Assembly (NCBI GenBank): GCA_003599335.1
Contig: QZJN01000003.1
Coordinates: 4,654 to 68,653, forward strand
Direction of reading: 5' to 3'
Length of the DNA: 64,000 nt
Source of the DNA: Candidatus Parcubacteria bacterium
GTDB taxonomy: Bacteria > Patescibacteriota > Minisyncoccia > SURF-38
The notes under the pieces: generated by a model
What the model saw: only the letters and a program-made list of their open reading frames with translations
Told to the model about the DNA's origin: nothing
Database searches by the model: none
Translations under genes and position numbers: made by a program
Shown here: positions 1 to 64,000 of the stretch, piece by piece
How the letters are laid out: each line of letters begins with the position of its first letter
How positions within the stretch are numbered: position 1 is the stretch's first letter

Positions 1-270
1 GCAAATGGACTTGGGCGTAGGAAATTTGGCTATTGCTTCGTTTTTTCCTTCAGGAGAGTTCCGCTTCCCCGCAGGAGAGCTTCTTTTGCTCTTTTGCGTG
101 AGGAGCTAAGACTCGTGGCTCTCAAAGTTCATCATCTGAAGCCAGAGCGCGCAAAAAGGCTTTTTCGTGAAGCCGTGAGAGTTGCGCGTTTGAGCAAACA
201 ACCACCACACAGCAAGAATTGTGTGAGATTTGGCTTCAGGCCAAACGCGGAGCGTCTCGTTTCATAACGG
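1..270 (+). CDS. 3' end of an unidentified GC-rich, Arg-rich CDS (partial, enters from the left edge)
   Basis: Frame 1 is open from nt 1 to the TAA at 268-270 (..LREELRLVALKVHHLKPERAKRLFREAVRVARLSKQPPHSKNCVRFGFRPNAERLVS*). It is followed by a hairpin with T-run at 251-290. GC is clearly above the window average. Confidence 0.3.
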
Positions 271-290
271 GACGCTCTTAATTTTGACCC
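251..290 (+). terminator. Rho-independent terminator-like hairpin (AGCGTCtcg..cggGACGCT followed by TTAATTTTG)
   Basis: Inverted repeat seen directly, followed by a T-rich tract, at the end of the partial CDS. Confidence 0.4.
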
Positions 291-318
291 CCTTTTGATA
301 CAATGGTTTTAGGAGTAT

Positions 319-1188
319 ATGAATATAAAAAAACCAATTTTATTTTTTCAGGAAGTGCTGATGGTTTCTTTGAGTGTTTTTCTTGGGATTGTTGTTGCCT
401 CCCGTTTAAGAGAGAGTTTTTTGTACGAGAAAGTTTATTCGCAGGAGTTATCTGCGACGACCGTTTTTCTGTATATTATTATTGCGACAATAGTCATACT
501 CATTTTAAGTAAGGCTTTCAGAAAATTTGGCAACTTTTCCTTTCAGGCAATATTCATTCTGGCCGTTTTTGGCGGTCTTAATATATTTTTTAGCATATTT
601 TTTATTCCGATTTTGGCATTGGTTCTTGCCACCGCCTTTACTGTTTATAGAATGGTTCATCCAACGGTCATTAATCATAATTTGGTTATAATTTTGAGCG
701 TTGCCGGGGTTGGCGGTTCATTGGGTTTGTCATTATCTCCGATTGCGGTGGTTAGTCTTCTTATTATGTTATCTGTCTACGATTTCATTGCTGTTTATAA
801 GACCAAGCACATGGTTCATTTAGCCGAAGAGATGATTCGTTCACGGGCCATATTGGGTCTTATAATTCCCGAATCTTTGAGGGCCCATGGTCAACGAACT
901 CATCAAGCAAAGCCAGGCGAGGGATTTATGTTTTTGGGCGGCGGAGATGTTGTTATGCCGACCATTTTTGCTGTTTCGGTTTTGCCGGTTAGTATTTATA
1001 TTTCTTTGGTAATTTGGCTTTCTTCTTTACTCGGTTTTTTTGTAAATCATTTATTTTTTACAAATCAAACCGAGCGTAAACCCATGCCGGCTCTGCCAAT
1101 GATTGCAGTTTTTTCTATAGCTGGATATTTCACATACCAATTAATCGCTTTTTTGATCTGGGCCGCTTATAACAACGGGAGTTTTTAG
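319..1188 (+). CDS. Polytopic membrane protein of the presenilin/signal-peptide-peptidase (GxGD intramembrane aspartyl protease, A22-like) family
   Basis: AGGAG RBS 4 nt upstream of the ATG. Multiple hydrophobic helices. Three hallmark motifs appear in the canonical order: YD (LSVYDFIAV), GxGD (FLGGGDVVMP) and PAL (KPMPALPMIAV). Confidence 0.55.
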   Translation: MNIKKPILFFQEVLMVSLSVFLGIVVASRLRESFLYEKVYSQELSATTVFLYIIIATIVILILSKAFRKFGNFSFQAIFILAVFGGLNIFFSIFFIPILALVLATAFTVYRMVHPTVINHNLVIILSVAGVGGSLGLSLSPIAVVSLLIMLSVYDFIAVYKTKHMVHLAEEMIRSRAILGLIIPESLRAHGQRTHQAKPGEGFMFLGGGDVVMPTIFAVSVLPVSIYISLVIWLSSLLGFFVNHLFFTNQTERKPMPALPMIAVFSIAGYFTYQLIAFLIWAAYNNGSF

Positions 1189-1223
1189 ATATCGTTTGTT
1201 TCTGTTAAAGAAATGATTAATTT

Positions 1224-1754
1224 ATGGCTATTCAGCTTTTTATAACCAATCAAAAATCGGGGTGGACCAGGCTTTGGTCTTTGCAAAACCACAAGGGAAA
1301 AGTCAAAAAAACCTTCTCTTATAGAATGTTTATTTTGAACGAGTCCGGGTCTGTCAGAGAGTTTGAAGTTAGCCGAGATGCTTTAGTACCGACTTTTATT
1401 AAGCGTAAACAATCAAAGTACGGAATTGACGGTGAAGCTCCTCCGAATAAAATTCAAAAACCATATAACGCGCGTATTCGCACCGACGGTAAAAAAGGCT
1501 TTCGCCTCGAGCTTTACGAAAGTGGTGTTGGAAAGAAAAACAATAAGAACGTTATTTTGGGCACGGGTAAAGTTCTGCGTAAGCACATTCAAATTCATAT
1601 TGGACCCGGTTGTTCGGAGGGTTGTTTTTTGCTTACAGGTTGGACAAAAGGAAGAGAAAAGTTTAAACGCGCAATTAAACAAATGATCGTTCAAGATAAA
1701 TCAAGGGGTATAAAAAAGGCAGAAGAGTTTATCGTACGTGTAGAGAAACGATGA
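1224..1754 (+). CDS. Hypothetical basic 176-aa protein with a YkuD/L,D-transpeptidase-like (Tlde1-like) H..S-x-GC catalytic signature; no signal peptide
   Basis: Motif HIQIHIGPGCSEGCFLL resembles the L,D-transpeptidase H-x(n)-S-x-G-C-[IV]-R-[LM] active site. Lys/Arg-rich. Ends with TGA. Confidence 0.3.
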   Translation: MAIQLFITNQKSGWTRLWSLQNHKGKVKKTFSYRMFILNESGSVREFEVSRDALVPTFIKRKQSKYGIDGEAPPNKIQKPYNARIRTDGKKGFRLELYESGVGKKNNKNVILGTGKVLRKHIQIHIGPGCSEGCFLLTGWTKGREKFKRAIKQMIVQDKSRGIKKAEEFIVRVEKR

Positions 1755-1780
1755 AGTTTTTGGTACAATAGAACAACAAT

Positions 1781-3175
1781 ATGATTACAATTCAGTTTTT
1801 TGGAGGAGCTCTGGAGGTTACGGGGGCGCTTTATCTGGTAAAAACCGATAAAGCCCAATTTTTGATTGACTGCGGATTATTTCAGGTCGGTGCTTTTGCC
1901 GATAAGAGAAATTATCAACCTTTTTCATTTGACGTTTCAAAAATAGATTTTGTTTGTATCACTCATGCTCATATTGACCATTCTGGCCGGTTGCCAAAAT
2001 TAGACAAAGCCGGTTTCAGTGGAAAAATCCACACGACTAAAGGAACTGCTGATTTAATGCGTTTGATGCTTGAAGATTCCCACGGTTTGCTTGAAGAAGA
2101 GGCCAAGCATCTCAAAAAAGATCCTTTATATGATCATAAGGATGTTGAACATACATTTGAGCATTTAGAAACTCACGAATATGGGGAGTCTTTTGAGCCG
2201 GTTCGGGGAATAGAGGTGAAATTTCAAAATTCCGGACATATTTTAGGTTCAAGTATTATTGAGATTTGGATTGATACAAAAATTCACTCACCAAAGTCCA
2301 AAAAAGATAAGGAAAAGATAAAGATAGTTTTCACCGGAGATCTTGGCAATTGGCCCAATCCTCTTTTGCAAAAACCGGCTGTTATAAACGAGGCCGATTA
2401 TTTAGTCATTGAATCGGCTTATGGCGATCGTCTTCACGAAGCGACACAAAAACGCAAAGATGTTTTGGAAGACGTGATTGAAGAAGTTGTCCGTAGGAGA
2501 GGAGTTGTGATGATACCTTCTTTTGCCGTTGAGCGTACTCAAGTTTTGTTATCGGAGTTGAACGAGCTTGTTGAAAACGGACGGATTCCGAAGGTGCCGG
2601 TGTTTCTTGATAGCCCCCTTGCTATAAAAGCCACCGCTATCTATAAACAAAACAGACAATATTTTAATGAGGGAATGAATAAATTACTTGATGTGGGAGA
2701 GGAGATTTTCAGATTCCCCGGGCTTAAGATGACGGCGACAACCGAAGAATCAAAAGCGATTAACGATGTGATTGGACCAAAGATCATTATTGCCGGTTCT
2801 GGCAATTCTATGGGCGGGAGAATAATGCATCACGAGCGGCGTTATCTTTCGGATCCAAACAGCGCCATTATTATTGTCGGTTATCAGGTTGCTTCTTCGC
2901 TTGGCCGCAAGCTTCTGGAAGGAGCCGACGTTGTAAAAATTTTTGGAGAAAAAATACCAGTTAGGGCAAGAGTTGTTCATATTGAGGGATATTCGGGTCA
3001 TGCCGATCGGGAAGCGCTGTTTAAATTTGTGGAACCAGTGCGCCATGTTGTCAAAAAAGTTTTTGTTGTTCAGGGAGAAGAGCATGCCGCGCTTAATTTT
3101 GCCCAGTTTCTTAAAGATAATCTTGCCGTGGAGGCCGAGGCCCCGAGCTTTGGCGGTTCATTTGCATTGGAATAA
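1781..3175 (+). CDS. MBL-fold beta-CASP family metallo-hydrolase (RNase J / CPSF-like RNA-processing nuclease)
   Basis: HAHIDHSG (HxHxDH) metallo-beta-lactamase motif, a later D/H ligand block and a C-terminal EGYSGHADRE beta-CASP motif C. 464 aa. Confidence 0.7.
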   Translation: MITIQFFGGALEVTGALYLVKTDKAQFLIDCGLFQVGAFADKRNYQPFSFDVSKIDFVCITHAHIDHSGRLPKLDKAGFSGKIHTTKGTADLMRLMLEDSHGLLEEEAKHLKKDPLYDHKDVEHTFEHLETHEYGESFEPVRGIEVKFQNSGHILGSSIIEIWIDTKIHSPKSKKDKEKIKIVFTGDLGNWPNPLLQKPAVINEADYLVIESAYGDRLHEATQKRKDVLEDVIEEVVRRRGVVMIPSFAVERTQVLLSELNELVENGRIPKVPVFLDSPLAIKATAIYKQNRQYFNEGMNKLLDVGEEIFRFPGLKMTATTEESKAINDVIGPKIIIAGSGNSMGGRIMHHERRYLSDPNSAIIIVGYQVASSLGRKLLEGADVVKIFGEKIPVRARVVHIEGYSGHADREALFKFVEPVRHVVKKVFVVQGEEHAALNFAQFLKDNLAVEAEAPSFGGSFALE

Positions 3176-3304
3176 ATAGGTAGGTACAATAAACGATATC
3201 AAAAATAGGAAAACTAAAGGAAATCGTTTGAAATGTAATGAATAAACTTTTTGTAAAAGTTTATTGGAATATAAAACATTATAATATCTACCATAGCAAT
3301 TGAT

Positions 3305-3871
3305 ATGATGAAGGTATCGGAAAAAGCTCAATATAAAATAGCAATCTCTGGAGCTTCAGAGACTTCCCACTGTGGCCCCAATATACATGAACTTTCTGAA
3401 CAAATAGGAAGAGAAATAGTAAAACAAGGAGGTGTTGTTATAACGGGAGCAACCACAGGAGCACCTTACTGGGCGGCTAAAGGCGCCAAGGAAGAAGGCG
3501 GTTTGAGTATTGGCTTTTCTCCAGCGGCTTCAGAGAAAGAGCATCTTAAGGTCTACAGACTTCCGACTGATTATTTTGATGTCATTGTTTACACAGGCTT
3601 CAATTATTCTGGCAGAAATCTTATTTTGATGAGAGCGGCAGACGCGGTTATAGTTGCCTGTGGCCGCATGGGCACATTGAATGAATTTACAATAGCTTTT
3701 GAAGATAAAAAACCTATAGGAATTTTGGAAGGACCTTGGGCGACAGACGAAACTATAAAAGAAATGGTTGAACAGGCTCATCGGGGGCCAGGCAAAATAG
3801 TTTACGATCCTGATCCAAAAAGTTTAGTTCAAAAGGTCATAAAATTAATTGAAGAGGAACGTTCTTCTTAA
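3305..3871 (+). CDS. TIGR00725/LOG-like (SLOG, Rossmann-fold) nucleotide-binding protein
   Basis: Sequence (GGVVITGATTGAPYWAAKGAKEEGGLSIGFSP...GRMGTLNEF) is typical of the TIGR00725 / lysine-decarboxylase-like LOG superfamily. Confidence 0.5.
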   Translation: MMKVSEKAQYKIAISGASETSHCGPNIHELSEQIGREIVKQGGVVITGATTGAPYWAAKGAKEEGGLSIGFSPAASEKEHLKVYRLPTDYFDVIVYTGFNYSGRNLILMRAADAVIVACGRMGTLNEFTIAFEDKKPIGILEGPWATDETIKEMVEQAHRGPGKIVYDPDPKSLVQKVIKLIEEERSS

Positions 3872-3889
3872 AAACACGTTGTAAAATTT

Positions 3890-4159
3890 ATGCCAAAAAC
3901 AAAATCAGCCGAGGAAAAACCAATAGGCGAGATAACTCATTATTACTCTAATCTTGGGGTTGGAATTATAAAACTTAAGGCCGTTTTGAAGGTTGGGGAT
4001 AAGATTAAACTGGTCGGAGCAACCAGTAATTTTGAGCAGGAAGTTGAATCTATACAGATAGAACACAAGCAAGTCCAGACGGCTAAAAAGGGGGATGTCG
4101 TTGGTATTAAAGTTAAAGATAAAGTTCGTGAGGGCGATTTGGTTTATAAAGTAGATTGA
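3890..4159 (+). CDS. Small EF-Tu-domain-2-like beta-barrel protein (translation elongation factor-like small protein)
   Basis: 89 aa. The GDKIKLVG...KKGDVVGIKV...REGDLVYKV pattern resembles domain 2 of translational GTPases. Confidence 0.35.
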   Translation: MPKTKSAEEKPIGEITHYYSNLGVGIIKLKAVLKVGDKIKLVGATSNFEQEVESIQIEHKQVQTAKKGDVVGIKVKDKVREGDLVYKVD

Positions 4160-4162
4160 TTC

Positions 4163-4618
4163 ATGTCGCTTAACTTTTTTGACGTAGGACAACTGGATCT
4201 CTTTTGGTCCTTGTTATTGGCTCTTGTTTTGGGCTCGGTTGTTGGGCTTGAGAGAGAGCGAGTCGGCAAAGAGGCTGGCCTAAGAACCAATGCTCTTGTG
4301 AGCGTCGGATCGGCTTTATTTACTATTCTTTCTGTTCATATGGCAAGCCAGCTCCAAACGCCCGCATTTGATCCTTCACGCATCGCCTCACAGGTGGTTG
4401 TGGGAATAGGTTTTATAGGGGCTGGGCTTATAATTTTCAGAGGAGAGCGTATTGAAAATCTTACAACCGCCGCTACAGTTTGGGTTGTTGCCGCTATTGG
4501 AATGGCTGTTGGATTTGGAATGTATTTGCTTGCCATTCTTACAACATTGCTTGTTTATATATTTTTAGAAATTGCTCAGCGGTTTAAGCCAAGAGAGCAT
4601 AAATCGCAATCAGAATAA
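4163..4618 (+). CDS. MgtC/SapB family membrane protein
   Basis: About 150 aa with 4-5 TM helices and an N-terminal LALVLGSVVGLERE..GLRTNALVSVGSALF signature of the MgtC family. Confidence 0.6.
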   Translation: MSLNFFDVGQLDLFWSLLLALVLGSVVGLERERVGKEAGLRTNALVSVGSALFTILSVHMASQLQTPAFDPSRIASQVVVGIGFIGAGLIIFRGERIENLTTAATVWVVAAIGMAVGFGMYLLAILTTLLVYIFLEIAQRFKPREHKSQSE

Positions 4619-5758
4619 ATGATTAGATCAAAATCTTTTTTAGTTGCGGTCGCAACATTATTTGGGACGACAATTGGCGCTGGTATTTTTGCCTTACCTT
4701 ACGTGATTACTAAGGCCGGTTGGATCATTGGTCTTTTATATTTTACTGTTTTTGGTTTTATAATCACTGTTCTTCAGCTTATGTATGGAGAGGTAATTTT
4801 AAGGACCAAAGAAAATCATCGTCTGCCGGGTTACACAAAAAAGTACCTTGGGCCAGTCTGGGAAAAAATTGTTTTAATGGTTGAAATACTCGGTTCTTAC
4901 GGCGGCCTTCTTGTTTATCTTATTCTGGGAGGAAATTTTTTGTTTTTAGTACTCGGTCCTTTAATTGGGGGCTCTTTTGGCTTATACGTATTTTTGTTCT
5001 GGATAGTTTTTTCTCTTTGGGTTATACGCGGATTAAAACTTGTAGCCAATATTGAATTGGCTCTTGATGGTCTATTGATCCTTATTCTTTTAGGGATTGT
5101 TATTTTTGGTCTGCCTAAATTTTCCTTGGACAACTTGAATGCTCTTTCGCTTAGAGAATTTTTATTACCCTACGGGGTGATTCTTTTTGCTTTATCGGGT
5201 GCGATCGCCATACCAGAAATGAAAGACGAATTGGCGCATAAGAAACAGCTTCTTAAACACGCTATTATTTTGGGAACTGTTTTGGCGATGATTATTTCCC
5301 TTGCTTTCGGTTTGGCTGTTGCCGGAGTTTCCGGTTCAGAAACGACACCTGATGCCTTAAGCGGGCTTCGTAATTTTTTTGGAGCCGGTTTTGTTCAGTG
5401 GGTCGCTTTATTCGGATTATTGGCTATAGCAACTTCTTTTTTGGTCGCCGGTGTTTATCTGAAAGATCTTTTGCATTTTGATCTAAATTTTGATAAAAAG
5501 CTGGCAGGGCTTTTGGTTGTAATCGTACCAATGATAGCTTTTGGTTTAAACATAGGCTCTTTCGTCGGCATTATCGGTTTTTTGGGCGCGGTTACCGTAG
5601 CCTTAAGCTCAATAATAATAATTTTTATTTTCAAAACGGCAAAAAATAAAGGGGATAGGGAGCCGGAATACTCAATAAGAGTTCCTATGCCATTTATTAT
5701 TTTTCTGACAACATTATTTTTGCTTGGCTTCTTGAATCAAATTTTCTTTAATTTATGA
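4619..5758 (+). CDS. Amino-acid permease (aromatic/HAAAP-type amino-acid transporter-like), ~11 TM
   Basis: GAGIFALPYVITKAGW N-terminal motif and a polytopic hydrophobic profile typical of Trp/Tyr/Ser permeases. Confidence 0.5.
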   Translation: MIRSKSFLVAVATLFGTTIGAGIFALPYVITKAGWIIGLLYFTVFGFIITVLQLMYGEVILRTKENHRLPGYTKKYLGPVWEKIVLMVEILGSYGGLLVYLILGGNFLFLVLGPLIGGSFGLYVFLFWIVFSLWVIRGLKLVANIELALDGLLILILLGIVIFGLPKFSLDNLNALSLREFLLPYGVILFALSGAIAIPEMKDELAHKKQLLKHAIILGTVLAMIISLAFGLAVAGVSGSETTPDALSGLRNFFGAGFVQWVALFGLLAIATSFLVAGVYLKDLLHFDLNFDKKLAGLLVVIVPMIAFGLNIGSFVGIIGFLGAVTVALSSIIIIFIFKTAKNKGDREPEYSIRVPMPFIIFLTTLFLLGFLNQIFFNL

Positions 5759-7191
5759 AAACTAATTTTTTGCAAAGGTTAGAGCAGATTATTTTTTTTG
5801 TTTTGGTTTTTGCCATACCGTTTCAGCTTCGGTTTGTGCTGCATAGTTATGGGATTTCAACCCTTGAGGAATTCAATACTTTATTTTTGTATTTTACCGA
5901 CATTCTTATAGTTGCTCTCTTGATAGTTTTTTTCATGCGTTACGTTGGGGATCAACCTTTAAAGAATTTTTTACGAGAGAGGTGGCGGGTAATTCACGAA
6001 TCTGATCCTCTATACCTTTTTCTTGTTGCTTTTTTTATTTTGACGATTTTAGCTTCTTTTCCTCCCAGAAGCATAGCGGTTTCTTTGTATCATATAGCCA
6101 AAACAGCCGAGTTTCTGTTGTTTTTTGTATACATAGTTTTGGCTTTCAGGCAATACAGCTTGACTGCGATTCTTAAAGTTTTTGTTGCCTCTGCTTTTAT
6201 TCAGGGTGTTATCGGGTTTTTCCAATTCACTTTTGAAAAATCACTTTCTTTAACCTTGCTTGGCGAGGCGGTCTTAGCTCCCGATCTTCCGGAAGTTGTT
6301 AGACTTTTTGTGAAAGAACTTTTCTTATTGCGTCCGTACGGTACGTTTCCCCATCCTCATTTACTTGCAATTTTTTTGGTCCTTGGACTTTTTTTCATTT
6401 CTTATATGATTCTAAAAAAACGTTTTTTTGGAGATTACCCAAACCCTGGATTTTTGCCAAAGGATGAAGAACGTAGGGCTTTTAAAGACAGTTTTATTCG
6501 CATCGGGATGTTGGTGGTTGTTTTTATAATGTTGGTTGGTTTAGCCCTTACATTTTCAAGATCTATAATTGTTGTTGGAATAGCCTTTTTGCTCGCAGGT
6601 TTTTTTTGGCTTTATAGTTCTTCCTGGGGAGCTGTTTTAAGAGAAAGATCAAAATACCTCATGTTTGTTTTTTTGATTTTTGTTATCATTATTGCTTTTA
6701 TGTTCAGGGTTGAGCTTTTTGAAAGGTTTCAGTTGGTTGGTCAGGCTGCGTTGAGTGGTTTTGGTGTTTTGGATAAAACCGCTTTGGACTTTATAGCCGA
6801 AAGGCCTTTGTTTGGTGTTGGCGCCGGGTATTATCCTATCAGACTTGCGGAAGTGAATCCCGATCTTGGTCCTTTACAATTACAGCCTGTAAATAACATT
6901 TATCTTCTTATTGCCGCTGAAACAGGGGTTGTAAATCTTATCTTTTTCATAGCTTTTCTTGGTTATCTTATGTTTGGTCTTGTTAGGGCTTTCAGGCAGG
7001 AAACCGACTTGGTGGCTAAGTTTTGGAAGCAACAACTAATTGCTGTTTTTGCCTTTTTGTTGATAAGTTCGTTTTTTTATCACGGCTTTTGGACTCTTCA
7101 ACAGGGGAGGTTAATTTTTTGGTTTTCTTTAGGGATTTTAGTTGCAACAGCAACAGAAACTAAAAAAGATCTTATTGATTCGGCTATTTAG
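5755..7191 (+). CDS. O-antigen ligase / Wzy-like polytopic membrane protein
   Basis: 478 aa, about 12 TM, with a large periplasmic-loop region between late TM helices, characteristic of O-antigen ligase/polymerase family proteins. 4-nt overlap with the upstream gene. Confidence 0.4.
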   Translation: MKTNFLQRLEQIIFFVLVFAIPFQLRFVLHSYGISTLEEFNTLFLYFTDILIVALLIVFFMRYVGDQPLKNFLRERWRVIHESDPLYLFLVAFFILTILASFPPRSIAVSLYHIAKTAEFLLFFVYIVLAFRQYSLTAILKVFVASAFIQGVIGFFQFTFEKSLSLTLLGEAVLAPDLPEVVRLFVKELFLLRPYGTFPHPHLLAIFLVLGLFFISYMILKKRFFGDYPNPGFLPKDEERRAFKDSFIRIGMLVVVFIMLVGLALTFSRSIIVVGIAFLLAGFFWLYSSSWGAVLRERSKYLMFVFLIFVIIIAFMFRVELFERFQLVGQAALSGFGVLDKTALDFIAERPLFGVGAGYYPIRLAEVNPDLGPLQLQPVNNIYLLIAAETGVVNLIFFIAFLGYLMFGLVRAFRQETDLVAKFWKQQLIAVFAFLLISSFFYHGFWTLQQGRLIFWFSLGILVATATETKKDLIDSAI

Positions 7192-7193
7192 GC

Positions 7194-8477
7194 ATGAAAA
7201 TTTTTGCCGATTTAGAAATACACTCGAAATACGCCCGTGCGGTTTCAAAGGATATGACCACAGAAAATCTCGGGCTGTGGGGCTTATATAAGGGTATAAA
7301 CGTTATCGGTACGGGTGATTTCACCCATCCTTTGTGGTTTAAAGAGCTTAAAGAAAAATTAGAACCAGCCGAGCCTGGGTTACTTAAACTGAAAAACAGA
7401 TTTGTTCCCAAAGATCATAAGGCAGAAGAAATGCCAAGATTTTTGTTAACGGCCGAGGTGAGTTGCATATATTCTAAAGGCGGTCGCGTCCGAAAAGTTC
7501 ATCAGTTGTTGTATGCGCCTTCTTTTGAGGCGGTTGAAAAAATAAATACACGTCTTGGATGGATAGGAAATTTAAAGGCGGACGGAAGACCTATTTTAGG
7601 CCTTGATTCAAAAGAACTTTTAAAGATAATTTTAGACACACCCGGTTCTGTTTTAATCCCGGCCCACGTCTGGACTCCGTGGTTTGGTATTTTTGGCTCA
7701 ATGAGCGGCTTCAACTCGCTTGAGGAATGTTTTGAGGAATTAACAAAGAATGTTTTTGCTATTGAGACGGGGCTTTCTTCAGATCCGCCCATGAATTGGA
7801 GAATAAAATGGCTTGATGGCGTCTCAATAATTTCAAGCTCCGACGCCCACTCGCTCCCAAAAATAGGAAGAGAGGCTTGTCTTTTTGATACGGAGCTTTC
7901 TTACAGCGGAATAATGGATGCCATAAAAAGTTCTGACCCAAAGAAATTTTTATATACCTTAGAGTTTTATCCCGAAGAAGGAATGTATCATTATTCGGGT
8001 CACAGGGCTCATAATATTGTTTATTCTCCAAATCAAGAAAAAGAAAAAAAGGCCATATGCGAAGTTTGCGGCAAGCCTGTAACCAGGGGGGTAATGAGTC
8101 GGATTGAAGAGTTGGCTGATCCTGCTCGAAAAGAAGGATATGTTGATGAAAAAAGAATTCCCTACAAAAATTTAGTGCCGTTGCAAGAGATTATTGCAGA
8201 GGCGTTTGACCAGGGTGTTGGCACAAAAAAGGTGGTGAGCGCCTATAAGGAATTGATCGGAACTTTTGGTTCAGAATTTAAGGTTTTGCTTGATGCGAAT
8301 ATTAATGATTTGATTCAGGCTTCGGCTCCAGAGATTGGTGAAGGTATAAAGAGGGTTCGGGAAGGTAAGCTTCATATTGAACCGGGATACGACGGAGTCT
8401 ACGGAGAAATAAAGATATTTGAAGAAGCCGAAAGAAAAGAATTGAGTAAGAAAGAAAAACAATCAGCGCTTTTCTAA
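7194..8477 (+). CDS. Endonuclease Q (EndoQ) family PHP-domain DNA repair endonuclease with C-terminal zinc finger
   Basis: N-terminus MKIFADLEIHSKYARAVSKDMT..GTGDFTHP matches the EndoQ PHP signature (DLHIHSxYSxAxSK..GTGD). A CxxC zinc-finger region (CEVCGKPVTRGVMSRIEELAD) and a C-terminal GYDGVYGEIKIF block parallel archaeal and Bacillus EndoQ. Confidence 0.7.
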   Translation: MKIFADLEIHSKYARAVSKDMTTENLGLWGLYKGINVIGTGDFTHPLWFKELKEKLEPAEPGLLKLKNRFVPKDHKAEEMPRFLLTAEVSCIYSKGGRVRKVHQLLYAPSFEAVEKINTRLGWIGNLKADGRPILGLDSKELLKIILDTPGSVLIPAHVWTPWFGIFGSMSGFNSLEECFEELTKNVFAIETGLSSDPPMNWRIKWLDGVSIISSSDAHSLPKIGREACLFDTELSYSGIMDAIKSSDPKKFLYTLEFYPEEGMYHYSGHRAHNIVYSPNQEKEKKAICEVCGKPVTRGVMSRIEELADPARKEGYVDEKRIPYKNLVPLQEIIAEAFDQGVGTKKVVSAYKELIGTFGSEFKVLLDANINDLIQASAPEIGEGIKRVREGKLHIEPGYDGVYGEIKIFEEAERKELSKKEKQSALF

Positions 8478-8489
8478 AAGAAAAAGCCT

Positions 8490-8755
8490 GGCGCACTCCC
8501 GCTACAACGGAACATGCGCCAGGCCACAAGTGGCTTCGGTCAGGACGTTCTTCCAGGAACGTCATTTTGGGATAGGACTTTGACCCGCCGTGCGGTGCTG
8601 GGATTGCCCAGGGGCACAGCCGACCAACCGCAATTGCGTGTTGGATAAGCCACAATGGTGATGCAAACCACTCGCCGGGACCACACCACCACAAAAACAA
8701 CAAGGAGCGCATCTTATCGCTAGTTGAGTTAAGTGTCAAGTCATTCCGCAACCAC
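8490..8755. ncRNA. GC-rich (about 55-60%) non-coding island between endoQ and polX; candidate structured RNA of unknown class
   Basis: Strong GC deviation in a non-coding gap and several local stems (for example CCTGGCGCA..TGCGCCAGG at 8491-8524; GACGTTC..GAACGTC). I could not match RNase P, SRP or 6S conserved motifs by eye. Confidence 0.25.
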
Positions 8756-8793
8756 TTTTGTTTTTTAGATGGCCGAGCCTTTATAATTGTAAT

Positions 8794-10521
8794 ATGAGTA
8801 ACGACGAGATTGCCAAGGTTTTGAATGAACTTGCTGGCTTTTTAGATATGGATGAAGTTCAGTTTAAGCCGAGAGCCTTTGAAAAAGCCGCAGAAGTAAT
8901 TTCAGCCTTTGAACAAGAGATCCCCGAGCTTTATAAGGAGGGCGGCTTGAAGGGAATTATGAGGATACCGGGGGTTGGTGTTGGCATTGCCGAGCGCATT
9001 GAAGAGTTTTTAAAAACAGGACACATTAAAGATCTTGATAAACTTAAGAAAAAATATCCCGTTGATTATCAACAGTTGCGGCGCGTTGAGGGCGTTGGCC
9101 CAAAACACATCAAGAAACTTTACAGGGATTTAGGCATACGCACTTTGGAAGATTTGGAAAATGCGGCCAAAAAAGGAAAAATCAGGAAACTTGGTCATTT
9201 TGGGCAAAAATCAGAGGAAAATATTTTAAGAGGGATAGATTTTGTTAAAAGTTCCGGAGGTCGTTTTGTGTTGGGTGATATTTTGCCGCTTGTGCGTCTA
9301 ATTGAAGAAAGGCTCGGGGCTCTTAAAGAAACAAAGAAGGTTGTTGTCGCCGGTTCTATCAGGCGCTGGAAAGAGACAATCGGGGATATAGATATTTTGG
9401 TTGTCTCAAAAAAACCCAGAAAGGTAATGGATTTTTTTGTAAAAATGCCCGAAGTGATTGATGTTCATGCCCATGGAGAAACAAAAAGTTCTGTTAAACT
9501 TTCAAAAGGAATCGATGTTGATTTAAGAGTCGTTGAAGAAAAAAGTTTTGGCGCCGCGCTTAATTATTTTACTGGCTCAAAAGATCACAACGTTGCCCTA
9601 AGGCAGCTTGCCATAAAGAAGGGTTATAAGCTCAATGAGTACGGTCTTTACAAGGGGGCTAAATTTGTCGCCGGAAGAAACGAAGAAGAATTATATAAGG
9701 CGCTTGGCTTCAAACAGACTTTTATTCCTCCAGAAATGCGCGAAACGAAAGGAGAAATTGAAGCCGCATTAAAAGGAGAGTTGCCAGAGATTATTGGCTA
9801 TAAAGATTTGAGAGGAGACTTACAGACTCAAACCAACTGGACCGACGGCGCTCACTCGATTGAAGAGATGAGCTTGGCTGCCAAAAAAGCCGGACTTGAA
9901 TACATTGTAATTACCGATCATACCAAGGCTTTGGCAATGACGGGGGGTAACGATGAAAAAAGATTGCTCAAACAATGGGCCGAGATTGATGGGCTTAACA
10001 AAAAAGGGCTGGGAGTTAAAATCTTGAAAGGCGCAGAGGTAAATATTTTAAAAGACGGAAGTTTAGATATTGATGATAAAACTCTTTCTCAAGGCGATGT
10101 TATTGGCGCGGCCGTGCACACCAATTTTAATATGAGTAAAAAAGATATGACCGAGCGTATAAAAAGAGCTATGAAAAATCCAAACGTAGATATTTTGTTT
10201 CATCCAACCGGGCGACTAATTAATAAAAGAGAAGCATATGAACTTGATATGGAAGAAATTATAAAAACCGCCAAAAATAGCGGGACGATTTTGGAGATAG
10301 ATGCTTATCCCGACAGGCTTGATCTTAAGGATGATCATATACGTTCAGCCATTGAGGCCGGGGTAAAGCTTTCAATTGACTCTGATGCTCATAATAAGAA
10401 TCATTTTGGGGTCTTGGAGTTTGGTGTCGCCCAGGCAAGACGAGGTTGGGCCACCAAAAAAGATATTATCAATGCTTGGCCGGCCGAAAAGATGTTAAAA
10501 TCTTTAAAAGATGCCCGTTGA
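8794..10521 (+). CDS. polX: DNA polymerase/3'-5' exonuclease PolX (Pol beta-like domain plus C-terminal PHP domain)
   Basis: N-terminal helix-hairpin-helix and Pol-beta nucleotidyltransferase motifs (GSIRRWKETIGDIDILV). C-terminal PHP histidinol-phosphatase-like block (ITDHT..., FHPTGR..., DSDAH). Start placed at MSNDEI, which fits PolX N-termini. Confidence 0.85.
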   Translation: MSNDEIAKVLNELAGFLDMDEVQFKPRAFEKAAEVISAFEQEIPELYKEGGLKGIMRIPGVGVGIAERIEEFLKTGHIKDLDKLKKKYPVDYQQLRRVEGVGPKHIKKLYRDLGIRTLEDLENAAKKGKIRKLGHFGQKSEENILRGIDFVKSSGGRFVLGDILPLVRLIEERLGALKETKKVVVAGSIRRWKETIGDIDILVVSKKPRKVMDFFVKMPEVIDVHAHGETKSSVKLSKGIDVDLRVVEEKSFGAALNYFTGSKDHNVALRQLAIKKGYKLNEYGLYKGAKFVAGRNEEELYKALGFKQTFIPPEMRETKGEIEAALKGELPEIIGYKDLRGDLQTQTNWTDGAHSIEEMSLAAKKAGLEYIVITDHTKALAMTGGNDEKRLLKQWAEIDGLNKKGLGVKILKGAEVNILKDGSLDIDDKTLSQGDVIGAAVHTNFNMSKKDMTERIKRAMKNPNVDILFHPTGRLINKREAYELDMEEIIKTAKNSGTILEIDAYPDRLDLKDDHIRSAIEAGVKLSIDSDAHNKNHFGVLEFGVAQARRGWATKKDIINAWPAEKMLKSLKDAR

Positions 10522-10954
10522 ACGCTCAGCTGGCCTGATTTTATTTAATGAAGCCAGAGAAGGAAGACGTTATCTGGTTTTGCATTCCACGCCATCGCCC
10601 GAATACCCTGATTTTTGGGATTTTTCCAAAGGAGTTCTTGATGGAAATGAGAAGGGTGTCGAAGCTGCTCGCCGTGAAGCCCAAGAAGAAACAGGAATAA
10701 CAGACCTCGATATTATTGAGGGTTTTAAATATACTGCTCGTTATTTCAGAAAAAATCGTAATGGAAAAGGCATTATTCCAAAGTTTGTCGCTATGTTTTT
10801 GGCCAGGACCGATAAAAAAGAAGTAAAGCTTTCATGGGAGCATGATAAATTTGAATGGTTAACTTATGAAGAGGCGCTTAATAGAATTTCAAACAAAGAA
10901 ATAAAAAAATCTTTGGAAGCCGCGGAAGATTTTTTAAATAAAAATGACATTTGA
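10511..10954 (+). CDS. NUDIX hydrolase
   Basis: Nudix box G-x5-E-x7-REAQEETGI present. Confidence 0.8.
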   Translation: MPVERSAGLILFNEAREGRRYLVLHSTPSPEYPDFWDFSKGVLDGNEKGVEAARREAQEETGITDLDIIEGFKYTARYFRKNRNGKGIIPKFVAMFLARTDKKEVKLSWEHDKFEWLTYEEALNRISNKEIKKSLEAAEDFLNKNDI

Positions 10955-11390
10955 ACATTCAGCAGGAGCAATAATATTCTTTAGAAGGCGACATAGTTTT
11001 TCTGTGCAGGCAGGTCTTGACTTCTTGCTTGTGCGGTATGCCAAGCGAGGTGGTTTTCGATGGGATTATGTAAAGGGTGGGGTGGAGAAAGGAGAAACTT
11101 CTCTTGCAGCAATGCTTCGAGAGGTCCGAGAAGAAACCGGGATAAAATATCCCCGTTACATCAGGGGTTTTCACCGTGCTATTAAGTGGCATTATCAGCG
11201 GGCCGGAAAGCCTTATTTTAAAACTGTCGATTTTTATCTTGTTGAATCTCCGACACGAAAAGTTTCTTTAAGCCCGGAACATAGTGCTTACGCCTGGATG
11301 CCTTACCAGGTAACTTTACGCCGTTTGAAACACAAAAACGCAAGAGAAATTTTGCAAAAAGCCTATGAGTTTTTGACAAAACAAAAATAA
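10944..11390 (+). CDS. NUDIX hydrolase (second, tandem paralog)
   Basis: Nudix box GGVEKGETSLAAMLREVREETGI. Overlaps the previous gene by 11 nt. Confidence 0.75.
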   Translation: MTFEHSAGAIIFFRRRHSFSVQAGLDFLLVRYAKRGGFRWDYVKGGVEKGETSLAAMLREVREETGIKYPRYIRGFHRAIKWHYQRAGKPYFKTVDFYLVESPTRKVSLSPEHSAYAWMPYQVTLRRLKHKNAREILQKAYEFLTKQK

Positions 11391-11478
11391 GAAATGTTCT
11401 GACATTTCTTGAATTTCCGTCGCTTAACCATCGCAAAAAATTTTGTGTGGCCTCGCTAGGAAATATAGCCGGGCCTTC
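11388..11478 (+). repeat. Copy A of a ~90-nt repeated intergenic element (hairpin AGAAATG..CATTTCT followed by TTGAAtTTCCGTC..GGCcTCGcTAGGAAaTATA)
   Basis: Shares about 35 nt at roughly 90% identity, plus a second conserved block, with 48950-49045. Confidence 0.5.
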
Positions 11479-11484
11479 TTTATT

Positions 11485-11832
11485 TTACTTTTTTATTCGG
11501 TTTGTGAGTTCGTTAAATATCTCTGGATGATTCATTGCCAGCTCGGAAAGAATTTTTCGGTCGATTTTGATATTGGCTTTTTTCAGATCACCCATGAATT
11601 TAGAGTAGTTTAAACCCTTGGTTCTTAGGGCCGCATTAATGCGTAGTTGCCATAATCTTCTGAAGTCTCTTTTCTTTAGCTTTCTTGATACGAACTGATA
11701 AGTCCATTTTTTCAAGAGAGCTTCTTTTGCCAGCCGTTCCTTGTTTTTGAGGCCGCCACGAAAACCCTTGGTTTCTTTGAGAAACTTTCTCCGGCGTTTT
11801 AATGCATGAACCGCTCCTTTTACTCTGGCCAT
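11485..11832 (-). CDS. rplT: 50S ribosomal protein L20
   Basis: MARVKGAVHALKRRRKFLK... typical bL20 N-terminus. infC-rpmI-rplT order. Confidence 0.9.
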   Translation of the reverse strand: MARVKGAVHALKRRRKFLKETKGFRGGLKNKERLAKEALLKKWTYQFVSRKLKKRDFRRLWQLRINAALRTKGLNYSKFMGDLKKANIKIDRKILSELAMNHPEIFNELTNRIKK

Positions 11833-11838
11833 ATTATT

Positions 11839-12030
11839 TTAAGCGTAAGGAAGATGCCTTTTAATTCTTTTGGCGACTTGTGCCGATAACTCGCTGGTTT
11901 TATGAAGACTGCGGGTTTTGTTGCCAGATTGTTTTGCATTGAAATGATTTTGTCCTATCTTGCGACGGATAAATTTATTTTTTGACGTTACCTTTATTCT
12001 TTTTGAAATGGCTTTTTTTGTTTTTAACAT
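11839..12030 (-). CDS. rpmI: 50S ribosomal protein L35
   Basis: 63-aa basic protein MLKTKKAISKRIKVT... matching bL35. Confidence 0.85.
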   Translation of the reverse strand: MLKTKKAISKRIKVTSKNKFIRRKIGQNHFNAKQSGNKTRSLHKTSELSAQVAKRIKRHLPYA

Positions 12031-12031
12031 A

Positions 12032-12529
12032 CTATTTGGTTTTGGTTATAACCACATTGAATCCGTTGGGCAAAACTTTTATTTCTTCTTCTGTTTTATA
12101 ATTTTTTAACATTGTAAGGAATTCATTGAATTTTTCTCTGGCAAATCTTTTAACAGCTTTTTCTCTTCCTCTAAGGAGCATTTCAACAGTTACTTTATGA
12201 CCTTCCTCAAAAAACTTGTTTATTTGATTTATTTTAACTTCAAGATCGTGTTTTGAAGCTTTAAAGCTAATGCGCACACTTTTAACCTCGCTTTTTTTCT
12301 GAGCAGATTTGCGGGCGAGTTTAGCCTGCTGATAGAGGTATTTGCCGTAATTTACAAATCTTACAACCGGAGGTTCTGTTTTGGCGGCAACTTCCATCAA
12401 ATCAAAACCCCGCTCTGAAGCGAGGTGCATAGCCTCCTGAGTATTCATTACCCCAAGTTGCTTGCCCGTTTCGTCAATAACCCTGACTTTCGGAGATTTA
12501 ATTTGTTGGTTGATTCTGTGCTGTAAAAT
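12032..12529 (-). CDS. infC: Translation initiation factor IF-3, with probable non-canonical ATT start
   Basis: The ATG-ORF begins at the IF3 linker (MNTQEAMHLASERGFDLMEV...). The in-frame upstream sequence encodes (I)LQHRINQQIKSPKVRVIDETGKQLGV, matching the IF3 N-domain (RINxxIRxxEVRLIxExGEQLGV), and begins at an ATT codon at 12529. Confidence 0.8.
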   Translation of the reverse strand: MLQHRINQQIKSPKVRVIDETGKQLGVMNTQEAMHLASERGFDLMEVAAKTEPPVVRFVNYGKYLYQQAKLARKSAQKKSEVKSVRISFKASKHDLEVKINQINKFFEEGHKVTVEMLLRGREKAVKRFAREKFNEFLTMLKNYKTEEEIKVLPNGFNVVITKTK

Positions 12530-12649
12530 AGCTTTTCTATTATTGATGGAAAAATCCTAACAGGTTTATTGAAATTTAGCAAGTTCCTTTCAATTCCTAT
12601 GTTGTATGTTAAAATTACATTTCGTAAGTATTAATCACAAAAATAATTC

Positions 12650-13135
12650 ATGACCTCAAGAGAATTTTTTATTTATACTATTAAAGACGAATCGCCAAGA
12701 TTTGAAAGGCTATTTAAAGCTTTGCCCGACGATAAGTTGAGTTGGCGACCGCACGAGCGAAATAAAAGCGCTATGGAGCTTATGGTTTCTATGGCCAGCG
12801 AGTTTGCTACAATGCCAGATATTTTGCAAAAAGGTGTTGTTGATTTTGTCGAGCTTAAGCCGGTTGCTTTCAAGAACGGCGAAGAAGCAGCTGATTTTTT
12901 TGTAAAGATGTCCCGACAAAGCGCAGATTTGGCTTCAAAAATGACAGATGATGAATGGGAAGAAAAAGCCGAAATGTTGTTAAAAGGAAAAAGCGAATGG
13001 AAAGCGACAAAAAATATAATGGCCTGGGGCCTTATTTTAGATCTTATCCATCACAGGGGTCAGCTTTCGGTTTATATAAGACCGATGGGCGGGCGCGTTC
13101 CGTCAATTTATGGGCCTTCGGGGGATAGCAAATAG
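12650..13135 (+). CDS. DinB/YfiT-like (DinB_2) putative metal-dependent hydrolase
   Basis: About 160-aa four-helix-bundle protein with the C-terminal HHRGQLSVY motif typical of the DinB family. Confidence 0.55.
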   Translation: MTSREFFIYTIKDESPRFERLFKALPDDKLSWRPHERNKSAMELMVSMASEFATMPDILQKGVVDFVELKPVAFKNGEEAADFFVKMSRQSADLASKMTDDEWEEKAEMLLKGKSEWKATKNIMAWGLILDLIHHRGQLSVYIRPMGGRVPSIYGPSGDSK

Positions 13136-13140
13136 ATAAA

Positions 13141-13860
13141 ATGATTTATAAAGTTAGATTAAAAAATAAAGAAGAAGTGGCTGAAGGCACGATGAGTTTT
13201 CATTTTGAAAAACCCAACAAGTTCGATTTTAAGGCCGGTCAACATATAGAAATTACCCTTATAAATCCAAAAGAAACAGACAAAGAAGGCAACACAAGAT
13301 CATTTTCTTTGGTAAATGCTCCTCATCAAGGTGAGCTCATAATAGCAACCAGGATGCGTGACTCGGCTTTTAAGAGAGCCTTGAAAAATTCATCCCCAGG
13401 ATTTGAGGTTGAGATCGGAGGGCCTTATGGATCAATGACTCTTCATAAAGATTCTTCAAAGCCAGCCGTTTTTCTTGCCGGAGGTATAGGCATAACCCCT
13501 TTTATGAGCATGATAAGATACGCCGCTTATGAGAAACTGCCTCATAGGATATATCTTTTTTATTCAAATCGAAGGCCAGAAGATGCAGCTTTTCTTGATG
13601 AACTTAAGCTGATGGAAGGGCAAAACAAAAATTATAGATTTATCGGAACAATGACCGATATGCAGAAATCAAATCATGATTGGCAAGGAGAGAGGGGGTA
13701 CATAAATGAAGGAATGTTCTCCAAATACATTGGTGATTTAGATAAGCCCATATATTATATTGCCGGACCACCAGCGATGGTTAAGGCTTTGAATGAAATG
13801 TTGGTTGCTACTGGCGTGAGTGAAGATAATATTAGGTTTGAAGAATTTGCAGGGTATTGA
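13141..13860 (+). CDS. Ferredoxin-NADP reductase-like FAD/NAD(P)-binding oxidoreductase
   Basis: FAD-binding RSFSL (RxYS-type) motif, a GGIGITPF NAD-binding glycine motif and a C-terminal YIAGPPAMV block. Confidence 0.6.
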   Translation: MIYKVRLKNKEEVAEGTMSFHFEKPNKFDFKAGQHIEITLINPKETDKEGNTRSFSLVNAPHQGELIIATRMRDSAFKRALKNSSPGFEVEIGGPYGSMTLHKDSSKPAVFLAGGIGITPFMSMIRYAAYEKLPHRIYLFYSNRRPEDAAFLDELKLMEGQNKNYRFIGTMTDMQKSNHDWQGERGYINEGMFSKYIGDLDKPIYYIAGPPAMVKALNEMLVATGVSEDNIRFEEFAGY

Positions 13861-13943
13861 CACTACTAATTATTTGTGATATAGATATTTTGTATTGATA
13901 TCAAATCAAGGAGGGGGCTTTGAATTCAATCAAGGAAAGGGTA

Positions 13944-14522
13944 ATGGCTTTGAGGCAAGAGTATCGCTGCGTGCCTTTCGCGCGGTTCACCGAAATAGTT
14001 TTTGAAATCGGCCGCGATGTCGTTTCCAGGGGCGGCAGCGAGGAAGATTGGAATGTCTTGAGGGCGCTTCTTGAGGAAGCCAAGGCAGAAAGCCTCAAGG
14101 AGCGTCGGGCGGAAGAACAAAAGGTTGCGGAGCAGATCGAGAAAATCACCGCTTCCATGTTGCACCGCAAGCTCAAGCTCAATTTGCCCGACGACGTTGA
14201 CCCCGAGCACATCCAGGCCATTTTGGTTTATGGGTTTATCGCTCCCTCGAGCAGCAAGAGATTTGTGGGGAGTAGGTTTCTGCCTGGCGAGCACATCCTC
14301 AAGGATGTGTTCAACAAGCTGGGGCCGAAATTCAACGCTGTGGAGTACCGCGTAGCCTTCAGCTTTCTCGTCAATCACGGGGTTATCCGCGAGCGTTCCA
14401 GGCGCACCACGGTTTACTCCATGAGTGTCAACGAGGGGTCTTCGGAGCTGACCGACTGGGGCATTCAAATCGTTCGTTCGTGCAAGCAGTTTATGCACGA
14501 GCAACACAACCACAACAAATAG
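13944..14522 (+). CDS. GC-rich (about 57%) orphan hypothetical protein
   Basis: Coding-like ORF with a strong compositional contrast to its neighbours. RBS-like AAGGAAAGGG precedes the ATG at 13944 (the track ORF starts earlier, at TTG 13920). Strong terminator follows. The antisense ORF 13926..14513 is interpreted as a shadow ORF. Confidence 0.45.
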   Translation: MALRQEYRCVPFARFTEIVFEIGRDVVSRGGSEEDWNVLRALLEEAKAESLKERRAEEQKVAEQIEKITASMLHRKLKLNLPDDVDPEHIQAILVYGFIAPSSSKRFVGSRFLPGEHILKDVFNKLGPKFNAVEYRVAFSFLVNHGVIRERSRRTTVYSMSVNEGSSELTDWGIQIVRSCKQFMHEQHNHNK

Positions 14523-14532
14523 TTCTTGGCCC

Positions 14533-14578
14533 TGGGGCCTCGTCTAAATCGTAAGATGAGGCCCTGTTTTTTATTTTA
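14533..14578. terminator. Bidirectional rho-independent terminator between the convergent GC-rich orphan gene and pyrG
   Basis: GGGGCCTCGTC..GATGAGGCCC stem followed by TGTTTTTTATTTT. Confidence 0.6.
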
Positions 14579-16214
14579 CTATACGTTTTTTTGAGGCAGC
14601 TTTTATAAAAGAAAAATAGATCGGGTGAGGAAATAAAGGCCGCGATTTAAATTCGGGGTGAAACTGGGTGCCTAAAAAGAAAGGATGATCCGCAAGTTCA
14701 AATATTTCAACCAAAGCTCCTTTTGGCGAAAGCCCCGAGAACAAAGCCCCCTTTTTTTCAAAAGCAATGCGGTATTTATTGTTGAATTCATAACGATGGC
14801 GATGACGTTCTTTTATTGGTGTTTTTATTTTAAATTTGGCGTAAGCTTTTTGGGCCAGAGATTTATCTTTTAAATGACAAGGATAAGCGCCAAGCCTCAT
14901 CGTGCCGCCAAAATGGTTTTTGGCGAGATGCCTCAATTGTTCCGGGATTAAATCAATTACGGGGTGGGGCGTTTTTGGATTGATTTCTTTTGTGTTTGCG
15001 CCTTTTAATTTCAAGACGTTTCGGGCAAATTCAATAACAGCCATTTGCATGCCATAACATATTCCAAGATAAGGAATTTTGTTGACCCTGGCGAAATGTA
15101 CTGCCGAAATTTTTCCTTCCACACCGCGTTCCCCGAAACCACCAGGTATCAGAATGCCATCGTAATTTTTAAGTTCCTTCAGTTTTGTTTTGGATTTTTC
15201 AAATTCAGTGGAATCAATCCAGCTTAAAATGGGCTTTAGGTTTTGAGCCCAAGCAGCGTGTTTTAGGGCTTCTATCAAAGATATATATGAGTCTGAAAAT
15301 GTGAAATCGCCGCTTTTAAAATATTTGCCGACGATAGCTATTTTTACTTCTTTTTTAAAACCTTTAATTTTTGTCGTAAGACGCTTCCAGCTTTTTAAAT
15401 CTTTGGTTTGGGATTTTATTTTAAGTTTTTTAAGAATTTTTGAGCCAAGGCCATCTCGTTCGAAATTAAGAGGAATTTCGTAAATATTCGTCACGTCCGG
15501 AGCCGAGATTACATCTTCTTCGCGGACTCCGCAGAAAGTTGCGAGTTTTCTTTTGCGGGGTATATCAATTGGTTGGTTGGAGCGGCCAATTATAAAATCG
15601 GGCTGAACTCCGGCCGAATTTAACAAATGAGCGGCTGTCTGGGTTGGTTTTGTTTTCATCTCGCCGATTTTTGCAGGAACCGGCAAAAAACTTACCAAAA
15701 TAAAAACAACATCCGACGGATGTTTAAGCTTGAGCATTCTACCGGCTTCTATAAAAAGAAGATTTTGGTATTCTCCGACAGTGCCGCCGATTTCAACGAC
15801 AACAACTTTGGCTTTTGTTTTGCGCGCAGCAATGTTCAATCGTCTGATTATCTCTTCGGGAATGTGAGGCACGGCTTCAACGCATTTTCCGCCATATCCC
15901 AAGGCTCGTTCTTTTTCTATCACGGCCCTGTAAACCCTGCCGGTCGTCATATAGTTCGTTGAGAGAATATTTTGGTCTAAAAATCTTTCGTAATTTCCTA
16001 TATCTTGGTCTGTTTCATCGCCATCTTCGGTCACAAAGACCTCTCCATGTTCTGTCGGGTTCATTGTGCCGGCGTCAACGTTTAAATACGGATCTATTTT
16101 TACGGCCGTTACCGGTACACCCTTGCTTTGTAAAATTTTGGCTATAGAAGCGACCGTGGTGCCTTTGCCAACGCCAGACATTACCCCTCCAACAACAAAA
16201 ATATACTTAACCAT
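14571..16214 (-). CDS. pyrG: CTP synthase
   Basis: MVKYIFVVGGVMSGVGKG N-terminal P-loop-like signature. C-terminal glutamine amidotransferase (GICYGMQ, HPEF). Start placed at MVKYIF (16214) rather than the upstream ATG. Confidence 0.9.
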   Translation of the reverse strand: MVKYIFVVGGVMSGVGKGTTVASIAKILQSKGVPVTAVKIDPYLNVDAGTMNPTEHGEVFVTEDGDETDQDIGNYERFLDQNILSTNYMTTGRVYRAVIEKERALGYGGKCVEAVPHIPEEIIRRLNIAARKTKAKVVVVEIGGTVGEYQNLLFIEAGRMLKLKHPSDVVFILVSFLPVPAKIGEMKTKPTQTAAHLLNSAGVQPDFIIGRSNQPIDIPRKRKLATFCGVREEDVISAPDVTNIYEIPLNFERDGLGSKILKKLKIKSQTKDLKSWKRLTTKIKGFKKEVKIAIVGKYFKSGDFTFSDSYISLIEALKHAAWAQNLKPILSWIDSTEFEKSKTKLKELKNYDGILIPGGFGERGVEGKISAVHFARVNKIPYLGICYGMQMAVIEFARNVLKLKGANTKEINPKTPHPVIDLIPEQLRHLAKNHFGGTMRLGAYPCHLKDKSLAQKAYAKFKIKTPIKERHRHRYEFNNKYRIAFEKKGALFSGLSPKGALVEIFELADHPFFLGTQFHPEFKSRPLFPHPIYFSFIKAASKKRIVK

Positions 16215-16290
16215 CCTTTCTATTTTGCCAGCTTTGAGGAATTTGGGCAAAAAAGAAAAAGGCCAATTTGGGTTAGCCTTTTTCTATCTG

Positions 16291-16309
16291 GTGGAGATGG
16301 GCGGAGTTG
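16291..16309. repeat. 19-nt direct repeat of the tmRNA 3' end (att-like footprint)
   Basis: GTGGAGATGGGCGGAGTTG at 16291-16309 is identical to 16490-16508, the complement of the tmRNA T-arm/acceptor 3' end. Confidence 0.7.
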
Positions 16310-16489
16310 CCTACAACTCTCACCAACTTCCGTTGGCTCGGTCGCAGGCCCGCCTCGCGGTTTGGCTCGCCTGTCGCTCGCCAAACATCGCTCCGGCATT
16401 CAACTCGGCTCGCGAGTAAAGCAGTTTACTCGCTTCTCATCTCCACATAAATCAAAAATTACCCAGCATTTATTGGGTAATTTTTGCTT
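16310..16489 (-). mobile_element. 180-bp GC-rich remnant segment between the tmRNA 3' end and its displaced 19-nt copy; carries the hairpin GCGAGTAAA..TTTACTCGC and the core GAGTTGAATGCCGGA shared with the tRNA-Leu-associated element
   Basis: Hairpin at 16412-16433 (plus-strand coordinates). The 15-nt core at 16392-16406 is the reverse complement of 51199-51213. A tmRNA terminator hairpin lies at 16462-16490. Confidence 0.5.
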
Positions 16490-16786
16490 GTGGAGATGGG
16501 CGGAGTTGAACCGCCGTCCGGAAGAAGCTTGATGACAAAGTTTCTACGAATGTACCCCCGTACGTGGGAGAGACGCTAAAAAGTTCAGTGCCTGCTTGCG
16601 CAGGCGCGCTCAATATATAACACCGGTTTTCTGCCCATTGAGCATCAGCAGGCCGATGGGCTTACTTAAGCGTAAGCCAGTGCCAAGTTTTTGTTGGCAG
16701 TTATAAGTTTTGCACCAGATTTACAAGTTAGTGCAGCTTGATTCGCGCTTTGTCAGAACATTCATCCGTCGAAGCCCGACATCCCC
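16488..16786 (-). ncRNA. ssrA: tmRNA (SsrA), one-piece
   Basis: Minus-strand 5' GGGGAUGUCGGGCUUCGACGG, like the canonical tmRNA 5' end. The 3' end is ..GGACGGCGGUUCAACUCCGCCCAUCUCCA(CA), with a G3:U acceptor pair. The internal tag reading frame is GCC AAC AAA AAC UUG GCA CUG GCU UAC GCU UAA, giving ANKNLALAYA. smpB is immediately upstream. Confidence 0.85.
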
Positions 16787-16787
16787 T

Positions 16788-17234
16788 CTATATTTTTAAT
16801 GTTCGTTTAATCTCTCTTTGAGTTTCTCTTTTTCTGATAGCTTCTCTTTTGTCTGATTTCTTCTTGCCTTTGGCTAAAGCTAACTCAAGCTTTACCAAAC
16901 CGTGCTTATTATAAAAGCTTAAAGGGATCAAAGTCAAGCCGCCTTGGCGCATTAAACCGATGAGTTTTGCAATTTCTTTTTTGTGCATCAGTAGTTTTCT
17001 TGAGCGGGTTGGATTGTAACCTTGCGGAGGAGTCTGGATTTGAGAAGGACTTAAATGCGCGTTCACCAAAAAAAGTTCTTTTCCGTGAGGAATGATAAAA
17101 GCATGAGATATATCAACCCTGCCTTCTTTGATCGCCTTTACTTCAAAGCCGTTCAAGGCTAAACCGGCCTCGAATGTTTCAAGGATTTGATAGTCGAATC
17201 TGGCTTTCCGATTTGTCGCAAACTCTTTTTTCAC
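16788..17234 (-). CDS. smpB: SsrA-binding protein SmpB
   Basis: MKKEFATNRKARFDYQILETFEAGLALNGFEVKA.. canonical SmpB N-terminus. Confidence 0.9.
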   Translation of the reverse strand: MKKEFATNRKARFDYQILETFEAGLALNGFEVKAIKEGRVDISHAFIIPHGKELFLVNAHLSPSQIQTPPQGYNPTRSRKLLMHKKEIAKLIGLMRQGGLTLIPLSFYNKHGLVKLELALAKGKKKSDKREAIRKRETQREIKRTLKI

Positions 17235-17321
17235 AAGTTCAGTCTATCATTAAACAAACGTTTTTTATAAGCAAACCTTTAATTTTTAAGCTTTTTTCGT
17301 TAGACTATTAATACTTTAATT

Positions 17322-18935
17322 ATGGCTCAAAGCGGCACTGTAAAAGATTTAATAACCCAAGCAGTTTCGGAAGCTCTTAAAAGGCTTAAGCTTGAAGCCA
17401 AATTTGCGGTTGAATACCCATCTTTTTCAGAACATGGAGATTATTCAACCAACGTTGCCCTCATTTTGGCTTCCAAACTAAAAAAATCTCCGGTGGAAAT
17501 TGCCTATCAGATAACTGCCGATTTACCCCAACAGCTTAATATGTTTGAGAGAGTTGAGGTTACAGGTTCTGGATTCATAAACTTTTTTTTGCACCAGGAT
17601 TTTGTCCGTTCTCAAATAAAAAATATTTCCGATAAAAATTTTGGCGAACTAAAACTTGGGGATGGTCAGAAAGTTAATATTGAATTTATCTCGGCCAATC
17701 CGACAGGGCCTTTAACCGTCGGTAATTCACGCGGAGCTTTTTTTGGCGATGCTCTCGGTAATATTATGCATTTAGCAGGATATGATGTTGCTAAAGAGTA
17801 TTATGTTAACGACGCCAAAAGTTCAAACCAAATAAGGGAGCTTGGGCGTACAGCCCTTGGAAAGGGGGAGGCCTATAAATCGGATTATTTAGACAGGAAA
17901 CTGGAAGAGTTTAAGAAGAAGGGATTTAAGATAGAAACTCTTGATGAAGTTAGCCTTGGGCATTTAATTGCAAGTTCAATTCATGAAGACATTGAGGAAT
18001 TTGTAAAAGAGCAGTTAAAGATAAAATTTGATAAATGGTTTCATGAGCAAACCCTTTTTGACAAGGAAGTTTTGGATAAAATTTTAAACGATCTGAAGAA
18101 ACGAGATTTAATATACGAAAAAGACGGCGCTTTGTGGTTGAAAACAACACAATTTGGAGATTTACAAGATCAGGTTGTTGTCCGTTCGGAGGCTGGGGGG
18201 CAAGAGGGTCAGCCGACGTATTTTTTGAGCGATATCGGATATCACGCCGACAAATTTAAACGCAAATACGACATCGTTATAGACGTTTTGGGGCCGGATC
18301 ATCAGGGACATATCAAGCGAATGGAAGCCGTTGGCAAGATGCTCGGTTTTAAGGGTAAATTTATTTTACTTTTCACGCAGATTGTCCGTTTTAAAGAGGG
18401 CGGTTTGGCAATGAGACTTTCCAAGAGGTTGGGACAAACAGTAAATCTTGAGTGGCTTTTGGAGCAAGTTGGGCTTGATAGCGCGAGATATTTTTTCTTG
18501 ACTAAATCAATTGACACTCATATGGATTTTGACGTTGATTTGGCTAAAAGCAAAACTCTTCAGAACCCCGTTTTTTATATTCAGTATGCCCATGCAAGAT
18601 TGAGCAGTATTTTGCGTAAGGCCAAAGAGCAAAAATTGAACTCTAATTTCAAAAACATCGGATTGCTTAATGCCGAAGGCGAATTGCAGCTTGTAAAAAA
18701 ATTACTCCGTTTTCCCGAACTTGTCGCGACGATCAGTCAGGATTATCAGGTTCATGCTCTTACACACTATCTTTTAAGTGTTGCAACGGCCGCCAACTCT
18801 TTTTATGAGAAGGAAAGAATTATAAGCGAAGAAAAAGAATTGTCTGAAGCGAGACTATGTTTGATAGAAGCGGCAAAAAATGTTATTTTTAAAGCCTTAA
18901 AGCTGCTTGGCATGAACGCCCCGTTGAAAATGTAG
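17322..18935 (+). CDS. argS: Arginyl-tRNA synthetase
   Basis: N-terminal Arg-tRNA-synthetase add-on domain, class I core (FISANPTGPL..) and a C-terminal DALR anticodon-binding domain. Confidence 0.9.
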   Translation: MAQSGTVKDLITQAVSEALKRLKLEAKFAVEYPSFSEHGDYSTNVALILASKLKKSPVEIAYQITADLPQQLNMFERVEVTGSGFINFFLHQDFVRSQIKNISDKNFGELKLGDGQKVNIEFISANPTGPLTVGNSRGAFFGDALGNIMHLAGYDVAKEYYVNDAKSSNQIRELGRTALGKGEAYKSDYLDRKLEEFKKKGFKIETLDEVSLGHLIASSIHEDIEEFVKEQLKIKFDKWFHEQTLFDKEVLDKILNDLKKRDLIYEKDGALWLKTTQFGDLQDQVVVRSEAGGQEGQPTYFLSDIGYHADKFKRKYDIVIDVLGPDHQGHIKRMEAVGKMLGFKGKFILLFTQIVRFKEGGLAMRLSKRLGQTVNLEWLLEQVGLDSARYFFLTKSIDTHMDFDVDLAKSKTLQNPVFYIQYAHARLSSILRKAKEQKLNSNFKNIGLLNAEGELQLVKKLLRFPELVATISQDYQVHALTHYLLSVATAANSFYEKERIISEEKELSEARLCLIEAAKNVIFKALKLLGMNAPLKM

Positions 18936-18961
18936 TAAGCCCGAAGGCATCTAAGAGACTT

Positions 18962-21900
18962 ATGGAGGATGAAAACAAGAACGAATTTGTAAAGCAAGAA
19001 GAGGAGGTTTTGAAGTTTTGGCAAAAAAGAGATATTTTTGCCAAAAGTATAGCGTTGGCTAAAAATGCCAGACGCTTTGTTTTTTTTGAAGGGCCGCCTT
19101 CAGCCAACGCAAAGCCGGGGATTCATCACGTTTTGGCCCGTACCTATAAAGATTTATTTTGTCGGTTTAAGGCCATGTGCGGCTTTTTGGTGGAAAGAAA
19201 AGCCGGTTGGGATACTCATGGTTTGCCGATCGAAGTTCAGCTTGAGAAAGAGCTCGGTCTTAAAAATAAAAAAGAAATCGAACAATTCGGAGTTGATAAA
19301 TTCAACACCAAAGCCAAAGATTTGGTGTGGCGATACAAAGAAGAGTGGGAGAAGCTTACCGAAAGAATAGGTTTTTGGTTAAATCAGCAAGATCCATATA
19401 TAACTTACGATTGGCGTTACATCGAAAGCCTCTGGTGGATTATAAAACAAATTTCAAAGCGCGGTCTTTTGTACCAGGATTATAAAGTTGTTCCATATTG
19501 CACCCGTTGTGGCACGCCTTTATCTTCCCATGAAGTTGCGCAGGGATATAAAGAGGTTGAAGACGAAGCGGTTTACGTGAAGTTTAGAGTAAAAGAGGGA
19601 CAAAAGATTGGTGAATTTACTGCCAATGATAAAACTTATATCCTTGCCTGGACAACAACTCCATGGACATTGCCTGGGAACGTTGCTTTAGCTGTTGGGA
19701 AAAACATAAATTATAATCTTGTTCGCGTTGATGGGGATGATGAATTTTTGATAGCTGCCGAAGCTTTGGTCCAAAAAGTTTCTGAAGGGCGTTTATTTGA
19801 GAATACCCAGGTTTTTAAGGGTTCTGTATTGGTTGGTTTAAAATATGAACCTTTATTTAATATTTCCGCCCTTCAAAATGAAAAATCCCACAGGGTTTAT
19901 CCGGCTGATTTTGTTACTACAGAAGATGGCACCGGTGTTGTTCATACGGCCGTGATGTATGGAGAAGAAGATTTTGAGCTTGGTAAAAAAGTTGGCTTGC
20001 CGCAGCATCACACGGTTGACGAACAGGGAAAATTTACAAACGAAGTTCAGGGTTTTGAAAACCTTTACGTTAAAGACAAGGAAACCGAACAAAAAATAAT
20101 CTTTTACCTTAACGACAAGGGGTTTCTTTTTAAGACTCATAAGTATCGTCACGAATATCCATTCTGTTGGCGGTGTGATTCGCCTCTTTTGTACTACGCT
20201 TTAACATCGTGGTTTGTCGGGACTTCTAAAATAAGAAGCGAGCTTATAAAAAACAATAAAAAAATAAACTGGATTCCCGAACATATAAAAGAAGGGAGAT
20301 TTGGGACCTGGCTTAAGGAGCTTAAAGATTGGGCTTTTTCTCGAAACAGATATTGGGGTACTCCCTTGCCGGTCTGGCAGTGCCAAGTTTGCTCTCATCA
20401 AATGGTAATTGGTTCGCTTGATGAACTGACCGAGAATGCGTTTCATGTTCAGAATAATTATTTGCTTTTAAGACACGGGGGTACGGATTTAAACAAAAAA
20501 GAAATTTTAAATTCAGATCCGACCAAACAAGGAGATGAATTTGGCCTTAACGAAAACGGTCTGACGCAGATAAAAGCCATTATTCCAAAACTCAAGAAGA
20601 AGGCCGTAGATCTTATTTTTTCTTCAGATTTTCAGCGCACAAAAGAAACAGCCGAACTTATTGCGGGAGAGCTTGGGCTTAAGGTTGAGTATGATAAAAA
20701 ACTCCGAGAGATTGAGTTTGGGGTTTTTGACGATCAGCCCTATTCCAAGATGGATCATAATTTTCCTCACGGCCTTTCCCGTTTTGAAAAAAAACCCCAG
20801 GGAGGCGAAAACTACCGTAAAGTACGAACCAGAATGATGGAGTTTGTGTTGGGGTTGGAGAAAAAATATCACGGCAAGACTATACTTGTCGTTTCTCACG
20901 AAAATCCATTATGGCTGCTTGAAACAGGAATAAAAGGTTTGTCTGATGAAGGTTCCCTTAAATGGCGTAAGGAAAACTACATCAACACCGGACAATTTCA
21001 TGAATTGTATTTTCCGAATTATCCCTACAATAAGAAAGGCGAAATAGATTTGCACAGGCCTTATATTGATGGTGTTAGTTTAAAATGCAAAAAGTGCGGT
21101 AAGGAATCTCGGAGGGTTTCGGAGTTGATTGATGTTTGGTTTGATTCAGGAGCCATGCCTTATGCGCAGTGGCATTATCCCTTTGAAAATAAACAAAAAG
21201 TTGATGGTTTAAGAGCCGAGGCTTTTCCTGCAGATTTTATTTCCGAAGGCGTTGATCAAACAAGGGGATGGTTTTACTCATTGCTTGGGATTTCAACTTT
21301 GCTTGGCAGAGGTCCGTCTTATTTAAACGTCGTTTCTTTGGCTCATGTTCTTGATAAAGATGGTCAAAAAATGTCTAAATCAAAAGGAAATGTTGTTGAT
21401 CCTTGGTATGTTGTCGGAAAATACGGAGCCGATACGACAAGGTGGTATTTTTACGTTACTAATCCGGCCGGAGAACCAAAACTTTTCAACGAGAACAACC
21501 TGGCCTTGCAGCAAAGGGGATTTCTAAGGCTGCTTTGGAATTCATGGGTATTTTTTGAGACGTACGCCAGGAGGGGAGTTAAAAAACCAGAAGGAGTATT
21601 TGAGTTGAAAAAGAAAGTGAACATTCTTGATTTGTGGCTCGATTCTTATCTCAACGAAACAATTTTTGAAGTAAGATCGGCTCTTGAAGCTTATGATGCA
21701 ACTGGCGCGGCCAGGAGTCTTGAAAAATTTGTGGCCGATCTTTCAAATTGGTATATTCGTCGTTCAAGGGAAAGATTTCAGAGACCGACCGACTTAAATG
21801 ATTACGAGAACGGTCGTCAATATTTTGCCAAAGCTCTCTATATGGGAGGAATTTTGAGCGCTCCTTTTATACCCTTTCTGAGCGAATCAATATATCAGCG

Positions 21901-22540
21901 TATGAAGGTTTTTCCACAGCTTCGGTTTTTGAAATTTGCCGAGAGTGTTCACCTCAATCCTTATCCCGTTTGGCAAAAAGGAAAAACAGACAAAGAAGCT
22001 CTTAAAAATATGACGATAGTTAGGGAATTAGCCACGGCTGTTCATGCCTTGCGGGACAAGGCCAATGTCAAAGTCCGCCAACCACTAAAACAGCTTCAGC
22101 TAAAACTTAACGAAAAAGTTAAATTGTCTTCTGAGCTTTTGAAGATTTTGGCGGAAGAAATCAACGTTAAAGAAGTTGTGGTTGTTGAAGATATAAAACA
22201 ATCTCAAGATGTTGTTGTGTCTGAAGTGGTTCACGGCAAACTTGGTCTTAATATCGTTCTTGATGATTATCTTAGACAGGAAGGTTTTATCCGCGAACTA
22301 ATAAGAAATATTCAGGATATGAGAAAAACTATAGGGCTTTCTCCAGAAATTTCAGTAGCCCTTTACCTTGGGGCCGAAGACAAATTTTTTGGTTTTGCCA
22401 AGAATTATTTTGATGAACTTAAGCATAAAACCAATGCTAAAAGCATTGAATTTAAGGATATCCTTGAAGGGTCTTTTGATATCGAGAGGGATTTTCGTCT
22501 CGGGGAGCATAATATCCGGGTCGCAATAAAGAAGTTATAG
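18962..22540 (+). CDS. ileS: Isoleucyl-tRNA synthetase (type 2-like) with an inserted ~195-aa histidine-phosphatase (PGAM-like) domain
   Basis: IleRS motifs: PPSANAKPGIHHVLAR (HIGH region), GWDTHGLPIE and KMSKSKGN. Between the WAFSRNRYWGTP and DVWFDSGAMPYA core blocks (about nt 20450-21040) there is an insert with the histidine-phosphatase triad of motifs LLLRHGGTDLN (RHG), SSDFQRTKETAE and LVVSHENPL. Confidence 0.85.
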   Translation: MEDENKNEFVKQEEEVLKFWQKRDIFAKSIALAKNARRFVFFEGPPSANAKPGIHHVLARTYKDLFCRFKAMCGFLVERKAGWDTHGLPIEVQLEKELGLKNKKEIEQFGVDKFNTKAKDLVWRYKEEWEKLTERIGFWLNQQDPYITYDWRYIESLWWIIKQISKRGLLYQDYKVVPYCTRCGTPLSSHEVAQGYKEVEDEAVYVKFRVKEGQKIGEFTANDKTYILAWTTTPWTLPGNVALAVGKNINYNLVRVDGDDEFLIAAEALVQKVSEGRLFENTQVFKGSVLVGLKYEPLFNISALQNEKSHRVYPADFVTTEDGTGVVHTAVMYGEEDFELGKKVGLPQHHTVDEQGKFTNEVQGFENLYVKDKETEQKIIFYLNDKGFLFKTHKYRHEYPFCWRCDSPLLYYALTSWFVGTSKIRSELIKNNKKINWIPEHIKEGRFGTWLKELKDWAFSRNRYWGTPLPVWQCQVCSHQMVIGSLDELTENAFHVQNNYLLLRHGGTDLNKKEILNSDPTKQGDEFGLNENGLTQIKAIIPKLKKKAVDLIFSSDFQRTKETAELIAGELGLKVEYDKKLREIEFGVFDDQPYSKMDHNFPHGLSRFEKKPQGGENYRKVRTRMMEFVLGLEKKYHGKTILVVSHENPLWLLETGIKGLSDEGSLKWRKENYINTGQFHELYFPNYPYNKKGEIDLHRPYIDGVSLKCKKCGKESRRVSELIDVWFDSGAMPYAQWHYPFENKQKVDGLRAEAFPADFISEGVDQTRGWFYSLLGISTLLGRGPSYLNVVSLAHVLDKDGQKMSKSKGNVVDPWYVVGKYGADTTRWYFYVTNPAGEPKLFNENNLALQQRGFLRLLWNSWVFFETYARRGVKKPEGVFELKKKVNILDLWLDSYLNETIFEVRSALEAYDATGAARSLEKFVADLSNWYIRRSRERFQRPTDLNDYENGRQYFAKALYMGGILSAPFIPFLSESIYQRMKVFPQLRFLKFAESVHLNPYPVWQKGKTDKEALKNMTIVRELATAVHALRDKANVKVRQPLKQLQLKLNEKVKLSSELLKILAEEINVKEVVVVEDIKQSQDVVVSEVVHGKLGLNIVLDDYLRQEGFIRELIRNIQDMRKTIGLSPEISVALYLGAEDKFFGFAKNYFDELKHKTNAKSIEFKDILEGSFDIERDFRLGEHNIRVAIKKL

Positions 22541-22548
22541 ATCTTATA

Positions 22549-23262
22549 ATGTTGGTTACGCCGGCAATTATTTTAAGAAAGCTGGAAACTAAGGAACACG
22601 ATAAGTTTTTGGAATTACTTACGCCTCAATTCGGAAGAATAGACGTCGTTGCCAGGGGAACAAGAAAAATTGAATCTAAATTAAATCCGCACCTTAATTT
22701 GTTGAATATTCTTGAGGTTGGATTTGTTCAAGGTCCGGCAAATAAAGTTTTGGTTCTCGCAGACACAAAAGAAAAATTTGAAGCTTCTAAAGTTGAGCAG
22801 TACGAGGCCGCTTTTGAAATAATAAGATTGTTAGAAAAATTAACCTGGGCCGAGCTCCCAGAACCAAAAACATTCGTGTTGGCCGAGGAAGGTTTAAAAC
22901 AAATACGACTCTATCCTGATTTTTGCGGTCAGATAACAATAAAGTTCAAAATTAAACTTCTCGAAATTCTTGGTTATAAACCAGAGCTTGAAAAATGCAT
23001 CCATTGTCATAAGAGAGATTTTGTCAAAAAAACCTTTAATTACACCCAAGGAGGGCTAACCTGTAAGGATTGTCTCGGTCCTTACGAGGCGATAGATATT
23101 AAAGAGGAATCTTTTTGGAAAACAACAAACTATCTGCTTAATGATTTTGCTTGGCTTGAGCCGAAACTTAGCGCCGAGGATATAAATCAGCAAACTCGTT
23201 TCATTGATAATCTTTTTAACCATTTTGTTGACGATCGTCAAAAGAATGTAGCCTTTATATGA
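22549..23262 (+). CDS. recO: DNA repair protein RecO
   Basis: N-terminal OB-fold region (PAIILRKLETKEHDKFLELLT..GRIDVVARG) and a C-terminal C4 zinc motif (CIHC..CKDC). Confidence 0.65.
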   Translation: MLVTPAIILRKLETKEHDKFLELLTPQFGRIDVVARGTRKIESKLNPHLNLLNILEVGFVQGPANKVLVLADTKEKFEASKVEQYEAAFEIIRLLEKLTWAELPEPKTFVLAEEGLKQIRLYPDFCGQITIKFKIKLLEILGYKPELEKCIHCHKRDFVKKTFNYTQGGLTCKDCLGPYEAIDIKEESFWKTTNYLLNDFAWLEPKLSAEDINQQTRFIDNLFNHFVDDRQKNVAFI

Positions 23263-24968
23263 AATATTCCGTAAAGCACATAAGAATAATGACTTTTATT
23301 ATAACAATCCTTTTGATCGTTTTGCTTGCAATTTTGATAATGAGGGGTGTTTTTTCGAGACAACCCGTTTCTGTTTCTTTTGAAGGTCCAGGAGAAATTC
23401 TTAATGGGGAAGAAAGGGTTTTCAAAATTACTTATAAAAATAATTCAGGCCAAGAAATATCCAATGCGGAGTTGAATTTGACCGTGCCGCCAAACACCCT
23501 TCGCGACGGCAACCCCGTAGGTCCTTTAATCAGAGAAGTTATAGGCACAATGAAGCGTAAGGAAACTAAGGTTTTTACTTTTAACCTGGCCTTTTTTGAA
23601 AAACCCTCCGAAACTTTAAAACTGGGGGCAAAAGCGATTTATCAGCCCGAAGGAACAAGCGTTTTATTTGAAGTTGTTTCTGAAAAAGAGATAAAAATAA
23701 CAGGCCATGTCGTTGAGCTTTCTTTTGGTCCCGCAACGACAAACGCCTCGGGAACTTTTAACACTTCTTTGGTTATAACCAACAAAGCTCAACATCCGAT
23801 CAAGGATGTAAATTTAAAGATTACCTATCCTGATAATTTTTTGTTGGTTTCTGCCAATCCAAGACTGGCTTTTGGTCAAAAAAACATCTGGCAATTTGGG
23901 GAGCTTCAGGTTGCTTCAAGCACAACGGTTGAATTGACCGGTCGTATACTCGGGGCGCAGAGTCTTTCCCAACCATTTCAAGCTAATTTAATCAAAACCC
24001 TGCCATCCGGAGAGTTTGTTTTGGGCGAAACCTCAAGTATTAACCAGATTGTAAGTTCCGGTCTTATTATTTTTCAGAAGGTTAACAACGATAGGCCTTT
24101 AAGTGTCGGCTGGGGAGATGTGCTTGATTATGATTTATCTTATCGTAATGCTACAACAAACGATGTTGCCGATGTTATTATCGAATTTGCTTTTGATCCG
24201 AAATTGGTTGATTTAGCCAAATCAAATTTTAACGGTGGTATTATCGATCCGTCTTCAGGGACGGTTAGGTTTGATAAATTTAATTTAAGATCCTTGGAAA
24301 GGCTTACGGCCGGTCAGGAAGGAGTTTTAAGATTTAGCGTTGCCATTGTAAATTTACCGCCTCAAGGCGCTCTGATAAGAGAGAATTTTAATTTCAAAAG
24401 TTCGGCGGTTATCAGTGGTACAAAAACAACAAATGGAGGAGAAACTCCATTGGGCCAGGATATTTTAGATATGAAGCTTGAGACGAAAGTCCTTTTAGCG
24501 AGCAAGGTTTACTACCAAAGCAATTATTTTCAAAATATTGGCCCTCTGCCCCCACGGGTTGGCAACAAAACGACTTACACTGTTGTTTTGGAAGTTAGCA
24601 ATTTTTCAAACAACGTTTCAAAAAGTTCCGTGGAAGCATTTTTGGGACCGAATATAAGTTGGGAAGGCATCGTAGCTCCAAAAAATGCTACAATAAGATA
24701 TGATGCCACAATGCGCAAAGTTATTTGGGACTTGGGAACATTGCGCGCAGGAACAGGATTTAATCAGCCTTTAAAAACAGTCGCCTTTCAGATAGGCCTT
24801 ACTCCGACATTTGATCAGGTTGCCCAAAATGCTCTTTTAATAGGTCAGGCTAAATTTTCAGGCGTTGATGTATTTGCTTCAAGCTCTTTGAGTGTTTCTG
24901 TGGAGCCGGTTTATTCAAATTTGCCTCACGATCCTCTTAATTCAAACAAGGGCTCTGTTTTGCCATAA
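23259..24968 (+). CDS. Membrane-anchored large beta-rich surface protein (DUF11-like repeated domains)
   Basis: N-terminal TM helix, then about 530 aa rich in T/N/S/V beta-strand patterns resembling the conserved-repeat-domain (DUF11) surface proteins. Confidence 0.35.
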   Translation: MKYSVKHIRIMTFIITILLIVLLAILIMRGVFSRQPVSVSFEGPGEILNGEERVFKITYKNNSGQEISNAELNLTVPPNTLRDGNPVGPLIREVIGTMKRKETKVFTFNLAFFEKPSETLKLGAKAIYQPEGTSVLFEVVSEKEIKITGHVVELSFGPATTNASGTFNTSLVITNKAQHPIKDVNLKITYPDNFLLVSANPRLAFGQKNIWQFGELQVASSTTVELTGRILGAQSLSQPFQANLIKTLPSGEFVLGETSSINQIVSSGLIIFQKVNNDRPLSVGWGDVLDYDLSYRNATTNDVADVIIEFAFDPKLVDLAKSNFNGGIIDPSSGTVRFDKFNLRSLERLTAGQEGVLRFSVAIVNLPPQGALIRENFNFKSSAVISGTKTTNGGETPLGQDILDMKLETKVLLASKVYYQSNYFQNIGPLPPRVGNKTTYTVVLEVSNFSNNVSKSSVEAFLGPNISWEGIVAPKNATIRYDATMRKVIWDLGTLRAGTGFNQPLKTVAFQIGLTPTFDQVAQNALLIGQAKFSGVDVFASSSLSVSVEPVYSNLPHDPLNSNKGSVLP

Positions 24969-24971
24969 AAA

Positions 24972-26294
24972 ATGAAAGAAAAATCTCAAAACAATTTAAT
25001 GGATAAAGTTATTTCGCTTTGTAAACGAAGGGGTTTTATATTTCCCGGTTCTGAAATTTACGGAGGGCTTGCCAACTCCTGGGACTATGGACCATTGGGC
25101 GTTGAACTAAAAAACAACATCAAACAAATGTGGTGGGAGCGCTTTGTGCATCAAAGAGGCGACATTGTTGGCATTGACGCCGCTTTAATAATGAATCCTA
25201 AAGTGTGGGAAGCGAGTGGGCATTTAAAGGAATTTTCTGATCCTTTGGTCGAGTGTAAGGTTTGTCATGAGCGTTTTCGTGCCGACCAGAAAGATATTAT
25301 TGTAGAGCACGAAGAATTTCACGAAAAGCGCAAAGAATCTGCGGGATGGACCGAACCAAAACAATTCAATCTTATGTTTAAAACTTTTATTGGTCCGCTT
25401 CAGGATGAAAAATCAACTGCATATTTTCGTCCCGAAACCGCTCAAGCAATGTTTGTTAATTTTAAAAACGTTGTTGATACAACAAGACAAAACCTGCCAT
25501 TCGGTATTGCTCAAATTGGTAAGGCTTTTCGTAACGAAATTACTACTGGGAATTTTATTTTTCGTACTAAAGAATTCGAGCAGATGGAAATTGAGTATTT
25601 TATTGAAGAAAAAGACTGGCAAAATATTTTTGAAATGTGGCGTAAGGAAATGCTTTTTTGGATCAAAGATCTTGGGGTTAATTTAAAGAAGGTTCATGAA
25701 AGAGAAGTTCCAGACGGGGAACGGGCGCATTATTCCAAGAGAACCGTTGATTTTGATTACGAGTTTCCTTTTGGCAAAGAAGAGCTTTACGGTTTGGCTT
25801 ATCGGACAGATTTTGATTTAAGAAACCACGAGAAGGCTTCCGGTGTAAATCTTAAATATAAAGATGCAAAGACCGGCAAAGAGTTCTGGCCTCATGTCAT
25901 TGAACCAACGTGGGGTGTGGACAGGTCTTTATTAATTGTTTTGCTTGAGGCGTATCACGAAGAAGGAGATAGAGTCGTGCTTAAGCTTCCTTTAAGACTC
26001 GCTCCTTACAAAGTTGCAGTTTTTCCTTTGCTTGCAAACAAAGATAAGCTTGTAGAAAAAGCTAAAGAAATTTATAAAGATTTACAAAAAAATTTCTCGG
26101 TTGCCTGGGACGATCGGGGGAATATCGGTAAAAGGTATTATTCTCAAGATGAAATAGGAACTCCCTGGTGCATAACGGTTGATTTTGAGAGTCTTGAAAA
26201 CGATACAGTTACCGTCAGGGATAGAGATACCGCAAAACAGGAACGCATAAAGGTCGCTGGACTGACAACTTATTTTGAGGATAAGTTAAAATAA
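24972..26294 (+). CDS. glyQS: Glycyl-tRNA synthetase (alpha2 dimeric type)
   Basis: MKEKSQNNLMDKVISLCKRRGFIFPGSEIYGGLANSWDYGPLG.. canonical GlyRS N-terminus with class II motifs. Confidence 0.9.
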   Translation: MKEKSQNNLMDKVISLCKRRGFIFPGSEIYGGLANSWDYGPLGVELKNNIKQMWWERFVHQRGDIVGIDAALIMNPKVWEASGHLKEFSDPLVECKVCHERFRADQKDIIVEHEEFHEKRKESAGWTEPKQFNLMFKTFIGPLQDEKSTAYFRPETAQAMFVNFKNVVDTTRQNLPFGIAQIGKAFRNEITTGNFIFRTKEFEQMEIEYFIEEKDWQNIFEMWRKEMLFWIKDLGVNLKKVHEREVPDGERAHYSKRTVDFDYEFPFGKEELYGLAYRTDFDLRNHEKASGVNLKYKDAKTGKEFWPHVIEPTWGVDRSLLIVLLEAYHEEGDRVVLKLPLRLAPYKVAVFPLLANKDKLVEKAKEIYKDLQKNFSVAWDDRGNIGKRYYSQDEIGTPWCITVDFESLENDTVTVRDRDTAKQERIKVAGLTTYFEDKLK

Positions 26295-26299
26295 AATTA

Positions 26300-26395
26300 A
26301 TATTAATTTTCAATTTACAATTTCCAATCAATTTTCAATGACACAATTTATTAAACCATTTGAAAACTGAAAATTAGAAATTGAAAATTTTTTAA
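26300..26395. repeat. Empty copy of an imperfect inverted-repeat element built from TTGAAAAT/ATTTTCAA units (about 35-nt arms, 22-nt spacer)
   Basis: Left arm ATTTTCAATTTACAATTTCCAATCAATTTTCAATG and right arm CATTTGAAAACTGAAAATTAGAAATTGAAAAT are near reverse complements. Same family as the arms flanking 47745..48113. Confidence 0.5.
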
Positions 26396-26398
26396 AAT

Positions 26399-27682
26399 AT
26401 GGCTTCATATCAGAAATTAACCCTCCCAAATAATCTTCGCTCGGTTACGGTTCAGTTGCCGGAGTCTCAAACCAGTACAGTTTTGGTTTTGGTCCGGGCT
26501 GGATCAAATTATGAAACAAAAAAACAAAACGGCGTGAGTCATTTTCTTGAACACATGCTTTTTAAAGGTACCCAAAAAAGGCCTTCCAAAAAGGTAATCG
26601 CCGAACTTTTGGACAGCGTCGGGGCTTCTTTCAATGCGTTTACTTCAAAAGAATACACCGGATATTACGTAAAAGTTGCTTCCGGCAAAATCGATCTTGC
26701 GCTTGATGTTGTTTCGGATATCTATATAAATTCTTTGCTTGATGCCAGGGAAGTTGAAAAAGAAAGGAGGGTTATTTTGGAGGAGCTTAAAATGAGGGAG
26801 GATTTGCCAATGATAAAGACGCACGAGGCTTTTGAGGAATTGCTTTATGGCAGTCAGCCGGCCGGTTTGCCCATAGGAGGCACAAAAGAAAGCGTAAGCT
26901 CTATAACTCAACAAGAAATCGCAAAATATTATCATCTTCATTATGTTGCGCCAGCAACGACTGTTTGTCTTGTTGCGCCCCAGGATCACAAAGATAGTCT
27001 TGAAAAAATAAAAAATTATTTTGCTCAAATACGGGATCAGGGTTTGGCTCCGGGAGCCCCCAAAACAATCGATGATCAAAAAAAACCTCAGCTTTTAGTA
27101 AAAACAAAATCAACCGATCAGACTCATCTTGCCCTTGGATTCAAGGCTTTTCCCATTGAGCATCCTGATAGATTTTGTCTGGAATTGATTTCTCTTATTT
27201 TGGGAGGAGGGATGAGTTCAAGATTATTTCAGAAGGTAAGAGAAGAGGAAGGCCTTGCCTATTATGTTCAATCCGACATGAATCTTGATACAGATTGCGG
27301 TTATTTTGCCGTTAAGGCCGGTGTTGCTAACGAAAAAGTTGGCTACGCGGTTGAATCAATAATAAATGAAATTAGCGATTTAAAAAAAGGCAATATTGAA
27401 GAAAAGGAGCTTCAAAAAGTTAAAGATCAATTTAAAGGACAAACAGCCTTGTCGTTGGAGTCTTCTTCTGACTGGGCCTCTTTTTACGGTGGACAAGAAA
27501 TTTTAGTGAATAAGGTTTTGACTCCTCAAGAAATGTTTAATCATATAAACAAAGTTTCTCCGGCTGATATCGCGAGGGTTGCTAAAAGTGTTTTTGTTGA
27601 AGAAAAATTAAATCTTGCCATTGTGGGGCCGGTCGGTAAACGGCAGGAGAAGGGTTTTATGAAGCTTTTAGCCATTGATTAG
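26399..27682 (+). CDS. M16 family (pitrilysin/insulinase-like) zinc peptidase
   Basis: Inverted zinc motif HFLEHMLFKG (HxxEH) near the N-terminus; 427 aa. Confidence 0.8.
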   Translation: MASYQKLTLPNNLRSVTVQLPESQTSTVLVLVRAGSNYETKKQNGVSHFLEHMLFKGTQKRPSKKVIAELLDSVGASFNAFTSKEYTGYYVKVASGKIDLALDVVSDIYINSLLDAREVEKERRVILEELKMREDLPMIKTHEAFEELLYGSQPAGLPIGGTKESVSSITQQEIAKYYHLHYVAPATTVCLVAPQDHKDSLEKIKNYFAQIRDQGLAPGAPKTIDDQKKPQLLVKTKSTDQTHLALGFKAFPIEHPDRFCLELISLILGGGMSSRLFQKVREEEGLAYYVQSDMNLDTDCGYFAVKAGVANEKVGYAVESIINEISDLKKGNIEEKELQKVKDQFKGQTALSLESSSDWASFYGGQEILVNKVLTPQEMFNHINKVSPADIARVAKSVFVEEKLNLAIVGPVGKRQEKGFMKLLAID

Positions 27683-27728
27683 TTATCCGGCTGGTGCTAC
27701 TTTGAACTTATAAAATCATAATTTTTTC

Positions 27729-28772
27729 ATGGTTGTCCGCCAGACAATAAATATCAATGAACCTTGGGAGAAAATTCTTCTTGCGGTTGTCGTTTTAATT
27801 TTACTTTGGTTTTTAAGAGATATAATCGCGATGCTGATTTTATCTTTGACTGTTGCCGCAGCGATTAATCCCTTGGTAAGTTTTTTGACCAGCAAGAGGT
27901 GGCCTCGTCTGGGAGCCGTTATTTTTATTTATTTGGCCCTATTGGTTGTTATTGGTGTTACGTTGTTTTTCTTGATTCCTTCAATAATAAACCAGACCCA
28001 GGGTATTGTTGAAAAACTTCCGGAGTTTTACGACAGATTTTTGGGCTTGTTCCGTTCTGTTGAGAATTTATTGGAGCGTTCAAGAGTTTCGGTTGCGCCG
28101 GAACAATTTGTGAGCCAATTTAATGAAATAATCGGTAGGTGGTTATCGGGAATTTTGCTTTCTGCATTCGGTTTTTTTGGAGCTCTTTCCTCTCTTATTA
28201 TTATTTTAGTTGTGTCTTTTTATCTAGTTGTCAGAGAAGAAGGAATCGAAGATTTTTTGCGCACTATCACTCCACTTAGGCACGAAGAATATGTTTTGGA
28301 TTTATGGCGCAGGGTTCATAGAAAAATAGGTCGCTGGTTCCAGGGTCAGCTTTTACTCGGAGTTATAGTCGGCAGCCTTACTTATTTTGGTTTGAGGATT
28401 TTCAATATGCCTTTTGCTTTGGCGCTTGCTGTTATCGCCGGGGTTCTTGAGCTTGTTCCTTTTTTGGGGCCGATTCTCGCGGCGATACCGGCGGTCATTT
28501 TGGGTTTTTTGCAATCACCGACGCTGGGTTTTATGATTTTGCTTTTATATTTATTTATTCAGCAGTTAGAAAATCACGCCATAGTTCCGGCTTTAACCAG
28601 AAAGCTAGTCGGGCTTAGCCCGGTCATTGTAATTTTGGCCCTTATTACCGGCGGATCTTTGGGAGGCATTATTGGTGTGTTAATAGCAATACCAATTACC
28701 GTCACGATCGTTGAGATCTTGGATGATTTCGCCGCTTCAAAGAGAAACGATCGTAAGTCTCAAGAAGTATAA
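27729..28772 (+). CDS. AI-2E family transporter (PerM/UPF0118)
   Basis: About 350-aa protein with 7-8 TM helices and the typical AI-2E architecture. Confidence 0.55.
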   Translation: MVVRQTININEPWEKILLAVVVLILLWFLRDIIAMLILSLTVAAAINPLVSFLTSKRWPRLGAVIFIYLALLVVIGVTLFFLIPSIINQTQGIVEKLPEFYDRFLGLFRSVENLLERSRVSVAPEQFVSQFNEIIGRWLSGILLSAFGFFGALSSLIIILVVSFYLVVREEGIEDFLRTITPLRHEEYVLDLWRRVHRKIGRWFQGQLLLGVIVGSLTYFGLRIFNMPFALALAVIAGVLELVPFLGPILAAIPAVILGFLQSPTLGFMILLLYLFIQQLENHAIVPALTRKLVGLSPVIVILALITGGSLGGIIGVLIAIPITVTIVEILDDFAASKRNDRKSQEV

Positions 28773-29152
28773 TGTTTTCTCAAAAGACAGCCAAAGTTGC
28801 AATATGTCTCCTTGCAATAGGAGCTCTTTTTTTGTTGTCTTTTTGGCTGGCGGCCAACAGACCCAATATAATCATTAAATATCACCTTGATAAATTTATC
28901 CATTTTTTTGCGGGTGGTTTTGTTGGGTTATTGCTTTCTCAGCTTTTTAGAAGTTGGGGAATTTTCGGTATCGTAATATTTAGCGTTTTTGTGGGATTGG
29001 GATGGGAGGCTTTTGAATACTTTGGGCATTTATATTTTGATTGGCCCAAGGCTGATTTAAGCCAATACAATTATTTGCTCGATACCACAGTTGATGAAAT
29101 AGCCGTTGCTCTTGGGGCTTATATTTTCTTGAGCTTAACAAGGCCGGAATGA
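28772..29152 (+). CDS. Small integral membrane protein, hypothetical
   Basis: 126 aa, 4 predicted TM helices. Confidence 0.35.
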   Translation: MFSQKTAKVAICLLAIGALFLLSFWLAANRPNIIIKYHLDKFIHFFAGGFVGLLLSQLFRSWGIFGIVIFSVFVGLGWEAFEYFGHLYFDWPKADLSQYNYLLDTTVDEIAVALGAYIFLSLTRPE

Positions 29153-29164
29153 TAAGCTAAAAAA

Positions 29165-29866
29165 ATGGGAACTCTTTATATTGTTGCAACCCCAATAGGG
29201 AATCTGGAGGATATGACTTTCAGAGCTGTTCGGATTTTAATGGAGGTTGATTTTGTTTTGGCTGAAGACACCAGGGTGGCCAAAAAATTACTTGATCATT
29301 TTAACGTTAAAAAACCAATCGTTTCCTATTGGCAGCACAATCAACTGAAAAGATTACCCGAAATAATCGAAGCTTTGCGTTCCAGGAAAAAAATTGCCCT
29401 GACAACAGATGCGGGCACGCCGGCGATTTCTGACCCAGGTGCTTTTTTGGTTGATGGAATTTACAAAGCCTTGGGTAATCAGGTTAAGATTGAGGCTGTT
29501 CCTGGTCCGAGCGCGGTTACCACAGCTTTGAGCATTGCGGGTTTCCCCGCAGAAAAGTTTTTATTTTTGGGTTTCCCGCCTTCAAAACGAAAGAGAAATA
29601 AATTTTTTTCGGAAGTGGCTAAATATCCAGAAACTGTGGTATTTTACGAATCACCCCATCGGTTGATAAAGTCCCTCAATGATTTGGCAAAAGTCTTAGT
29701 CAAATCTCAAGACAGATCCGTGGTTGTTTGCAAGGAGTTAACCAAACAATTTGAATATATTTTTAGAGGTGTGACTGCAGACGTTTTAAAGCAATTGCAG
29801 GAAGTAAAGGTAAAAGGGGAGTTTGTGGTAGTTGTAGGTCCAAAAAATACTAATAAACGGCATTAA
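29165..29866 (+). CDS. rsmI: 16S rRNA (cytidine1402-2'-O)-methyltransferase RsmI (tetrapyrrole-methylase fold)
   Basis: MGTLYIVATPIGNLEDMTFRAVRILMEVDFVLAEDTR canonical RsmI N-terminus. Confidence 0.8.
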   Translation: MGTLYIVATPIGNLEDMTFRAVRILMEVDFVLAEDTRVAKKLLDHFNVKKPIVSYWQHNQLKRLPEIIEALRSRKKIALTTDAGTPAISDPGAFLVDGIYKALGNQVKIEAVPGPSAVTTALSIAGFPAEKFLFLGFPPSKRKRNKFFSEVAKYPETVVFYESPHRLIKSLNDLAKVLVKSQDRSVVVCKELTKQFEYIFRGVTADVLKQLQEVKVKGEFVVVVGPKNTNKRH

Positions 29867-29885
29867 AAATTATTTTTGGTGATTT

Positions 29886-30755
29886 GTGGTTCCAAATCTC
29901 TCGCTAGTTGTTGGGGTTAAAGATCATTTTGAGGTGGTTAAACTGTTAAGTTCAGTTGATAGTAATATTGAGGTTATTTTAGTCTTAAATCAATCCTCGG
30001 ATGCTATTAAAAAAGCGTTGAGTAACTTAAAGTCAACTAAGTTTTCTTTACGTACTGTTGAGATACAAAAATCAAGTCTTGGAATGATAAAAAACATAGG
30101 CATTAAGGAAGCCTCAAATGATAATGTGCTTCTTCTTGATGCCGACTGCATATTTGCAAAGGGTACAATCGGTAAGGTAATTGATTGTTTAAAAACGCAC
30201 GATATCGGTAAGGTAAACATGATTATCGAATCCAATAGTTGGTTGAGTAAGATTTTGGCTTTCAATAGAGTTCCTATACGACCAAATGCAACTTTTACGC
30301 CAGGGTTGTTTTTTAGAAAATCAATAGTTAATAAAATTGGTGGCTATTACTATAAGGAGGACTTGCCTTGGAGGGAGGACTATGAATTTGGTCAAAGAAT
30401 TAATAAAAACAAAATCTCTGTGTATTATTTAGATAACGCAATAGTTTATCATCCTCCTTATCGTTTATTCTACGATTTAAAAACGGCAATTCGCTGTGGT
30501 GGAGGCCAACAAATTGGTTGTTCTCGTGGATATATAGAACCAACTTTGAAATGGGGCGGTGGACCAAGTTTTATTAGTTCAATGCTTTATGATTTTTATA
30601 GAATTCCACATGTTTTAACTCACTTGCTTTTTGGGGATATTAAGAGATTTGGGTTTGTGGCAGCGTTATATAAATTAATTTGGAAGTTCGTTTTTTCTAT
30701 CGGTTACTATTTACAAATGTTTTTTAACTTTCTTGAAATTGATAAAAATGAATAG
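29886..30755 (+). CDS. Glycosyltransferase family 2-like protein
   Basis: GT-A fold features with a DADC (DxD) motif. Very AT-rich gene (about 30% GC). Confidence 0.5.
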   Translation: MVPNLSLVVGVKDHFEVVKLLSSVDSNIEVILVLNQSSDAIKKALSNLKSTKFSLRTVEIQKSSLGMIKNIGIKEASNDNVLLLDADCIFAKGTIGKVIDCLKTHDIGKVNMIIESNSWLSKILAFNRVPIRPNATFTPGLFFRKSIVNKIGGYYYKEDLPWREDYEFGQRINKNKISVYYLDNAIVYHPPYRLFYDLKTAIRCGGGQQIGCSRGYIEPTLKWGGGPSFISSMLYDFYRIPHVLTHLLFGDIKRFGFVAALYKLIWKFVFSIGYYLQMFFNFLEIDKNE

Positions 30756-31557
30756 AAATAATCTTATATATAGAAGTTTTGCTAAATTGATAACAGATCT
30801 AATACTTAAGCGTTTGAAAAAGGAAGTTATTGCTGTTGGAATTTTTGGATCTCTAGCGCACGGCTCCTATTCAATGTATTCCGATTTAGATATTATAGTT
30901 GTTACACGAAGGGTAGCATTCAGGAATATCTTTTTTGTTTTAAAAAGCGAACAAAAAGAAACTAAAAATCAACTATCGTTTAAAGATTTGAGGGTTGGGA
31001 TATTTTTTAAGTCAAAGAAAGAGATTTATGACTATATCAAAAATCCTATAAAACTCGGTTGGATGACAGAAGTTTCGATATTTTTGAATGTTGTAGCCGT
31101 TTATGATCCGACTCACTTTTTTAATTCTTGTAGGAAAAAATATTTGATTCTGAAAAGAAATGTTAGAAAAAACTTTTATGTTTTAGCTAAAAAATGGCTT
31201 TTCATTGTTTATGAGTTTCTTGAAAAGCTTAATAATCCCCTCAATACGAAATCTCAGAGAATCATATATGGTAAAGAATTTTGTTTTGCTGTAAGTAGTA
31301 TAGTTAAAGCATTTGAGGGAGGATTTTATATAAATAGCTATAATTTTTTGGAAGAAATAAAATCATCTCGGTATATTTCGCGCGTTTTATATAAAAATAT
31401 AACAAAGTTGTTTTACTCGACCGATTATAAGTTTGTTAGAAAAGCCTCGTTTGTAATTTGGGACGAGATTTTTATGCTTGCTAAAAAGCTCGGTATTAAT
31501 ATTGATAGAGTTAACCCTTCCAGACTAACAACAGAGTTAATTTTTAAAAACCAATGA
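30733..31557 (+). CDS. Pol-beta-superfamily nucleotidyltransferase, KNTase-like (minimal NTase N-domain plus helical C-domain)
   Basis: GSLAHGSYSMYSDLDIIVV (GS-x9-DxD) nucleotidyltransferase motif, followed by a helical domain of about 150 aa. Very AT-rich. Confidence 0.45.
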   Translation: MKLIKMNRNNLIYRSFAKLITDLILKRLKKEVIAVGIFGSLAHGSYSMYSDLDIIVVTRRVAFRNIFFVLKSEQKETKNQLSFKDLRVGIFFKSKKEIYDYIKNPIKLGWMTEVSIFLNVVAVYDPTHFFNSCRKKYLILKRNVRKNFYVLAKKWLFIVYEFLEKLNNPLNTKSQRIIYGKEFCFAVSSIVKAFEGGFYINSYNFLEEIKSSRYISRVLYKNITKLFYSTDYKFVRKASFVIWDEIFMLAKKLGINIDRVNPSRLTTELIFKNQ

Positions 31558-32522
31558 ACAAGTTTTTTATTATTTCTTTCATGAGCACCAATTTTAGTAG
31601 ATTAAAGCGTCATTGGTATAAACATGACAGACTTCATAAACGCGGTATTCTAGGTACTGATCAGAAACATCCACCTTTTTTGGGAGGAAAGGTAGTTATT
31701 TTGGATTGGGTCAAGAAAAAAATAATTTGGGATCTAAATGTTGATATTCCAACGGGTATAGATTTTTCAGAAAATAATAATCTTTTATTTATAAATAGTT
31801 TAAAAAACGAGATTTTGGGAGTAAGTGGCTCTAAGAAAGTTCAATTCAAGTTAACAAATTCAAAGTTTAACTCACTACATAGTATACTTTACCGCAACAA
31901 CACTTTTTTAGTTACTAGTTCTGGTTTGGATTTAATTTTAGAGATCGACGTTTATGGAAATAGTCTTTTTGAATGGTGGGCCACAGATAACGGATTTGGA
32001 TTTGATCAATTTAGAAAAAGGCGTAAGATTAATAAATTACTTGACCACTCGCGTAAAAGTTATCCAACGCTCTTTCAAGCCACCCATATTAATTCGGCAA
32101 CTAATGATGGAAATAATTTTATACTTGCAACTTTATTTCACCAGGGTTTTCTTTTGAGAATTAATAAAAAAACAGGAAAACACAAGGTTGTATTAAGAGA
32201 ATTATCTAAACCACACGGTATACACAAAATTGACAGAAATAGATATATACTTTCAGACACTGGTGGTAATAGAGTTATTTTTTTGAATAAAAATTTTAGT
32301 ATCGTTCATGAGTTAAAAAAAGACTTTTGTTGGGTTCAAGATGCTATTCTTACTATCGACGACAGTGTTTTGGTCGCCGACGCAGATAATAATAGGCTGG
32401 TAAGAGTTAATACTTCTAAAATTAAGAGTCGAATTGTGGATATCTTTAAATTTAGTAAAGAATGGCGCATTTTCCAGGTAAAAGAAATTTCAAGAGATTT
32501 TTTAAGGAACTTTATTAAATAG
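31554..32522 (+). CDS. Hypothetical protein with NHL/six-bladed beta-propeller-like repeats
   Basis: Repeated D-x-x-(L/V)-x-V-x-D-x-x-N-N-R-(L/V) patterns (DDSVLVADADNNRLVRV; RYILSDTGGNRVIFLN). Confidence 0.3.
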   Translation: MNKFFIISFMSTNFSRLKRHWYKHDRLHKRGILGTDQKHPPFLGGKVVILDWVKKKIIWDLNVDIPTGIDFSENNNLLFINSLKNEILGVSGSKKVQFKLTNSKFNSLHSILYRNNTFLVTSSGLDLILEIDVYGNSLFEWWATDNGFGFDQFRKRRKINKLLDHSRKSYPTLFQATHINSATNDGNNFILATLFHQGFLLRINKKTGKHKVVLRELSKPHGIHKIDRNRYILSDTGGNRVIFLNKNFSIVHELKKDFCWVQDAILTIDDSVLVADADNNRLVRVNTSKIKSRIVDIFKFSKEWRIFQVKEISRDFLRNFIK

Positions 32523-32544
32523 TTATTTAGTGCTTATAGACTCA

Positions 32545-34038
32545 ATGAAAAAGTTTTACTTAACAACATCTATCGTGTATGCAAATAATAAGCCGCATAT
32601 TGGTTTTGCGTTAGAGTTAGTCCAAGCCGATGCTATTACTCGATTTCATCGTCAGCAAGGGGAAGATGTCAGATTTTTAACTGGCACCGATGAGCATGGA
32701 ATGAAAATTTTGAGAGCGGCAAAAAATAAAAATAAAACACCTCAGAAGTTTGTTGGGGAGATTGTAGAAATGGTTAAAGATTTAGCTACAAAACTTAACA
32801 TTTCTTATGATGATTTTATAAGGACTTCAGACGAGAAGCGCCATTGGCCTTCGGTTGTTAAAATTTGGCAGAAACTCCTGATAAGCAATGATTTATATAA
32901 AAAAAGCTATCAAGGATTGTATTGTGTTGGGCATGAATCTTTTCTCAAAGAATCCGATTTAAAGGATGGTTTGTGTCCGGATCATCAGACAAAGCCAGAA
33001 GTCCTTGAAGAAGAAAACTATTTTTTTAGACTTTCAAAATATACGGATAAAGTTAAAGATCTGATTATGAAAGGAGAATTGAAGATTATTCCGGAATTTC
33101 GTAAAAACGAGATTTTAAGTTTTCTTGAGAAGGGATTAGAGGATATTAGTTTCTCTCGTTCTTCAAAAAAGCTATCGTGGGGTGTTCCGGTCCCCGGAGA
33201 TGATTCGCAAACAATTTATGTCTGGGTTGATGCTTTGATTAATTATATTTCTGCTCTTGGATATGCTGAAAATTCTGAAAGTTTTAAAAAATACTGGCCG
33301 GCTGATGTTCAGATAATAGGAAAAGACATTTTAAGATTTCACGCAGCCATTTGGCCGGCAATGCTTTTATCTGCCGATATACCCGTACCAAAAACTTTGG
33401 TCGTCCACGGATTCATAAACATCGGCGGAGCTAAGATGTCAAAAACGATCGGCAACATAATTGATCCTTTGGAGTTGGTAGAAAAATACGGAGTAGATGC
33501 TTTGAGATACTATCTTTTGAGGGAAATCCCAGCTCAAGAAGATGGGGAATTTACTATTGAAAAATTTGAAGGGCGTTATCAGGCCGATTTGGCTAACGGG
33601 CTTGGCAATTTGGTTGCAAGGGTTGTGAGTATTGCCGATAAACATAAAAATGTAATATTGCGTAACGGCAACTTTGACGAAGTCGACAGAAGGGTTGCCG
33701 GGATTTGGGAGGAATACAAGAAATACCTCAATGAATTTAGATATAATTTGGCGCTTGAGCAAATTTGGAGACTCATTAAATTCTGCGATGAATACATCGA
33801 GGTGCAGCGTTTGTGGGAGTTGCCCGAGAAATCAAAAGAAGAGTTTGGTAGGGTGATCACAGAGCTATTGTTGTATCTTGCCCACATCGCTTTATTAATT
33901 GATCCGTTTTTGCCCTCAACTAGCGAAAAAATTCTAAAACAACTGGGTATTAAAAAAGAATCAACCAAACCTTGGCTTGCACAGCTCAACGTTAAGAAAG
34001 GAAAGGCTTTATTCCCGAAACTGAATGTTAAAGCTTAA
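32545..34038 (+). CDS. metG: Methionyl-tRNA synthetase
   Basis: YANNKPHIGFALE (HIGH-type) and GGAKMSKTIGN (KMSKS) motifs, plus an anticodon-binding helical domain. Start placed at MKKFYL. Confidence 0.85.
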   Translation: MKKFYLTTSIVYANNKPHIGFALELVQADAITRFHRQQGEDVRFLTGTDEHGMKILRAAKNKNKTPQKFVGEIVEMVKDLATKLNISYDDFIRTSDEKRHWPSVVKIWQKLLISNDLYKKSYQGLYCVGHESFLKESDLKDGLCPDHQTKPEVLEEENYFFRLSKYTDKVKDLIMKGELKIIPEFRKNEILSFLEKGLEDISFSRSSKKLSWGVPVPGDDSQTIYVWVDALINYISALGYAENSESFKKYWPADVQIIGKDILRFHAAIWPAMLLSADIPVPKTLVVHGFINIGGAKMSKTIGNIIDPLELVEKYGVDALRYYLLREIPAQEDGEFTIEKFEGRYQADLANGLGNLVARVVSIADKHKNVILRNGNFDEVDRRVAGIWEEYKKYLNEFRYNLALEQIWRLIKFCDEYIEVQRLWELPEKSKEEFGRVITELLLYLAHIALLIDPFLPSTSEKILKQLGIKKESTKPWLAQLNVKKGKALFPKLNVKA

Positions 34039-34795
34039 ACTTATTGATTCTCATACTCATATTCAATTTCCTCAATATGATAACGACAGAGAGGAAATTA
34101 TTAACCGCGCCTTAAAACAAGGCATAGGGCTTATAAACATCGGGACTGATTTGGAAACAAGTCAAAAAGCAATCGAGCTTGCACAAAAATACGAATCTTT
34201 GTGGGCGACCGTTGGGCTTCACCCAAACGATTCTCCTCAAGAACCGTGGCTTGAAAAAGAGTATGGAGAACTTGTTAAGAACCCAAAAGTCGCGGCGGTA
34301 GGGGAAACGGGATTGGATTTTTTCAGAACAAAAGATAAAAAAGATCAGCTTGTGCAGTATGAAAAATTTGAAGCCCAGGTTTTTTTGGCCAATAAATTTA
34401 AAAAACCACTCACTTTTCATATTCGCGACGCTTATGAAGAAGCAGCTGATTTTTTAGGCAAACATAAAGCCGAAAATGGCGGAGCGATTCATTGTTTTAC
34501 AGGCTCATGGGAGCAGGCCAAACACTTTTTGGATATGGGTTTTTTTATTTCTTTTTCTGGCATAGTAACATTTTCGAAGGAGCTTGCCGGAGTTGCAATT
34601 AAGATTCCGCTTGAGCAGCTGCTTGTTGAAACAGACGCTCCGTATTTAGCTCCCGAGCCTCATCGGGGTAAAAGAAATGAACCGGCCTGGGTTGAGCTTG
34701 TCGCTAAAAAGGTTGCCGAAATTAAAGGTTTGTCGTTAAATGAGGTGTGTCAGAAAACGCTTCAAAATACGTTTAAACTTTTTAAGCTGGAATGA
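34025..34795 (+). CDS. tatD: TatD family metal-dependent deoxyribonuclease
   Basis: LIDSHTHIQF N-terminal motif, GETGLDF and VETDAPYL blocks. Confidence 0.8.
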   Translation: MLKLKLIDSHTHIQFPQYDNDREEIINRALKQGIGLINIGTDLETSQKAIELAQKYESLWATVGLHPNDSPQEPWLEKEYGELVKNPKVAAVGETGLDFFRTKDKKDQLVQYEKFEAQVFLANKFKKPLTFHIRDAYEEAADFLGKHKAENGGAIHCFTGSWEQAKHFLDMGFFISFSGIVTFSKELAGVAIKIPLEQLLVETDAPYLAPEPHRGKRNEPAWVELVAKKVAEIKGLSLNEVCQKTLQNTFKLFKLE

Positions 34796-43000: not shown

Positions 43001-46000
43001 ATGTTTTCGGAAGCTAGAAATACAAATTCTTTAATTTTTCTTTCATTTTTAGTCGGTGTATTTTTATTTGCCGGTTCGCAAGCTTATGCCGCAACTTCGG
43101 CAACCTCCGTACCTGATATTGCAACATCTTTGGAATCTTATGGAGGAAGGGTTTATAGCCAAACAACGAACAGTAGTACAATTTCAGGTTATTTTGACTA
43201 CAGTCCTTCAACCGACAGTCGTAATATTCCAAATCCTCCCCCAAATTCGGTTTTGGTTGAGGTTGGCTATGGTTCGGATGAACATGATTATCATATGGAA
43301 GTTCAGTTTGGTAAATTTGTCGCCGATCCTGTTACTGGCGCTTGGACAGTTCAATACACAACAAGTCAAATAAGATCAGCCGGTGGCGAAAGAAATGGTT
43401 ACTGGGTTAAGTTAGAGCCAAAAGATTTTACAGGCAATGTCGTTCAAAATGCCTATCTTACGCGTTGGCGATGGAATTCCAGCGGTACTAGCGGCGGTCG
43501 CCCGGGGGATGATAGTAGCCCCGGGGGTGTTTGCGCGCATGCCATGTATCAGAGATACGATCCGACAACCTTTCAGCTTATCGGAAGCAAAATAGAGGGA
43601 GGAAATTGTTCCAAGCGAGGGTATCAGTTAAACAGTAGCTGGATTAGGGGTTTTGTTACGGCGCCTCCTGGCGAATTTATCGTAAGCATTAAAAACTTTA
43701 TTTTTGGAGACGACGCAAAAATGCGAGGCGGCATTGCAGATTGGCGCAAACTCGTTAATTCAACTCTGAACGCAAGATATGTTTCGGATAACCTTCCTAC
43801 AAATTTATCTGTAAATACTCCTTATAGCGGAACGATGACAATCAGAAATTCCGGCAATATTGTTTGGGAATCTGACAATATAATTTCAAAAAGCGGAGAT
43901 TGTTCAACTTTTGATCAGACCGCGCCCGATCCAAATACAGAGTGTCATGAATACTATACAGTTGCCTCGACAGATTTTAAATTAAAACGTTTAGACAGTT
44001 CTCCAATCACCATAACAAGCCCAATGGAATATAGGCGGGTTGTTGACAGGAAATATCAGTGGGTATTGATTCCTTTTGCCTGCGATCCTCCTCCGCCTCC
44101 GGATCCTTGCGATTCAAACCCAAGCGATCCGTTGTGTGATATTTATCAAATTTACTTTAATTCCGAAAGGAGATTTACGCAGAAAGATGGTTTGTTTTCA
44201 ATCCCAAAGGCTCACGCCCAGTCGTGCGATGAGTGGAGCGTTCAGGTTTCCGATACACCGATTTTTAATGTCACAAACGTGGCTCCAAATGATCAGGTTG
44301 ACTTCCCAATTTCGTTTACAACAACAGCTTCGGCCGGAACATATAACTTGCAGTTTCGTATGGTCAGGTCAACAACCAATACCGAATTTGGAGATATAAT
44401 TACGGTTCCTGTTACGGTAACCGCCCCGACGGGCACCATTACTGTAAATTCCGTTAACCAACAGACTTTAAACGCAGCCCCATCGGATTGGACAATCACA
44501 GGGCCTTCAACATTTACCGATTCGGGTTTAGGCCAAAAAACTTATACTACCGCCATAGGTGATGGACAATATACTTTTTCTCCTGTTCCTGGGAGTGGAG
44601 GGCCTTTGTATACTTTGGATTCGGTTAAAGCTATTTCAGGAAATTATGCCAAAATTAAAAGAGAAGGTTTTTCCTTTGGATTTTTGAAAGATTGGGTTGG
44701 TTCTCTTGCTCGGGCGTTTGATACGTCGGGGTCTTCTTGCGGGAGCAACTCTTGCTGGCTGGCAAGCGGAAATTCTGTTACGTTTCAGGTTGCTTGGATT
44801 CCTGAAGCAACGCTTGATCTTTCTCCAGCCTCGCTTAATTTGACCGGCACAATTTATACGCCAAATCCAACAGGTATTGTTTCCGTGCAAAATAATGGAG
44901 CACCGGGTTCAACCTTAAATTGGTCAATTTCCGGGGCAAGCCAAGGATGGCTTTCGGGTTCTCCGGCATCGGGAAACGGCGTTGCCGCTGGTTCTTCCCA
45001 AAATTCAACGATTACGGCAAGCATCAGTGGTTTGTCAGCGGGAACTTACAACGGAAATACGGTTACGTTTGCCGGCACCTCTCAGCCTGGTAATACTGCA
45101 GTGATGAGTGGTCCAAAATCTCTCACCGTCAATCTCACTGTCAACAATCCCGCTCCTTCTATTACTTCGCTTAATCCGAGCAACGCAATTGCAGGCTCTG
45201 GCGGATTTACCCTAACTGTTAACGGTAATAATTTTGTGAATGGTTCGGTTGTGAGGTGGAACGGTTCTAATCGAACAACCACATTTGTTAATCAAAACCA
45301 ATTAACTGCGATTATCAATGCCGCTGACATTGCTTCTCCTGGAACATTCCCTGTAACGGTTTTTAATGCCGCTCCCGGAGGAGGAACTTCAAATTCGGTC
45401 AACCTTACCGTTAGCCAAGTGACCGCCGACATCGACGCCAACGGTTCAGACGGACCTATAACGATTCCTTACAACAGCGCAGCAACAATTACCTGGGCAT
45501 CTTCAAATGCGACAAGTTGTTCCGTTGCGCCAACCGGCTGGACAGGAACATCAGGTTCACAATCAACGGGCAACTTAACCTCTGGTCAAACTTATACCCT
45601 CACCTGCACCAACGGTTCGGTAAATGTTCAAGATATTGTGACTGTCAATGTGCAGCCAAATTCTCAGCCATCTCCTGGAACGGCAACTCATACATCTCCG
45701 GGATCTCAACCAGGAGGATGGTGCTCAAACGATAATAATTGGATTATAAATTGGACTTTTTCAGATACCGATGGCGATACCCAAAATACCTATCAGATCC
45801 AGATAGACAATTCCGGTAATACTTTTCCAAGCCCAGAAATTGATCAGACTCCTCCTCCGGTAAACACCTCAAATTCTTATACAGCCCAAGGGTTAACTTA
45901 TAACGCCACGACTTATTGGTATCGAGTTCGCGTGCAAGATAGTGTTGGTCAGTGGTCGGGTTGGAGCAATGTCGGCAGTTTTACCACAAACAACAACGCT

Positions 46001-46345
46001 TATCCTTTTTCTGATTTTTCTTGGTCTCCTGTAAATCCGGGGGCAGATGTTGTTGTTCAATTTACCGACCAGAGCGTATGTTATGATCAAAATAATAATA
46101 CAATCGCTTGCACGAGCTGGTTGTGGAATTTTGGAGATGGTTTTACTTCGCCAGATCAAAACCCAAGGCATATTTATTCCGCCTCAAGCAGTCCTCCCAG
46201 CAATCCTTTGCCTCCGGCGAATTATAATGTGAGTTTGACATCCACAGGCGGTTCGCCAACCTCATTTAGTTGCCAGGCGACAAAGACGATAAATGTCGGC
46301 ACCTATGTGCCTTTGCCAAGCTGGCGAGAAGTCGCACCGCTGTAA
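43001..46345 (+). CDS. Giant secreted multi-domain surface protein, 1114 aa (CARDB/BACON-like beta domains, IPT/TIG, FN3-like and C-terminal PKD domain)
   Basis: Signal peptide. IPT/TIG block (PAPSITSLNPS..GGFTLTVNGNNF). FN3-like WYRVRVQDSVGQWSGWSN. PKD signature WLWNFGDGFTSPDQNPRHIY..NYNVSLT. Higher GC than the core genome. Confidence 0.6.
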   Translation: MFSEARNTNSLIFLSFLVGVFLFAGSQAYAATSATSVPDIATSLESYGGRVYSQTTNSSTISGYFDYSPSTDSRNIPNPPPNSVLVEVGYGSDEHDYHMEVQFGKFVADPVTGAWTVQYTTSQIRSAGGERNGYWVKLEPKDFTGNVVQNAYLTRWRWNSSGTSGGRPGDDSSPGGVCAHAMYQRYDPTTFQLIGSKIEGGNCSKRGYQLNSSWIRGFVTAPPGEFIVSIKNFIFGDDAKMRGGIADWRKLVNSTLNARYVSDNLPTNLSVNTPYSGTMTIRNSGNIVWESDNIISKSGDCSTFDQTAPDPNTECHEYYTVASTDFKLKRLDSSPITITSPMEYRRVVDRKYQWVLIPFACDPPPPPDPCDSNPSDPLCDIYQIYFNSERRFTQKDGLFSIPKAHAQSCDEWSVQVSDTPIFNVTNVAPNDQVDFPISFTTTASAGTYNLQFRMVRSTTNTEFGDIITVPVTVTAPTGTITVNSVNQQTLNAAPSDWTITGPSTFTDSGLGQKTYTTAIGDGQYTFSPVPGSGGPLYTLDSVKAISGNYAKIKREGFSFGFLKDWVGSLARAFDTSGSSCGSNSCWLASGNSVTFQVAWIPEATLDLSPASLNLTGTIYTPNPTGIVSVQNNGAPGSTLNWSISGASQGWLSGSPASGNGVAAGSSQNSTITASISGLSAGTYNGNTVTFAGTSQPGNTAVMSGPKSLTVNLTVNNPAPSITSLNPSNAIAGSGGFTLTVNGNNFVNGSVVRWNGSNRTTTFVNQNQLTAIINAADIASPGTFPVTVFNAAPGGGTSNSVNLTVSQVTADIDANGSDGPITIPYNSAATITWASSNATSCSVAPTGWTGTSGSQSTGNLTSGQTYTLTCTNGSVNVQDIVTVNVQPNSQPSPGTATHTSPGSQPGGWCSNDNNWIINWTFSDTDGDTQNTYQIQIDNSGNTFPSPEIDQTPPPVNTSNSYTAQGLTYNATTYWYRVRVQDSVGQWSGWSNVGSFTTNNNAYPFSDFSWSPVNPGADVVVQFTDQSVCYDQNNNTIACTSWLWNFGDGFTSPDQNPRHIYSASSSPPSNPLPPANYNVSLTSTGGSPTSFSCQATKTINVGTYVPLPSWREVAPL

Positions 46346-46385
46346 GATTGTATTTTGTAGTTAGTATCTGGTATTTAGTATCTAA

Positions 46386-46429
46386 AATCAAAATCCTCCG
46401 TAAAGACGGAGGATTTTGATTTTTTAATA
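46386..46429 (+). terminator. Strong rho-independent terminator (18-bp stem AAAATCAAAATCCTCCGT..ACGGAGGATTTTGATTTT followed by TT)
   Basis: Perfect long inverted repeat after the giant gene. Confidence 0.7.
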
Positions 46430-46454
46430 GGTTGATTGCTATACTTATCAAGCG

Positions 46455-47702
46455 ATGAATTACGAAAATCTCAAAAAAGTTGATAAAGAATCCTATAAAA
46501 TTTTTGTTGCTGAACAGGCTCGCCAGCAAGATTACATTAATCTTATTCCTTCCGAAAATTATACTTCTGAAGCCGTTTTAGAGGCTTTAGCTTCGGTATT
46601 TGTAAATAAATATTCAGAAGGTTATCCAAAAGCGAGATATTACCCAGGCAATGAAAATGTTGATCAAATTGAGCTTTTGGGGCAAGAGCGGGCGAGGAAG
46701 CTTTTTAAATTGGGTAAAGAATGGTTTGTAAATGTTCAGCCGTATTCTGGCTCACCGGCAAATCTGGCGGTTTACATTGGGCTTTTAGGAAAGGACGATA
46801 CCGCTCTTGGGATGGAGCTTGCAGCGGGTGGACATTTGACTCACGGGCATAAGGTTTCGGCTTCTGGAAAATTATTTAATTTTATACAATATGGCGTTTC
46901 GTGGGATGGCGTGATTGATTATAAAAAACTTGAGGAGCTTGCAAAAGAAAAAAAACCCAAACTTATTGTTGCCGGCACAACCGCATACCCAAGAACTCTT
47001 GATTTTAAGAGATTCAAACAAATTGCAAATTCCGTGAAAGCTTTATTGATGGTTGATATGGCTCACATTGCCGGGCTTGTGGCCGCCGGAGTCCATCCTT
47101 CGCCGTTTCCTTATGCCGATATTGTTACAACAACAACCCATAAAACGTTGAGGGGTCCAAGAGGCGCAATTATTTTTGCAAAAAACAAAGAGTTGGCCGA
47201 AAAGATAGACAGGGCTGTTTTCCCCGGTATTCAGGGTGGGCCTCACGATAATCAGACTCTTGCTATTGCCGCTGCCCTTAAAGAAGCCGCTTCAGAGAAG
47301 TTTCAAAAGTATGCTTCTAATATAGTCAGAAATGCGAAAATTTTGAGTATTGAGCTTTCTAAGCACGGTTTTGAGCTTGTGAGCGGGGGAACGGATAATC
47401 ACTTGATGCTTATTGATTTAAAAAATAAAGGAATTTCCGGTAGGCAAGCCGAAGAATGGCTCTATCAGGCCGGAATTATTGTAAATAGAAATGCGGTGCC
47501 TTTTGATCCGAGAAAACCAATAGACCCATCGGGTATTCGGTTGGGGACTCCGGCGGTAACGACAAGGGGAATGGGCAAGTCGGAAATGAAAAAAATTGCA
47601 ACTTGGATAAAAGAAGTTATTTTTAATCCGAAATCAGTAAATAAGGTTAGAAAAGAAACGTTATCTTTAACTAAAAAGTTTCCACTTTCATACAGGTTTT
47701 AA
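46455..47702 (+). CDS. glyA: Serine hydroxymethyltransferase
   Basis: Canonical SHMT blocks: YSEGYP, GGHLTHGH, TTTHKTLRGPRG (PLP lysine). Confidence 0.9.
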   Translation: MNYENLKKVDKESYKIFVAEQARQQDYINLIPSENYTSEAVLEALASVFVNKYSEGYPKARYYPGNENVDQIELLGQERARKLFKLGKEWFVNVQPYSGSPANLAVYIGLLGKDDTALGMELAAGGHLTHGHKVSASGKLFNFIQYGVSWDGVIDYKKLEELAKEKKPKLIVAGTTAYPRTLDFKRFKQIANSVKALLMVDMAHIAGLVAAGVHPSPFPYADIVTTTTHKTLRGPRGAIIFAKNKELAEKIDRAVFPGIQGGPHDNQTLAIAAALKEAASEKFQKYASNIVRNAKILSIELSKHGFELVSGGTDNHLMLIDLKNKGISGRQAEEWLYQAGIIVNRNAVPFDPRKPIDPSGIRLGTPAVTTRGMGKSEMKKIATWIKEVIFNPKSVNKVRKETLSLTKKFPLSYRF

Positions 47703-47704
47703 AG

Positions 47705-47748
47705 AATTTTCAATTTCCAATTTCAAATTTTCAATCAATTTTCAATGG
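47705..47748. repeat. Left inverted-repeat arm (AATTTTCAATTTCCAATTTCAAATTTTCAATCAATTTTCAATGG) of the IVS-like cassette
   Basis: Reverse-complementary in composition and units to 48095-48131. Confidence 0.5.
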
Positions 47749-48113
47749 ATCAAATCCAGAAAACAAAATACGATTTGGAGGATCGAACGGCTAAATTTGG
47801 GGAAGAGGTTATTAAGTTTTGTAAAGCTATCCATCAAAATACAATTACAAAACCACTAATTTCTCAGCTTGTTAGGTCTGCTACTAGCATCGGAGCAAAT
47901 TATATGGAAGCAAATGGAGCAAGTTCTCGAAAAGATTTTAGAAACAAGATTTTTATTTGTAAGAAAGAATCTTAAGAAACTAAGCACTGGCTAAGGATGC
48001 TTTTAGAGGCTATGCCGAATAAAAAAGATGAGATACAAGGTTTATGGCGAGAGGTGCAAGAGCTAACTTTAATTTTTCAAAAGATTATCACGTCATTGAA
48101 AATTGAAAATTAA
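47745..48113 (+). pseudogene. Four-helix-bundle protein gene (TIGR02436, 23S rRNA intervening-sequence protein family) interrupted by an in-frame TAA at 47973-47975
   Basis: ORF 47745..47975 (..SIGANYMEANGASSRKDFRNKIFICKKES*) continues in the same frame after the TAA as ETKHWLRMLLEAMPNKKDEIQGLWREVQELTLIFQKIITSLKIEN*. Together these reconstitute the canonical ~122-aa family, including KExxETxxWL. Confidence 0.6.
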
Positions 48114-48131
48114 TAATTGAAAATTTTGAAT
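48095..48131. repeat. Right inverted-repeat arm (CATTGAAAATTGAAAATTAATAATTGAAAATTTTGAATTT) of the IVS-like cassette
   Basis: Pairs with 47705-47748. Confidence 0.5.
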
Positions 48132-48133
48132 TT

Positions 48134-48952
48134 ATGATTATTTCCGGCCGCGAAATGGCCCACAAAGTTTTAAAGAAATTAACCTTAACTTGGCCGCGAG
48201 TTAAAAAGCAGCCCTCTTTAGGTATTATTTTGGTTGGGGAAAATCCAGCATCTTTATCTTTTATTCGAGAAAAAGAAAGGGCTGCCGAAACCGTGGGTAT
48301 TGATTATCGTATTTATGAATTTCCATATTCTGTTTCTACAAATAATCTAAAAAAGAAATTTAAAAGTCTCCTTAAAAAACATACCGCTTGGATTATTCAG
48401 TTGCCTTTGCCAAGGCACATACTTTCTCAAGAGATTTTAGATTTAATCCCATCAGAAAAGGATGCGGATGTGCTTTCGGCTCATTCTTGGTTGCATTTTT
48501 TAGCAGGTTCCAAGATTTTACCGCCGGCAGTTGGAGCCGTTGAGGAAATTTTTAGGCAGTATAAAGTAAAGCCCAAAGGCAAAACTGCAATTGTTGTTGG
48601 GTTTGGCCCTTTGGTTGGCCAGCCAGTTGCTTTTTGGTTGGCGCAACAGAAAGCAAGGGTTAATGTTATTAACGAGGGCCAAAAAAAACCAGAAAATTTT
48701 TTAAAGAAAGCGGATATAATTGTAAGCGGAGTTGGTAAGGCTCATCTCATAAGAGGGGATCATATAAAAAAAGGAGCTGTGGTAATTGATTTTGGTTTTG
48801 CCAAGAAAGACGGCAGGTTTGTCGGGGATGTTGATTTTGTTTCGGTTGCCAAAAGGGCTCGCATTGTGACGCCGGTTCCCGGAGGAGCAGGTCCTTTAAC
48901 CGTGGCGATGCTTATGAAGAATATTTTTGTATTAACAATGAATCAAAAGTAA
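48134..48952 (+). CDS. folD: Bifunctional methylenetetrahydrofolate dehydrogenase/cyclohydrolase
   Basis: FolD N-terminal catalytic and C-terminal NAD(P)-binding blocks (GVGKAHL.., VTPVPGGAGPLTVAML). Confidence 0.9.
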   Translation: MIISGREMAHKVLKKLTLTWPRVKKQPSLGIILVGENPASLSFIREKERAAETVGIDYRIYEFPYSVSTNNLKKKFKSLLKKHTAWIIQLPLPRHILSQEILDLIPSEKDADVLSAHSWLHFLAGSKILPPAVGAVEEIFRQYKVKPKGKTAIVVGFGPLVGQPVAFWLAQQKARVNVINEGQKKPENFLKKADIIVSGVGKAHLIRGDHIKKGAVVIDFGFAKKDGRFVGDVDFVSVAKRARIVTPVPGGAGPLTVAMLMKNIFVLTMNQK

Positions 48953-49045
48953 GAAATGCATACATTTCTTGAAATTCCGTCACTCGCCCCAGATATCCGC
49001 TTAAGGCTGATGTCTGTTGGCTCGTTAGGAATTATAAAAGGTTAT
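48950..49045 (+). repeat. Copy B of the ~90-nt repeated intergenic element
   Basis: TAAGAAATGCATACATTTCTTGAAATTCCGTCACT...TGGCTCGTTAGGAATTATA matches 11388-11478. Confidence 0.5.
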
Positions 49046-49084
49046 GAAGAGAAGAAAAGCTAAAACAATAGTTTATATTCAACT

Positions 49085-49624
49085 ATGATAATTTCAGATT
49101 CGGCTTTAACTTTAAAAATCCATTTTTTGGCGGGGAATTTTATTTGGCTTGATTGGATAATTGTTTTTTTTGGGGGTTATTTTGAATATTTACTATTAGC
49201 TTTCTTGTTGGGTTTATTGCTTTTGAGCAAAAATAGCAGGATTCAATATTGGAGAATGATTGCGGTCGGTTTGATTGCGGCTTTATTTTCAAGATTTGCG
49301 GTTGCTGAAACGATAAGGGCTTTGTATCCTCGTGCGAGACCTTTTGAGATTTTTGAATTTCAGCCTCTCATACTTCACGAGACAACGTCGGGATTTCCTT
49401 CGGGTCACGCCAGTTTCTATTTTGCTTTGGCGACTATAATTTTTCTTTATGATCGTAAGCTTGGTGGTTGGTTTTTTGTCGGAGCAACTTTAATTTCTTT
49501 TGCCAGGGTTGCGGCCGGGATTCATTTTTTGGGCGATATATTACTTGGATTTTCGGTTGGAGTTTTAAGCGCAGTTTTTATTTATAAACTCGCTTGTAAA
49601 AGATTTCCAAATTTGGCAAAATAA
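49085..49624 (+). CDS. PAP2 family membrane phosphatase (undecaprenyl-diphosphatase-like)
   Basis: PAP2 motifs: YPRARP, PSGHAS, and SFARVAAGIHFLGD (SRxxxxxHxxxD). Confidence 0.7.
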   Translation: MIISDSALTLKIHFLAGNFIWLDWIIVFFGGYFEYLLLAFLLGLLLLSKNSRIQYWRMIAVGLIAALFSRFAVAETIRALYPRARPFEIFEFQPLILHETTSGFPSGHASFYFALATIIFLYDRKLGGWFFVGATLISFARVAAGIHFLGDILLGFSVGVLSAVFIYKLACKRFPNLAK

Positions 49625-49747
49625 ACTTTGCGTTTTTGGGCAGGTGGGCGATAAGCGAATAAATGCAGCTTATCGCTAGAGCCAAAAGGCGATTGGGCCG
49701 ACACCTGCCACAGTTTTTTGATCGAGGCTTTGCCGAGAAGTACATGC

Positions 49748-49830
49748 GGGCAGGTGGCGGAATGGCAGACGCGCTGGACTCAAAATCCAGTGAGAGTAAT
49801 CTCGTGAGGGTTCAACTCCCTCCCTGCCCA
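49748..49830 (+). tRNA. tRNA-Leu (anticodon CAA), class II with long variable arm; CCA not encoded
   Basis: GGGCAGG acceptor stem pairing with CCTGCCC then A. D-arm GUGGCGGAAUGGCAGACGCG resembles Leu tRNAs. Anticodon stem-loop CTGGA-CTCAAAA-TCCAG. Long variable arm. T-arm GAGGG-TTCAACT-CCCTC. Confidence 0.8.
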
Positions 49831-49831
49831 C
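49813..49831 (+). repeat. tRNA-Leu 3'-terminal 19 nt (CAACTCCCTCCCTGCCCAC), directly repeated at 51269-51287 (att-like)
   Basis: Exact 19-nt identity between the two positions. Confidence 0.7.
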
Positions 49832-49952
49832 TGGTTGGAGAGTTTTTGTATTGAGAGTAATAAAACATCGCAGAAGCGATGTTTTCTGTTTATAAATGAG
49901 GTTCCAACCTTGAAAAAAGGGTTCTACTCTTTAGTTGTCATAAAAACAAACA

Positions 49953-49990
49953 CGTCCCGCCAGGAAAATCCTAACGGGACGTTTTTTGTT
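49953..49990. terminator. Bidirectional hairpin terminator (ACGTCCCG..CGGGACGT followed by TTTTTT)
   Basis: Perfect 8-bp stem with a T-run. Confidence 0.55.
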
Positions 49991-50822
49991 AATGAAAGAA
50001 CGATTGGGTTTTTGGCACCAGTTTCAACACGCGGATGGAGAGGATCTCGTAATTGAGTACTCCCCACAAAGCGCCGGCAAGTCCGCCGATCAATGCGTTG
50101 CCAAAGTAAAACCCGATGGCCGCGCCAATCGCACCATCCACGCCGCACAGCAAACGGATTTCCGAGTGGATGAGACGGAACCATGTGGCAGAAAATATTG
50201 CCACTGCGTGAATGAAACCGATCAACCCTGACGCGATCACGTTTCTCTTTTGCCACAGGAATCGCGGCAAGTGATAAAAGACGGCCCGCGGCACCAAATA
50301 CAGGAAGAATTTGGGGAGTATCCAGAAATAGACTCTGAATGGGCTGAGGTTAAATAATCCTCCAGCCCTAAATGTCTCTTTGAGTGTATGAACATTCCCA
50401 TGCGGAGTTATGAACAAGGCAAAAAAGAGAGGAAACCCCAACGTGATCAGTGGAAACAAGAATACTATCGGATTAGGGTTTCCCCATAGCATTATTGTTA
50501 AGAGAGAAGCGAAGGGAAATCCAACAATCGTTAGCAGGTCGCCTGCAAGATTGAGGTATGCTTTTCCCCAAGCTCTCCAGAATACCGCGTCCGGCCGCAA
50601 AGTGCGCATCTCATTCCATAATTTGGGAAATGAGTTGCGCATTTTATTCCACGCTTTGGGAACTGCCGCGATCACTTTGTTGAATTCATATGCCAGGTAT
50701 CCGATGGCAAAGCCGGCAATCATGCCGACCCACCAGAACATGGGTGTCATCTGCAGCGCAACGAGCGCGCCGATGAACCCGCCGATGAAACAAGACAGAA
50801 ACACTTTGGCCGTGTGGCTCAT
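49989..50822 (-). CDS. GC-rich polytopic membrane protein, hypothetical (cargo of the tRNA-Leu-associated element)
   Basis: 277 aa, about 8 TM helices, GC well above neighbours. No recognisable family. Confidence 0.4.
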   Translation of the reverse strand: MSHTAKVFLSCFIGGFIGALVALQMTPMFWWVGMIAGFAIGYLAYEFNKVIAAVPKAWNKMRNSFPKLWNEMRTLRPDAVFWRAWGKAYLNLAGDLLTIVGFPFASLLTIMLWGNPNPIVFLFPLITLGFPLFFALFITPHGNVHTLKETFRAGGLFNLSPFRVYFWILPKFFLYLVPRAVFYHLPRFLWQKRNVIASGLIGFIHAVAIFSATWFRLIHSEIRLLCGVDGAIGAAIGFYFGNALIGGLAGALWGVLNYEILSIRVLKLVPKTQSFFH

Positions 50823-51167
50823 AGAGCCCTCCTTTATAAAGTTTGGGTGTCTTTGGGAAATTGAAAAGAGCGAATGTTGGAATTAATATATAACTAAACA
50901 ATATATTTGTCAAGTCAGGTTAGCATAGTGCTACGTAACATAAAGCACGCACCCTTATGAAGGTGTTCAATTTTTTGTACTCTGAAGGTGAAAATTTTTA
51001 GTAGGGAATTACTGGTCCTGACCAGTCATTTTTGCTTTGAGGTTCTCCAACATAGATGAACTTTTGCGGCGGTTCAGCTTCTTTTGGATCTTTGAGCATC
51101 GGGATTACAAATCCAGGATTTTGGATGAAAAAGGTTCGAACGTCATTGAGAGTGGCCCACAACTAAA

Positions 51168-51213
51168 AAATACGAGTAAATTTATTTACTCGTATTTGGA
51201 GTTGAATGCCGGA
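51168..51213 (+). repeat. Conserved module: 14-bp perfect palindromic hairpin AAATACGAGTAAAT/ATTTACTCGTATTT followed by GGAGTTGAATGCCGGA
   Basis: Homologous to the module at 16392-16433 on the opposite strand: same CGAGTAAA..TTTACTCG hairpin core and identical 15-nt GAGTTGAATGCCGGA. Confidence 0.55.
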
Positions 51214-51362
51214 ATCATGCCTTGGCAGATGAGGCGGGGTCGCGAGTTCACAAAGTGAAACTCGTGACCAACTCCCTCCCTGCCCACAATCTAAATTATT
51301 GTTTATCCAAGGGGCCTGAGCCGCTTTTTTGTCATTTTTTTACGTGTTAAGATTGTTATTGT

Positions 51363-52262
51363 ATGGATGAATTTGTCAGTTCCTCGGCAGCTCCAGAGGA
51401 GCACAGACACGATCAGGCTCGTGAAAGAAAGGCGATGCTCAAACAAGAGTATATTTTTTATATTGAGACAAATAAAATAAAGCCAAATCCAGAGCAGCCA
51501 AGGCAGGAATTTGATCAGGAGGCCCTTGAAGGTTTGGCAGTTTCAATAGAAGAACATGGTCTTTTGCAACCCATAGTTGTGTATCGGGTGGAAAAGCCAA
51601 CCGAAGCCGGTCAGGATGTTGAGTACTATCTGATTGCCGGGGAGCGTCGTTTGAGAGCGGCGCAAATGGTTAGGCTGCCTCACGTGCCAGCGATCATTAA
51701 AGAAAAACCTTCGCAACAAACAAGTCTTGAACTGGCTTTGGTTGAAAATATTCAACGGACTAATTTAAATCCAATTGAGACGGCCAGGGCCTATGAGAGG
51801 CTTGTGAAAAATTTTGGCCTGACTCAGCGTGCCGTTGCCGAGAAGCTTGGCAAAAGCCAAGAGTCTGTTTCCAACACCCTAAGGCTTTTAACCTTGCCCG
51901 AACAGATTCAGGAAGCAATTTCCAAAGGAGAAATTTCCGAAGGTCATGCGAGAGCCATGTTGGCTTTGGGTATGGCTGAACGGCAAATTAAACTTTTTGA
52001 AGAAATTTTAGCCAATCATTTGTCGGTTAGGGAAGCCGAAGAAAGAGTAAGACAAATTAAAGCCCAGAGCCTTCGTTCTCCAAAAAGCCTTGTTGGTTTG
52101 AACCCTCACTTCCGGGATTTGATTGAAAGATTGGAAGAGGTTCTCGGCACCAAAGTGACCTTAAGTCCCAAGGGTGAAGGGGGAAAGCTGACTATAGATT
52201 TTTTTTCTACAGAAGAATTAGACGGTATTCTCAAAAAATTTGTAAATAGAGAAGATATCTGA
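51363..52262 (+). CDS. parB: ParB/Spo0J-family chromosome partitioning protein
   Basis: ParB-box LIAGERRLRAAQM (GERRxRA) and an HTH region. TGA stop. Confidence 0.8.
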   Translation: MDEFVSSSAAPEEHRHDQARERKAMLKQEYIFYIETNKIKPNPEQPRQEFDQEALEGLAVSIEEHGLLQPIVVYRVEKPTEAGQDVEYYLIAGERRLRAAQMVRLPHVPAIIKEKPSQQTSLELALVENIQRTNLNPIETARAYERLVKNFGLTQRAVAEKLGKSQESVSNTLRLLTLPEQIQEAISKGEISEGHARAMLALGMAERQIKLFEEILANHLSVREAEERVRQIKAQSLRSPKSLVGLNPHFRDLIERLEEVLGTKVTLSPKGEGGKLTIDFFSTEELDGILKKFVNREDI

Positions 52263-53951
52263 TTAATCCAGAGGCAGGCTTGTTATTTCAACAACCCCTT
52301 TTGTTTTTTTGAGCTGAGATGTAATTGATTTGAGCGATTGTTTGTTTTGTGTAAAGAAATCAATAAGGATGAAAATATCTTCTTTTGTGCGCTGGGTATT
52401 CAAAGAATCTATATTGGTTTTATTTCGGGAAAATATGTTGCCGATATCTTTTACCATGCCGGTTCTGTCCGAAACCTTGAGTTTTAACTGAAACTTTTTT
52501 GAAGCGTTTGGTTTTGGAGATTTGGCAAGACCCAAAGCTTGTTTTATGCGCCTTTTAGCTTCGGAGGTTTTGACGAATTTAAGCCAGTCGCGAGAAGGCT
52601 TTTTGTTTTTTTGAATAAGAATATCAACAACATCTCCGTTCTGAAGTTGTTCGTTTAAAGCAACCAGCTTATCGTTGATTTTTGCTCCAACACACTGATC
52701 GCCAAGCTCGGAATGAATTCTGTAGGCAAAATCAACCGTAGTGGCTCCTTCGGGCAGGTCTATGACATCTCCTTTTGGCGTAAATACAAAGATTCTGTCT
52801 TTAAAAAAATCAATCCTTAAACTTTCGAGAAATGCTCTTGATCCATGGTTTTCTTTTTGCCAATCTCGTAATTGTTCAACCCAAGCGAGTTTTTTGAAGT
52901 GGGGAGATTTTGGTAAGTCTTTTTTCCCAGCTTCGTCTCTGGCCCAGTGAGCTGCGACTCCTGTTTCGCTTTCTTTATGCATCTGGATTGTTCTTATCTG
53001 AAATTCTGTGATTATTCCGTCGATACAGAAAACTGTCGTATGAAGACTTTGATAACCATTGGGTTTTGGTGTGGCTATAAAATCTTTTATGCGTCCGGGC
53101 AGCGGTTTCCAGAGTTTGTGTATTACTCCAAGCGCCCCGTAGCAGTCGGTAACAGCCGGGACTATTATTCTAAAAGCAACCAAATCATAAATTTTTGAGA
53201 AATCCATATCGTATTTTTGGAGTTTTTTGTAAAGACTCCAGTGGTGTTTGGCTCTAAAATCGAGCTGCAAGATATTTATGTTTTCTTTTTTAAGTTCTTT
53301 GGCCAAAATTGGTTCTACTTTTTTCAAATATTCAATTCTATCTTCGTACTTATGGCCTATTTGTTTGAGGAGCCATTTATACTCGTTTGGATGTAAAACC
53401 GGGAAACACAGATCTTCAAGTTCGCTTTTTATGTTCCCCATGCCGAGGCGACTCGCAAGAGGAGTGTAGATTTCCATTGTTTTTTGGCATATACGGCGCT
53501 GATCTGCTGGTTTGTGGTATTTGATTGTGCGTATGTTATGAAGTCTGTCAGCTATTTTTATAAGCACAACCCTAATATCTTCGGCCATTGCCAAAAGCAG
53601 TTTTCTAAAATTTTCAATATTGCTTTTCCCTGCTTGATAAGGCAGTTTCGATATTTTAGTTGCACCTTTTACTAAAAAGACAATTTCTTCGCCAAATTCT
53701 TTCTGCAAGTCAGCCTCTTTGACTTGAGTGTCTTCCAAAACATCATGCAGTAAAGCCGCAGCTATGGTTGTTGAATCCAGTTTCAATTGAGCGAGAATTT
53801 TAGCGACTTCAACGAGATGAGTAATATATGGCTCTCCGGAAAGTCTTTTTTGATCTTCGTGAGCTTTACTGGCAAGTTCAAAAGCTTGTCGTATAAGCTT
53901 TACGTCTTTTTCCAAAAGATAAGATATTTCTTTTGATAAAACTTCCCACAT
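52263..53951 (-). CDS. rel: Bifunctional (p)ppGpp synthetase/hydrolase (RelA/SpoT family), compact 562-aa form
   Basis: N-terminal HD hydrolase domain (HDVLEDT), RelA_SpoT synthetase domain, TGS and a C-terminal ACT-like region. Confidence 0.85.
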   Translation of the reverse strand: MWEVLSKEISYLLEKDVKLIRQAFELASKAHEDQKRLSGEPYITHLVEVAKILAQLKLDSTTIAAALLHDVLEDTQVKEADLQKEFGEEIVFLVKGATKISKLPYQAGKSNIENFRKLLLAMAEDIRVVLIKIADRLHNIRTIKYHKPADQRRICQKTMEIYTPLASRLGMGNIKSELEDLCFPVLHPNEYKWLLKQIGHKYEDRIEYLKKVEPILAKELKKENINILQLDFRAKHHWSLYKKLQKYDMDFSKIYDLVAFRIIVPAVTDCYGALGVIHKLWKPLPGRIKDFIATPKPNGYQSLHTTVFCIDGIITEFQIRTIQMHKESETGVAAHWARDEAGKKDLPKSPHFKKLAWVEQLRDWQKENHGSRAFLESLRIDFFKDRIFVFTPKGDVIDLPEGATTVDFAYRIHSELGDQCVGAKINDKLVALNEQLQNGDVVDILIQKNKKPSRDWLKFVKTSEAKRRIKQALGLAKSPKPNASKKFQLKLKVSDRTGMVKDIGNIFSRNKTNIDSLNTQRTKEDIFILIDFFTQNKQSLKSITSQLKKTKGVVEITSLPLD

Positions 53952-53998
53952 GGTATTGGGAAGTAGTTTACTATAGGGTTGAGATTCAGTGCAATAAT

Positions 53999-56092
53999 TT
54001 ATTCCTCGGGTTCTTTAACCCAGGAACATTTTGAGCATTTCACCTGTCCTTTTGGCGTTTCTACAACAGCTTCGTTGCAAGCCGGACATTTTTGACCGTT
54101 GGGTTTTTGCCATGTCGCAAAATCGCATTTTGGGTAATTTGAGCAGCCATAAAATAGTTTTCCGCGTTTTGTTTTGCGCTCAATAACTTCTCCTTCAGAA
54201 CATTTTGGGCATTTTATATTCAGACTCTTGCGAAGACTTTTTGTGTTTTTGCATTCCGGATACCCAGAGCAAGCCAAAAATTTTCCAAAACGCCCAAGTT
54301 TAAATACCATTGGTTTTCCGCATTTTTCGCAAACTTCTTCGGAAGCCTGAGTTATCAACTCTCTTTTTGAAATCTGACTTTCTTTTGTTTGGATTGCTTC
54401 ATGAAACGACGGATAAAATTCTTGCAGGGGTTTTGTCCATTGGAGTTGACCCTGGGCTATTTTGTCTAATTCGTCCTCCATGCGTGCCGTAAAGTTAGTA
54501 TCTACTATTGTCGGGAAATGTTCGGTGAGAAGATCTGTAACCAAAAAACCAACATCCGTGGGGGATAATCTTTTGTTCTGATCTTTTTCAACATAGCCCC
54601 GGTATTGAATTGTTGAGATTGTTGGTGCGTAAGTTGAAGGGCGGCCTATGCCTAATTTTTCAAGCATTTTTACCAAAGTCCCTTCGGAGTAGCGGGCTGG
54701 CGGCTGGGTGAAGTGTTGTTCGGGTTCAAGCTTGATAAGATTGAGTTTTTGATTTTCTTCGAGCGGCGGGATTATTTCTCCAACGAGTCTTTGAGGGTAT
54801 AGCTTCAAGAAACCATCAAAGGTTATCCTTGAACCGTTTGCCCGAAAAACATATTTTCTTTTTGCTCCCATTCCTTCAATGTCAACGCTTGTTTGTAATA
54901 TATTTGCTTCTTTCATTTGAGAAGCTGTGGCGCGGCGCCAGATGAGATCATATAACTTGTATTGCCTTGAATCGAGAAACTTTTTGATTTTTTGGGGCTC
55001 GTGAGCCACGTTTGTTGGGCGTATGGCTTCGTGAGCTTCTTGGGCCGATTTTGAACTGGTTTTAAAAACTTTTTGCCCCGTATGATAATTTTCTCCGTAC
55101 TCTTCTTTGATGAATTTTTCTGCACTGCCAAGAAATTCCCTCGATAAATTAAGCGAGTCGGTTCGCATATAGGTTATCAAGCCTTCGGGGCCTTCTGTCC
55201 CAAGATCAATTCCTTCATAAAGCTGTTGGGCAAGTTTCATCGTCTGAGCGGCTGAAAATTTTAATTTGCTTGCAGCTTCAGCCACCATCGAGCTTGTGGT
55301 AAAAGGAGGCAGAGGAGAGCGTTTTGTTTCCTGCTTTTTTATTTTTGAGATTGTGAATGTTCCTTTTTCAAGATCAGAAATTATGGCATCAACATCTTTT
55401 TTAGAGGCAATGCCGGGTTCTGGGATTGCCTCGCCGTCTACCTTTAAAAGAAAAGCCTTGAATTCATCTTCTTTTTTCTTGGATGAGCTTTGATTAAATA
55501 AGCCTTCAAGGGTCCAGTATTCTTGAGCTTTGAAAGCTTGTCTTTCTCTCTCTCTTTCAACTATTAATCGCAGAGCAACCGATTGTACTCTTCCTGCGGA
55601 AAGTCCTCTGTAAATCTTTTTCCATAAAAGAGGTGAAAGTTCGTATCCGACAAGCCGGTCAAGAATTCTGCGAGCCTGTTGGGCATTAACGAGGTTCTCG
55701 TCTATTGAGCGGGGATTTTTGAGAGCTTCTTCTATGGCGTTTTTTGTTATTTCGTGAAAAACAATTCTTTTGGCTTTTTTCGGATCAAGCTCAAGCGCCG
55801 TCATCAAATGCCAGGAGATCGATTCTCCTTCTCTGTCTTCGTCAGTTGCGAGGATTACTTCACTAGATTTTTTGGATAATTTTTTAAGCTCGCTAACTCT
55901 TTTTTTGGCTTTTGGTATATCGACGTATGTCGGTTCAAAATTATTTTGGACATCTACGCCTATTTTTGATTTTGGAAGGTCTCTGACGTGTCCAAAAGAC
56001 GATTCGACTCGGTAGTTGTTACCGAGGAATTTTGAAATCGTTTTTGCCTTTGTCGGCGATTCTACAATTACAAGTTTATCTTTTGCCGCCAT
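53999..56092 (-). CDS. topA: DNA topoisomerase I
   Basis: TOPRIM N-terminus MAAKDKLVIVESPTKAKTISKFLG, catalytic Tyr region and C-terminal Cys4 zinc ribbons. Confidence 0.9.
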   Translation of the reverse strand: MAAKDKLVIVESPTKAKTISKFLGNNYRVESSFGHVRDLPKSKIGVDVQNNFEPTYVDIPKAKKRVSELKKLSKKSSEVILATDEDREGESISWHLMTALELDPKKAKRIVFHEITKNAIEEALKNPRSIDENLVNAQQARRILDRLVGYELSPLLWKKIYRGLSAGRVQSVALRLIVERERERQAFKAQEYWTLEGLFNQSSSKKKEDEFKAFLLKVDGEAIPEPGIASKKDVDAIISDLEKGTFTISKIKKQETKRSPLPPFTTSSMVAEAASKLKFSAAQTMKLAQQLYEGIDLGTEGPEGLITYMRTDSLNLSREFLGSAEKFIKEEYGENYHTGQKVFKTSSKSAQEAHEAIRPTNVAHEPQKIKKFLDSRQYKLYDLIWRRATASQMKEANILQTSVDIEGMGAKRKYVFRANGSRITFDGFLKLYPQRLVGEIIPPLEENQKLNLIKLEPEQHFTQPPARYSEGTLVKMLEKLGIGRPSTYAPTISTIQYRGYVEKDQNKRLSPTDVGFLVTDLLTEHFPTIVDTNFTARMEDELDKIAQGQLQWTKPLQEFYPSFHEAIQTKESQISKRELITQASEEVCEKCGKPMVFKLGRFGKFLACSGYPECKNTKSLRKSLNIKCPKCSEGEVIERKTKRGKLFYGCSNYPKCDFATWQKPNGQKCPACNEAVVETPKGQVKCSKCSWVKEPEE

Positions 56093-56108
56093 CTATTTTT
56101 ATATAAAA

Positions 56109-56987
56109 TTAATTTTTGATACTTAATCTATACAAGCCCTTATTATTCACAATTACGCCTTTAATTTCAAGTGCCGATAAGATTGCGAGCAAATTTGCTA
56201 TAGGCTGGTTGAGTTTTTCGGCTAAGTCTTGAGCACCTAGATTTTCTTGTTTCAGAATTTCTGTTATAATTTTTTCTTCGTGTGAAAGCTCGTATAAATC
56301 TTTATTTTTATGTTCAAACCTTGTTTTGAACTGCGGAAATTCCTCCAGGATATCTTCTGTCTTTGAAACAAGCTTTGCCCCTTGTTGGATTAGTTTATTT
56401 GGTCCTTGGGAATTTAAATTATAGATTGGTCCTGGAATTGCAAAGACATCGCGATTTTGGTTTAAGGCATGTTCGGCTGTAAGCAAAGCCCCGCTTTTTT
56501 CTTTAGCTTCAATCACAAGAACTCCCAAAGATAATCCGCTGACAATCCGATTGCGGAGGGGAAAATGATGAGGCATTGCCGGGACGCCTTCTTCGTGCTC
56601 GCTCAAAACAGCCCCGCCATTTTCTACTATCTGTTTGGCTAATTTATAATTTTCGCTAGGATAGAAGCTTTTTTCGTCCATCCCCGAGCCGATAACGCCA
56701 ATGGTTTTCCCTTTTACAAAAAGAGCTCCTTTATGGGCCTGTTCGTCTATTCCGCGGGCCATTCCGGAAACTATTACTAAGCCAGTCTGAGCAAGGTCTG
56801 CAGCAAATTTATAAGCCGCTTCTTTGCCATATTCAGATGCTCGGCGCGTACCGACAATGGCAATCGAGGGTTTGGTTAAAATGTCGGCATTTCCCCAAAG
56901 AAAAAAATGTTTAGGGGCATTATGTATTTCTTTGAGCTGGGATGGATATGATGGGTCGTTGAGGTGGATTTTTTTAAAATCAGACAT
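56109..56987 (-). CDS. dprA: DNA processing protein DprA (Smf)
   Basis: Rossmann-like DprA core (IAIVGTRRASEYGKEAAYKFAADLAQTGLVIVSGMARGID) and a C-terminal winged-helix. Confidence 0.85.
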   Translation of the reverse strand: MSDFKKIHLNDPSYPSQLKEIHNAPKHFFLWGNADILTKPSIAIVGTRRASEYGKEAAYKFAADLAQTGLVIVSGMARGIDEQAHKGALFVKGKTIGVIGSGMDEKSFYPSENYKLAKQIVENGGAVLSEHEEGVPAMPHHFPLRNRIVSGLSLGVLVIEAKEKSGALLTAEHALNQNRDVFAIPGPIYNLNSQGPNKLIQQGAKLVSKTEDILEEFPQFKTRFEHKNKDLYELSHEEKIITEILKQENLGAQDLAEKLNQPIANLLAILSALEIKGVIVNNKGLYRLSIKN

Positions 56988-57063
56988 TGATACCTATATA
57001 TATGAGTCGAAACCTTTTTGTCCAGCACATTGTTGGGGATAAGAGGATTTTGTACAGGGGTTG

Positions 57064-59046
57064 TTATAGGTCGGGTGGCGTTATTTTTCCTTGAGAAATT
57101 TCTTCGATTGTATGCGCAAGCATTTGATAGTAAAGATTTAATCCGACCCCATTAATGGTTCCGGATTGTTCGCGTCCCAAAAGATTTCCGGCTCCTCGGA
57201 TCTCAAGATCTTTTTTTGCTATTTGATATCCCGCACCAAGATATTGGTAGTCTCTTAGAGCATCAAGGCGTTCCTTGGCTTTTGGTGCCATTTTTTCTGG
57301 ATGGAAAAAATAAGCGTAGGCTTGAATGTTGGTTCGTCCTATGCGCCCCCTCAACTGATGGGCTTGGCCAAGTCCAAGGCGAGTTGCGTCGTCAACTATC
57401 AGGGTGTTTACGCTTGATAAATCAAGTCCGTTTTCAATTATTGTTGTTGCAAGTAAAAGATCAATTTTTTTATTTCTGAAGCTATGCATTATTTCTCTCA
57501 GTTGTTTTTCCGGCAATCTCCCATGGATGGTGCCTATTTTTAGAGAAGGAGTAAGTTTTTGTATAAATCTTTCTACGTTGGAGATTGTCTCGATTCTGTT
57601 GTGCAGCCAGTAAATTTGGCCGTGGCGGGAAATTTCCAGTTCAATAGCTTTCTTTGCGACGTTCTTGTCAAACTTTTCTATTTTTGTTTCTATGGCTTTT
57701 CTGTTTATTGGAGGAGTTTCAATTAAACTTACGCTTTTAAGCCCGCTGAGAATCATGGAAAGTGTTCTTGGGATCGGGGTTGCCGAAAGGCTTAAAACAT
57801 CAACAGAGGATTTTATTTGTTTTAATTTTTCTTTTTGTTTGACTCCGAAACGTTGCTCTTCGTCAATAATTAAAAGACCAAGATTTTTAAAACCAACGTC
57901 TTTCGATAAAAGTCGATGTGTTCCTATTACTATATCAACCCCTCCGTTTTTCATCTTTTGAGAAATCAATTTTTGATGGGATTTTTTTTCAAGTCTTGAA
58001 ATTAAACCGATGTTTACGGGAACATTTTTCATTCTTGAAGATAGGGTTGAAAAATGTTGGTCGGCCAAAATCGTTGTTGGAGCCAAAATTGCAACCTGTT
58101 TATTTTCGCTGACAATCAATGCAGCTGCGCGTAGGGCAACTTCTGTTTTGCCAAAACCAACGTCGCCACAAACAAGTCTGTCCATGGGTTTGTTTTGAGA
58201 GAGGTCTTTTTTTATATCTTCGATTGCCTGGAGTTGATCTTTTGTTTCCTCAAATTTAAAAGTGCTGATTAATTCTTTTTCTACATCTTCATTTATTGTA
58301 TGAGCCGGTCTTGTTGTTAGTTCTCTTCTTGCATAAAGCTCAAGAAGTTCTTTTGCCAACTTAAGAACGTCTTCTTTTGCCTTGCGCTTGGTGTTTTCCC
58401 AAAGCGCAGAACCAAGTCGATGAAGTGTTGGGGAGGTAAAACCAATATAATGAGCAATCTTTTTTATTTGTCTTGTCGGAACGAGCAATCTGTCTGGAGT
58501 TGCTCCTGTGCGTGGGGGAGCGTATTCGATTGACAGATATTGCTGTTCTTTTACCTTTACTAATCCTCTGTATATGCCGATGCCATGATCTGTGTGAACC
58601 AAGTAATCGCCAGGTTTACTGGAAATTAAAAGATTTTTTTCTTTGGTCAGGCGTCTTTTGATGAAGGCAGATCTTTCTTTTTCGTTTACGGGGGATTTTA
58701 GCGGTAAGATTTGTTCTATGATATTTCCAAAAAAATCTATCTTAAAAGGTAAGGTTTTGTTTAGAGGGTAGATTTCGACCAAACTTCCCTTTTGTGAGTA
58801 CTGCCCCGGGTTTTTGGTTTCATATGCTCTTTCATAACCAAGCTCGTCAAGGATTCTAAGAAGTTCCGAGGGCGATATTTTTTGCTGTGTTTTTATTAAG
58901 AAGGCGTTATTTTTCCAGAAACCATCTTCCTGCAAGGCTCTTTTTATGGAATTTGAGTTTGTTTCAAACCAAAAAACATCCCTTTCTAATAATGAGGGGT
59001 CTAGACCAATGATTAGGAGTTCTTTTAGCGTTTCGGTTAGGGGCAT
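57064..59046 (-). CDS. mfd: Transcription-repair coupling factor (Mfd)-like SF2 helicase, short form lacking the N-terminal UvrB-homology domains
   Basis: CarD/RNAP-interacting-like domain (KPGDYLVHTDHGIGIY), Walker A GDVGFGKTEV, DEEQRF (DExx box) and the TRG motif LRGRIGRTNIQAYAYF. Only 660 aa versus about 1150 typical. Confidence 0.75.
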   Translation of the reverse strand: MPLTETLKELLIIGLDPSLLERDVFWFETNSNSIKRALQEDGFWKNNAFLIKTQQKISPSELLRILDELGYERAYETKNPGQYSQKGSLVEIYPLNKTLPFKIDFFGNIIEQILPLKSPVNEKERSAFIKRRLTKEKNLLISSKPGDYLVHTDHGIGIYRGLVKVKEQQYLSIEYAPPRTGATPDRLLVPTRQIKKIAHYIGFTSPTLHRLGSALWENTKRKAKEDVLKLAKELLELYARRELTTRPAHTINEDVEKELISTFKFEETKDQLQAIEDIKKDLSQNKPMDRLVCGDVGFGKTEVALRAAALIVSENKQVAILAPTTILADQHFSTLSSRMKNVPVNIGLISRLEKKSHQKLISQKMKNGGVDIVIGTHRLLSKDVGFKNLGLLIIDEEQRFGVKQKEKLKQIKSSVDVLSLSATPIPRTLSMILSGLKSVSLIETPPINRKAIETKIEKFDKNVAKKAIELEISRHGQIYWLHNRIETISNVERFIQKLTPSLKIGTIHGRLPEKQLREIMHSFRNKKIDLLLATTIIENGLDLSSVNTLIVDDATRLGLGQAHQLRGRIGRTNIQAYAYFFHPEKMAPKAKERLDALRDYQYLGAGYQIAKKDLEIRGAGNLLGREQSGTINGVGLNLYYQMLAHTIEEISQGKITPPDL

Positions 59047-59137
59047 GGGTGGTCGGGTTTTGGACTTGACAATTTATATTTATCTGCTATAATATAAGTA
59101 TTGTAAATTACATATTTTTTGTGTTGTTTATAATAAT

Positions 59138-59246
59138 CTATTCGTGAGTAGCTTTCTCTGCAAGGAATCCCTCCTTTACTTTGCAAAGAGGCCTAAGTTT
59201 TGGGATTAGCTCCTTGTGGGCATTTGTTCCAAAGACTCACGAATAG
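59138..59246. repeat. 109-nt element with perfect 12-bp terminal inverted repeats (CTATTCGTGAGT / ACTCACGAATAG) and internal imperfect stems; candidate small structured RNA or MITE-like element
   Basis: Terminal IR and internal complementary blocks (CTCTGCAA..TTGCAAAGAG; GGAATCCC..GGGATTAG). Located between the pth 3' end and the mfd 5' end. Confidence 0.35.
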
Positions 59247-59292
59247 GTTAATGTAAACAATCCCGGCTAAAACCGCATAGAAATATGCGGCT

Positions 59293-59820
59293 TTAATTTA
59301 CTTTTAAAGTTTTATCGAGTTCTTCGATTATTTTTTCAAAAGTTTCTTTAAGAAGATTTTTTTCTTGCATATTAAATTTTTCCAAAACAAAAGATTCTGT
59401 TGAGGAAGGCTTGCCGTAAGAAGGCTGTATTCCTATACGCACACGATGGAAACTTTTTGATTTAATTGAGTTGATTATTGACTGAACGCCTTTATGACCG
59501 GCCGAGCCTCTGCCAATGATAATTTTGAAAGTCCCTATTTTAAGATCAACATCGTCATGAAAAACCCAAAGGCTTTGAGCCGGTATCTTAAAATGTTTTT
59601 TAAGCGCCAAAATTGCCTTGCCAGATTCGTTCATAAAAGTTTTAGGTTTGGCTATTACAATATTCTCGTAGCGGGCTATATCGGAAAAAAGATGAGATTC
59701 ATTTTTAAGATCGGAGATGCCAAGATGTTCTTTAATTTCGTCCAAACAAACCTGACCGACATTGTGGCGGGTCGCACGATAGTTTCTGCCAGGATTACCA
59801 AGTCCTACTAGTACATACAT
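59293..59820 (-). CDS. pth: Peptidyl-tRNA hydrolase
   Basis: MYVLVGLGNPGRNYRATRHNVGQ canonical Pth N-terminus. Start placed at MYVL. Confidence 0.85.
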   Translation of the reverse strand: MYVLVGLGNPGRNYRATRHNVGQVCLDEIKEHLGISDLKNESHLFSDIARYENIVIAKPKTFMNESGKAILALKKHFKIPAQSLWVFHDDVDLKIGTFKIIIGRGSAGHKGVQSIINSIKSKSFHRVRIGIQPSYGKPSSTESFVLEKFNMQEKNLLKETFEKIIEELDKTLKVN

Positions 59821-59905
59821 AAGTTCCGGTTTATTGATTAATATTGTCAAAACTGTTAAAGTATAATAGCCTCTTTCATTTTATCAATTTTAGCTTTCTT
59901 TAGGA

Positions 59906-60463
59906 ATGCTTACTCCTTGGGAGAAGTTTATGGGCGCTTTTTGGGAGACGATCAAGATTGTGGTCGTTGCTTTGATTATCATCATTCCTATGCGTGCTTA
60001 CGTTGTGCAGCCTTTTTTTGTAAGCGGCGCATCTATGGAACCAACTTTTAACAACGGCGATTATCTTATTGTTGATGAGATTTCTTATCGTTTTAGAGAG
60101 CCGTCCAGAGATGAGGTTGTTGTTTTCCGTTTTCCTCAAGACCCAGATCAGTTTTACATAAAAAGGATAATAGGTCTTCCTAATGAAATGGTGGAAATAC
60201 GTGATGGAGATGTATACATATATAATGAAGAGCATCCCGAAGGTTTTGTTGCCGACCAGAATTTCTTTCAGAAGGTCGGTTTTACATTCGGAAATCTAAA
60301 TGTAAAGCTTGGGAGCGAGGAATACTTTGTGCTTGGTGACAATCGCGGCGCGAGCTCCGATTCGAGAAGGTGGGGGCCGCTTAAAAGAGATCTTATTGTC
60401 GGGAGGGTCTGGCTTAGGGCCCTGCCCGTTTCAAAAGCAGAGGTGTTTTCGATTCCTCAATAG
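59906..60463 (+). CDS. lepB: Signal peptidase I (S26 family)
   Basis: Catalytic Ser block SGASMEPT, Lys block YIKRIIGLPNE and the GDNRGASSDSR box. Confidence 0.8.
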   Translation: MLTPWEKFMGAFWETIKIVVVALIIIIPMRAYVVQPFFVSGASMEPTFNNGDYLIVDEISYRFREPSRDEVVVFRFPQDPDQFYIKRIIGLPNEMVEIRDGDVYIYNEEHPEGFVADQNFFQKVGFTFGNLNVKLGSEEYFVLGDNRGASSDSRRWGPLKRDLIVGRVWLRALPVSKAEVFSIPQ

Positions 60464-60489
60464 AATTTATTTATAACAATTGATTTTTT

Positions 60490-61818
60490 ATGGACAAAAG
60501 CAAAATTATTCAAGCGCCAAAGGGGACATTTGATATTTTACCAACGGAACAAAAGTACTGGGAAAAAGTCCGGAGAGTTGTGGCCTTGGTTGGGGCACAG
60601 TACGGTTTCGAAAGAATTGATACTCCAATTTTTGAAGGGACAGATCTTTTTGAACGCAGCGTTGGTCAGGAAACCGATATTGTCGAAAAACAAATGTATA
60701 CTTTCAAAACAAAGGGAAAGGATTCTTTAACTTTAAGACCAGAAGGCACGGCCTCGGTTGTCAGGTCCTATATAGAAAATGGATTAAACTCATGGCCTCA
60801 ACCGGTAAGGCTTTATTACGTGGGGCCCATGTTTAGGTATGAGCAGCCTCAATCCGAAAGATATCGTCAGTTTCATCAATTCGGTTTCGAACTTATCGGA
60901 GACTCTCACCCCATTTATGATGCTTGGCTTATAAATATCGCCCTTGTCGCCTTGAGAGAGCTTGGTTTGCACAAAACAGTTGTCGCCATAAATAGCATAG
61001 GAGACGCCAAGTGTCGTCCGGTTTATAGAAAGGCTTTAGTGGCTTACTACAAAAATAAAGTCGGTCAGTTATGCGAAGATTGTAAACGAAGATACAAAAC
61101 CAATCCTTTAAGATTGCTTGATTGTAAAGAACATCATTGTTCGGAGGTGGCTGCCAAGGCTCCAAATCTGGTAGATCATTTGTGTGAAGAATGCAGAAAT
61201 CATTTTAAATCCGTGCTTGAATATCTCGATGAACAGAAAATATCTTATATGTTGAACCCGCATCTTGTGAGGGGTTTGGATTATTATACCAAGACTGTTT
61301 TTCAGCTTTATGCCGAGGAATCTTTAGAAATTCTTTCTGGTAATTCCAATTCTCATAAGAATCCTCTTGAGCTTGGAGGCGGCGGGCGTTATGACATGTT
61401 GGCTCAACAACTTGGAGGTAAAAATACTCCAGCCTTAGGCTTTGCGATGGGTATAGAGCGCATAATTTCTCTGATGCGTAAAAATAACATCAAGGTTTCC
61501 GAACTTAAAAAACCTGAGGTTTTTTTGGTTCAACTCGGAGAGTTGGGAAGGAAAAAAAGCCTTACTTTATTCGAGAAGTTAAGAGAAGGCGGGATTGATG
61601 TTGTTGAAAGTTTTGGCAGGGACAACATTAAAAGTCAGCTTAGGGCGGCTGACAAAATAAAAGTCAGATACGCCGTTATAGTCGGACAAAAAGAGGCTTT
61701 GGAAGAAGCCGCTATTATTCGCGAAATGACATCTGGCACTCAGGAAACAATTCCCTTCGATAAAATAGTCAACGAATTGAAAAAAAGATTGCGTCAGGCT
61801 CCGCCCGTTTCGTCATAA
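60490..61818 (+). CDS. hisS: Histidyl-tRNA synthetase
   Basis: Class II motifs (FRYEQPQSERYRQFHQFGFELIG; GGGRYD) and a C-terminal anticodon-binding domain. Confidence 0.9.
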   Translation: MDKSKIIQAPKGTFDILPTEQKYWEKVRRVVALVGAQYGFERIDTPIFEGTDLFERSVGQETDIVEKQMYTFKTKGKDSLTLRPEGTASVVRSYIENGLNSWPQPVRLYYVGPMFRYEQPQSERYRQFHQFGFELIGDSHPIYDAWLINIALVALRELGLHKTVVAINSIGDAKCRPVYRKALVAYYKNKVGQLCEDCKRRYKTNPLRLLDCKEHHCSEVAAKAPNLVDHLCEECRNHFKSVLEYLDEQKISYMLNPHLVRGLDYYTKTVFQLYAEESLEILSGNSNSHKNPLELGGGGRYDMLAQQLGGKNTPALGFAMGIERIISLMRKNNIKVSELKKPEVFLVQLGELGRKKSLTLFEKLREGGIDVVESFGRDNIKSQLRAADKIKVRYAVIVGQKEALEEAAIIREMTSGTQETIPFDKIVNELKKRLRQAPPVSS

Positions 61819-61830
61819 TCCGCCAATCTC

Positions 61831-62175
61831 ATGAGAAGTTGCATTTTTTGCAAAATAGTTAATAATGAGATACCAAGCGAGGCTATTTTTAACGATGAGC
61901 TTGTTAGGGTGATAAAGGACATTAATCCAAAAGCGCCCGTGCATTGGTTGGTGGTTACAAAAAAACATATTCCTTCCATAAAAGAAAGCACGAAATCAGA
62001 AGAAATTTTATTTGGGCATATAATTTCGGTTGCTAGGGATATTGCCAAAAAAGAAAAGCTTTTGGGTTACAAACTTGTTTTCAATGTTGGTAAAGAAGGG
62101 GGGCAGGTGATAGATCATCTCCATTTACATGTTTTAGGGGGTTGGTCTCAAACAACTAATCAAGTAAACGTATAA
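61831..62175 (+). CDS. HIT family (HINT-like) histidine triad protein
   Basis: HLHLHVLGG histidine-triad motif. Confidence 0.8.
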   Translation: MRSCIFCKIVNNEIPSEAIFNDELVRVIKDINPKAPVHWLVVTKKHIPSIKESTKSEEILFGHIISVARDIAKKEKLLGYKLVFNVGKEGGQVIDHLHLHVLGGWSQTTNQVNV

Positions 62176-62184
62176 ATTTAATCA

Positions 62185-62421
62185 ATGGCCATACAAGTTA
62201 CACGCAAAGAACACGAGAGTTTTCTTTCAATGCTAAGACGATTTAATCGTCGTGTTAAAGCTTCCAAGCATCTTTTGGAAGCGCGTTCAAGGAGATTCCA
62301 TTTATCCAAACCAACTAAACGTCAGCAGCGTCTTTCCGCCATTCATAAAGCGCAGATGAAAAAACAATACGAGAAATTAAAAAAACTCGGTAAGTTGCCT
62401 CAACCAAAAAAGAGGAGATAG
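62185..62421 (+). CDS. rpsU: 30S ribosomal protein S21
   Basis: Small basic protein MAIQVTRKEHESFLSMLRRFNRRV.. matching the bS21 pattern. Followed by yqeY as in many bacteria. Confidence 0.75.
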   Translation: MAIQVTRKEHESFLSMLRRFNRRVKASKHLLEARSRRFHLSKPTKRQQRLSAIHKAQMKKQYEKLKKLGKLPQPKKRR

Positions 62422-62432
62422 AAAATTATCGT

Positions 62433-62927
62433 ATGGGTCTTCAAGAAAAAATAAACGAAGATTTAAAAGAGGCTCAACGCTCGAAAGATGAGTTGCGCAC
62501 AACAACATTACGAATGTTGATTGGGGCATTTCACAATAAGGAAATAGAAAAAAGAACAAAAGCTTCCAGGGGTTCCAATAAAACTGCCGTTGAGTTGGAA
62601 AAAGAAAGCAGGCTCAACGAAGAAGAAATGATAAAAGTTGTTCAATCCGAGCTTAAGAAAAGAAAAGAAGCGATTGAGAGTTTTGAAAAAGGAGGGAGAG
62701 AGGATTTGGTTGCAAAAGAAAAAAAGGAGATGTCTGTCCTTGAAAAATACGTACCAGAACAGATTTCGGAAGAAAAGTTGAAAGCCGTAGTTTTGGAGGA
62801 GATAAAAGGAAGCGGGGCAAAATCGATTAAGGAGATGGGCGCGGTTATCAAAAGAGTTTCGGAAAGGGTTGGGGCGTCTGCCGAAGGCTCAAGGATTGCC
62901 GCTTTGGTCAAAAGTCTTCTTCAATGA
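62433..62927 (+). CDS. yqeY: GatB/YqeY domain-containing protein
   Basis: YqeY-like N-terminal and GatB C-terminal-like helical domain. Conserved rpsU-yqeY synteny. Confidence 0.7.
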   Translation: MGLQEKINEDLKEAQRSKDELRTTTLRMLIGAFHNKEIEKRTKASRGSNKTAVELEKESRLNEEEMIKVVQSELKKRKEAIESFEKGGREDLVAKEKKEMSVLEKYVPEQISEEKLKAVVLEEIKGSGAKSIKEMGAVIKRVSERVGASAEGSRIAALVKSLLQ

Positions 62928-63421
62928 CAAAGCTTGAGGTTGAGGTTCGTTATCTTTATGGCGGGCCGATAAAGTCAGCCAAGTTTTTTAACTCGGTGGC
63001 CGAAGCTTTAATTAAGGCCGAAGGGTTAAAAAGAATTAAGGTAAAGGGGATAGGGAGACTCTTAGTGAGTCTTGTTTTTGTTTCAAAAGAGCAATCCAGG
63101 ATTATCAATAAAGTTTGGAGGCATAAAAATAAGCCAGCAAAAGTGTTGTCTTTCAGTTTTTTTGAGAAAGCAATGAGAGGGATTAGCAGGATCAAGGAAT
63201 TTCACCTCGGTGAAATTTTCATAGCCATTCCAAAGACAAAAAAATCAAGCCTCTTTAAAAGCAAAGAGCTTGAACGCGAATTGACGCACTATTTTGTGCA
63301 CGCTATGCTACATTTATTGGGTTATGATCATGAGGGCACTGGTCGTTCGTTTGAGCGTGATGGTGTCACGATGGATAAATTAGAAAGAAAAATTTTGGGT
63401 AAATTTTTTAAAGAAAAATAA
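62924..63421 (+). CDS. ybeY: rRNA maturation endoribonuclease YbeY
   Basis: HAMLHLLGYDHE (H-x3-H-x5-H zinc motif). Confidence 0.85.
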   Translation: MTKLEVEVRYLYGGPIKSAKFFNSVAEALIKAEGLKRIKVKGIGRLLVSLVFVSKEQSRIINKVWRHKNKPAKVLSFSFFEKAMRGISRIKEFHLGEIFIAIPKTKKSSLFKSKELERELTHYFVHAMLHLLGYDHEGTGRSFERDGVTMDKLERKILGKFFKEK

Positions 63422-63432
63422 GTTTTATAAAA

Positions 63433-64000
63433 ATGGGAAAAGGTTCGTTGGTGGCCGGCGTTGATGTTGGCTCAAATAGCGTTAAAGCGGTTGTTGCTCG
63501 CAGGACTCCTCAAGGTCTTGAGGTGGTTGGCAGTTCCATTGTTTATTCTTCTGGAATGCGTCGGGGAATTGTCATTGATATCGAGGGTGTTGTTAAGAGC
63601 GTTCGACAAGCCTTGAGTGATCTTGAACGTTCGTGTCAGGTTAAGCTACAGAGAGTTAATATCTCAGTCAACGGAACGCATCTTGCTTTGAGACCAACGA
63701 GAGGAGTTGTTGCCGTTGCTTTAGCCGATGGGGAAATCACAAATGATGATGTTGTCCGTGTTATCGGAGCCGCCAAAACAATTTCTTTGCCTCCTAACCG
63801 AGAAGTTTTGCAAGTTGTGCCCAAAGAGTTTGTAATTGATGGTGAAGGAGGAATAAAAGAACCGGTTGGGATGCACGGCGTGAGGCTCGAGGTCAGCGCT
63901 TTTATAATTGATGGTTCAACCTCTTTCATAAAAAATTTAAGAAAATCCGTTGAAGCTGCAAATCTTTCTGTGAAAAGTTTGGTGGTTGCTCCGCTGGCTG
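63433..64000 (+). CDS. ftsA: Cell division protein FtsA (N-terminal part, runs off the right edge)
   Basis: MGKGSLVAGVDVGSNSVKAVVA.. actin-like ATPase N-terminus typical of FtsA. No stop before the window end, so absent from the ORF track. Confidence 0.8.
   Translation, partial: MGKGSLVAGVDVGSNSVKAVVARRTPQGLEVVGSSIVYSSGMRRGIVIDIEGVVKSVRQALSDLERSCQVKLQRVNISVNGTHLALRPTRGVVAVALADGEITNDDVVRVIGAAKTISLPPNREVLQVVPKEFVIDGEGGIKEPVGMHGVRLEVSAFIIDGSTSFIKNLRKSVEAANLSVKSLVVAPLA

Follow-up and report, generated by a model that had tools for sequence, protein, structure and literature searches.

The 23S rRNA IVSs that encode S23p have been known since the early 1990s (for example in Leptospira and Coxiella burnetii) and are inserted in helix 25 or 45. 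The four-helix-bundle (4HB) protein S23p is a homologue of Avd, the accessory protein of diversity-generating retroelements. Tandem heptanucleotide repeats are a further class of elements to be considered here; the cyanobacterial repeats of this class known as STRR were reportedly described by Mazel in 1990.

The Coxiella 23S IVS measures 428 nt, is closed by a terminal inverted-repeat stem of 28 bp, has the heptamer GACAGAT repeated two or three times in tandem immediately 5' of the S23p ATG, is excised by RNase III and contains an ORF under reductive evolution; the distribution of S23p IVSs as a whole is sporadic and horizontal (PMC4990558). The rRNA genes of CPR bacteria harbour insertions encoding 23S_rRNA_IVP proteins, together with short ORF-less insertions at the classical IVS sites (PMC11270868). 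The TAACTGA repeats of Beggiatoaceae, cyanobacteria and Bacteroidetes are tandem heptamers located by start codons and sometimes, in frame, inside ORFs; only one inverted set was found among the ~170 arrays of the BOGUAY genome, and it has been suggested that post-transcriptional regulators bind to heptamers situated just 5' of a start codon (PMC4679880).

Here we analyse an AT-rich hairpin situated between glyQS and the gene of an M16 peptidase, in a genome fragment of a CPR bacterium with a G+C content of ~40% (the window, meaning the whole stretch of DNA analysed, 64,000 nt in length). The hairpin probably belongs, as a form without an ORF, to a family of IVS-like, heptamer-armed 4HB cassettes that extends across CPR bacteria, and is located in this case in the spacer of an mRNA operon. 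The M16 peptidase and FolD encoded in the window are 100% identical to proteins of a 'Candidatus Parcubacteria bacterium' MAG (P0121 for the M16 peptidase).

Structure of the hairpin between glyQS and the M16 peptidase gene

The spacer between glyQS and the M16 gene comprises 104 nt and is filled by an imperfect hairpin of 85 nt (26305-26389), each arm of which consists of degenerate 7-nt units in tandem (AATTTTC / GAAAATT; Table 1). Tandem repeat analysis (TRF) detected a period of 7 in both arms, with 5.4 copies at 26305-26339 and 4.3 copies at 26360-26389, and the inverted-repeat search returned arms of 22 nt that are 86% complementary (26305-26326 / 26368-26389). The termini are perfect 12-nt inverted repeats (AATTTTCAATTT / AAATTGAAAATT). 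The minimum-energy fold of the + strand RNA pairs 26305-26389 through 27 bp in four helices, almost without G-C pairs, around a 21-nt loop, and reaches -15.0 kcal/mol (z = -1.8; 8 of 200 shuffles equally good); the - strand gives a more stable fold (-21.8 kcal/mol, z = -2.8). A stem is thus genuinely present, although it is weak, very AU-rich and of modest thermodynamic significance.

There is no long ORF inside the hairpin: the sole enclosed frame is an ATG...TGA mini-ORF of 11 codons, and no ORF matching PF05635 or TIGR02436 is present. The arms, the fold and the ORF reading thus bear out the sequence-only reading, in which a hairpin without an enclosed ORF had been proposed between glyQS and the M16 gene. 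TTAAAATA stands on both sides of the hairpin (26286-26293 and 26392-26399), in very AT-rich sequence; nothing comparable was seen flanking the gene-bearing copy described below. The Rfam search of the window at gathering threshold gave no match at the hairpin and no rRNA anywhere in the window, and at E <= 1 it gave a single chance IRES match outside the hairpin; no terminator-like site was found in 25800-26900. The readings of the hairpin as a terminator, a promoter or an Rfam family were rejected, there being no terminator site, fewer promoter matches than in shuffles and no Rfam match.

Table 1 Features of the two hairpin copies, of leuS and of the orthologous spacers in relatives (positions are those of the window).
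Feature	Position	Strand	Remarks
glyQS (class II glycyl-tRNA synthetase)	24972-26294	+	stop TAA 26292-26294, 10 nt 5' of the left arm
Left arm, empty hairpin	26305-26339	+	AATTTTCAATTTACAATTTCCAATCAATTTTCAAT; degenerate 7-nt units AATTTTC/AATTTAC/AATTTCC/AATC/AATTTTC, then junction CAATCAATTTTCAAT(G)
Mini-ORF, 11 codons	26338-26370	+	ATG ACA CAA TTT ATT AAA CCA TTT GAA AAC TGA
Centre, empty hairpin	26340-26359	+	GACACAATTTATTAAACCAT
Right arm, empty hairpin	26360-26389	+	TTGAAAACTGAAAATTAGAAATTGAAAATT; end 9 nt 5' of the M16 ATG (26399)
M16 (insulinase-family) peptidase gene	26399-27682	+	next gene 3' of the empty hairpin
Heptamer units in leuS, direct orientation	35486-35499 and 35530-35546	+	flank a GC-rich 30-nt quasi-palindromic insert (35500-35529)
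Perfect (AATTTCC) x4.3 tandem array in leuS	36357-36386	+	translated in frame, ISNFQFPIS
Left arm, loaded copy	47705-47747	+	starts 2 nt after the glyA stop; final triplet is the 4HB start codon
4HB ORF (PF05635 23S_rRNA_IVP / TIGR02436)	47745-48113	+	pseudogene
Right arm, loaded copy	48093-48127	+	overlaps the last codons (SLKIEN*); ends 6 nt 5' of the folD ATG (48134)
glyQS-M16 spacer in L140, L141 and L142			7 nt
glyQS-M16 spacer in L226			6 nt
glyQS-M16 spacer in L225			45 nt, T/G-rich heptamer array
glyQS-M16 spacer in L224			at least 69 nt, A-rich then T-rich arrays
glyQS-M16 spacer in L139			116 nt, (AAAAATT)3 over the stop codon and two GC-rich hairpins

The loaded copy and the heptamer motif in the window

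The second copy (47705-48127), between glyA (SHMT) and folD, is loaded with a 4HB ORF matching PF05635 (E = 1e-15) and TIGR02436 (E = 2e-22). An in-frame TAA (47973-47975) occupies the position at which all 20 aligned homologues have Gln (CAA), so that this ORF is already a pseudogene through a single C>T change. The arms of the loaded copy are paired in the minimum-energy and centroid folds of 47695-48140. The outer 12-mers of the empty and the loaded copies (AATTTTCAATTT / AAATTGAAAATT) are identical, the irregular junction CAATCAATTTTCAATG is common to both (16/16), and they share TGAAAATTA..AATTGAAAATTTT (TTGAAAAyTGAAAATTArwAATTGAAAATTTT); these common features support the earlier proposal that the two copies belong to one family. 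The arms of the empty copy pair better with those of the loaded copy (complementarity scores of 42 and 51) than with each other (34), as would fit decay.

The motif AATTTTCAAT occurs seven times and ATTGAAAATT four times in the 64-kb window, against ~0.2 expected for each, in clusters located at 26.3 kb, at 47.7/48.1 kb and at 35.5 kb (inside leuS), plus one lone match at 53609. The period-7 arrays detected by TRF in the window lie at 26305-26339, 26360-26389, 47705-47746, 48095-48125, 35529-45 and 36357-86, and the 18 pairs of inverted repeats of at least 18 nt within 600 nt include the loaded copy at ranks 1-2 and the empty hairpin at rank 8. The region of leuS with directly oriented units (35486-35546) belongs to a variable loop and is read through in frame over its whole length (ISPPKADRPRADNFQFS), and the (AATTTCC) array stands in place of a loop conserved in relatives; the TTCCAAT-type repeats previously pointed out inside leuS are therefore genuine, and correspond to (AATTTCC) x4.3 in frame at 36357-36386.

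Gain of both copies in one lineage

The gene order argS-ileS-recO-x-glyQS-M16-AI2E is kept in relatives whose M16 proteins are 60-71% identical, with the glyQS-M16 spacers listed in Table 1. At the glyA-folD junction, stop and start codons overlap (ATGA) in L227 and L229, and L228 has a 77-nt hairpin with the opposite arm order. Since the relatives have short spacers, other arrays or overlapping genes at these sites, both copies of the window are lineage-specific gains, and the glyQS-M16 and glyA-folD junctions are hot spots for heptamer-array elements. The absence of the element from the nearest relatives counts against a conserved host function. The mobile element envisaged in the sequence-only reading is supported as far as gain is concerned, the copies being absent in relatives. 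For transposition no support came to light: neither a clear target-site duplication nor a transposase was seen, and near-identical copies at different sites were not found.

Heptamer-armed 4HB cassettes in CPR bacteria

The 4HB protein has thousands of homologues at 70-77% identity, and the few with a named source are Patescibacteria/CPR. The metagenome scan with the 4HB protein alignment yielded 80 loci, and the 72 genes with enough flanking sequence were scored: the flanking arrays were inverted-dominant in 56, direct-dominant in 5 and neither in 11; a 4HB gene with direct flanking arrays is also present at locus L001. The cassettes follow one order: upstream stop codon, left arm, ORF, right arm, 3-10 nt and the ATG of the next co-directional gene. 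The left arm is composed of AATTTTC-type units and ends in ...CAAT[ACG]AATTTTCA-ATG (...CAATNAATTTTCA-ATG), and the right arm of GAAAATT-type units (...TTCAATGAAAATTGTAAATTGAAAATT), ending in AAATTGAAAATT.

The units vary between copies (AATTTTC, AATTTTG, AATTTTA, CAGTTTT, AGCAAGT), and both arms change together: the dominant unit of the left arm (TTTCAA / TTTGAA / TTTAAA) was matched by its complement in the right arm in 31 of the 32 scorable cassettes (Fisher p = 2e-6), and the own-arm complementarity was 40.2 versus 36.8 for random pairing, a value reached by none of 2000 permutations. Cassettes from unrelated contexts show up to 84% identity over 400-460 nt including the arms, while their flanks are unrelated, indicating that arms and ORF behave as one dispersed unit. 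Over the 72 cassettes, the sense and antisense strands folded at -28.7 and -30.1 kcal/mol, respectively; there was no sense-strand bias and, consequently, no signature of selection on transcript structure.

No near-identical cassettes (>95%) were found at different loci, the best non-syntenic pair being 84% identical, and no transposase was found in the cassettes, in which the 4HB gene was the only cargo seen. A Y1_Tnp gene lies near the cassette at L009. No second type of cargo was found between the paired arrays examined (L060, L106, L134): those of L060 enclose an oppositely oriented gene, recognised as nrdR-like by visual inspection of the encoded N-terminus, and those of L106 and L134 enclose no convincing ORF. 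The right-arm pattern had 0 matches in viral contigs. The suggestion that the arms may carry the 4HB gene as cargo is thus supported by the inverted arms around 56 of the 72 CPR 4HB genes; the search for other small ORFs as cargo, also suggested at that stage, showed none other than 4HB.

The empty hairpin as a member of the family

The layout of the cassettes is that of the empty hairpin, with a stop codon and an ATG at 10 and 9 nt outside the arms (2 and 6 nt in the loaded copy). Its left half matches the left arm of L202, a 4HB cassette on an unrelated contig, at 39 of 44 nt, and its right half matches the post-stop right arm of L202 at 37 of 40 nt; TCAATCAATTTTCAATG is invariant in an alignment of five left arms that includes arms of 4HB cassettes from other contigs. 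The L202 alignment crosses the start codon into the ORF (ATGACACAATT in the empty hairpin, ATGACCCAATT in L202, with ATGACxCAATT shared), and the same first 11 nt of the mini-ORF also match the 5' end of the 4HB ORF of L216 (ATGACTCAATT). The mini-ORF is probably a remnant of a 4HB ORF, not a gene. This putative remnant spans only ~11 nt, made up of array-like letters (CAATT).

ORF-less hairpins with the same layout were found in co-directional spacers of Curtiss-, Levy-, Nealson-, Moran-, Magasanik- and Saccharibacteria; examples are L117 (before glyA), L089 and L125, the last one followed by an ORF that starts like thioredoxin reductase, as read from the sequence by eye. Many of the empty CPR hairpins have another tip (TTTTCAAA...TTTGAAAA) and no ATG, so that empty copies may form a lineage of their own instead of being in-situ deletions. 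Moreover, heptamer arrays arise widely, also inside leuS, and part of the similarity between arms could therefore be convergent.

Distribution of the heptamer array

The scan for AATTTTCAATTTNYAATTT in one genome per species returned at least 120 loci, and the matches listed belong to Bacteroidota, Thermoanaerobaculia/Acidobacteriota, Planctomycetota, cyanobacteria, CPR and others. Most of the matches listed were unpaired, a strong inverted partner within 700 nt being present in 26 of 120. Among the paired matches listed, the order GAAAATT...AATTTTC was found in 15, mostly outside CPR; the order of the window (AATTTTC...GAAAATT) was found in 11 of the matches listed, mostly from CPR or unclassified MAGs and one from a Saprospiraceae MAG. 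The idea that every (AATTTTC)n array flanks a 4HB gene was rejected: 3 of the 120 matches listed are within 8 kb of a 4HB gene and 1 of 120 is adjacent to one. The possibility, raised in the sequence-only reading, of a ubiquitous and unpaired motif applies only to the bare array, which is a widespread simple repeat across phyla; in the window, by contrast, the motif is rare and inverted-paired.

Discussion

The observations at this locus can be accommodated by the following course of events. The arms of the cassettes are inverted degenerate heptamers, AATTTTC-type at the 5' side and GAAAATT-type at the 3' side, with the 4HB start codon as the last triplet of the left arm. Such an element was gained in this lineage, where it takes up the whole glyQS-M16 spacer in the orientation of the two genes, and it keeps both arms and ~11 nt of the probable 5' end of the ORF. 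The most likely origin of the empty copy is a loaded cassette whose ORF was lost, whether at the present site or prior to insertion; the second copy of the window is already a pseudogene. Once transcribed with the operon, the arms could form an AU-rich stem of ~27-35 bp, re-juxtaposing the glyQS stop and the M16 start. This would explain why operons with tight coupling and few Shine-Dalgarno motifs tolerate such insertions; start codons in the window are mostly without these motifs. More speculatively, by analogy, this stem may be a substrate of RNase III, an idea with a real precedent in the S23p-encoding rRNA IVSs, which also have heptamer repeats (PMC4990558). The six-frame translation of the 64-kb window contains no RNase III signature motif. 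We regard the element as selfish or neutral, not as a host regulatory device. Some results speak against descent from a 4HB cassette: the weak stem, with arms that pair better with those of the loaded copy than with one another; the lack of a sense-strand folding bias; the shortness and array-like letters of the presumed ORF remnant; the different tip of many empty hairpins; the wide occurrence of heptamer arrays; and the failure to find a clear target-site duplication, a transposase or copies above 95% identity at different loci.

Several other explanations have to be weighed against descent from a 4HB cassette. The hairpin could be a local simple-sequence repeat, produced by slippage plus inverted duplication or template switch, with neither descent from 4HB cassettes nor mobility; the presence of (AATTTTC)n in at least 120 species-level genomes, mostly unpaired (26/120 paired) and adjoining a 4HB gene in 1/120 of the matches listed, the other heptamer arrays in the leuS loops and in the spacers of relatives, and the finding that among long simple-sequence repeats of bacteria heptamers are the most frequent, reported by Mrazek 2007 as cited in PMC4679880, all agree with such an origin. 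We nevertheless consider it unlikely, because unrelated cassettes have non-periodic details in common with the hairpin (CAATCAATTTTCAATGAC; TGAAAATTAGAAATTGAAAATT; 39/44 and 37/40 to L202), the layout is identical to that of the loaded copy of the window and the terminal 12-mers are identical. A host cis-regulatory RNA, with the stem acting in mRNA processing or stabilisation (as an RNase III site or as a 3' protection of glyQS mRNA) or in the control of M16 translation, is likewise improbable: the closest relatives lack the element and have 6-7 nt between the genes or an overlap of the two, there is no sense-strand folding bias, the z-score is weak (-1.8) and there is no Rfam match. These results stand against the exact stop/start placement in co-directional genes, which recurs in CPR operons, the end of the right arm 3-10 nt 5' of the next ATG, the cleavage of S23p IVS stems by RNase III (PMC4990558) and the regulator-binding role proposed for heptamers 5' of starts (PMC4679880), all of which would suit a regulatory RNA.

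The symmetric Watson-Crick complementarity without RNA strand bias, the maintenance of the unit sequence across distant CPR lineages and the direct flanking arrays (5/72; L001), which fit an array of sites better than a stem, would point to an element acting at the DNA level, namely a heptamer site array or a cruciform that would serve recombination, replication or the nucleoid and would be bound by a protein, for which the 4HB protein is one candidate. The strict orientation to the flanking genes, however, suggests a constraint at the level of the transcript, and such a DNA element is in our judgement very unlikely. It also counts against it that, to our knowledge, no DNA-sequence specificity has been demonstrated for PF05635 proteins. 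An intrinsic terminator of glyQS or a promoter of the M16 gene, suggested by the T-run after the stem (GAAAATTTTTT) and by one sigma-70-like match (TTGAAA-17-GAAAAT, 26360-26388), is scarcely credible, given that there is no terminator-like site, that the stem has almost no G-C pairs, that the promoter-like matches (1) are below the shuffle mean (2.1) and that the same arms lie inside operons whose genes overlap in relatives.

Descent of the empty hairpin from a 4HB cassette remains our preferred reading, and a broader proposal can be put forward with considerable doubt. The 4HB cassettes might constitute an undescribed, CPR-wide class of mobile hairpins that colonises mRNA stop/start junctions as well as rRNA helices, in which an Avd-like protein would act on its own arms (in mobility, homogenisation or hairpin recognition) and the gene-less hairpins would be MITE-like, non-autonomous derivatives. 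The CPR cassettes seem to be very abundant; they are stereotyped and reside in ordinary operons, some of them carrying the gene and others not, at orthologous sites that may be occupied in one genome and vacant in another. They represent a large natural data set for the study of element ends, mobility and binding by the 4HB protein. Those who annotate reduced genomes should also expect spacers and loops to vary repeatedly through hairpins and heptamer arrays of this kind, some of which are translated inside essential genes such as leuS.

Comparison with known systems

S23p-type IVSs are already known in 23S rRNA; for hairpins of this kind in CPR bacteria, or heptamer-flanked 4HB genes, outside rRNA, our literature search found no description, an absence that is not in itself proof of novelty. 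REP/REPIN elements with RAYT are also intergenic hairpins of two inverted units between co-directional genes; however, REPs are G+C-rich unique palindromes moved by a Y1 transposase, and no such gene is linked to the hairpin. Tandem heptanucleotide repeats (STRR, LSSR, TAACTGA) have in common with the arrays of the window the period of 7, a mostly intergenic position, often 5' of start codons, and a patchy distribution, but they have been described as direct arrays, whereas in the hairpin and in the loaded copy two arrays face each other in inverted orientation, with a short loop or a gene between them. The resemblance to MITEs lies in the size of the hairpin (85 nt), its perfect 12-nt terminal repeats, the ends it has in common with a longer gene-bearing element, the presence or absence at orthologous sites and the many copies across genomes; unlike MITEs, the hairpin and the cassettes are without a recognisable transposase or a clear target-site duplication, and their arms are simple-sequence arrays.

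The ORF-less rRNA IVSs (Salmonella-type, and the short insertions in CPR 23S genes) are bare stem-loops of ~100 nt akin to ORF-bearing IVSs, as the empty hairpin is to the loaded copy; the hairpin lies outside rRNA, and the two are likened by position and kind, not by sequence. Of the known systems the S23p IVSs come closest. With respect to them, the elements of the window differ in being located between protein-coding genes and not in rRNA, in having arms made almost wholly of AT-rich heptamers and, for the empty copy, in lacking an ORF; being outside rRNA, they are not members of the IVSs in the strict sense. Nevertheless, the empty hairpin has, as the S23p IVSs do, terminal inverted repeats enclosing the rest of the element, and the loaded copy reproduces their inverted-repeat stem, the heptamers 5' of the ORF, the 4HB ORF in the loop and the decay of this ORF.

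Heptamer arrays and a GC-rich insert within leuS

The heptamer arrays found inside leuS are not confined to the window, and the AATTTCC array there and the two in the relative L139 are perfect or near-perfect (see table). Their translation gives loops with a periodicity of seven residues, the positions of which differ between the lineages. The direct arrays of the window leuS enclose a GC-rich, quasi-palindromic insert of 30 nt (CCGCCCAAGGCGGATCGGCCTCGGGCTGAC), and this whole stretch, arrays and insert together, is translated in frame within a variable LeuS loop. In L166 (675-700), this GC-rich element also lies within a left arm, that of an unrelated cassette of the PF05635/TIGR02436 four-helix-bundle (4HB) gene. 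Similar GC mini-hairpins are present in L139 (9899-9985) and also in the locus L183 and the heptamer-array locus L060, in right-arm or hairpin regions. The GC-rich quasi-palindrome looks like a second small element, which nests in heptamer arrays.

Repeats within leuS of the window and of the relative L139, and elsewhere in the window
Feature	Position	Location
Two AATTT[CT]C-type arrays, direct orientation, around GC-rich insert	window 35486-35546	leuS
AATTTCC x4.3 array	window 36357-36386	inside leuS
TGAATCA x4.6 array	L139 16891-16922	inside leuS of relative
ACAAAGT x7.7 array	L139 18013-18063	inside leuS of relative
(TAGTATC) x3.3 array, directly followed by perfect hairpin	window 46357-46423	just upstream of glyA
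Inverted repeat, 26-nt arms, 88% complementary, 85 nt apart	window 59124-59260	gap between two minus-strand genes

Other repeats and composition of the window

The hairpin upstream of glyA has a perfect stem of 18 bp (arms AAAATCAAAATCCTCCGT and ACGGAGGATTTTGATTTT) and a 4-nt loop; the inverted repeat between the two minus-strand genes bears no relation to the heptamer family. Two G+C-rich islands (38000-42000 and 44000-46000) reach 0.46-0.52, against about 0.40. In the relative L140, only about 1 kb separates leuS from the next 415-aa gene, which was called glyA by length and position only; the corresponding distance in the window is about 9 kb. The block in the window may have been acquired. 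Shine-Dalgarno-like motifs are largely missing at the window start codons, most of which are preceded by 30 AT-rich nucleotides.

Arm orientation and the 4HB reading frame

Around some 4HB genes the copies of the heptamer array are in direct, not inverted, orientation (L001, 9900-10470 and 1-520), as in a direct repeat of approximately 30 nt (TTCAATCAAAATTCAAAATTAGAAATTAAA); direct flanks dominated in five of the 72 4HB genes from the metagenome scan. In L009, a 4HB cassette with arms like those in the window has a Y1 (IS200/IS605-type) transposase gene (3976-4668) some 1 kb downstream. The 4HB reading frame between glyA and folD carries an in-frame TAA (window 47973-47975) at a codon that is CAA (Gln) in all the aligned homologs; either the frame has become a pseudogene in one step, or the stop is a sequencing error.

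At the positions of the window's two junctions, glyA/folD and upstream of the M16 peptidase gene, relatives harbour hairpins of opposite arm order (L228, 171-247; L224, 1-69), the A-rich arm preceding the T-rich one. This order was also observed in Thermoanaerobaculia/Acidobacteria loci (L027, L034, L050, L127), the arms in L034 adjoining a tRNA-like sequence recognised by eye only.

Follow-up and report, generated by a model that had tools for sequence, protein, structure and literature searches.

A four-helix-bundle gene with an in-frame TAA, enclosed by heptamer-repeat arms between glyA and folD in a patescibacterial genome

The interval between glyA and folD

In the metagenome-assembled patescibacterial genome considered here, the entire spacer between glyA and folD is occupied by a cassette of 428 nt (47705-48132). 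By the window we mean the whole stretch of DNA analysed, 64 kb in length; its features are collected in Table 1. An earlier note on this DNA had described a TIGR02436-family gene of 369 nt between the two genes, bracketed by imperfect inverted repeats of about 40 nt. Sequence inspection and profile searches agree with both statements: the open reading frame spans 47745-48113 (369 nt) and is followed by TAA TAA at 48114-48119, and inverted repeats are present at 47705-47735 and 48095-48125 (31 nt, 84% complementary). The repeat unit, which had been given as an 8-mer, has to be corrected to a heptamer, with five units in each arm.

Table 1. Features of the glyA-folD interval and of a second copy in the window
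Feature	Position	Strand	Basis
ORF-less copy of the same arm pair, hairpin with a loop of ~20 nt	26304..26392	+	sequence; Pfam of neighbours
glyA (serine hydroxymethyltransferase, SHMT)	46455..47702	+	Pfam SHMT, E 1.4e-159; ORF list
Left arm, AATTTTC AATTTCC AATTTCA AATTTTC AATC AATTTTC AATG	47705..47747	+	sequence; inverted repeats
Mirror sigma-70-like match	47734-47706	-	consensus match only
Four-helix-bundle gene (PF05635 / TIGR02436; S23p / Avd-like fold), interrupted, 122 codons	47745..48116	+	HMMs, 2RLD match, AlphaFold2
In-frame TAA in place of a conserved Gln codon	47973..47975	+	translation; homologue alignment
Right arm, C ATTGAAA ATTGAAA ATTAATA ATTGAAA ATTTTGA ATT	48094..48132	+	sequence; inverted repeats; duplex energy
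Outward sigma-70-like match, TTGAAA-17-GAAAAT	48096..48124	+	consensus match only, from heptamer phasing
folD (methylene-THF dehydrogenase/cyclohydrolase)	48134..48952	+	Pfam THF_DHG_CYH + THF_DHG_CYH_C

The cassette fits tightly between its neighbours. The stop codon of glyA is the TAA at 47700-47702 and the left arm begins 2 nt later, while the right arm overlaps the final codons of the enclosed gene (SLKIEN and two stops) and ends 1 nt 5' of the folD ATG. The FolD protein is 100% identical to a database protein named by its source bifunctional methylenetetrahydrofolate dehydrogenase/methenyltetrahydrofolate cyclohydrolase. In the cassette GC is 30.8%, as against 40% in the neighbours, and its gene occurs once in the window. 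The Pfam-scanned neighbours are an Ig-domain protein, SHMT, FolD, PAP2, a 277-aa protein without a Pfam match and ParB.

There is little doubt about the family of the enclosed gene. Its translation scores 58.3 bits with the PF05635 profile (cut-off 33.8) and 79.3 bits with TIGR02436 (cut-off 24), the profile search returned no other family, and the sequence matches that of PDB 2RLD with an E of 5.6e-13. An AlphaFold2 model, built on the read-through sequence with the in-frame stop ignored, has a mean pLDDT of 91.8. Its best Foldseek matches are 2RLD (E 2e-5, TM 0.75-0.83), 2GSC (TM ~0.8) and Avd (4DWL/8UB7), which satisfies what is expected of a four-helix-bundle fold. The protein is basic, with a pI of 9.3. 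The closest solved structures are thus BT_0352 (PDB 2RLD) and Xcc0516 (PDB 2GSC); BT_0352 is 29% identical, is associated with another heptamer unit and, unlike the gene described here, is intact.

The units of the left arm are of the type AATTTTC, and their complement GAAAATT in the right arm reads ATTGAAA in the register of Table 1. The last of the five left units runs into the start codon (ATG 47745-47747), no Shine-Dalgarno sequence is present 5' of this ATG, and a perfect inner pair of 13 nt (47735-47747 with 48094-48106) takes the ATG in. Among inverted repeats with arms at most 700 nt apart, this one is the longest in the window. The 15-mer TTGAAAATTGAAAAT occurs 13 times with up to two mismatches, where 2.6 occurrences are expected and none of 100 shuffles reaches 13. 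When the RNA is folded, a check proposed in the earlier note, the arms pair in the minimum-free-energy fold as well as in the centroid fold, and the energy of their duplex is -27.6 kcal/mol, compared with -11 to -13 when the partner is shuffled or reversed. Taken as a whole, the region does not fold better than its shuffles (z = -0.48), so it is only the arm pairing, and not the interior, that is non-random. The two sigma-70-like matches in the arms, the right one of which ends 9 nt 5' of the folD ATG, we reject as selected promoters: they are symmetric, and the left one points antisense into glyA.

The same arm pair is found again at 26304-26392, where the neighbouring genes encode a class-II aminoacyl-tRNA synthetase and an M16 peptidase. 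The mini-ORF that it encloses reads MTQFIKPFEN before its stop; its first four residues agree with the N-termini of homologous proteins, and the arm encodes its last ones. This is a second copy of the cassette, which has lost its ORF wholly. In the cassette a direct repeat, TCAATGA, stands both at the ATG and at the inner end of the right arm, and might be what mediates such a loss.

Comparison of gene order indicates that the cassette between glyA and folD is an insertion, because in two related lineages (L087 and L099) the order is kept while glyA and folD overlap with nothing between them. A third relative (L098) has at this junction a heptamer hairpin of 77 nt without an ORF. Differences in occupancy of this kind were also seen at a site 3' of the T2SS ATPase gene, where L088 contrasts with L091. 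A target-site duplication is not evident at the junction.

The cassette does not lie within a 23S or 16S rRNA helix, since Rfam detects no rRNA in the window, and its placement outside rRNA by the earlier note is upheld. No Rfam family covers the region either (there is only a sub-threshold chance match), and a literature search by the repeat sequence gave nothing relevant on these units. Several kinds of mobile element were considered and dropped. For integron attC sites, MITE/IS elements and diversity-generating retroelements (DGRs), neither a transposase nor a reverse transcriptase was found among the Pfam-scanned neighbours, and the junction shows no evident target-site duplication; the integrase scan did not extend to the wider window, which limits the rejection of an integron to the neighbouring genes. 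Carriage by phage is unsupported, as no relatives of the cassette were found in viral contigs.

The in-frame stop and the state of this copy

The TAA is codon 77 of the frame, in the context KES-stop-ETKHWL, just as it had been described. Alignment to full-length homologues identifies the codon that it replaced: Gln stands in this column in 22 of 24 close homologues, and one of them (L001) reads TCT CAA GAA ACA AAG here. The stop is therefore one point mutation away from a sense codon, as the earlier note supposed, namely a single C-to-T change of CAA to TAA. According to the AlphaFold2 model the predicted product of 76 aa would consist of helices 1-3 only, helix 4 being removed by the stop. 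An intact frame encoding all four helices is thus lacking, which makes the gene a pseudogene member of the PF05635 family. Because an ancestral CAA for Gln became TAA and the product is left without helix 4, the alignments suggest that we are most likely dealing with a recent pseudogene.

The earlier note had left the choice between a recent pseudogene and a readthrough site. The Gln column, the usage of TAA, the loss of helix 4 and the in-frame stops of two other loci favour the former and disfavour the latter, and the full conservation of the sequence 3' of the stop is in keeping with a recent loss. It is still conceivable that the TAA is read through or tolerated, either by suppression or as two fragments with re-initiation at the ATG at 47997, and that the gene is functional. 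Indeed, all sequence 3' of the stop remains in frame and fully conserved in the alignment, a 38-codon ORF with an ATG start begins 21 nt past the stop, and a second locus has a stop in the same column. However, TAA is the main terminator in the window, where it ends 20 of the 39 ORFs of at least 200 codons and is the commonest true stop, and no suppressor was seen among the tRNAs of the window, the sole one being Leu-CAA (the rest of the genome was not covered); neither stop-codon reassignment nor programmed read-through is supported on these two counts. UAA is the least leaky of the bacterial stops, which we also count against readthrough here. The N-terminal fragment would lack helix 4, and a C-terminal fragment would miss the conserved ETKHWLR. 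As to the shared column, two of the roughly 78 homologous loci have in-frame stops, L024 a TAG in this very column and L041 a TAA at another position, and with some 10 Gln or Trp codons that can become stops by transition, two stops in one column are not improbable. In our opinion a gene kept functional in this way is very unlikely.

Alternatively, the T at 47973 could be an error that arose in sequencing or assembly, or could represent a minority variant, with the gene intact in the organism. Only one base differs, and the sequence comes from a metagenome-assembled genome of an organism for which no second, independent assembly was found; a 35-mer across the stop, in which the mutated base was replaced by N, had no match in a metagenome scan. 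On the other hand, consensus assemblies rarely contain substitution errors, and independent assemblies of other cassettes show similar in-frame stops, so that we regard this possibility, too, as quite improbable. The argument for a pseudogene has no read-level support at 47973, and this has to be counted against our explanation.

Related cassettes and known systems

Seventy homologous cassettes across Patescibacteria have the same architecture of a gene plus heptamer arms, and in most of them the left arm ends in ...AATCAATTTTCAATG. Identity at lag 7 in their flanks is 0.55 against a background of 0.26, their arms align across about 40 nt with 81% Watson-Crick complementarity, and the duplexes formed by a cassette's own arms average -28 kcal/mol against -15 for controls. 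Complementarity within an element is 68%, as compared with 55.2 +/- 1.1% for right arms exchanged among elements, and none of 1000 permutations reaches 68%; this test is register-fixed and ignores relatedness. The units are of C:G, G:C and A:T types; C:G pairing is found in 37 elements, G:C pairing in 10, and no element is discordant. The C:G and G:C types follow protein subfamilies, and the number of independent compensatory switches is therefore small. In local alignment own and foreign arms score alike (39.8 vs 36.3), because most elements have identical units, and the covariation signal rests solely on the unit types and on the register-fixed permutation test. Within these bounds, the comparison indicates that the two arms of intact cassettes change together. 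On the sense strand, arm mismatches of the G:U kind number 89 and those of the A:C type 122; G:U is not in excess, so that it remains possible that the structure acts in DNA or forms on the opposite strand.

The neighbours are mostly co-oriented with the cassette (upstream in 60 of 69 loci, downstream in 58 of 69), and the upstream gap is typically 31-47 nt, that is, the arm alone. Of 221 pairs of cassettes 202 have a saturated dS, the median dN is 0.225, and the protein is 64-78% identical across CPR phyla, while the best non-self match of FolD is at 62%. By these measures the intact cassettes elsewhere are ancient and their gene is under strong purifying selection. No rRNA signature motifs beyond single chance matches were found in 80 homologous loci. 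A 7-nt periodicity is not confined to the arms, since elsewhere between the genes of these CPR loci 26% of the stretches have a lag-7 identity of at least 0.5.

The association also extends beyond CPR. Inverted arms with a period of 7 flank the gene in all 14 non-CPR PF05635 loci sampled (Bacteroides, cyanobacteria, Chloroflexota, Spirochaetota and Bacillota); for plasmid loci, which come from Cyanobacteriota, Bacteroidota, Chloroflexota, Spirochaetota and Bacillota, the figure is 12 of 12. BT_0352 of Bacteroides thetaiotaomicron, the protein of PDB 2RLD, is encoded by such a cassette between araD and araA in the ara operon, with arms (AATTGAC)4 and (GTCAATT)4 of 31 nt that are 97% complementary; in Nostoc the arms are 35 nt and 100% complementary. 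Across lineages the period of 7 nt is kept and the sequence of the unit changes. Every one of about 84 related loci in seven bacterial phyla has the gene together with heptamer arms. The family to which the cassette belongs is very large and ancient, and heptamer arms are, as far as sequences can tell, a general hallmark of it across phyla. We found no published description of a general link between PF05635 genes and heptamer arms.

The resemblance to intervening sequences (IVS) of rRNA, to which the earlier note had drawn attention, is close for those that bear an ORF. The 23S IVS of Coxiella burnetii is 428 nt long, as is the cassette, and has a terminal stem of 28 bp, with one mismatch and one bulge, around an S23p ORF that appears unexpressed; GACAGAT heptamers stand in tandem directly 5' of its ATG, and the first repeat is where RNase III cuts (PMC4990558). 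PF05635 ORFs inside rRNA insertions are on record for CPR as well (PMC11270868, Table S4). The cassette shares with the IVS of Coxiella and Leptospira (PMC4990558) the S23p/PF05635 family, an ORF inside a stem, heptamers that abut the start codon (five here), a poor or absent ribosome-binding site, a decay-prone ORF and a GC content below that of the host. Terminal inverted repeats forming a stem around the element, with an optional S23p ORF, are therefore in place; insertion in an rRNA helix is not, since the cassette lies in an mRNA spacer between protein-coding genes. In addition, its stem is AU-rich and less perfect (84% complementary) than that of Coxiella, the ORF of CPR cassettes is generally under strong purifying selection whereas that of the Coxiella IVS appears unexpressed, and cleavage by RNase III, known for Coxiella, is only inferred here.

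Short tandemly repeated repetitive (STRR) heptamers of cyanobacteria were reportedly described by Mazel et al. in 1990. They form 7-bp repeat hairpins between co-transcribed genes, and their function is unknown (PMC2670836). The two hairpins without an ORF, at 26304-26392 and in L098, resemble STRR, tandem 7-nt units arranged as a hairpin between co-oriented genes are present here with five units per arm, and PF05635 cassettes of cyanobacteria use STRR-like units (CCCCAAT in Planktothrix, CTGGTCA in Euhalothece). However, STRR have been described in cyanobacteria only, and no link with a gene was found for them; a cyanobacterial host and STRR1-3 units are lacking here, where AATTTTC units in a CPR host (a Patescibacteria MAG) enclose a gene.

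With REP/RAYT elements (REPtrons) the cassette has in common a small gene between inverted short repeats and the occurrence of the repeat as ORF-less intergenic hairpins in the same genome. Yet its protein is a helical bundle without HUH/Y1 motifs (only PF05635 and TIGR02436 matched, so the transposase that defines a REPtron is absent), its repeats are arrays of heptamers, where those of REP are single imperfect palindromes, and no evidence of recent transposition was found. Avd (PDB 4DWL, 8UB7), an accessory protein of DGRs that is a pentamer bound to structured RNA (PMC10053308), has the same fold and belongs to the same superfamily (Foldseek TM-score ~0.7), but sequence identity is about 10%. 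No reverse transcriptase was found among the Pfam-scanned neighbours that have a match, and to that extent the adjacent reverse transcriptase of a DGR is missing; template and variable repeats were outside this test. The FopS small RNAs of Bacteroides were checked as well and are unrelated to the cassette.

What the arms may do

The sequences show that the locus is a nonsense-mutated copy of a widespread operon-resident cassette, and we infer that its arms act as an RNA stem cut by RNase III; in this explanation as a whole we have moderate confidence. The cassette would be transcribed within the host operon, which we infer because it has no promoter-like match of its own on the coding strand and no ribosome-binding site, and because its relatives are co-oriented with both neighbours in about 85% of cases. 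In the transcript the arms would pair as an AU-rich stem of about 40 bp that loops out the ORF, buries its start codon and brings the glyA stop beside the folD start. By analogy with ORF-bearing rRNA IVS, RNase III may then cut the stem, and such cleavage would free a cassette mRNA with a short leader and separate the flanking cistrons. A protein may read the repeats as well, the simplest candidate being the (pentameric) product of the cassette. This is suggested by the strict 7-nt period across phyla, which exceeds what a plain RNase III stem needs.

Certain points count against this explanation as well. There are no RNA data for the organism, and co-transcription, the stem in vivo and its cleavage by RNase III rest on inference throughout. 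Complementarity in the AU-rich stem does not exceed 81-84%. Moreover, a stem for RNase III does not by itself account for the requirement for heptamer arrays.

It is possible, although we doubt it, that the arms act in DNA and not in RNA, either as a hairpin or cruciform or as arrays of protein-binding heptamers, and serve as recognition or recombination sites for the spread or maintenance of the element, as REP do for RAYT; the ORF-less hairpins would then be non-autonomous. Such hairpins do occur with the same arms in the window and in other genomes, and the orthologous site is free of the cassette in relatives. The constant period with lineage-specific units, the lack of a G:U bias on the sense strand and the heptamer periodicity common elsewhere in CPR intergenic stretches point in the same direction, and the fully complementary arms in Nostoc suggest active homogenisation. 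However, the protein is a helical bundle of 120 aa in which no nuclease, transposase or recombinase motif can be recognised, and Avd, the one relative that has been characterised, binds RNA and RT as an accessory factor. The junction with its lack of an evident target-site duplication, the viral contigs without copies and the saturated dS between copies also speak against it, the last implying that movement, if any, is rare.

Alternatively, the heptamer hairpin could be, as proposed for STRR, an intergenic device beneficial to the host, with the ORF a mere passenger lodged in its loop. The roles suggested for STRR hairpins between co-transcribed genes are transcript stabilisation, translational coupling and an outward promoter for the downstream gene (PMC2670836). 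Here the base of the stem sets the glyA stop beside the start of folD, two genes that overlap in relatives, the right arm carries its promoter-like match just before folD, and L098 has the hairpin alone at the junction. But the same match faces back into glyA from the left arm and is therefore better seen as a by-product of the repeat, and the lineages L087 and L099 do without any hairpin. Strong purifying selection on the ORF in most copies would be unexpected for a passenger. We consider this reading rather unlikely.

Beyond the processed RNA stem that we prefer for this locus, a broader idea can be put forward only tentatively. PF05635 genes with heptamer arms may form one pan-bacterial, operon-resident class, of which IVS and STRR would be special cases or remnants, and in which a pentameric Avd-like protein recognises its own stem, as RNA or DNA, and controls processing, maintenance or spread in a manner comparable to RAYT and REP. 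That the protein recognises the heptamer repeats is a conjecture.

For about 35 years the nature of rRNA IVS, the role of their conserved S23p ORF and the purpose of the cyanobacterial STRR heptamers have been unexplained. This locus and its relatives suggest that they may be one phenomenon, in which the gene of a small Avd-like protein travels with inverted arrays of 7-nt repeats and settles where a stem-loop is harmless, that is, in operon spacers and in helices of structural RNAs. The co-variation of the arms and the strong conservation of the gene in Patescibacteria argue for a real function and not for junk. Annotators of streamlined genomes can recognise heptamer hairpins and truncated "four helix bundle" ORFs as stages in the decay of one element. 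With BT_0352 in the arabinose operon, the question is directly testable in a genetically tractable organism for which transcriptome maps exist.

The cassette between glyA and folD

The earlier note had placed a gene of the four-helix-bundle family, bracketed by inverted repeats, between glyA and folD, and this description proved accurate. Nearly the whole of the 431-nt spacer is occupied by the cassette. The start codon of its ORF lies inside the final unit of the left arm, while the right arm overlaps the final ORF codons (SLKIEN) and ends 1 nt upstream of the folD ATG. An inverted-repeat search gave arms of 31 nt, 84% complementary, and further in a perfect 13-nt pair spanning the ATG; among arms at most 700 nt apart, this is the longest inverted repeat of the 64 kb. 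Folding, which the note had proposed as a check, pairs the arms in both the minimum-free-energy and the centroid structure, with a duplex energy of -27.6 kcal/mol versus about -12 with shuffled or reversed partners. The interior of the cassette folds no better than chance (z = -0.48). The ORF lacks a Shine-Dalgarno sequence, and upstream of it the coding strand showed nothing resembling a promoter; weak outward-facing TTGAAA-17-GAAAAT matches do occur in both arms, because of the heptamer phasing.

Features of the cassette and other elements of the window
Feature	Position	Details
glyA	46455-47702	Pfam SHMT
Left arm	47705-47747	AATTTTC AATTTCC AATTTCA AATTTTC AATC AATTTTC AATG
Cassette ORF	47745-48113	369 nt, then TAA TAA
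In-frame TAA	47973-47975	
Right arm	48094-48132	C ATTGAAA ATTGAAA ATTAATA ATTGAAA ATTTTGA ATT
folD	48134-48952	
ORF-less heptamer hairpin	26304-26392	between class-II aminoacyl-tRNA synthetase and M16 peptidase genes
LeuRS ORF	34792-37233	
LeuRS heptamer run	35484-35548	AAATTTCCAATTTCT, 30 GC-rich nt, AATTTTCAATTTTCAAAA
LeuRS heptamer run	36357-36384	(AATTTCC)x4, read as ISNFQFPIS; variable loop
Inverted repeat, not heptameric	59124-59149 / 59235-59260	26 nt, 88% complementary, 85 nt apart; intergenic
tmRNA gene	16488-16786	minus strand; tag peptide ANKNLALAYA

Comparison with other genomes shows that the cassette was inserted at this junction; the copy is also broken. The closest relatives of this FolD are just 60-62% identical. 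In one comparison locus on a 384-kb contig (L087) the same gene order is found (Ig-domain protein, SHMT, FolD, PAP2, ParB), with glyA and folD overlapping by ATGA; they overlap in L099 as well. A third locus (L098, FolD 62% identical) carries at 171-247 an ORF-less heptamer hairpin of 77 nt precisely at the glyA/folD junction, in which the two repeat types are swapped compared with the cassette (G/A-rich left, T-rich right). The GC content is 30.8% in the cassette versus 40% in its neighbours.

Elsewhere in the window the heptamer arms of the cassette occur as a pair without the gene. This hairpin holds a 10-codon mini-ORF, MTQFIKPFEN*, whose start resembles that of many homologues, which is consistent with internal deletion of an earlier cassette; solo hairpins of like kind exist in L001, L057 and L080. 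Beyond a T2SS ATPase gene, one locus takes two forms in different samples, although the PF05635 protein encoded upstream is identical in both. One form has a heptamer hairpin without an ORF (AAATCCT... / ...TAGAATT; L088 4025-4169, L093 2527-2671); in the other, AGAATTn heptamers precede another PF05635 gene, which belongs to a different subfamily (L091 2587-2824; also L095 and L097). The LeuRS gene also has arm-like heptamer runs in frame at two places, all of left-arm polarity and without a partner arm. The first place coincides with 12 residues inserted in comparison with Thermus LeuRS, immediately ahead of the editing domain, and its GC-rich segment resembles those of some CPR right arms.

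The gene and its in-frame stop

Translated through the stop, the gene scores 58.3 bits with PF05635 and 79.3 bits with TIGR02436, so that the family assignment stands. The protein is basic (pI 9.3) and has a sequence match to PDB 2RLD; AlphaFold2 models it with confidence as a helical bundle (mean pLDDT 91.8), closest in structure to 2RLD, 2GSC and Avd, the accessory protein of diversity-generating retroelements (4DWL, 8UB7). The likeness of Avd to PF05635 proteins has been described (PMC10053308). Of the neighbours that match a Pfam family, none is a reverse transcriptase (one 277-aa neighbour has no match), and the window holds no second copy of the cassette gene.

The in-frame TAA is indeed present, and, as claimed, it is one point mutation from a sense codon. 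Its alignment column is Gln in 22 of 24 close homologues and the codon in L001 is CAA, therefore TAA represents a single C-to-T substitution. The earlier note left open whether this is a very recent pseudogene or a readthrough site. Here TAA terminates 20 of 39 long ORFs of the window, whose sole tRNA is Leu-CAA, and the truncated product of 76 aa would miss helix 4. The residues after the stop remain in frame and agree with invariant columns, so the mutation is recent. We regard the copy as a pseudogene of recent origin; read-through is possible, as is an assembly error (no reads were checked), each with only a very slight chance. In-frame stops are found in two more of about 78 homologous loci: TAG at the very same column in L024, and TAA nine codons upstream of it in L041. 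The earlier observation is thus confirmed and its interpretation supported, with a pseudogene favoured over read-through.

Arms and selection in the CPR family

Database relatives of the protein number more than 8000; the 120 best listed are 67-78% identical, and those with a named source are from Patescibacteria. Scanning genomes at species level confirmed 580 loci, and the 80 best of these belong to Saccharibacteria, Microgenomates, Parcubacteria, Berkelbacteria, Kazan and CPR2. Their flanks are alike almost everywhere: upstream, 3-5 AATTTNC units ending in ...AATCAATTTTCAATG at the start codon; downstream, complementary units after the stop, frequently starting with TTCAATGAAAATTG.

The arms are complementary, co-varying and of period 7, and intact copies are conserved. 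Duplexes of an element's own arms average -28 kcal/mol versus -15 for controls (67 of 70 below -15), and the arms align with each other over about 40 nt with 81% Watson-Crick complementarity. Besides A/T-type elements, left and right unit types are C:G in 37 elements, G:C in 10 and discordant in none. In fixed register, complementarity is 68% within elements versus 55.2 +/- 1.1% with right arms swapped (0/1000); shifting the register by 1-3 nt lowers the value within elements to 21-46%. This permutation test ignores relatedness of the elements, and the G:C type follows a protein subfamily, so there are few independent switches. In 202 of 221 pairwise comparisons the synonymous sites have reached saturation, and median dN is 0.225; hence the high protein identity reflects long-lasting strong purifying selection and not a transfer in recent times.

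In 60 of 69 loci the upstream neighbour points the same way as the cassette gene, and in 58 of 69 the downstream neighbour does; the gap upstream of the cassette gene, typically 31-47 nt, is the arm alone. Mean lag-7 identity, a measure of 7-nt periodicity, is 0.55 in CPR flanks against a background of 0.26. It reaches at least 0.5 in 74% of cassette flanks versus 26% of other intergenic stretches of these loci; thus heptamer tracts are enriched at cassettes and are also found alone. Some cassettes (L001 2843-3400, L101 1436-1499) have an extra arm: besides the right-type array that follows the ORF, another stands between the left-type array and the ORF. The left arm could thus pair either directly ahead of the ATG or across the entire ORF; in L001 both right-type arrays repeat each other directly over about 27 nt. 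GC-rich short hairpin-like segments, e.g. GCCTGCCCGCC...GGCGCAGGCGGG, lie within or after the AT-rich right arm in L023, L047, L054 and L068.

Cassettes outside CPR and a possible mechanism

The crystallised Bacteroides protein BT_0352 (2RLD) is encoded between araD and araA, with arms (AATTGAC)4 / (GTCAATT)4 of 31 nt, 97% complementary and 424 nt apart. Identical arms flank a second Bacteroidaceae cassette, between aminotransferase and DAHP synthase genes. A plasmid protein search gave 30 records, and all 12 loci examined, picked for taxonomic spread, have period-7 inverted flanks: Nostoc, (TAATTCG)5, 35 nt and 100% complementary; Planktothrix, CCCCAAT and CGTAAAT units; Euhalothece, (CTGGTCA)13; Treponema, more than 20 GAAAGNG units; Anabaena, Pseudanabaena, Gloeocapsa, Monoglobus and two loci of Chlorohelix; and, with a weaker signal, Bernardetia and Chondrinema. 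Their lag-7 identity is 0.38-0.89, and at least 0.43 in 21 of 24 flanks (background 0.26). The plasmid genes sit between co-oriented operon genes, often in restriction-modification, DISARM or CRISPR loci. Seven of them (L106, L109, L111, L112, L113, L115, L117) lie in defence loci, between genes for drmD and an MmeI-type enzyme, hsdS and hsdR, DUF1156 and Swt1-HEPN proteins, or a helicase and an N6-methylase, or beside cas1/cas2.

The Coxiella 23S intervening sequence (IVS) has 428 nt, a 28-bp terminal stem, an ORF of the S23p family, now decaying, and 3-4 GACAGAT heptamers immediately 5' of an ATG with a poor ribosome-binding site; RNase III cuts at the first repeat (PMC4990558). A few CPR rRNA insertions also hold PF05635 ORFs (PMC11270868). 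We infer that the cassette may be co-transcribed with its neighbours and that its arms would form a stem in which the ATG is buried, the ORF is looped out and the glyA stop comes to lie beside the folD start. By analogy with rRNA IVSs, RNase III might cut this stem. Such a model does not need strict heptamer periodicity despite diverging unit sequences; this periodicity suggests that a protein recognises the repeats, perhaps the pentamer that the cassette itself encodes. The mismatches in the arms do not distinguish RNA from DNA structure.

In cyanobacteria, tandem repeats of 7 bp known as STRRs (short tandemly repeated repetitive heptamers) give rise to hairpins between co-transcribed genes; what they do is unknown, with roles in transcript stability or translational coupling proposed (PMC2670836). 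Our literature search found no paper tying STRRs to the PF05635 family, nor heptamer arms to PF05635 genes outside rRNA. The instance described here is itself an unremarkable decayed copy. What the class appears to represent, apparently undescribed as far as we found, is a general link between IVS-type ORFs and heptamer-repeat hairpins.

Follow-up and report, generated by a model that had tools for sequence, protein, structure and literature searches.

Two very small recombinase-less insertions at the T-loops of the tRNA-Leu(CAA) and tmRNA genes of a Parcubacteria genome

The 64-kb stretch of Candidatus Parcubacteria DNA analysed here (contig QZJN01000003.1; hereafter the window) carries an intact tRNA-Leu(CAA) gene on its forward strand at positions 49748-49831, which was called by ARAGORN, scored 61.2 bits as a tRNA in Rfam and is 98.8% identical to the orthologue of a syntenic relative (L016). 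The last 19 nt of this gene, CAACTCCCTCCCTGCCCAC, were found as exact forward-strand copies at 49813-49831, the proximal or attL-like copy, and at 51269-51287, the distal or attR-like copy. The repeat described in the first-pass annotation is real, in that all 19 positions agree at both sites and two matches occurred in none of 100 dinucleotide shuffles; no third site is present in the window, even with three mismatches allowed. The repeated block begins at the third base of the T-loop (the C of TTCAACT) and runs through the 3' strands of the T-stem and acceptor stem to the discriminator A and one further C. Beyond the distal copy, approximately 75 nt of native flank, colinear in length with that of relatives, lead to the ATG of parB, and this flank (AATCTAAATT) would be expected to join the tRNA body in an empty site.

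The repeats enclose 1,437 bp (49832-51268), or 1,456 bp when one repeat copy is included. As had been annotated, a single membrane-protein gene lies within, on the minus strand (49989-50822), and encodes an all-helical protein of 277 aa belonging to an uncharacterised Patescibacteria family with the invariant motif H219..R223-L-L-C226..D229; the protein is glycine-zipper-like at both ends. A promoter-like site, TTGACA-17-TATATT, matches the consensus at 11 of 12 positions 5' of the gene (50885-50913, minus strand), and a hairpin with a 14-bp stem followed by a T-run lies directly 3' of its stop codon (49952-49982, minus strand), the cargo gene with its consensus-predicted promoter forming a self-contained promoter-ORF-terminator cassette. 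Two hairpin terminators had been noted previously, but there are three strong hairpins, the others being a terminator hairpin inside the insertion directly 3' of the restored tRNA-Leu gene (49862-49885, plus strand) and a hairpin at 51168-51197. The only other reading frame is a doubtful 54-aa ORF from the ORF listing (50998-51162, minus strand), which matched no family and resembled nothing in the other loci compared; the string FIYVGE within it gave no GIY-YIG match. Likewise, six-frame peptides of the non-coding parts, compared with all loci and with Pfam (E<=1), yielded no remnant of a recombinase or GIY-YIG protein. Further tRNA-like scraps were observed at 49852-49861 and 49918-49929.

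The composition of the enclosed DNA differs from that of its surroundings to a lesser extent than was first stated. A GC content near 50% had been attributed to the whole 1.44 kb, and this holds for the cargo ORF (49.5%, with a GC3 of 0.597 vs 0.30-0.40 in core genes of the window), whereas the full 1,437 bp has 45.2% against 40.5 +/- 3.9% in segments of the same size, 10% of which are as high. The closest homologues of the cargo were retrieved from Patescibacteria loci of 50-51% GC, in which the gene has a GC3 of 0.64. Its foreign origin is supported by the GC3 together with these homologues in genomes of approximately 50% GC, and the gene may have been acquired from a patescibacterium of such composition. 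A phage or plasmid source was rejected, no match having been obtained in IMG/VR, GenBank phages or PLSDB.

No integrase, transposase or TnpB was detected with Pfam in the island or among the sizeable ORFs of the window other than those identified solely through synteny with relatives. Inside the island neither the 277-aa membrane protein nor the doubtful 54-aa ORF matched an integrase family, as the first-pass annotation had held, and the absence extends to the ORFs scanned across the window, which included no gene for TnpB, Cas12, a transposase or a casposase. Retention of attL- and attR-like repeats with genes for integration and transfer absent, as judged from this search, is a trait that this element and the tmRNA insertion described below share with CIMEs.

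The two closest syntenic relatives with the region (L015 and L016), whose ParB proteins are approximately 71% identical to that encoded here, share the gene order SHMT-FolD-PAP2-tRNA-Leu(CAA)-ParB-RelA-TopA. Their PAP2-parB gaps measure 167 and 257 bp, respectively, compared with 1,738 bp in the window, and hold the tRNA alone, with no membrane-protein gene. The site is unoccupied in both, at about 70% protein identity and with the tRNA on the opposite strand. An empty site with tRNA-Leu directly followed by parB had been predicted; the short unoccupied gap was found, but the relatives' tRNA lies on the opposite strand and abuts PAP2 with its 3' end, which requires an inversion besides the insertion. 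The first-pass annotation did not note that the tRNA-Leu block is inverted relative to every relative found (five other genomes). The 3' side of tRNA-Leu is variable among relatives (L020 and L021), and relatives carry pseudo 5' halves (upstream of tRNA-Leu in L016 and L021), palindrome insertions and GIY-YIG genes. In the window, GGGCAGGTGG (49638-49647, plus strand) repeats the first 10 nt of the called tRNA-Leu gene. It begins 13 nt past the stop codon of PAP2, the position at which the tRNA 3' end begins in relatives, and is followed by a palindrome (49648-49676, plus strand). Positions 49638-49676 probably correspond, with weak homology, to the pseudo 5' half and palindrome found upstream of tRNA-Leu in relatives, and the GGGCAGGTGG region may have served as the left inverted repeat of the inversion. 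The contigs with the closest ParB sequences break at or beside the tRNA, and a scan of GTDB with ParB returned distant genomes only.

Approximately 33 kb from tRNA-Leu, an insertion of the same layout, which was absent from the first-pass annotation, was observed in the tmRNA gene (16488-16786, minus strand; ARAGORN; Rfam 122.9 bits). All features of this insertion are on the minus strand. The last 19 nt of the gene, CAACTCCGCCCATCTCCAC (16490-16508), recur exactly 199 nt downstream at 16291-16309, and two matches to this 19-mer were likewise found in none of 100 shuffles. The working gene ends ...CCACAA, so that CCA is not encoded, whereas the displaced end (16256-16309) continues ...CCACCAG and encodes CCA as in the Rfam consensus; it is followed by a good intrinsic terminator (16256-16283). 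That CCA and a strong terminator are kept at the distal copy, and that the working gene ends ACAA and has a different terminator, is what would be expected were the distal copy the original gene end. The insertion totals 199 bp (16310-16485 without its repeat copy) and holds no cargo, but does hold a terminator hairpin (16454-16485), the reverse complement of the last 9 nt of the repeat, GTGGAGATG (16438-16446), and a hairpin-rich module (16310-16433). An empty tmRNA site was sought via pyrG relatives; synteny was not conserved and none was obtained.

At tRNA-Leu and tmRNA alike the 19-mer spans C56 of the T-loop to the position after the discriminator, and both displaced fragments begin at the C of TTCAACT, a canonical crossover sublocation (T-loop/T-stem). 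Among 103 tRNA and tmRNA genes of the patescibacterial loci examined, only in these two is the extreme 3' end repeated exactly downstream; the small number of remaining matches were internal to the T-arm. The tRNA-Leu 19-mer was present at 32 loci of metagenome contigs, mostly as ordinary tRNA-Leu 3' ends, and none of the 32 contigs contained a second copy. The layout that the first-pass annotation had recognised at tRNA-Leu, that of a classic tRNA-targeting island, applies to both genes, each of which is intact and accompanied, in direct orientation and on one replicon, by its cognate displaced fragment.

Directly 5' of each distal copy, and ending in identical register at the 19-mer core, lies a module of approximately 110-140 nt. 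At tRNA-Leu (51165-51268, plus strand) it comprises a hairpin (51171-51194), the block GAGTTGAATGCCGGA (51199-51213), which recurs as a 15-mer at 16392-16406 in the tmRNA module, GAGGCGGG, a second hairpin (51243-51264) and the motif GTGAnAnTnGT. Local alignment of the two modules scored 52, vs 21.9 +/- 3.9 in shuffles (z 7.8, 0/2000) and a maximum of 40 in genomic controls, and the predicted folds are very stable (z = -7.7 for the tRNA-Leu module and -8.7 for the tmRNA module). Searches of the window and 246 loci with nhmmer recovered only these two copies, three pattern scans of IMG/VR gave matches confined to the seed, and neither module matched an Rfam family (E<=5-10). No complete relative of either element, nor another module copy, was found in the other loci examined, IMG/VR contigs or GenBank phages. 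The left ends (P' side) of the two elements share no similarity, and the tRNA-Leu element has no terminal inverted repeats. Classification as an IS or MITE, based on terminal inverted repeats and a target-site duplication of 2-14 bp, does not suit elements with a 19-bp repeat and unrelated left ends. A small antisense ORF spans both modules; its 33-aa and 42-aa versions show in-frame indels, and both terminate in ...PAFNS..E*. It was judged non-coding, since synonymous changes are absent from the identical 15-nt block and it lacks a ribosome-binding site.

The insertion reading proposed in the first-pass annotation for the 1.4 kb at tRNA-Leu is supported by the empty sites in relatives, the foreign GC3, the closest homologues in genomes of approximately 50% GC and the promoter-ORF-terminator cassette. 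Neither outcome that the annotation would have taken as a refutation was observed, since related empty sites exist and the distal copy is not a decayed tRNA-Leu. We consider it reasonably probable that both insertions are integrative elements of the T-loop class with site-specific insertion, decayed or mobilised in trans in the manner of CIMEs, with the module as their conserved attP arm. Two related small elements would have inserted into the T-loops of tRNA-Leu(CAA) and tmRNA, each bringing its own copy of the last 19 nt of its target along with a terminator, which would leave the gene intact on the attL side and displace the original 19-nt end and native flank to the far, attR side. The module inside the far end would be a shared attP arm and a candidate binding region for a recombinase and accessory proteins, and the 1,456-bp tRNA-Leu element would additionally carry its single cassette, in which the gene for the 277-aa membrane protein has its own promoter and terminator. 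Both elements may be decayed remnants, or cis-mobilisable and dependent on a tyrosine or serine recombinase whose gene lies elsewhere. In a separate event, the tRNA-Leu block between PAP2 and parB would have been inverted in this lineage, most simply if the 7-8-bp inverted repeats of the acceptor strands, (T)GGGCAGG and CCTGCCC(A), had recombined.

Several observations count against this model, namely that neither a recombinase (in the elements or the ORFs scanned across the window) nor an intact related element or an excised form was found, that no further copy of the module, no second 19-mer in the 32 metagenome contigs and no empty tmRNA site were obtained, that the two left ends are dissimilar, that the empty-site relatives are only about 70% identical in protein and carry an oppositely oriented tRNA, and that sizes of 199 bp and 1.46 kb fall far below any described island; in a survey of K. 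pneumoniae, no island possessing both an integrase and repeats was smaller than 3.5 kb. The equal 19-nt length at two targets would also fit a target-site duplication of fixed stagger, as expected of a non-canonical miniature mobile element whose active part is the structured module of ~110-140 nt, an explanation that we regard as unlikely. A trans-acting nuclease or transposase might cut T-arms with a 19-nt stagger; alternatively, by analogy with TnpB omega-RNA or CAST homing spacers, the module might be an RNA scaffold and the 19 nt flanking it 3' a guide. Repeat length and register are the same at two targets that share only GGTTCAACTCC, the module folds are very stable, the 199-bp unit works without genes, and the tmRNA copy has a 9-bp inverted repeat (GTGGAGATG/CATCTCCAC); moreover, GGTT lies directly 5' of the 19-mer in the working genes vs GAC and AGG at the distal copies, which resembles a self/non-self distinction of the TAM/PAM type. 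Yet the ORFs scanned across the window include no TnpB, Cas12, transposase or casposase, the module has no Rfam match, the 19-mer is base-paired rather than free in the predicted folds, the tRNA-Leu copy lacks terminal inverted repeats, left ends are not conserved, and only two copies are known, too few to show covariation. Were this unlikely explanation correct, module and cognate 19-mer would constitute a new family of gene-less miniature Patescibacteria elements (unit ~200 bp) that enter the T-loop of any RNA gene with GGTTCAACTCC, regenerate its 3' end and acquire single-gene cassettes, moved either by a nuclease or integrase of fixed stagger (19-bp duplication) or by an RNA-guided enzyme (module as scaffold, 19 nt as guide).

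Explanations that dispense with mobility fared worse. It is distinctly improbable that the locus is a fixed remnant in which local duplications or deletions and an inversion made the repeat, and the membrane-protein gene arrived by unrelated illegitimate recombination: the locus is evidently prone to rearrangement, given the tRNA block inverted vs five other genomes, the pseudo 5' halves, palindrome insertions and GIY-YIG genes of relatives and the tRNA-like scraps of the insertion, but such a history leaves unexplained the tmRNA gene 33 kb away with the same 19-nt register and a homologous module, the sharp boundary between 19/19 identity and near-random similarity upstream, and the native flanks kept by the displaced fragments. 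The distal copy is very unlikely to be what is left of a tandemly duplicated, decayed tRNA-Leu gene, in spite of the CTCGTGA directly before it, which matches tRNA positions 54-60, a resemblance of GCCGGAAT..TGGCAGA to a D-arm and a colinear alignment to the tRNA body (p 0.04-0.08). Neither ARAGORN nor Rfam, even at E<=10, called a tRNA there, similarity to the body is marginal, uniform decay cannot give 19/19 beside ~50% identity, and the upstream sequence is instead homologous to the module of the tmRNA locus, which is underivable from tRNA-Leu decay; a decayed second tRNA-Leu gene was consequently rejected. A chance repeat or an assembly artefact is the least credible of these explanations. 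Chance was ruled out by the shuffles of each 19-mer (two matches in 0/100 for either). As for an artefact, one metagenome-assembled contig is the sole source of the sequence and no other assembly of the organism was found, but gene order on either side of the locus agrees with that of relatives, the architecture is present at two loci, and assembler k-mers are typically longer than 19 nt.

Mobile elements of the Patescibacteria (CPR), bacteria with reduced genomes, have barely been described. Here, a single foreign gene has been placed in a tRNA gene with the textbook T-loop signature and without a recombinase, and the two insertions would be the members seen so far of a family of very small recombinase-less insertions at RNA-gene T-loops in one small genome. 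If still mobile, they would be the smallest elements known to target tRNA or tmRNA genes, and the arm module would offer a handle with which to find the recombinase or other enzyme and to catalogue CPR gene flow. Even as mere scars, they would record two integrations in the past and provide a usable attP-arm signature.

Amongst known systems, P4-type elements insert in leuX, a tRNA-Leu(CAA) gene, type V-K CAST homing spacers match tRNA genes, and TnpB (IS200/IS605) uses an omega-RNA. The likeness to TnpB and CAST elements lies in a structured right end of ~130 nt, immediately after which ~19 nt match the tRNA target, and in a T-rich motif before the target but not before the element's own copy; it is a resemblance only, as the Parcubacteria elements have no nuclease or transposase gene and no Rfam match, and their 19-mer is paired in the predicted folds. 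CIMEs (PMC5704250) similarly keep attL and attR, lack integration and transfer genes and may be mobilised in trans, but are defined by known descent from an ICE or IME and by demonstrated accretion and mobilisation, whereas no parent element was found for the Parcubacteria insertions and their mobility is putative. [quoted passage not shown] Unlike the present elements, these islands span several kb, form tandem arrays, usually have a six-gene integration module at attL and occupy ssrA only, whilst those described here also target a tRNA gene and have a conserved arm of ~110-140 nt. Island direct repeats range from 15 to 221 bp, with a mode of 20-25 (10.1101/2020.11.02.365908). Islands in tRNA and tmRNA genes regenerate the gene they enter and displace a fragment of it, which was a 3' fragment in 3,760 of 3,919 cases and involved the T-stem region in 1,836, tmRNA being the most enriched target (PMC4383910). 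The Parcubacteria elements depart from such Islander-type islands of the T-loop/T-stem class (PMC4383910) in having no integrase, one cargo gene or none, sizes of 1.46 kb and 199 bp vs kilobases to >100 kb, a Patescibacteria host and no known intact relative. They nonetheless share with them an intact gene with a displaced 3' fragment in direct orientation, a block of identity from the T-loop to the gene end, a new 3' end supplied by the element, a cargo of foreign composition, a site that varies among relatives and the use of tmRNA as a further target.

Two RNA genes were identified in the window with ARAGORN, a tRNA-Leu(CAA) gene at 49748-49831 (+), confirmed by Rfam (61.2 bits), and a tmRNA gene at 16490-16786 (-). 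The 19-mer CAACTCCCTCCCTGCCCAC, which extends from the C of the tRNA-Leu T-loop TTCAACT to the discriminator plus one base, was present as two exact copies on the same strand, at 49813-49831 and 51269-51287, with no third site in the window even at three or fewer mismatches. The downstream repeat reported in the first-pass annotation was thus borne out, and two matches were obtained in none of 100 dinucleotide shuffles. The 1,437 bp between the copies, referred to here as the island, contained a single ORF of 277 amino acids (49989-50822, -), for which a consensus scan located a promoter-like TTGACA-17-TATATT (50913-50885, -) and a terminator immediately 3' of the stop codon (49982-49952, -). 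The scan also returned a terminator immediately 3' of tRNA-Leu (49862-49885, +) and a third, perfect hairpin at 51168-51197. The segment had been described as GC-rich, which held for the ORF (49.5%, with a GC3 of 0.597 against 0.30-0.40 in core genes of the window) but not for the segment as a whole, as its 45.2% GC compares to 40.5 +/- 3.9% in same-size windows, 10% of which were equally high.

A comparison of the island with the remainder of the window pointed to a second locus, in that approximately 100 nt before the distal tRNA-Leu 19-mer resemble DNA downstream of the tmRNA gene. On the minus strand, the tmRNA 3' end (...GGTTCAACTCCGCCCATCTCCAC, ending at 16490) is followed by a terminator hairpin (16485-16454), GTGGAGATG, a hairpin formed by GCGAGTAAA..TTTACTCGC, then GAGTTGAATGCCGGA and more conserved blocks, and finally CAACTCCGCCCATCTCCAC (16309-16291), an exact second copy of the last 19 nt of the tmRNA, 199 nt downstream. 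The register of this repeat is that of tRNA-Leu, from the T-loop C through the discriminator plus one base. The displaced tmRNA fragment runs on as CCACCAG, with CCA encoded as in the Rfam consensus, and is followed by a strong terminator (16283-16256), whilst the working gene ends in CCACAA and then a different terminator. An encoded CCA and a terminator at the distal copy are what one expects if that copy was the original gene end and the proximal copy was brought by an inserted element. Of the 103 t(m)RNA genes in the patescibacterial loci examined, only two carried an exact downstream repeat of the very 3' end, both of them in the window; the few other repeat matches were internal T-arm matches.

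The hairpin-rich stretches before the two distal 19-mers (51165-51268, + and 16310-16433, -), hereafter modules, aligned up to the core with no register shift and shared an identical 15-mer. Their local alignment score of 52 compared to 21.9 +/- 3.9 in dinucleotide shuffles (z 7.8, 0/2000), no other segment of the window scored above 40, and both predicted folds were unusually stable (z -7.7 and -8.7). Two copies of the module are known, and no similarity was found between the left ends of the two insertions. An antisense ORF crosses both modules (51188-51287, -, 33 aa; 16291-16419, +, 42 aa), with a GTG start on the complement of the 19-mer end, a TAA stop in the first hairpin, in-frame indels and a shared ending, ...PAFNS..E (stop); it is probably not coding, given that the identical 15-nt block holds no synonymous changes and that no ribosome-binding site was present.

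Neither ARAGORN nor Rfam returned a tRNA at the distal tRNA-Leu copy. Aligned colinearly with the tRNA body, the sequence upstream of this copy showed marginal similarity (p 0.04-0.08), and a CTCGTGA heptamer beside the distal core corresponds to tRNA positions 54-60. Decay of a tandem tRNA-Leu does not account for this upstream sequence, because it is homologous to the module preceding the tmRNA fragment.

On this Candidatus Parcubacteria contig, the genes to the left of the island are glyA, a 23S-IVP gene, folD and the gene for a PAP2 phosphatase, and those to its right are parB, relA/spoT and topA. Syntenic contigs were reached via ParB homologues, and the two closest that cover the region (L015 and L016; ParB ~71% identical) have the gene order SHMT-FolD-PAP2-tRNA-Leu(CAA)-ParB-RelA-TopA-DprA, the tRNA-Leu of L016 differing from that of the window by one base. 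In this comparison, which covers the tRNA-Leu locus only, the PAP2-parB gap was 167 bp in L015 and 257 bp in L016, against 1,738 bp in the window, and the membrane-protein gene was absent from it, which supports the integrated element initially proposed. More distant relatives carried either approximately 500 bp with small ORFs (L021) or a methyltransferase and an unrelated membrane protein (L020) on the 3' side of tRNA-Leu; the content of this side thus varies, with the 277-aa gene specific to the lineage of the window. A 76-aa 23S-rRNA-intervening-sequence-type protein gene (47745-47975) separates glyA from folD, which are adjacent or overlapping in relatives, making it another small lineage-specific insertion. 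Independent assemblies of relatives break off here, at position 1 of L017 and L018 and of L019 and L055, either within the anticodon loop of tRNA-Leu or 60-90 nt before parB, a sign that repeats or heterogeneous strains may affect the locus in other populations too. In metagenome loci L028/L044 and L032/L045/L048, a tRNA-Leu with the same 19-mer 3' end is displaced by an insertion bearing a different, intact tRNA-Leu(TAG), with the displaced 3' fragments 38 or 107 nt downstream; a 14-nt inverted repeat flanks the inserted tRNA of L032.

The anticipated empty site, with tRNA-Leu followed by parB, was recovered with respect to its short gap but not its orientation. tRNA-Leu(CAA) occupies the strand opposite parB in L015, L016, L020, L021/L022 and the Saccharibacteria contig L007, and in the four Parcubacteria relatives it points with its 3' end towards the upstream gene (PAP2 in L015 and L016), whereas the two genes are co-oriented in the window, indicating that the tRNA-Leu block is inverted there, and in the window genome only among L015, L016, L020, L021 and L007. 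Distances are preserved on both sides of the block. GGGCAGGTGG, which repeats the opening 10 nt of the tRNA-Leu gene, begins 13 nt past the PAP2 stop, matching the 13-17 nt at which the tRNA-Leu 3' end begins in relatives. On the other side, 77 nt separate the end of the distal ...CCTGCCCA from the parB ATG; in relatives, ~66-75 nt separate that ATG from the 5' acceptor end of tRNA-Leu or of an old pseudo 5' half. Within the compared region (49625-51362), the breakpoints coincide with acceptor-strand inverted repeats GGGCAGG and CCTGCCC, and exchange between (T)GGGCAGG and CCTGCCC(A) is the simplest inference. The trailer may alternatively have been inverted along with the block, as the distal 19-mer plus trailer matches the L016 tRNA end plus native trailer at 28 of 30 positions, but the flanks are AT-rich, so that this match does not choose between such an event and simple inversion. 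The T-loop insertion could have preceded or followed the inversion; were the inversion first, the last base of the repeat would need no coincidence.

Beside parB in distant Patescibacteria, tRNA-Leu(CAA) is preceded by a second copy of its own 5' half, exact over 16-32 nt and split by a palindrome (L021 7572-7932; L007 1823-2135; L016 9431-9487), an arrangement that resembles a D-loop-targeting element on the 5' side. In L021 and L007, duplicate and tRNA are separated by a small GIY-YIG gene (Pfam E 1e-16 to 1e-17). The REP-like or MITE-like palindrome CCTGCC(TGCC)GGCAGG(CAGG) recurs in intergenic DNA of several Patescibacteria contigs (L016 ~9441-9460; L021 7888-7907; L176 ~9656-9675 and ~9940-9961).

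The 277-aa membrane protein is identical to NCBI C4553_00635, and its family comprised 71 database matches, its own sequence counted, with non-self identities of at most 42%. Family members adjoin core cell-wall genes (L001) or lie near ThsB and AbiU2 defence genes (L002) or a CBASS operon (L004), with no tRNA beside the homologue in these three loci. The two closest homologues reside in loci of 50-51% GC and have a gene GC3 of 0.64; the composition of the cargo gene fits these loci rather than its own host, which points to horizontal and fairly recent acquisition. Further genes with strongly deviant GC3, at 13944-14522 (0.71) and 37385-41781 (0.49-0.62, an Ig-domain protein included), were probably also acquired horizontally. 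Elsewhere, an ORF (18962-22540) encoding a class I aminoacyl-tRNA synthetase of 1,192 aa contains a His_Phos_1 histidine-phosphatase domain at residues 501-665, within the catalytic-domain match span.

We consider it somewhat probable that both insertions belong to a single family of site-specific integrative elements and are either decayed or mobilised in trans; the module would represent the conserved P-type arm of attP. This reading draws on the island architecture, the precedent of the Dehalococcoides ssrA islands and the definition of CIMEs. It is weakened by the unrelated left ends, by insertion sizes (199 bp and 1.46 kb) far below those of described islands, by the lack of an intact relative in any collection searched and by the lack of a recombinase, none being found in the island, as the first-pass annotation had stated, or among the sizeable ORFs scanned throughout the 64-kb window. 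That the repeat is 19 nt long at both targets, which share only GGTTCAACTCC, would also fit a fixed-stagger target-site duplication or an RNA-guided scheme, the latter being further favoured by the strong predicted module folds and by a GGTT found before the target and absent before the copy belonging to the element; yet no associated enzyme gene and no Rfam match accompany these mechanisms, and the predicted folds have the 19-mer base-paired, such that even jointly they appear unlikely.

The finding would matter more if the module marks an active miniature element family; the integrative elements favoured here were rated as a variant form of a known class, the t(m)DNA-integrated island or CIME. 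Islander-type islands are defined by a restored gene and a displaced fragment, the architecture seen in the window, with a 3' fragment in 3,760 of 3,919 islands, the T-stem region used by 1,836 and tmRNA the most enriched target (PMC4383910). At 19 bp the repeats are of ordinary length, such repeats usually measuring 15-221 bp with a mode of 20-25 (10.1101/2020.11.02.365908), and CIMEs have lost integration and transfer genes whilst retaining attL and attR (PMC5704250). The closest precedent found was that of the Dehalococcoides ssrA islands, which have a 20-bp repeat of the tmRNA end and, immediately before every displaced repeat, a conserved motif with no match to the gene, and some of which have no integration module, a group that the authors proposed as cis-mobilisable elements (PMC3146451).
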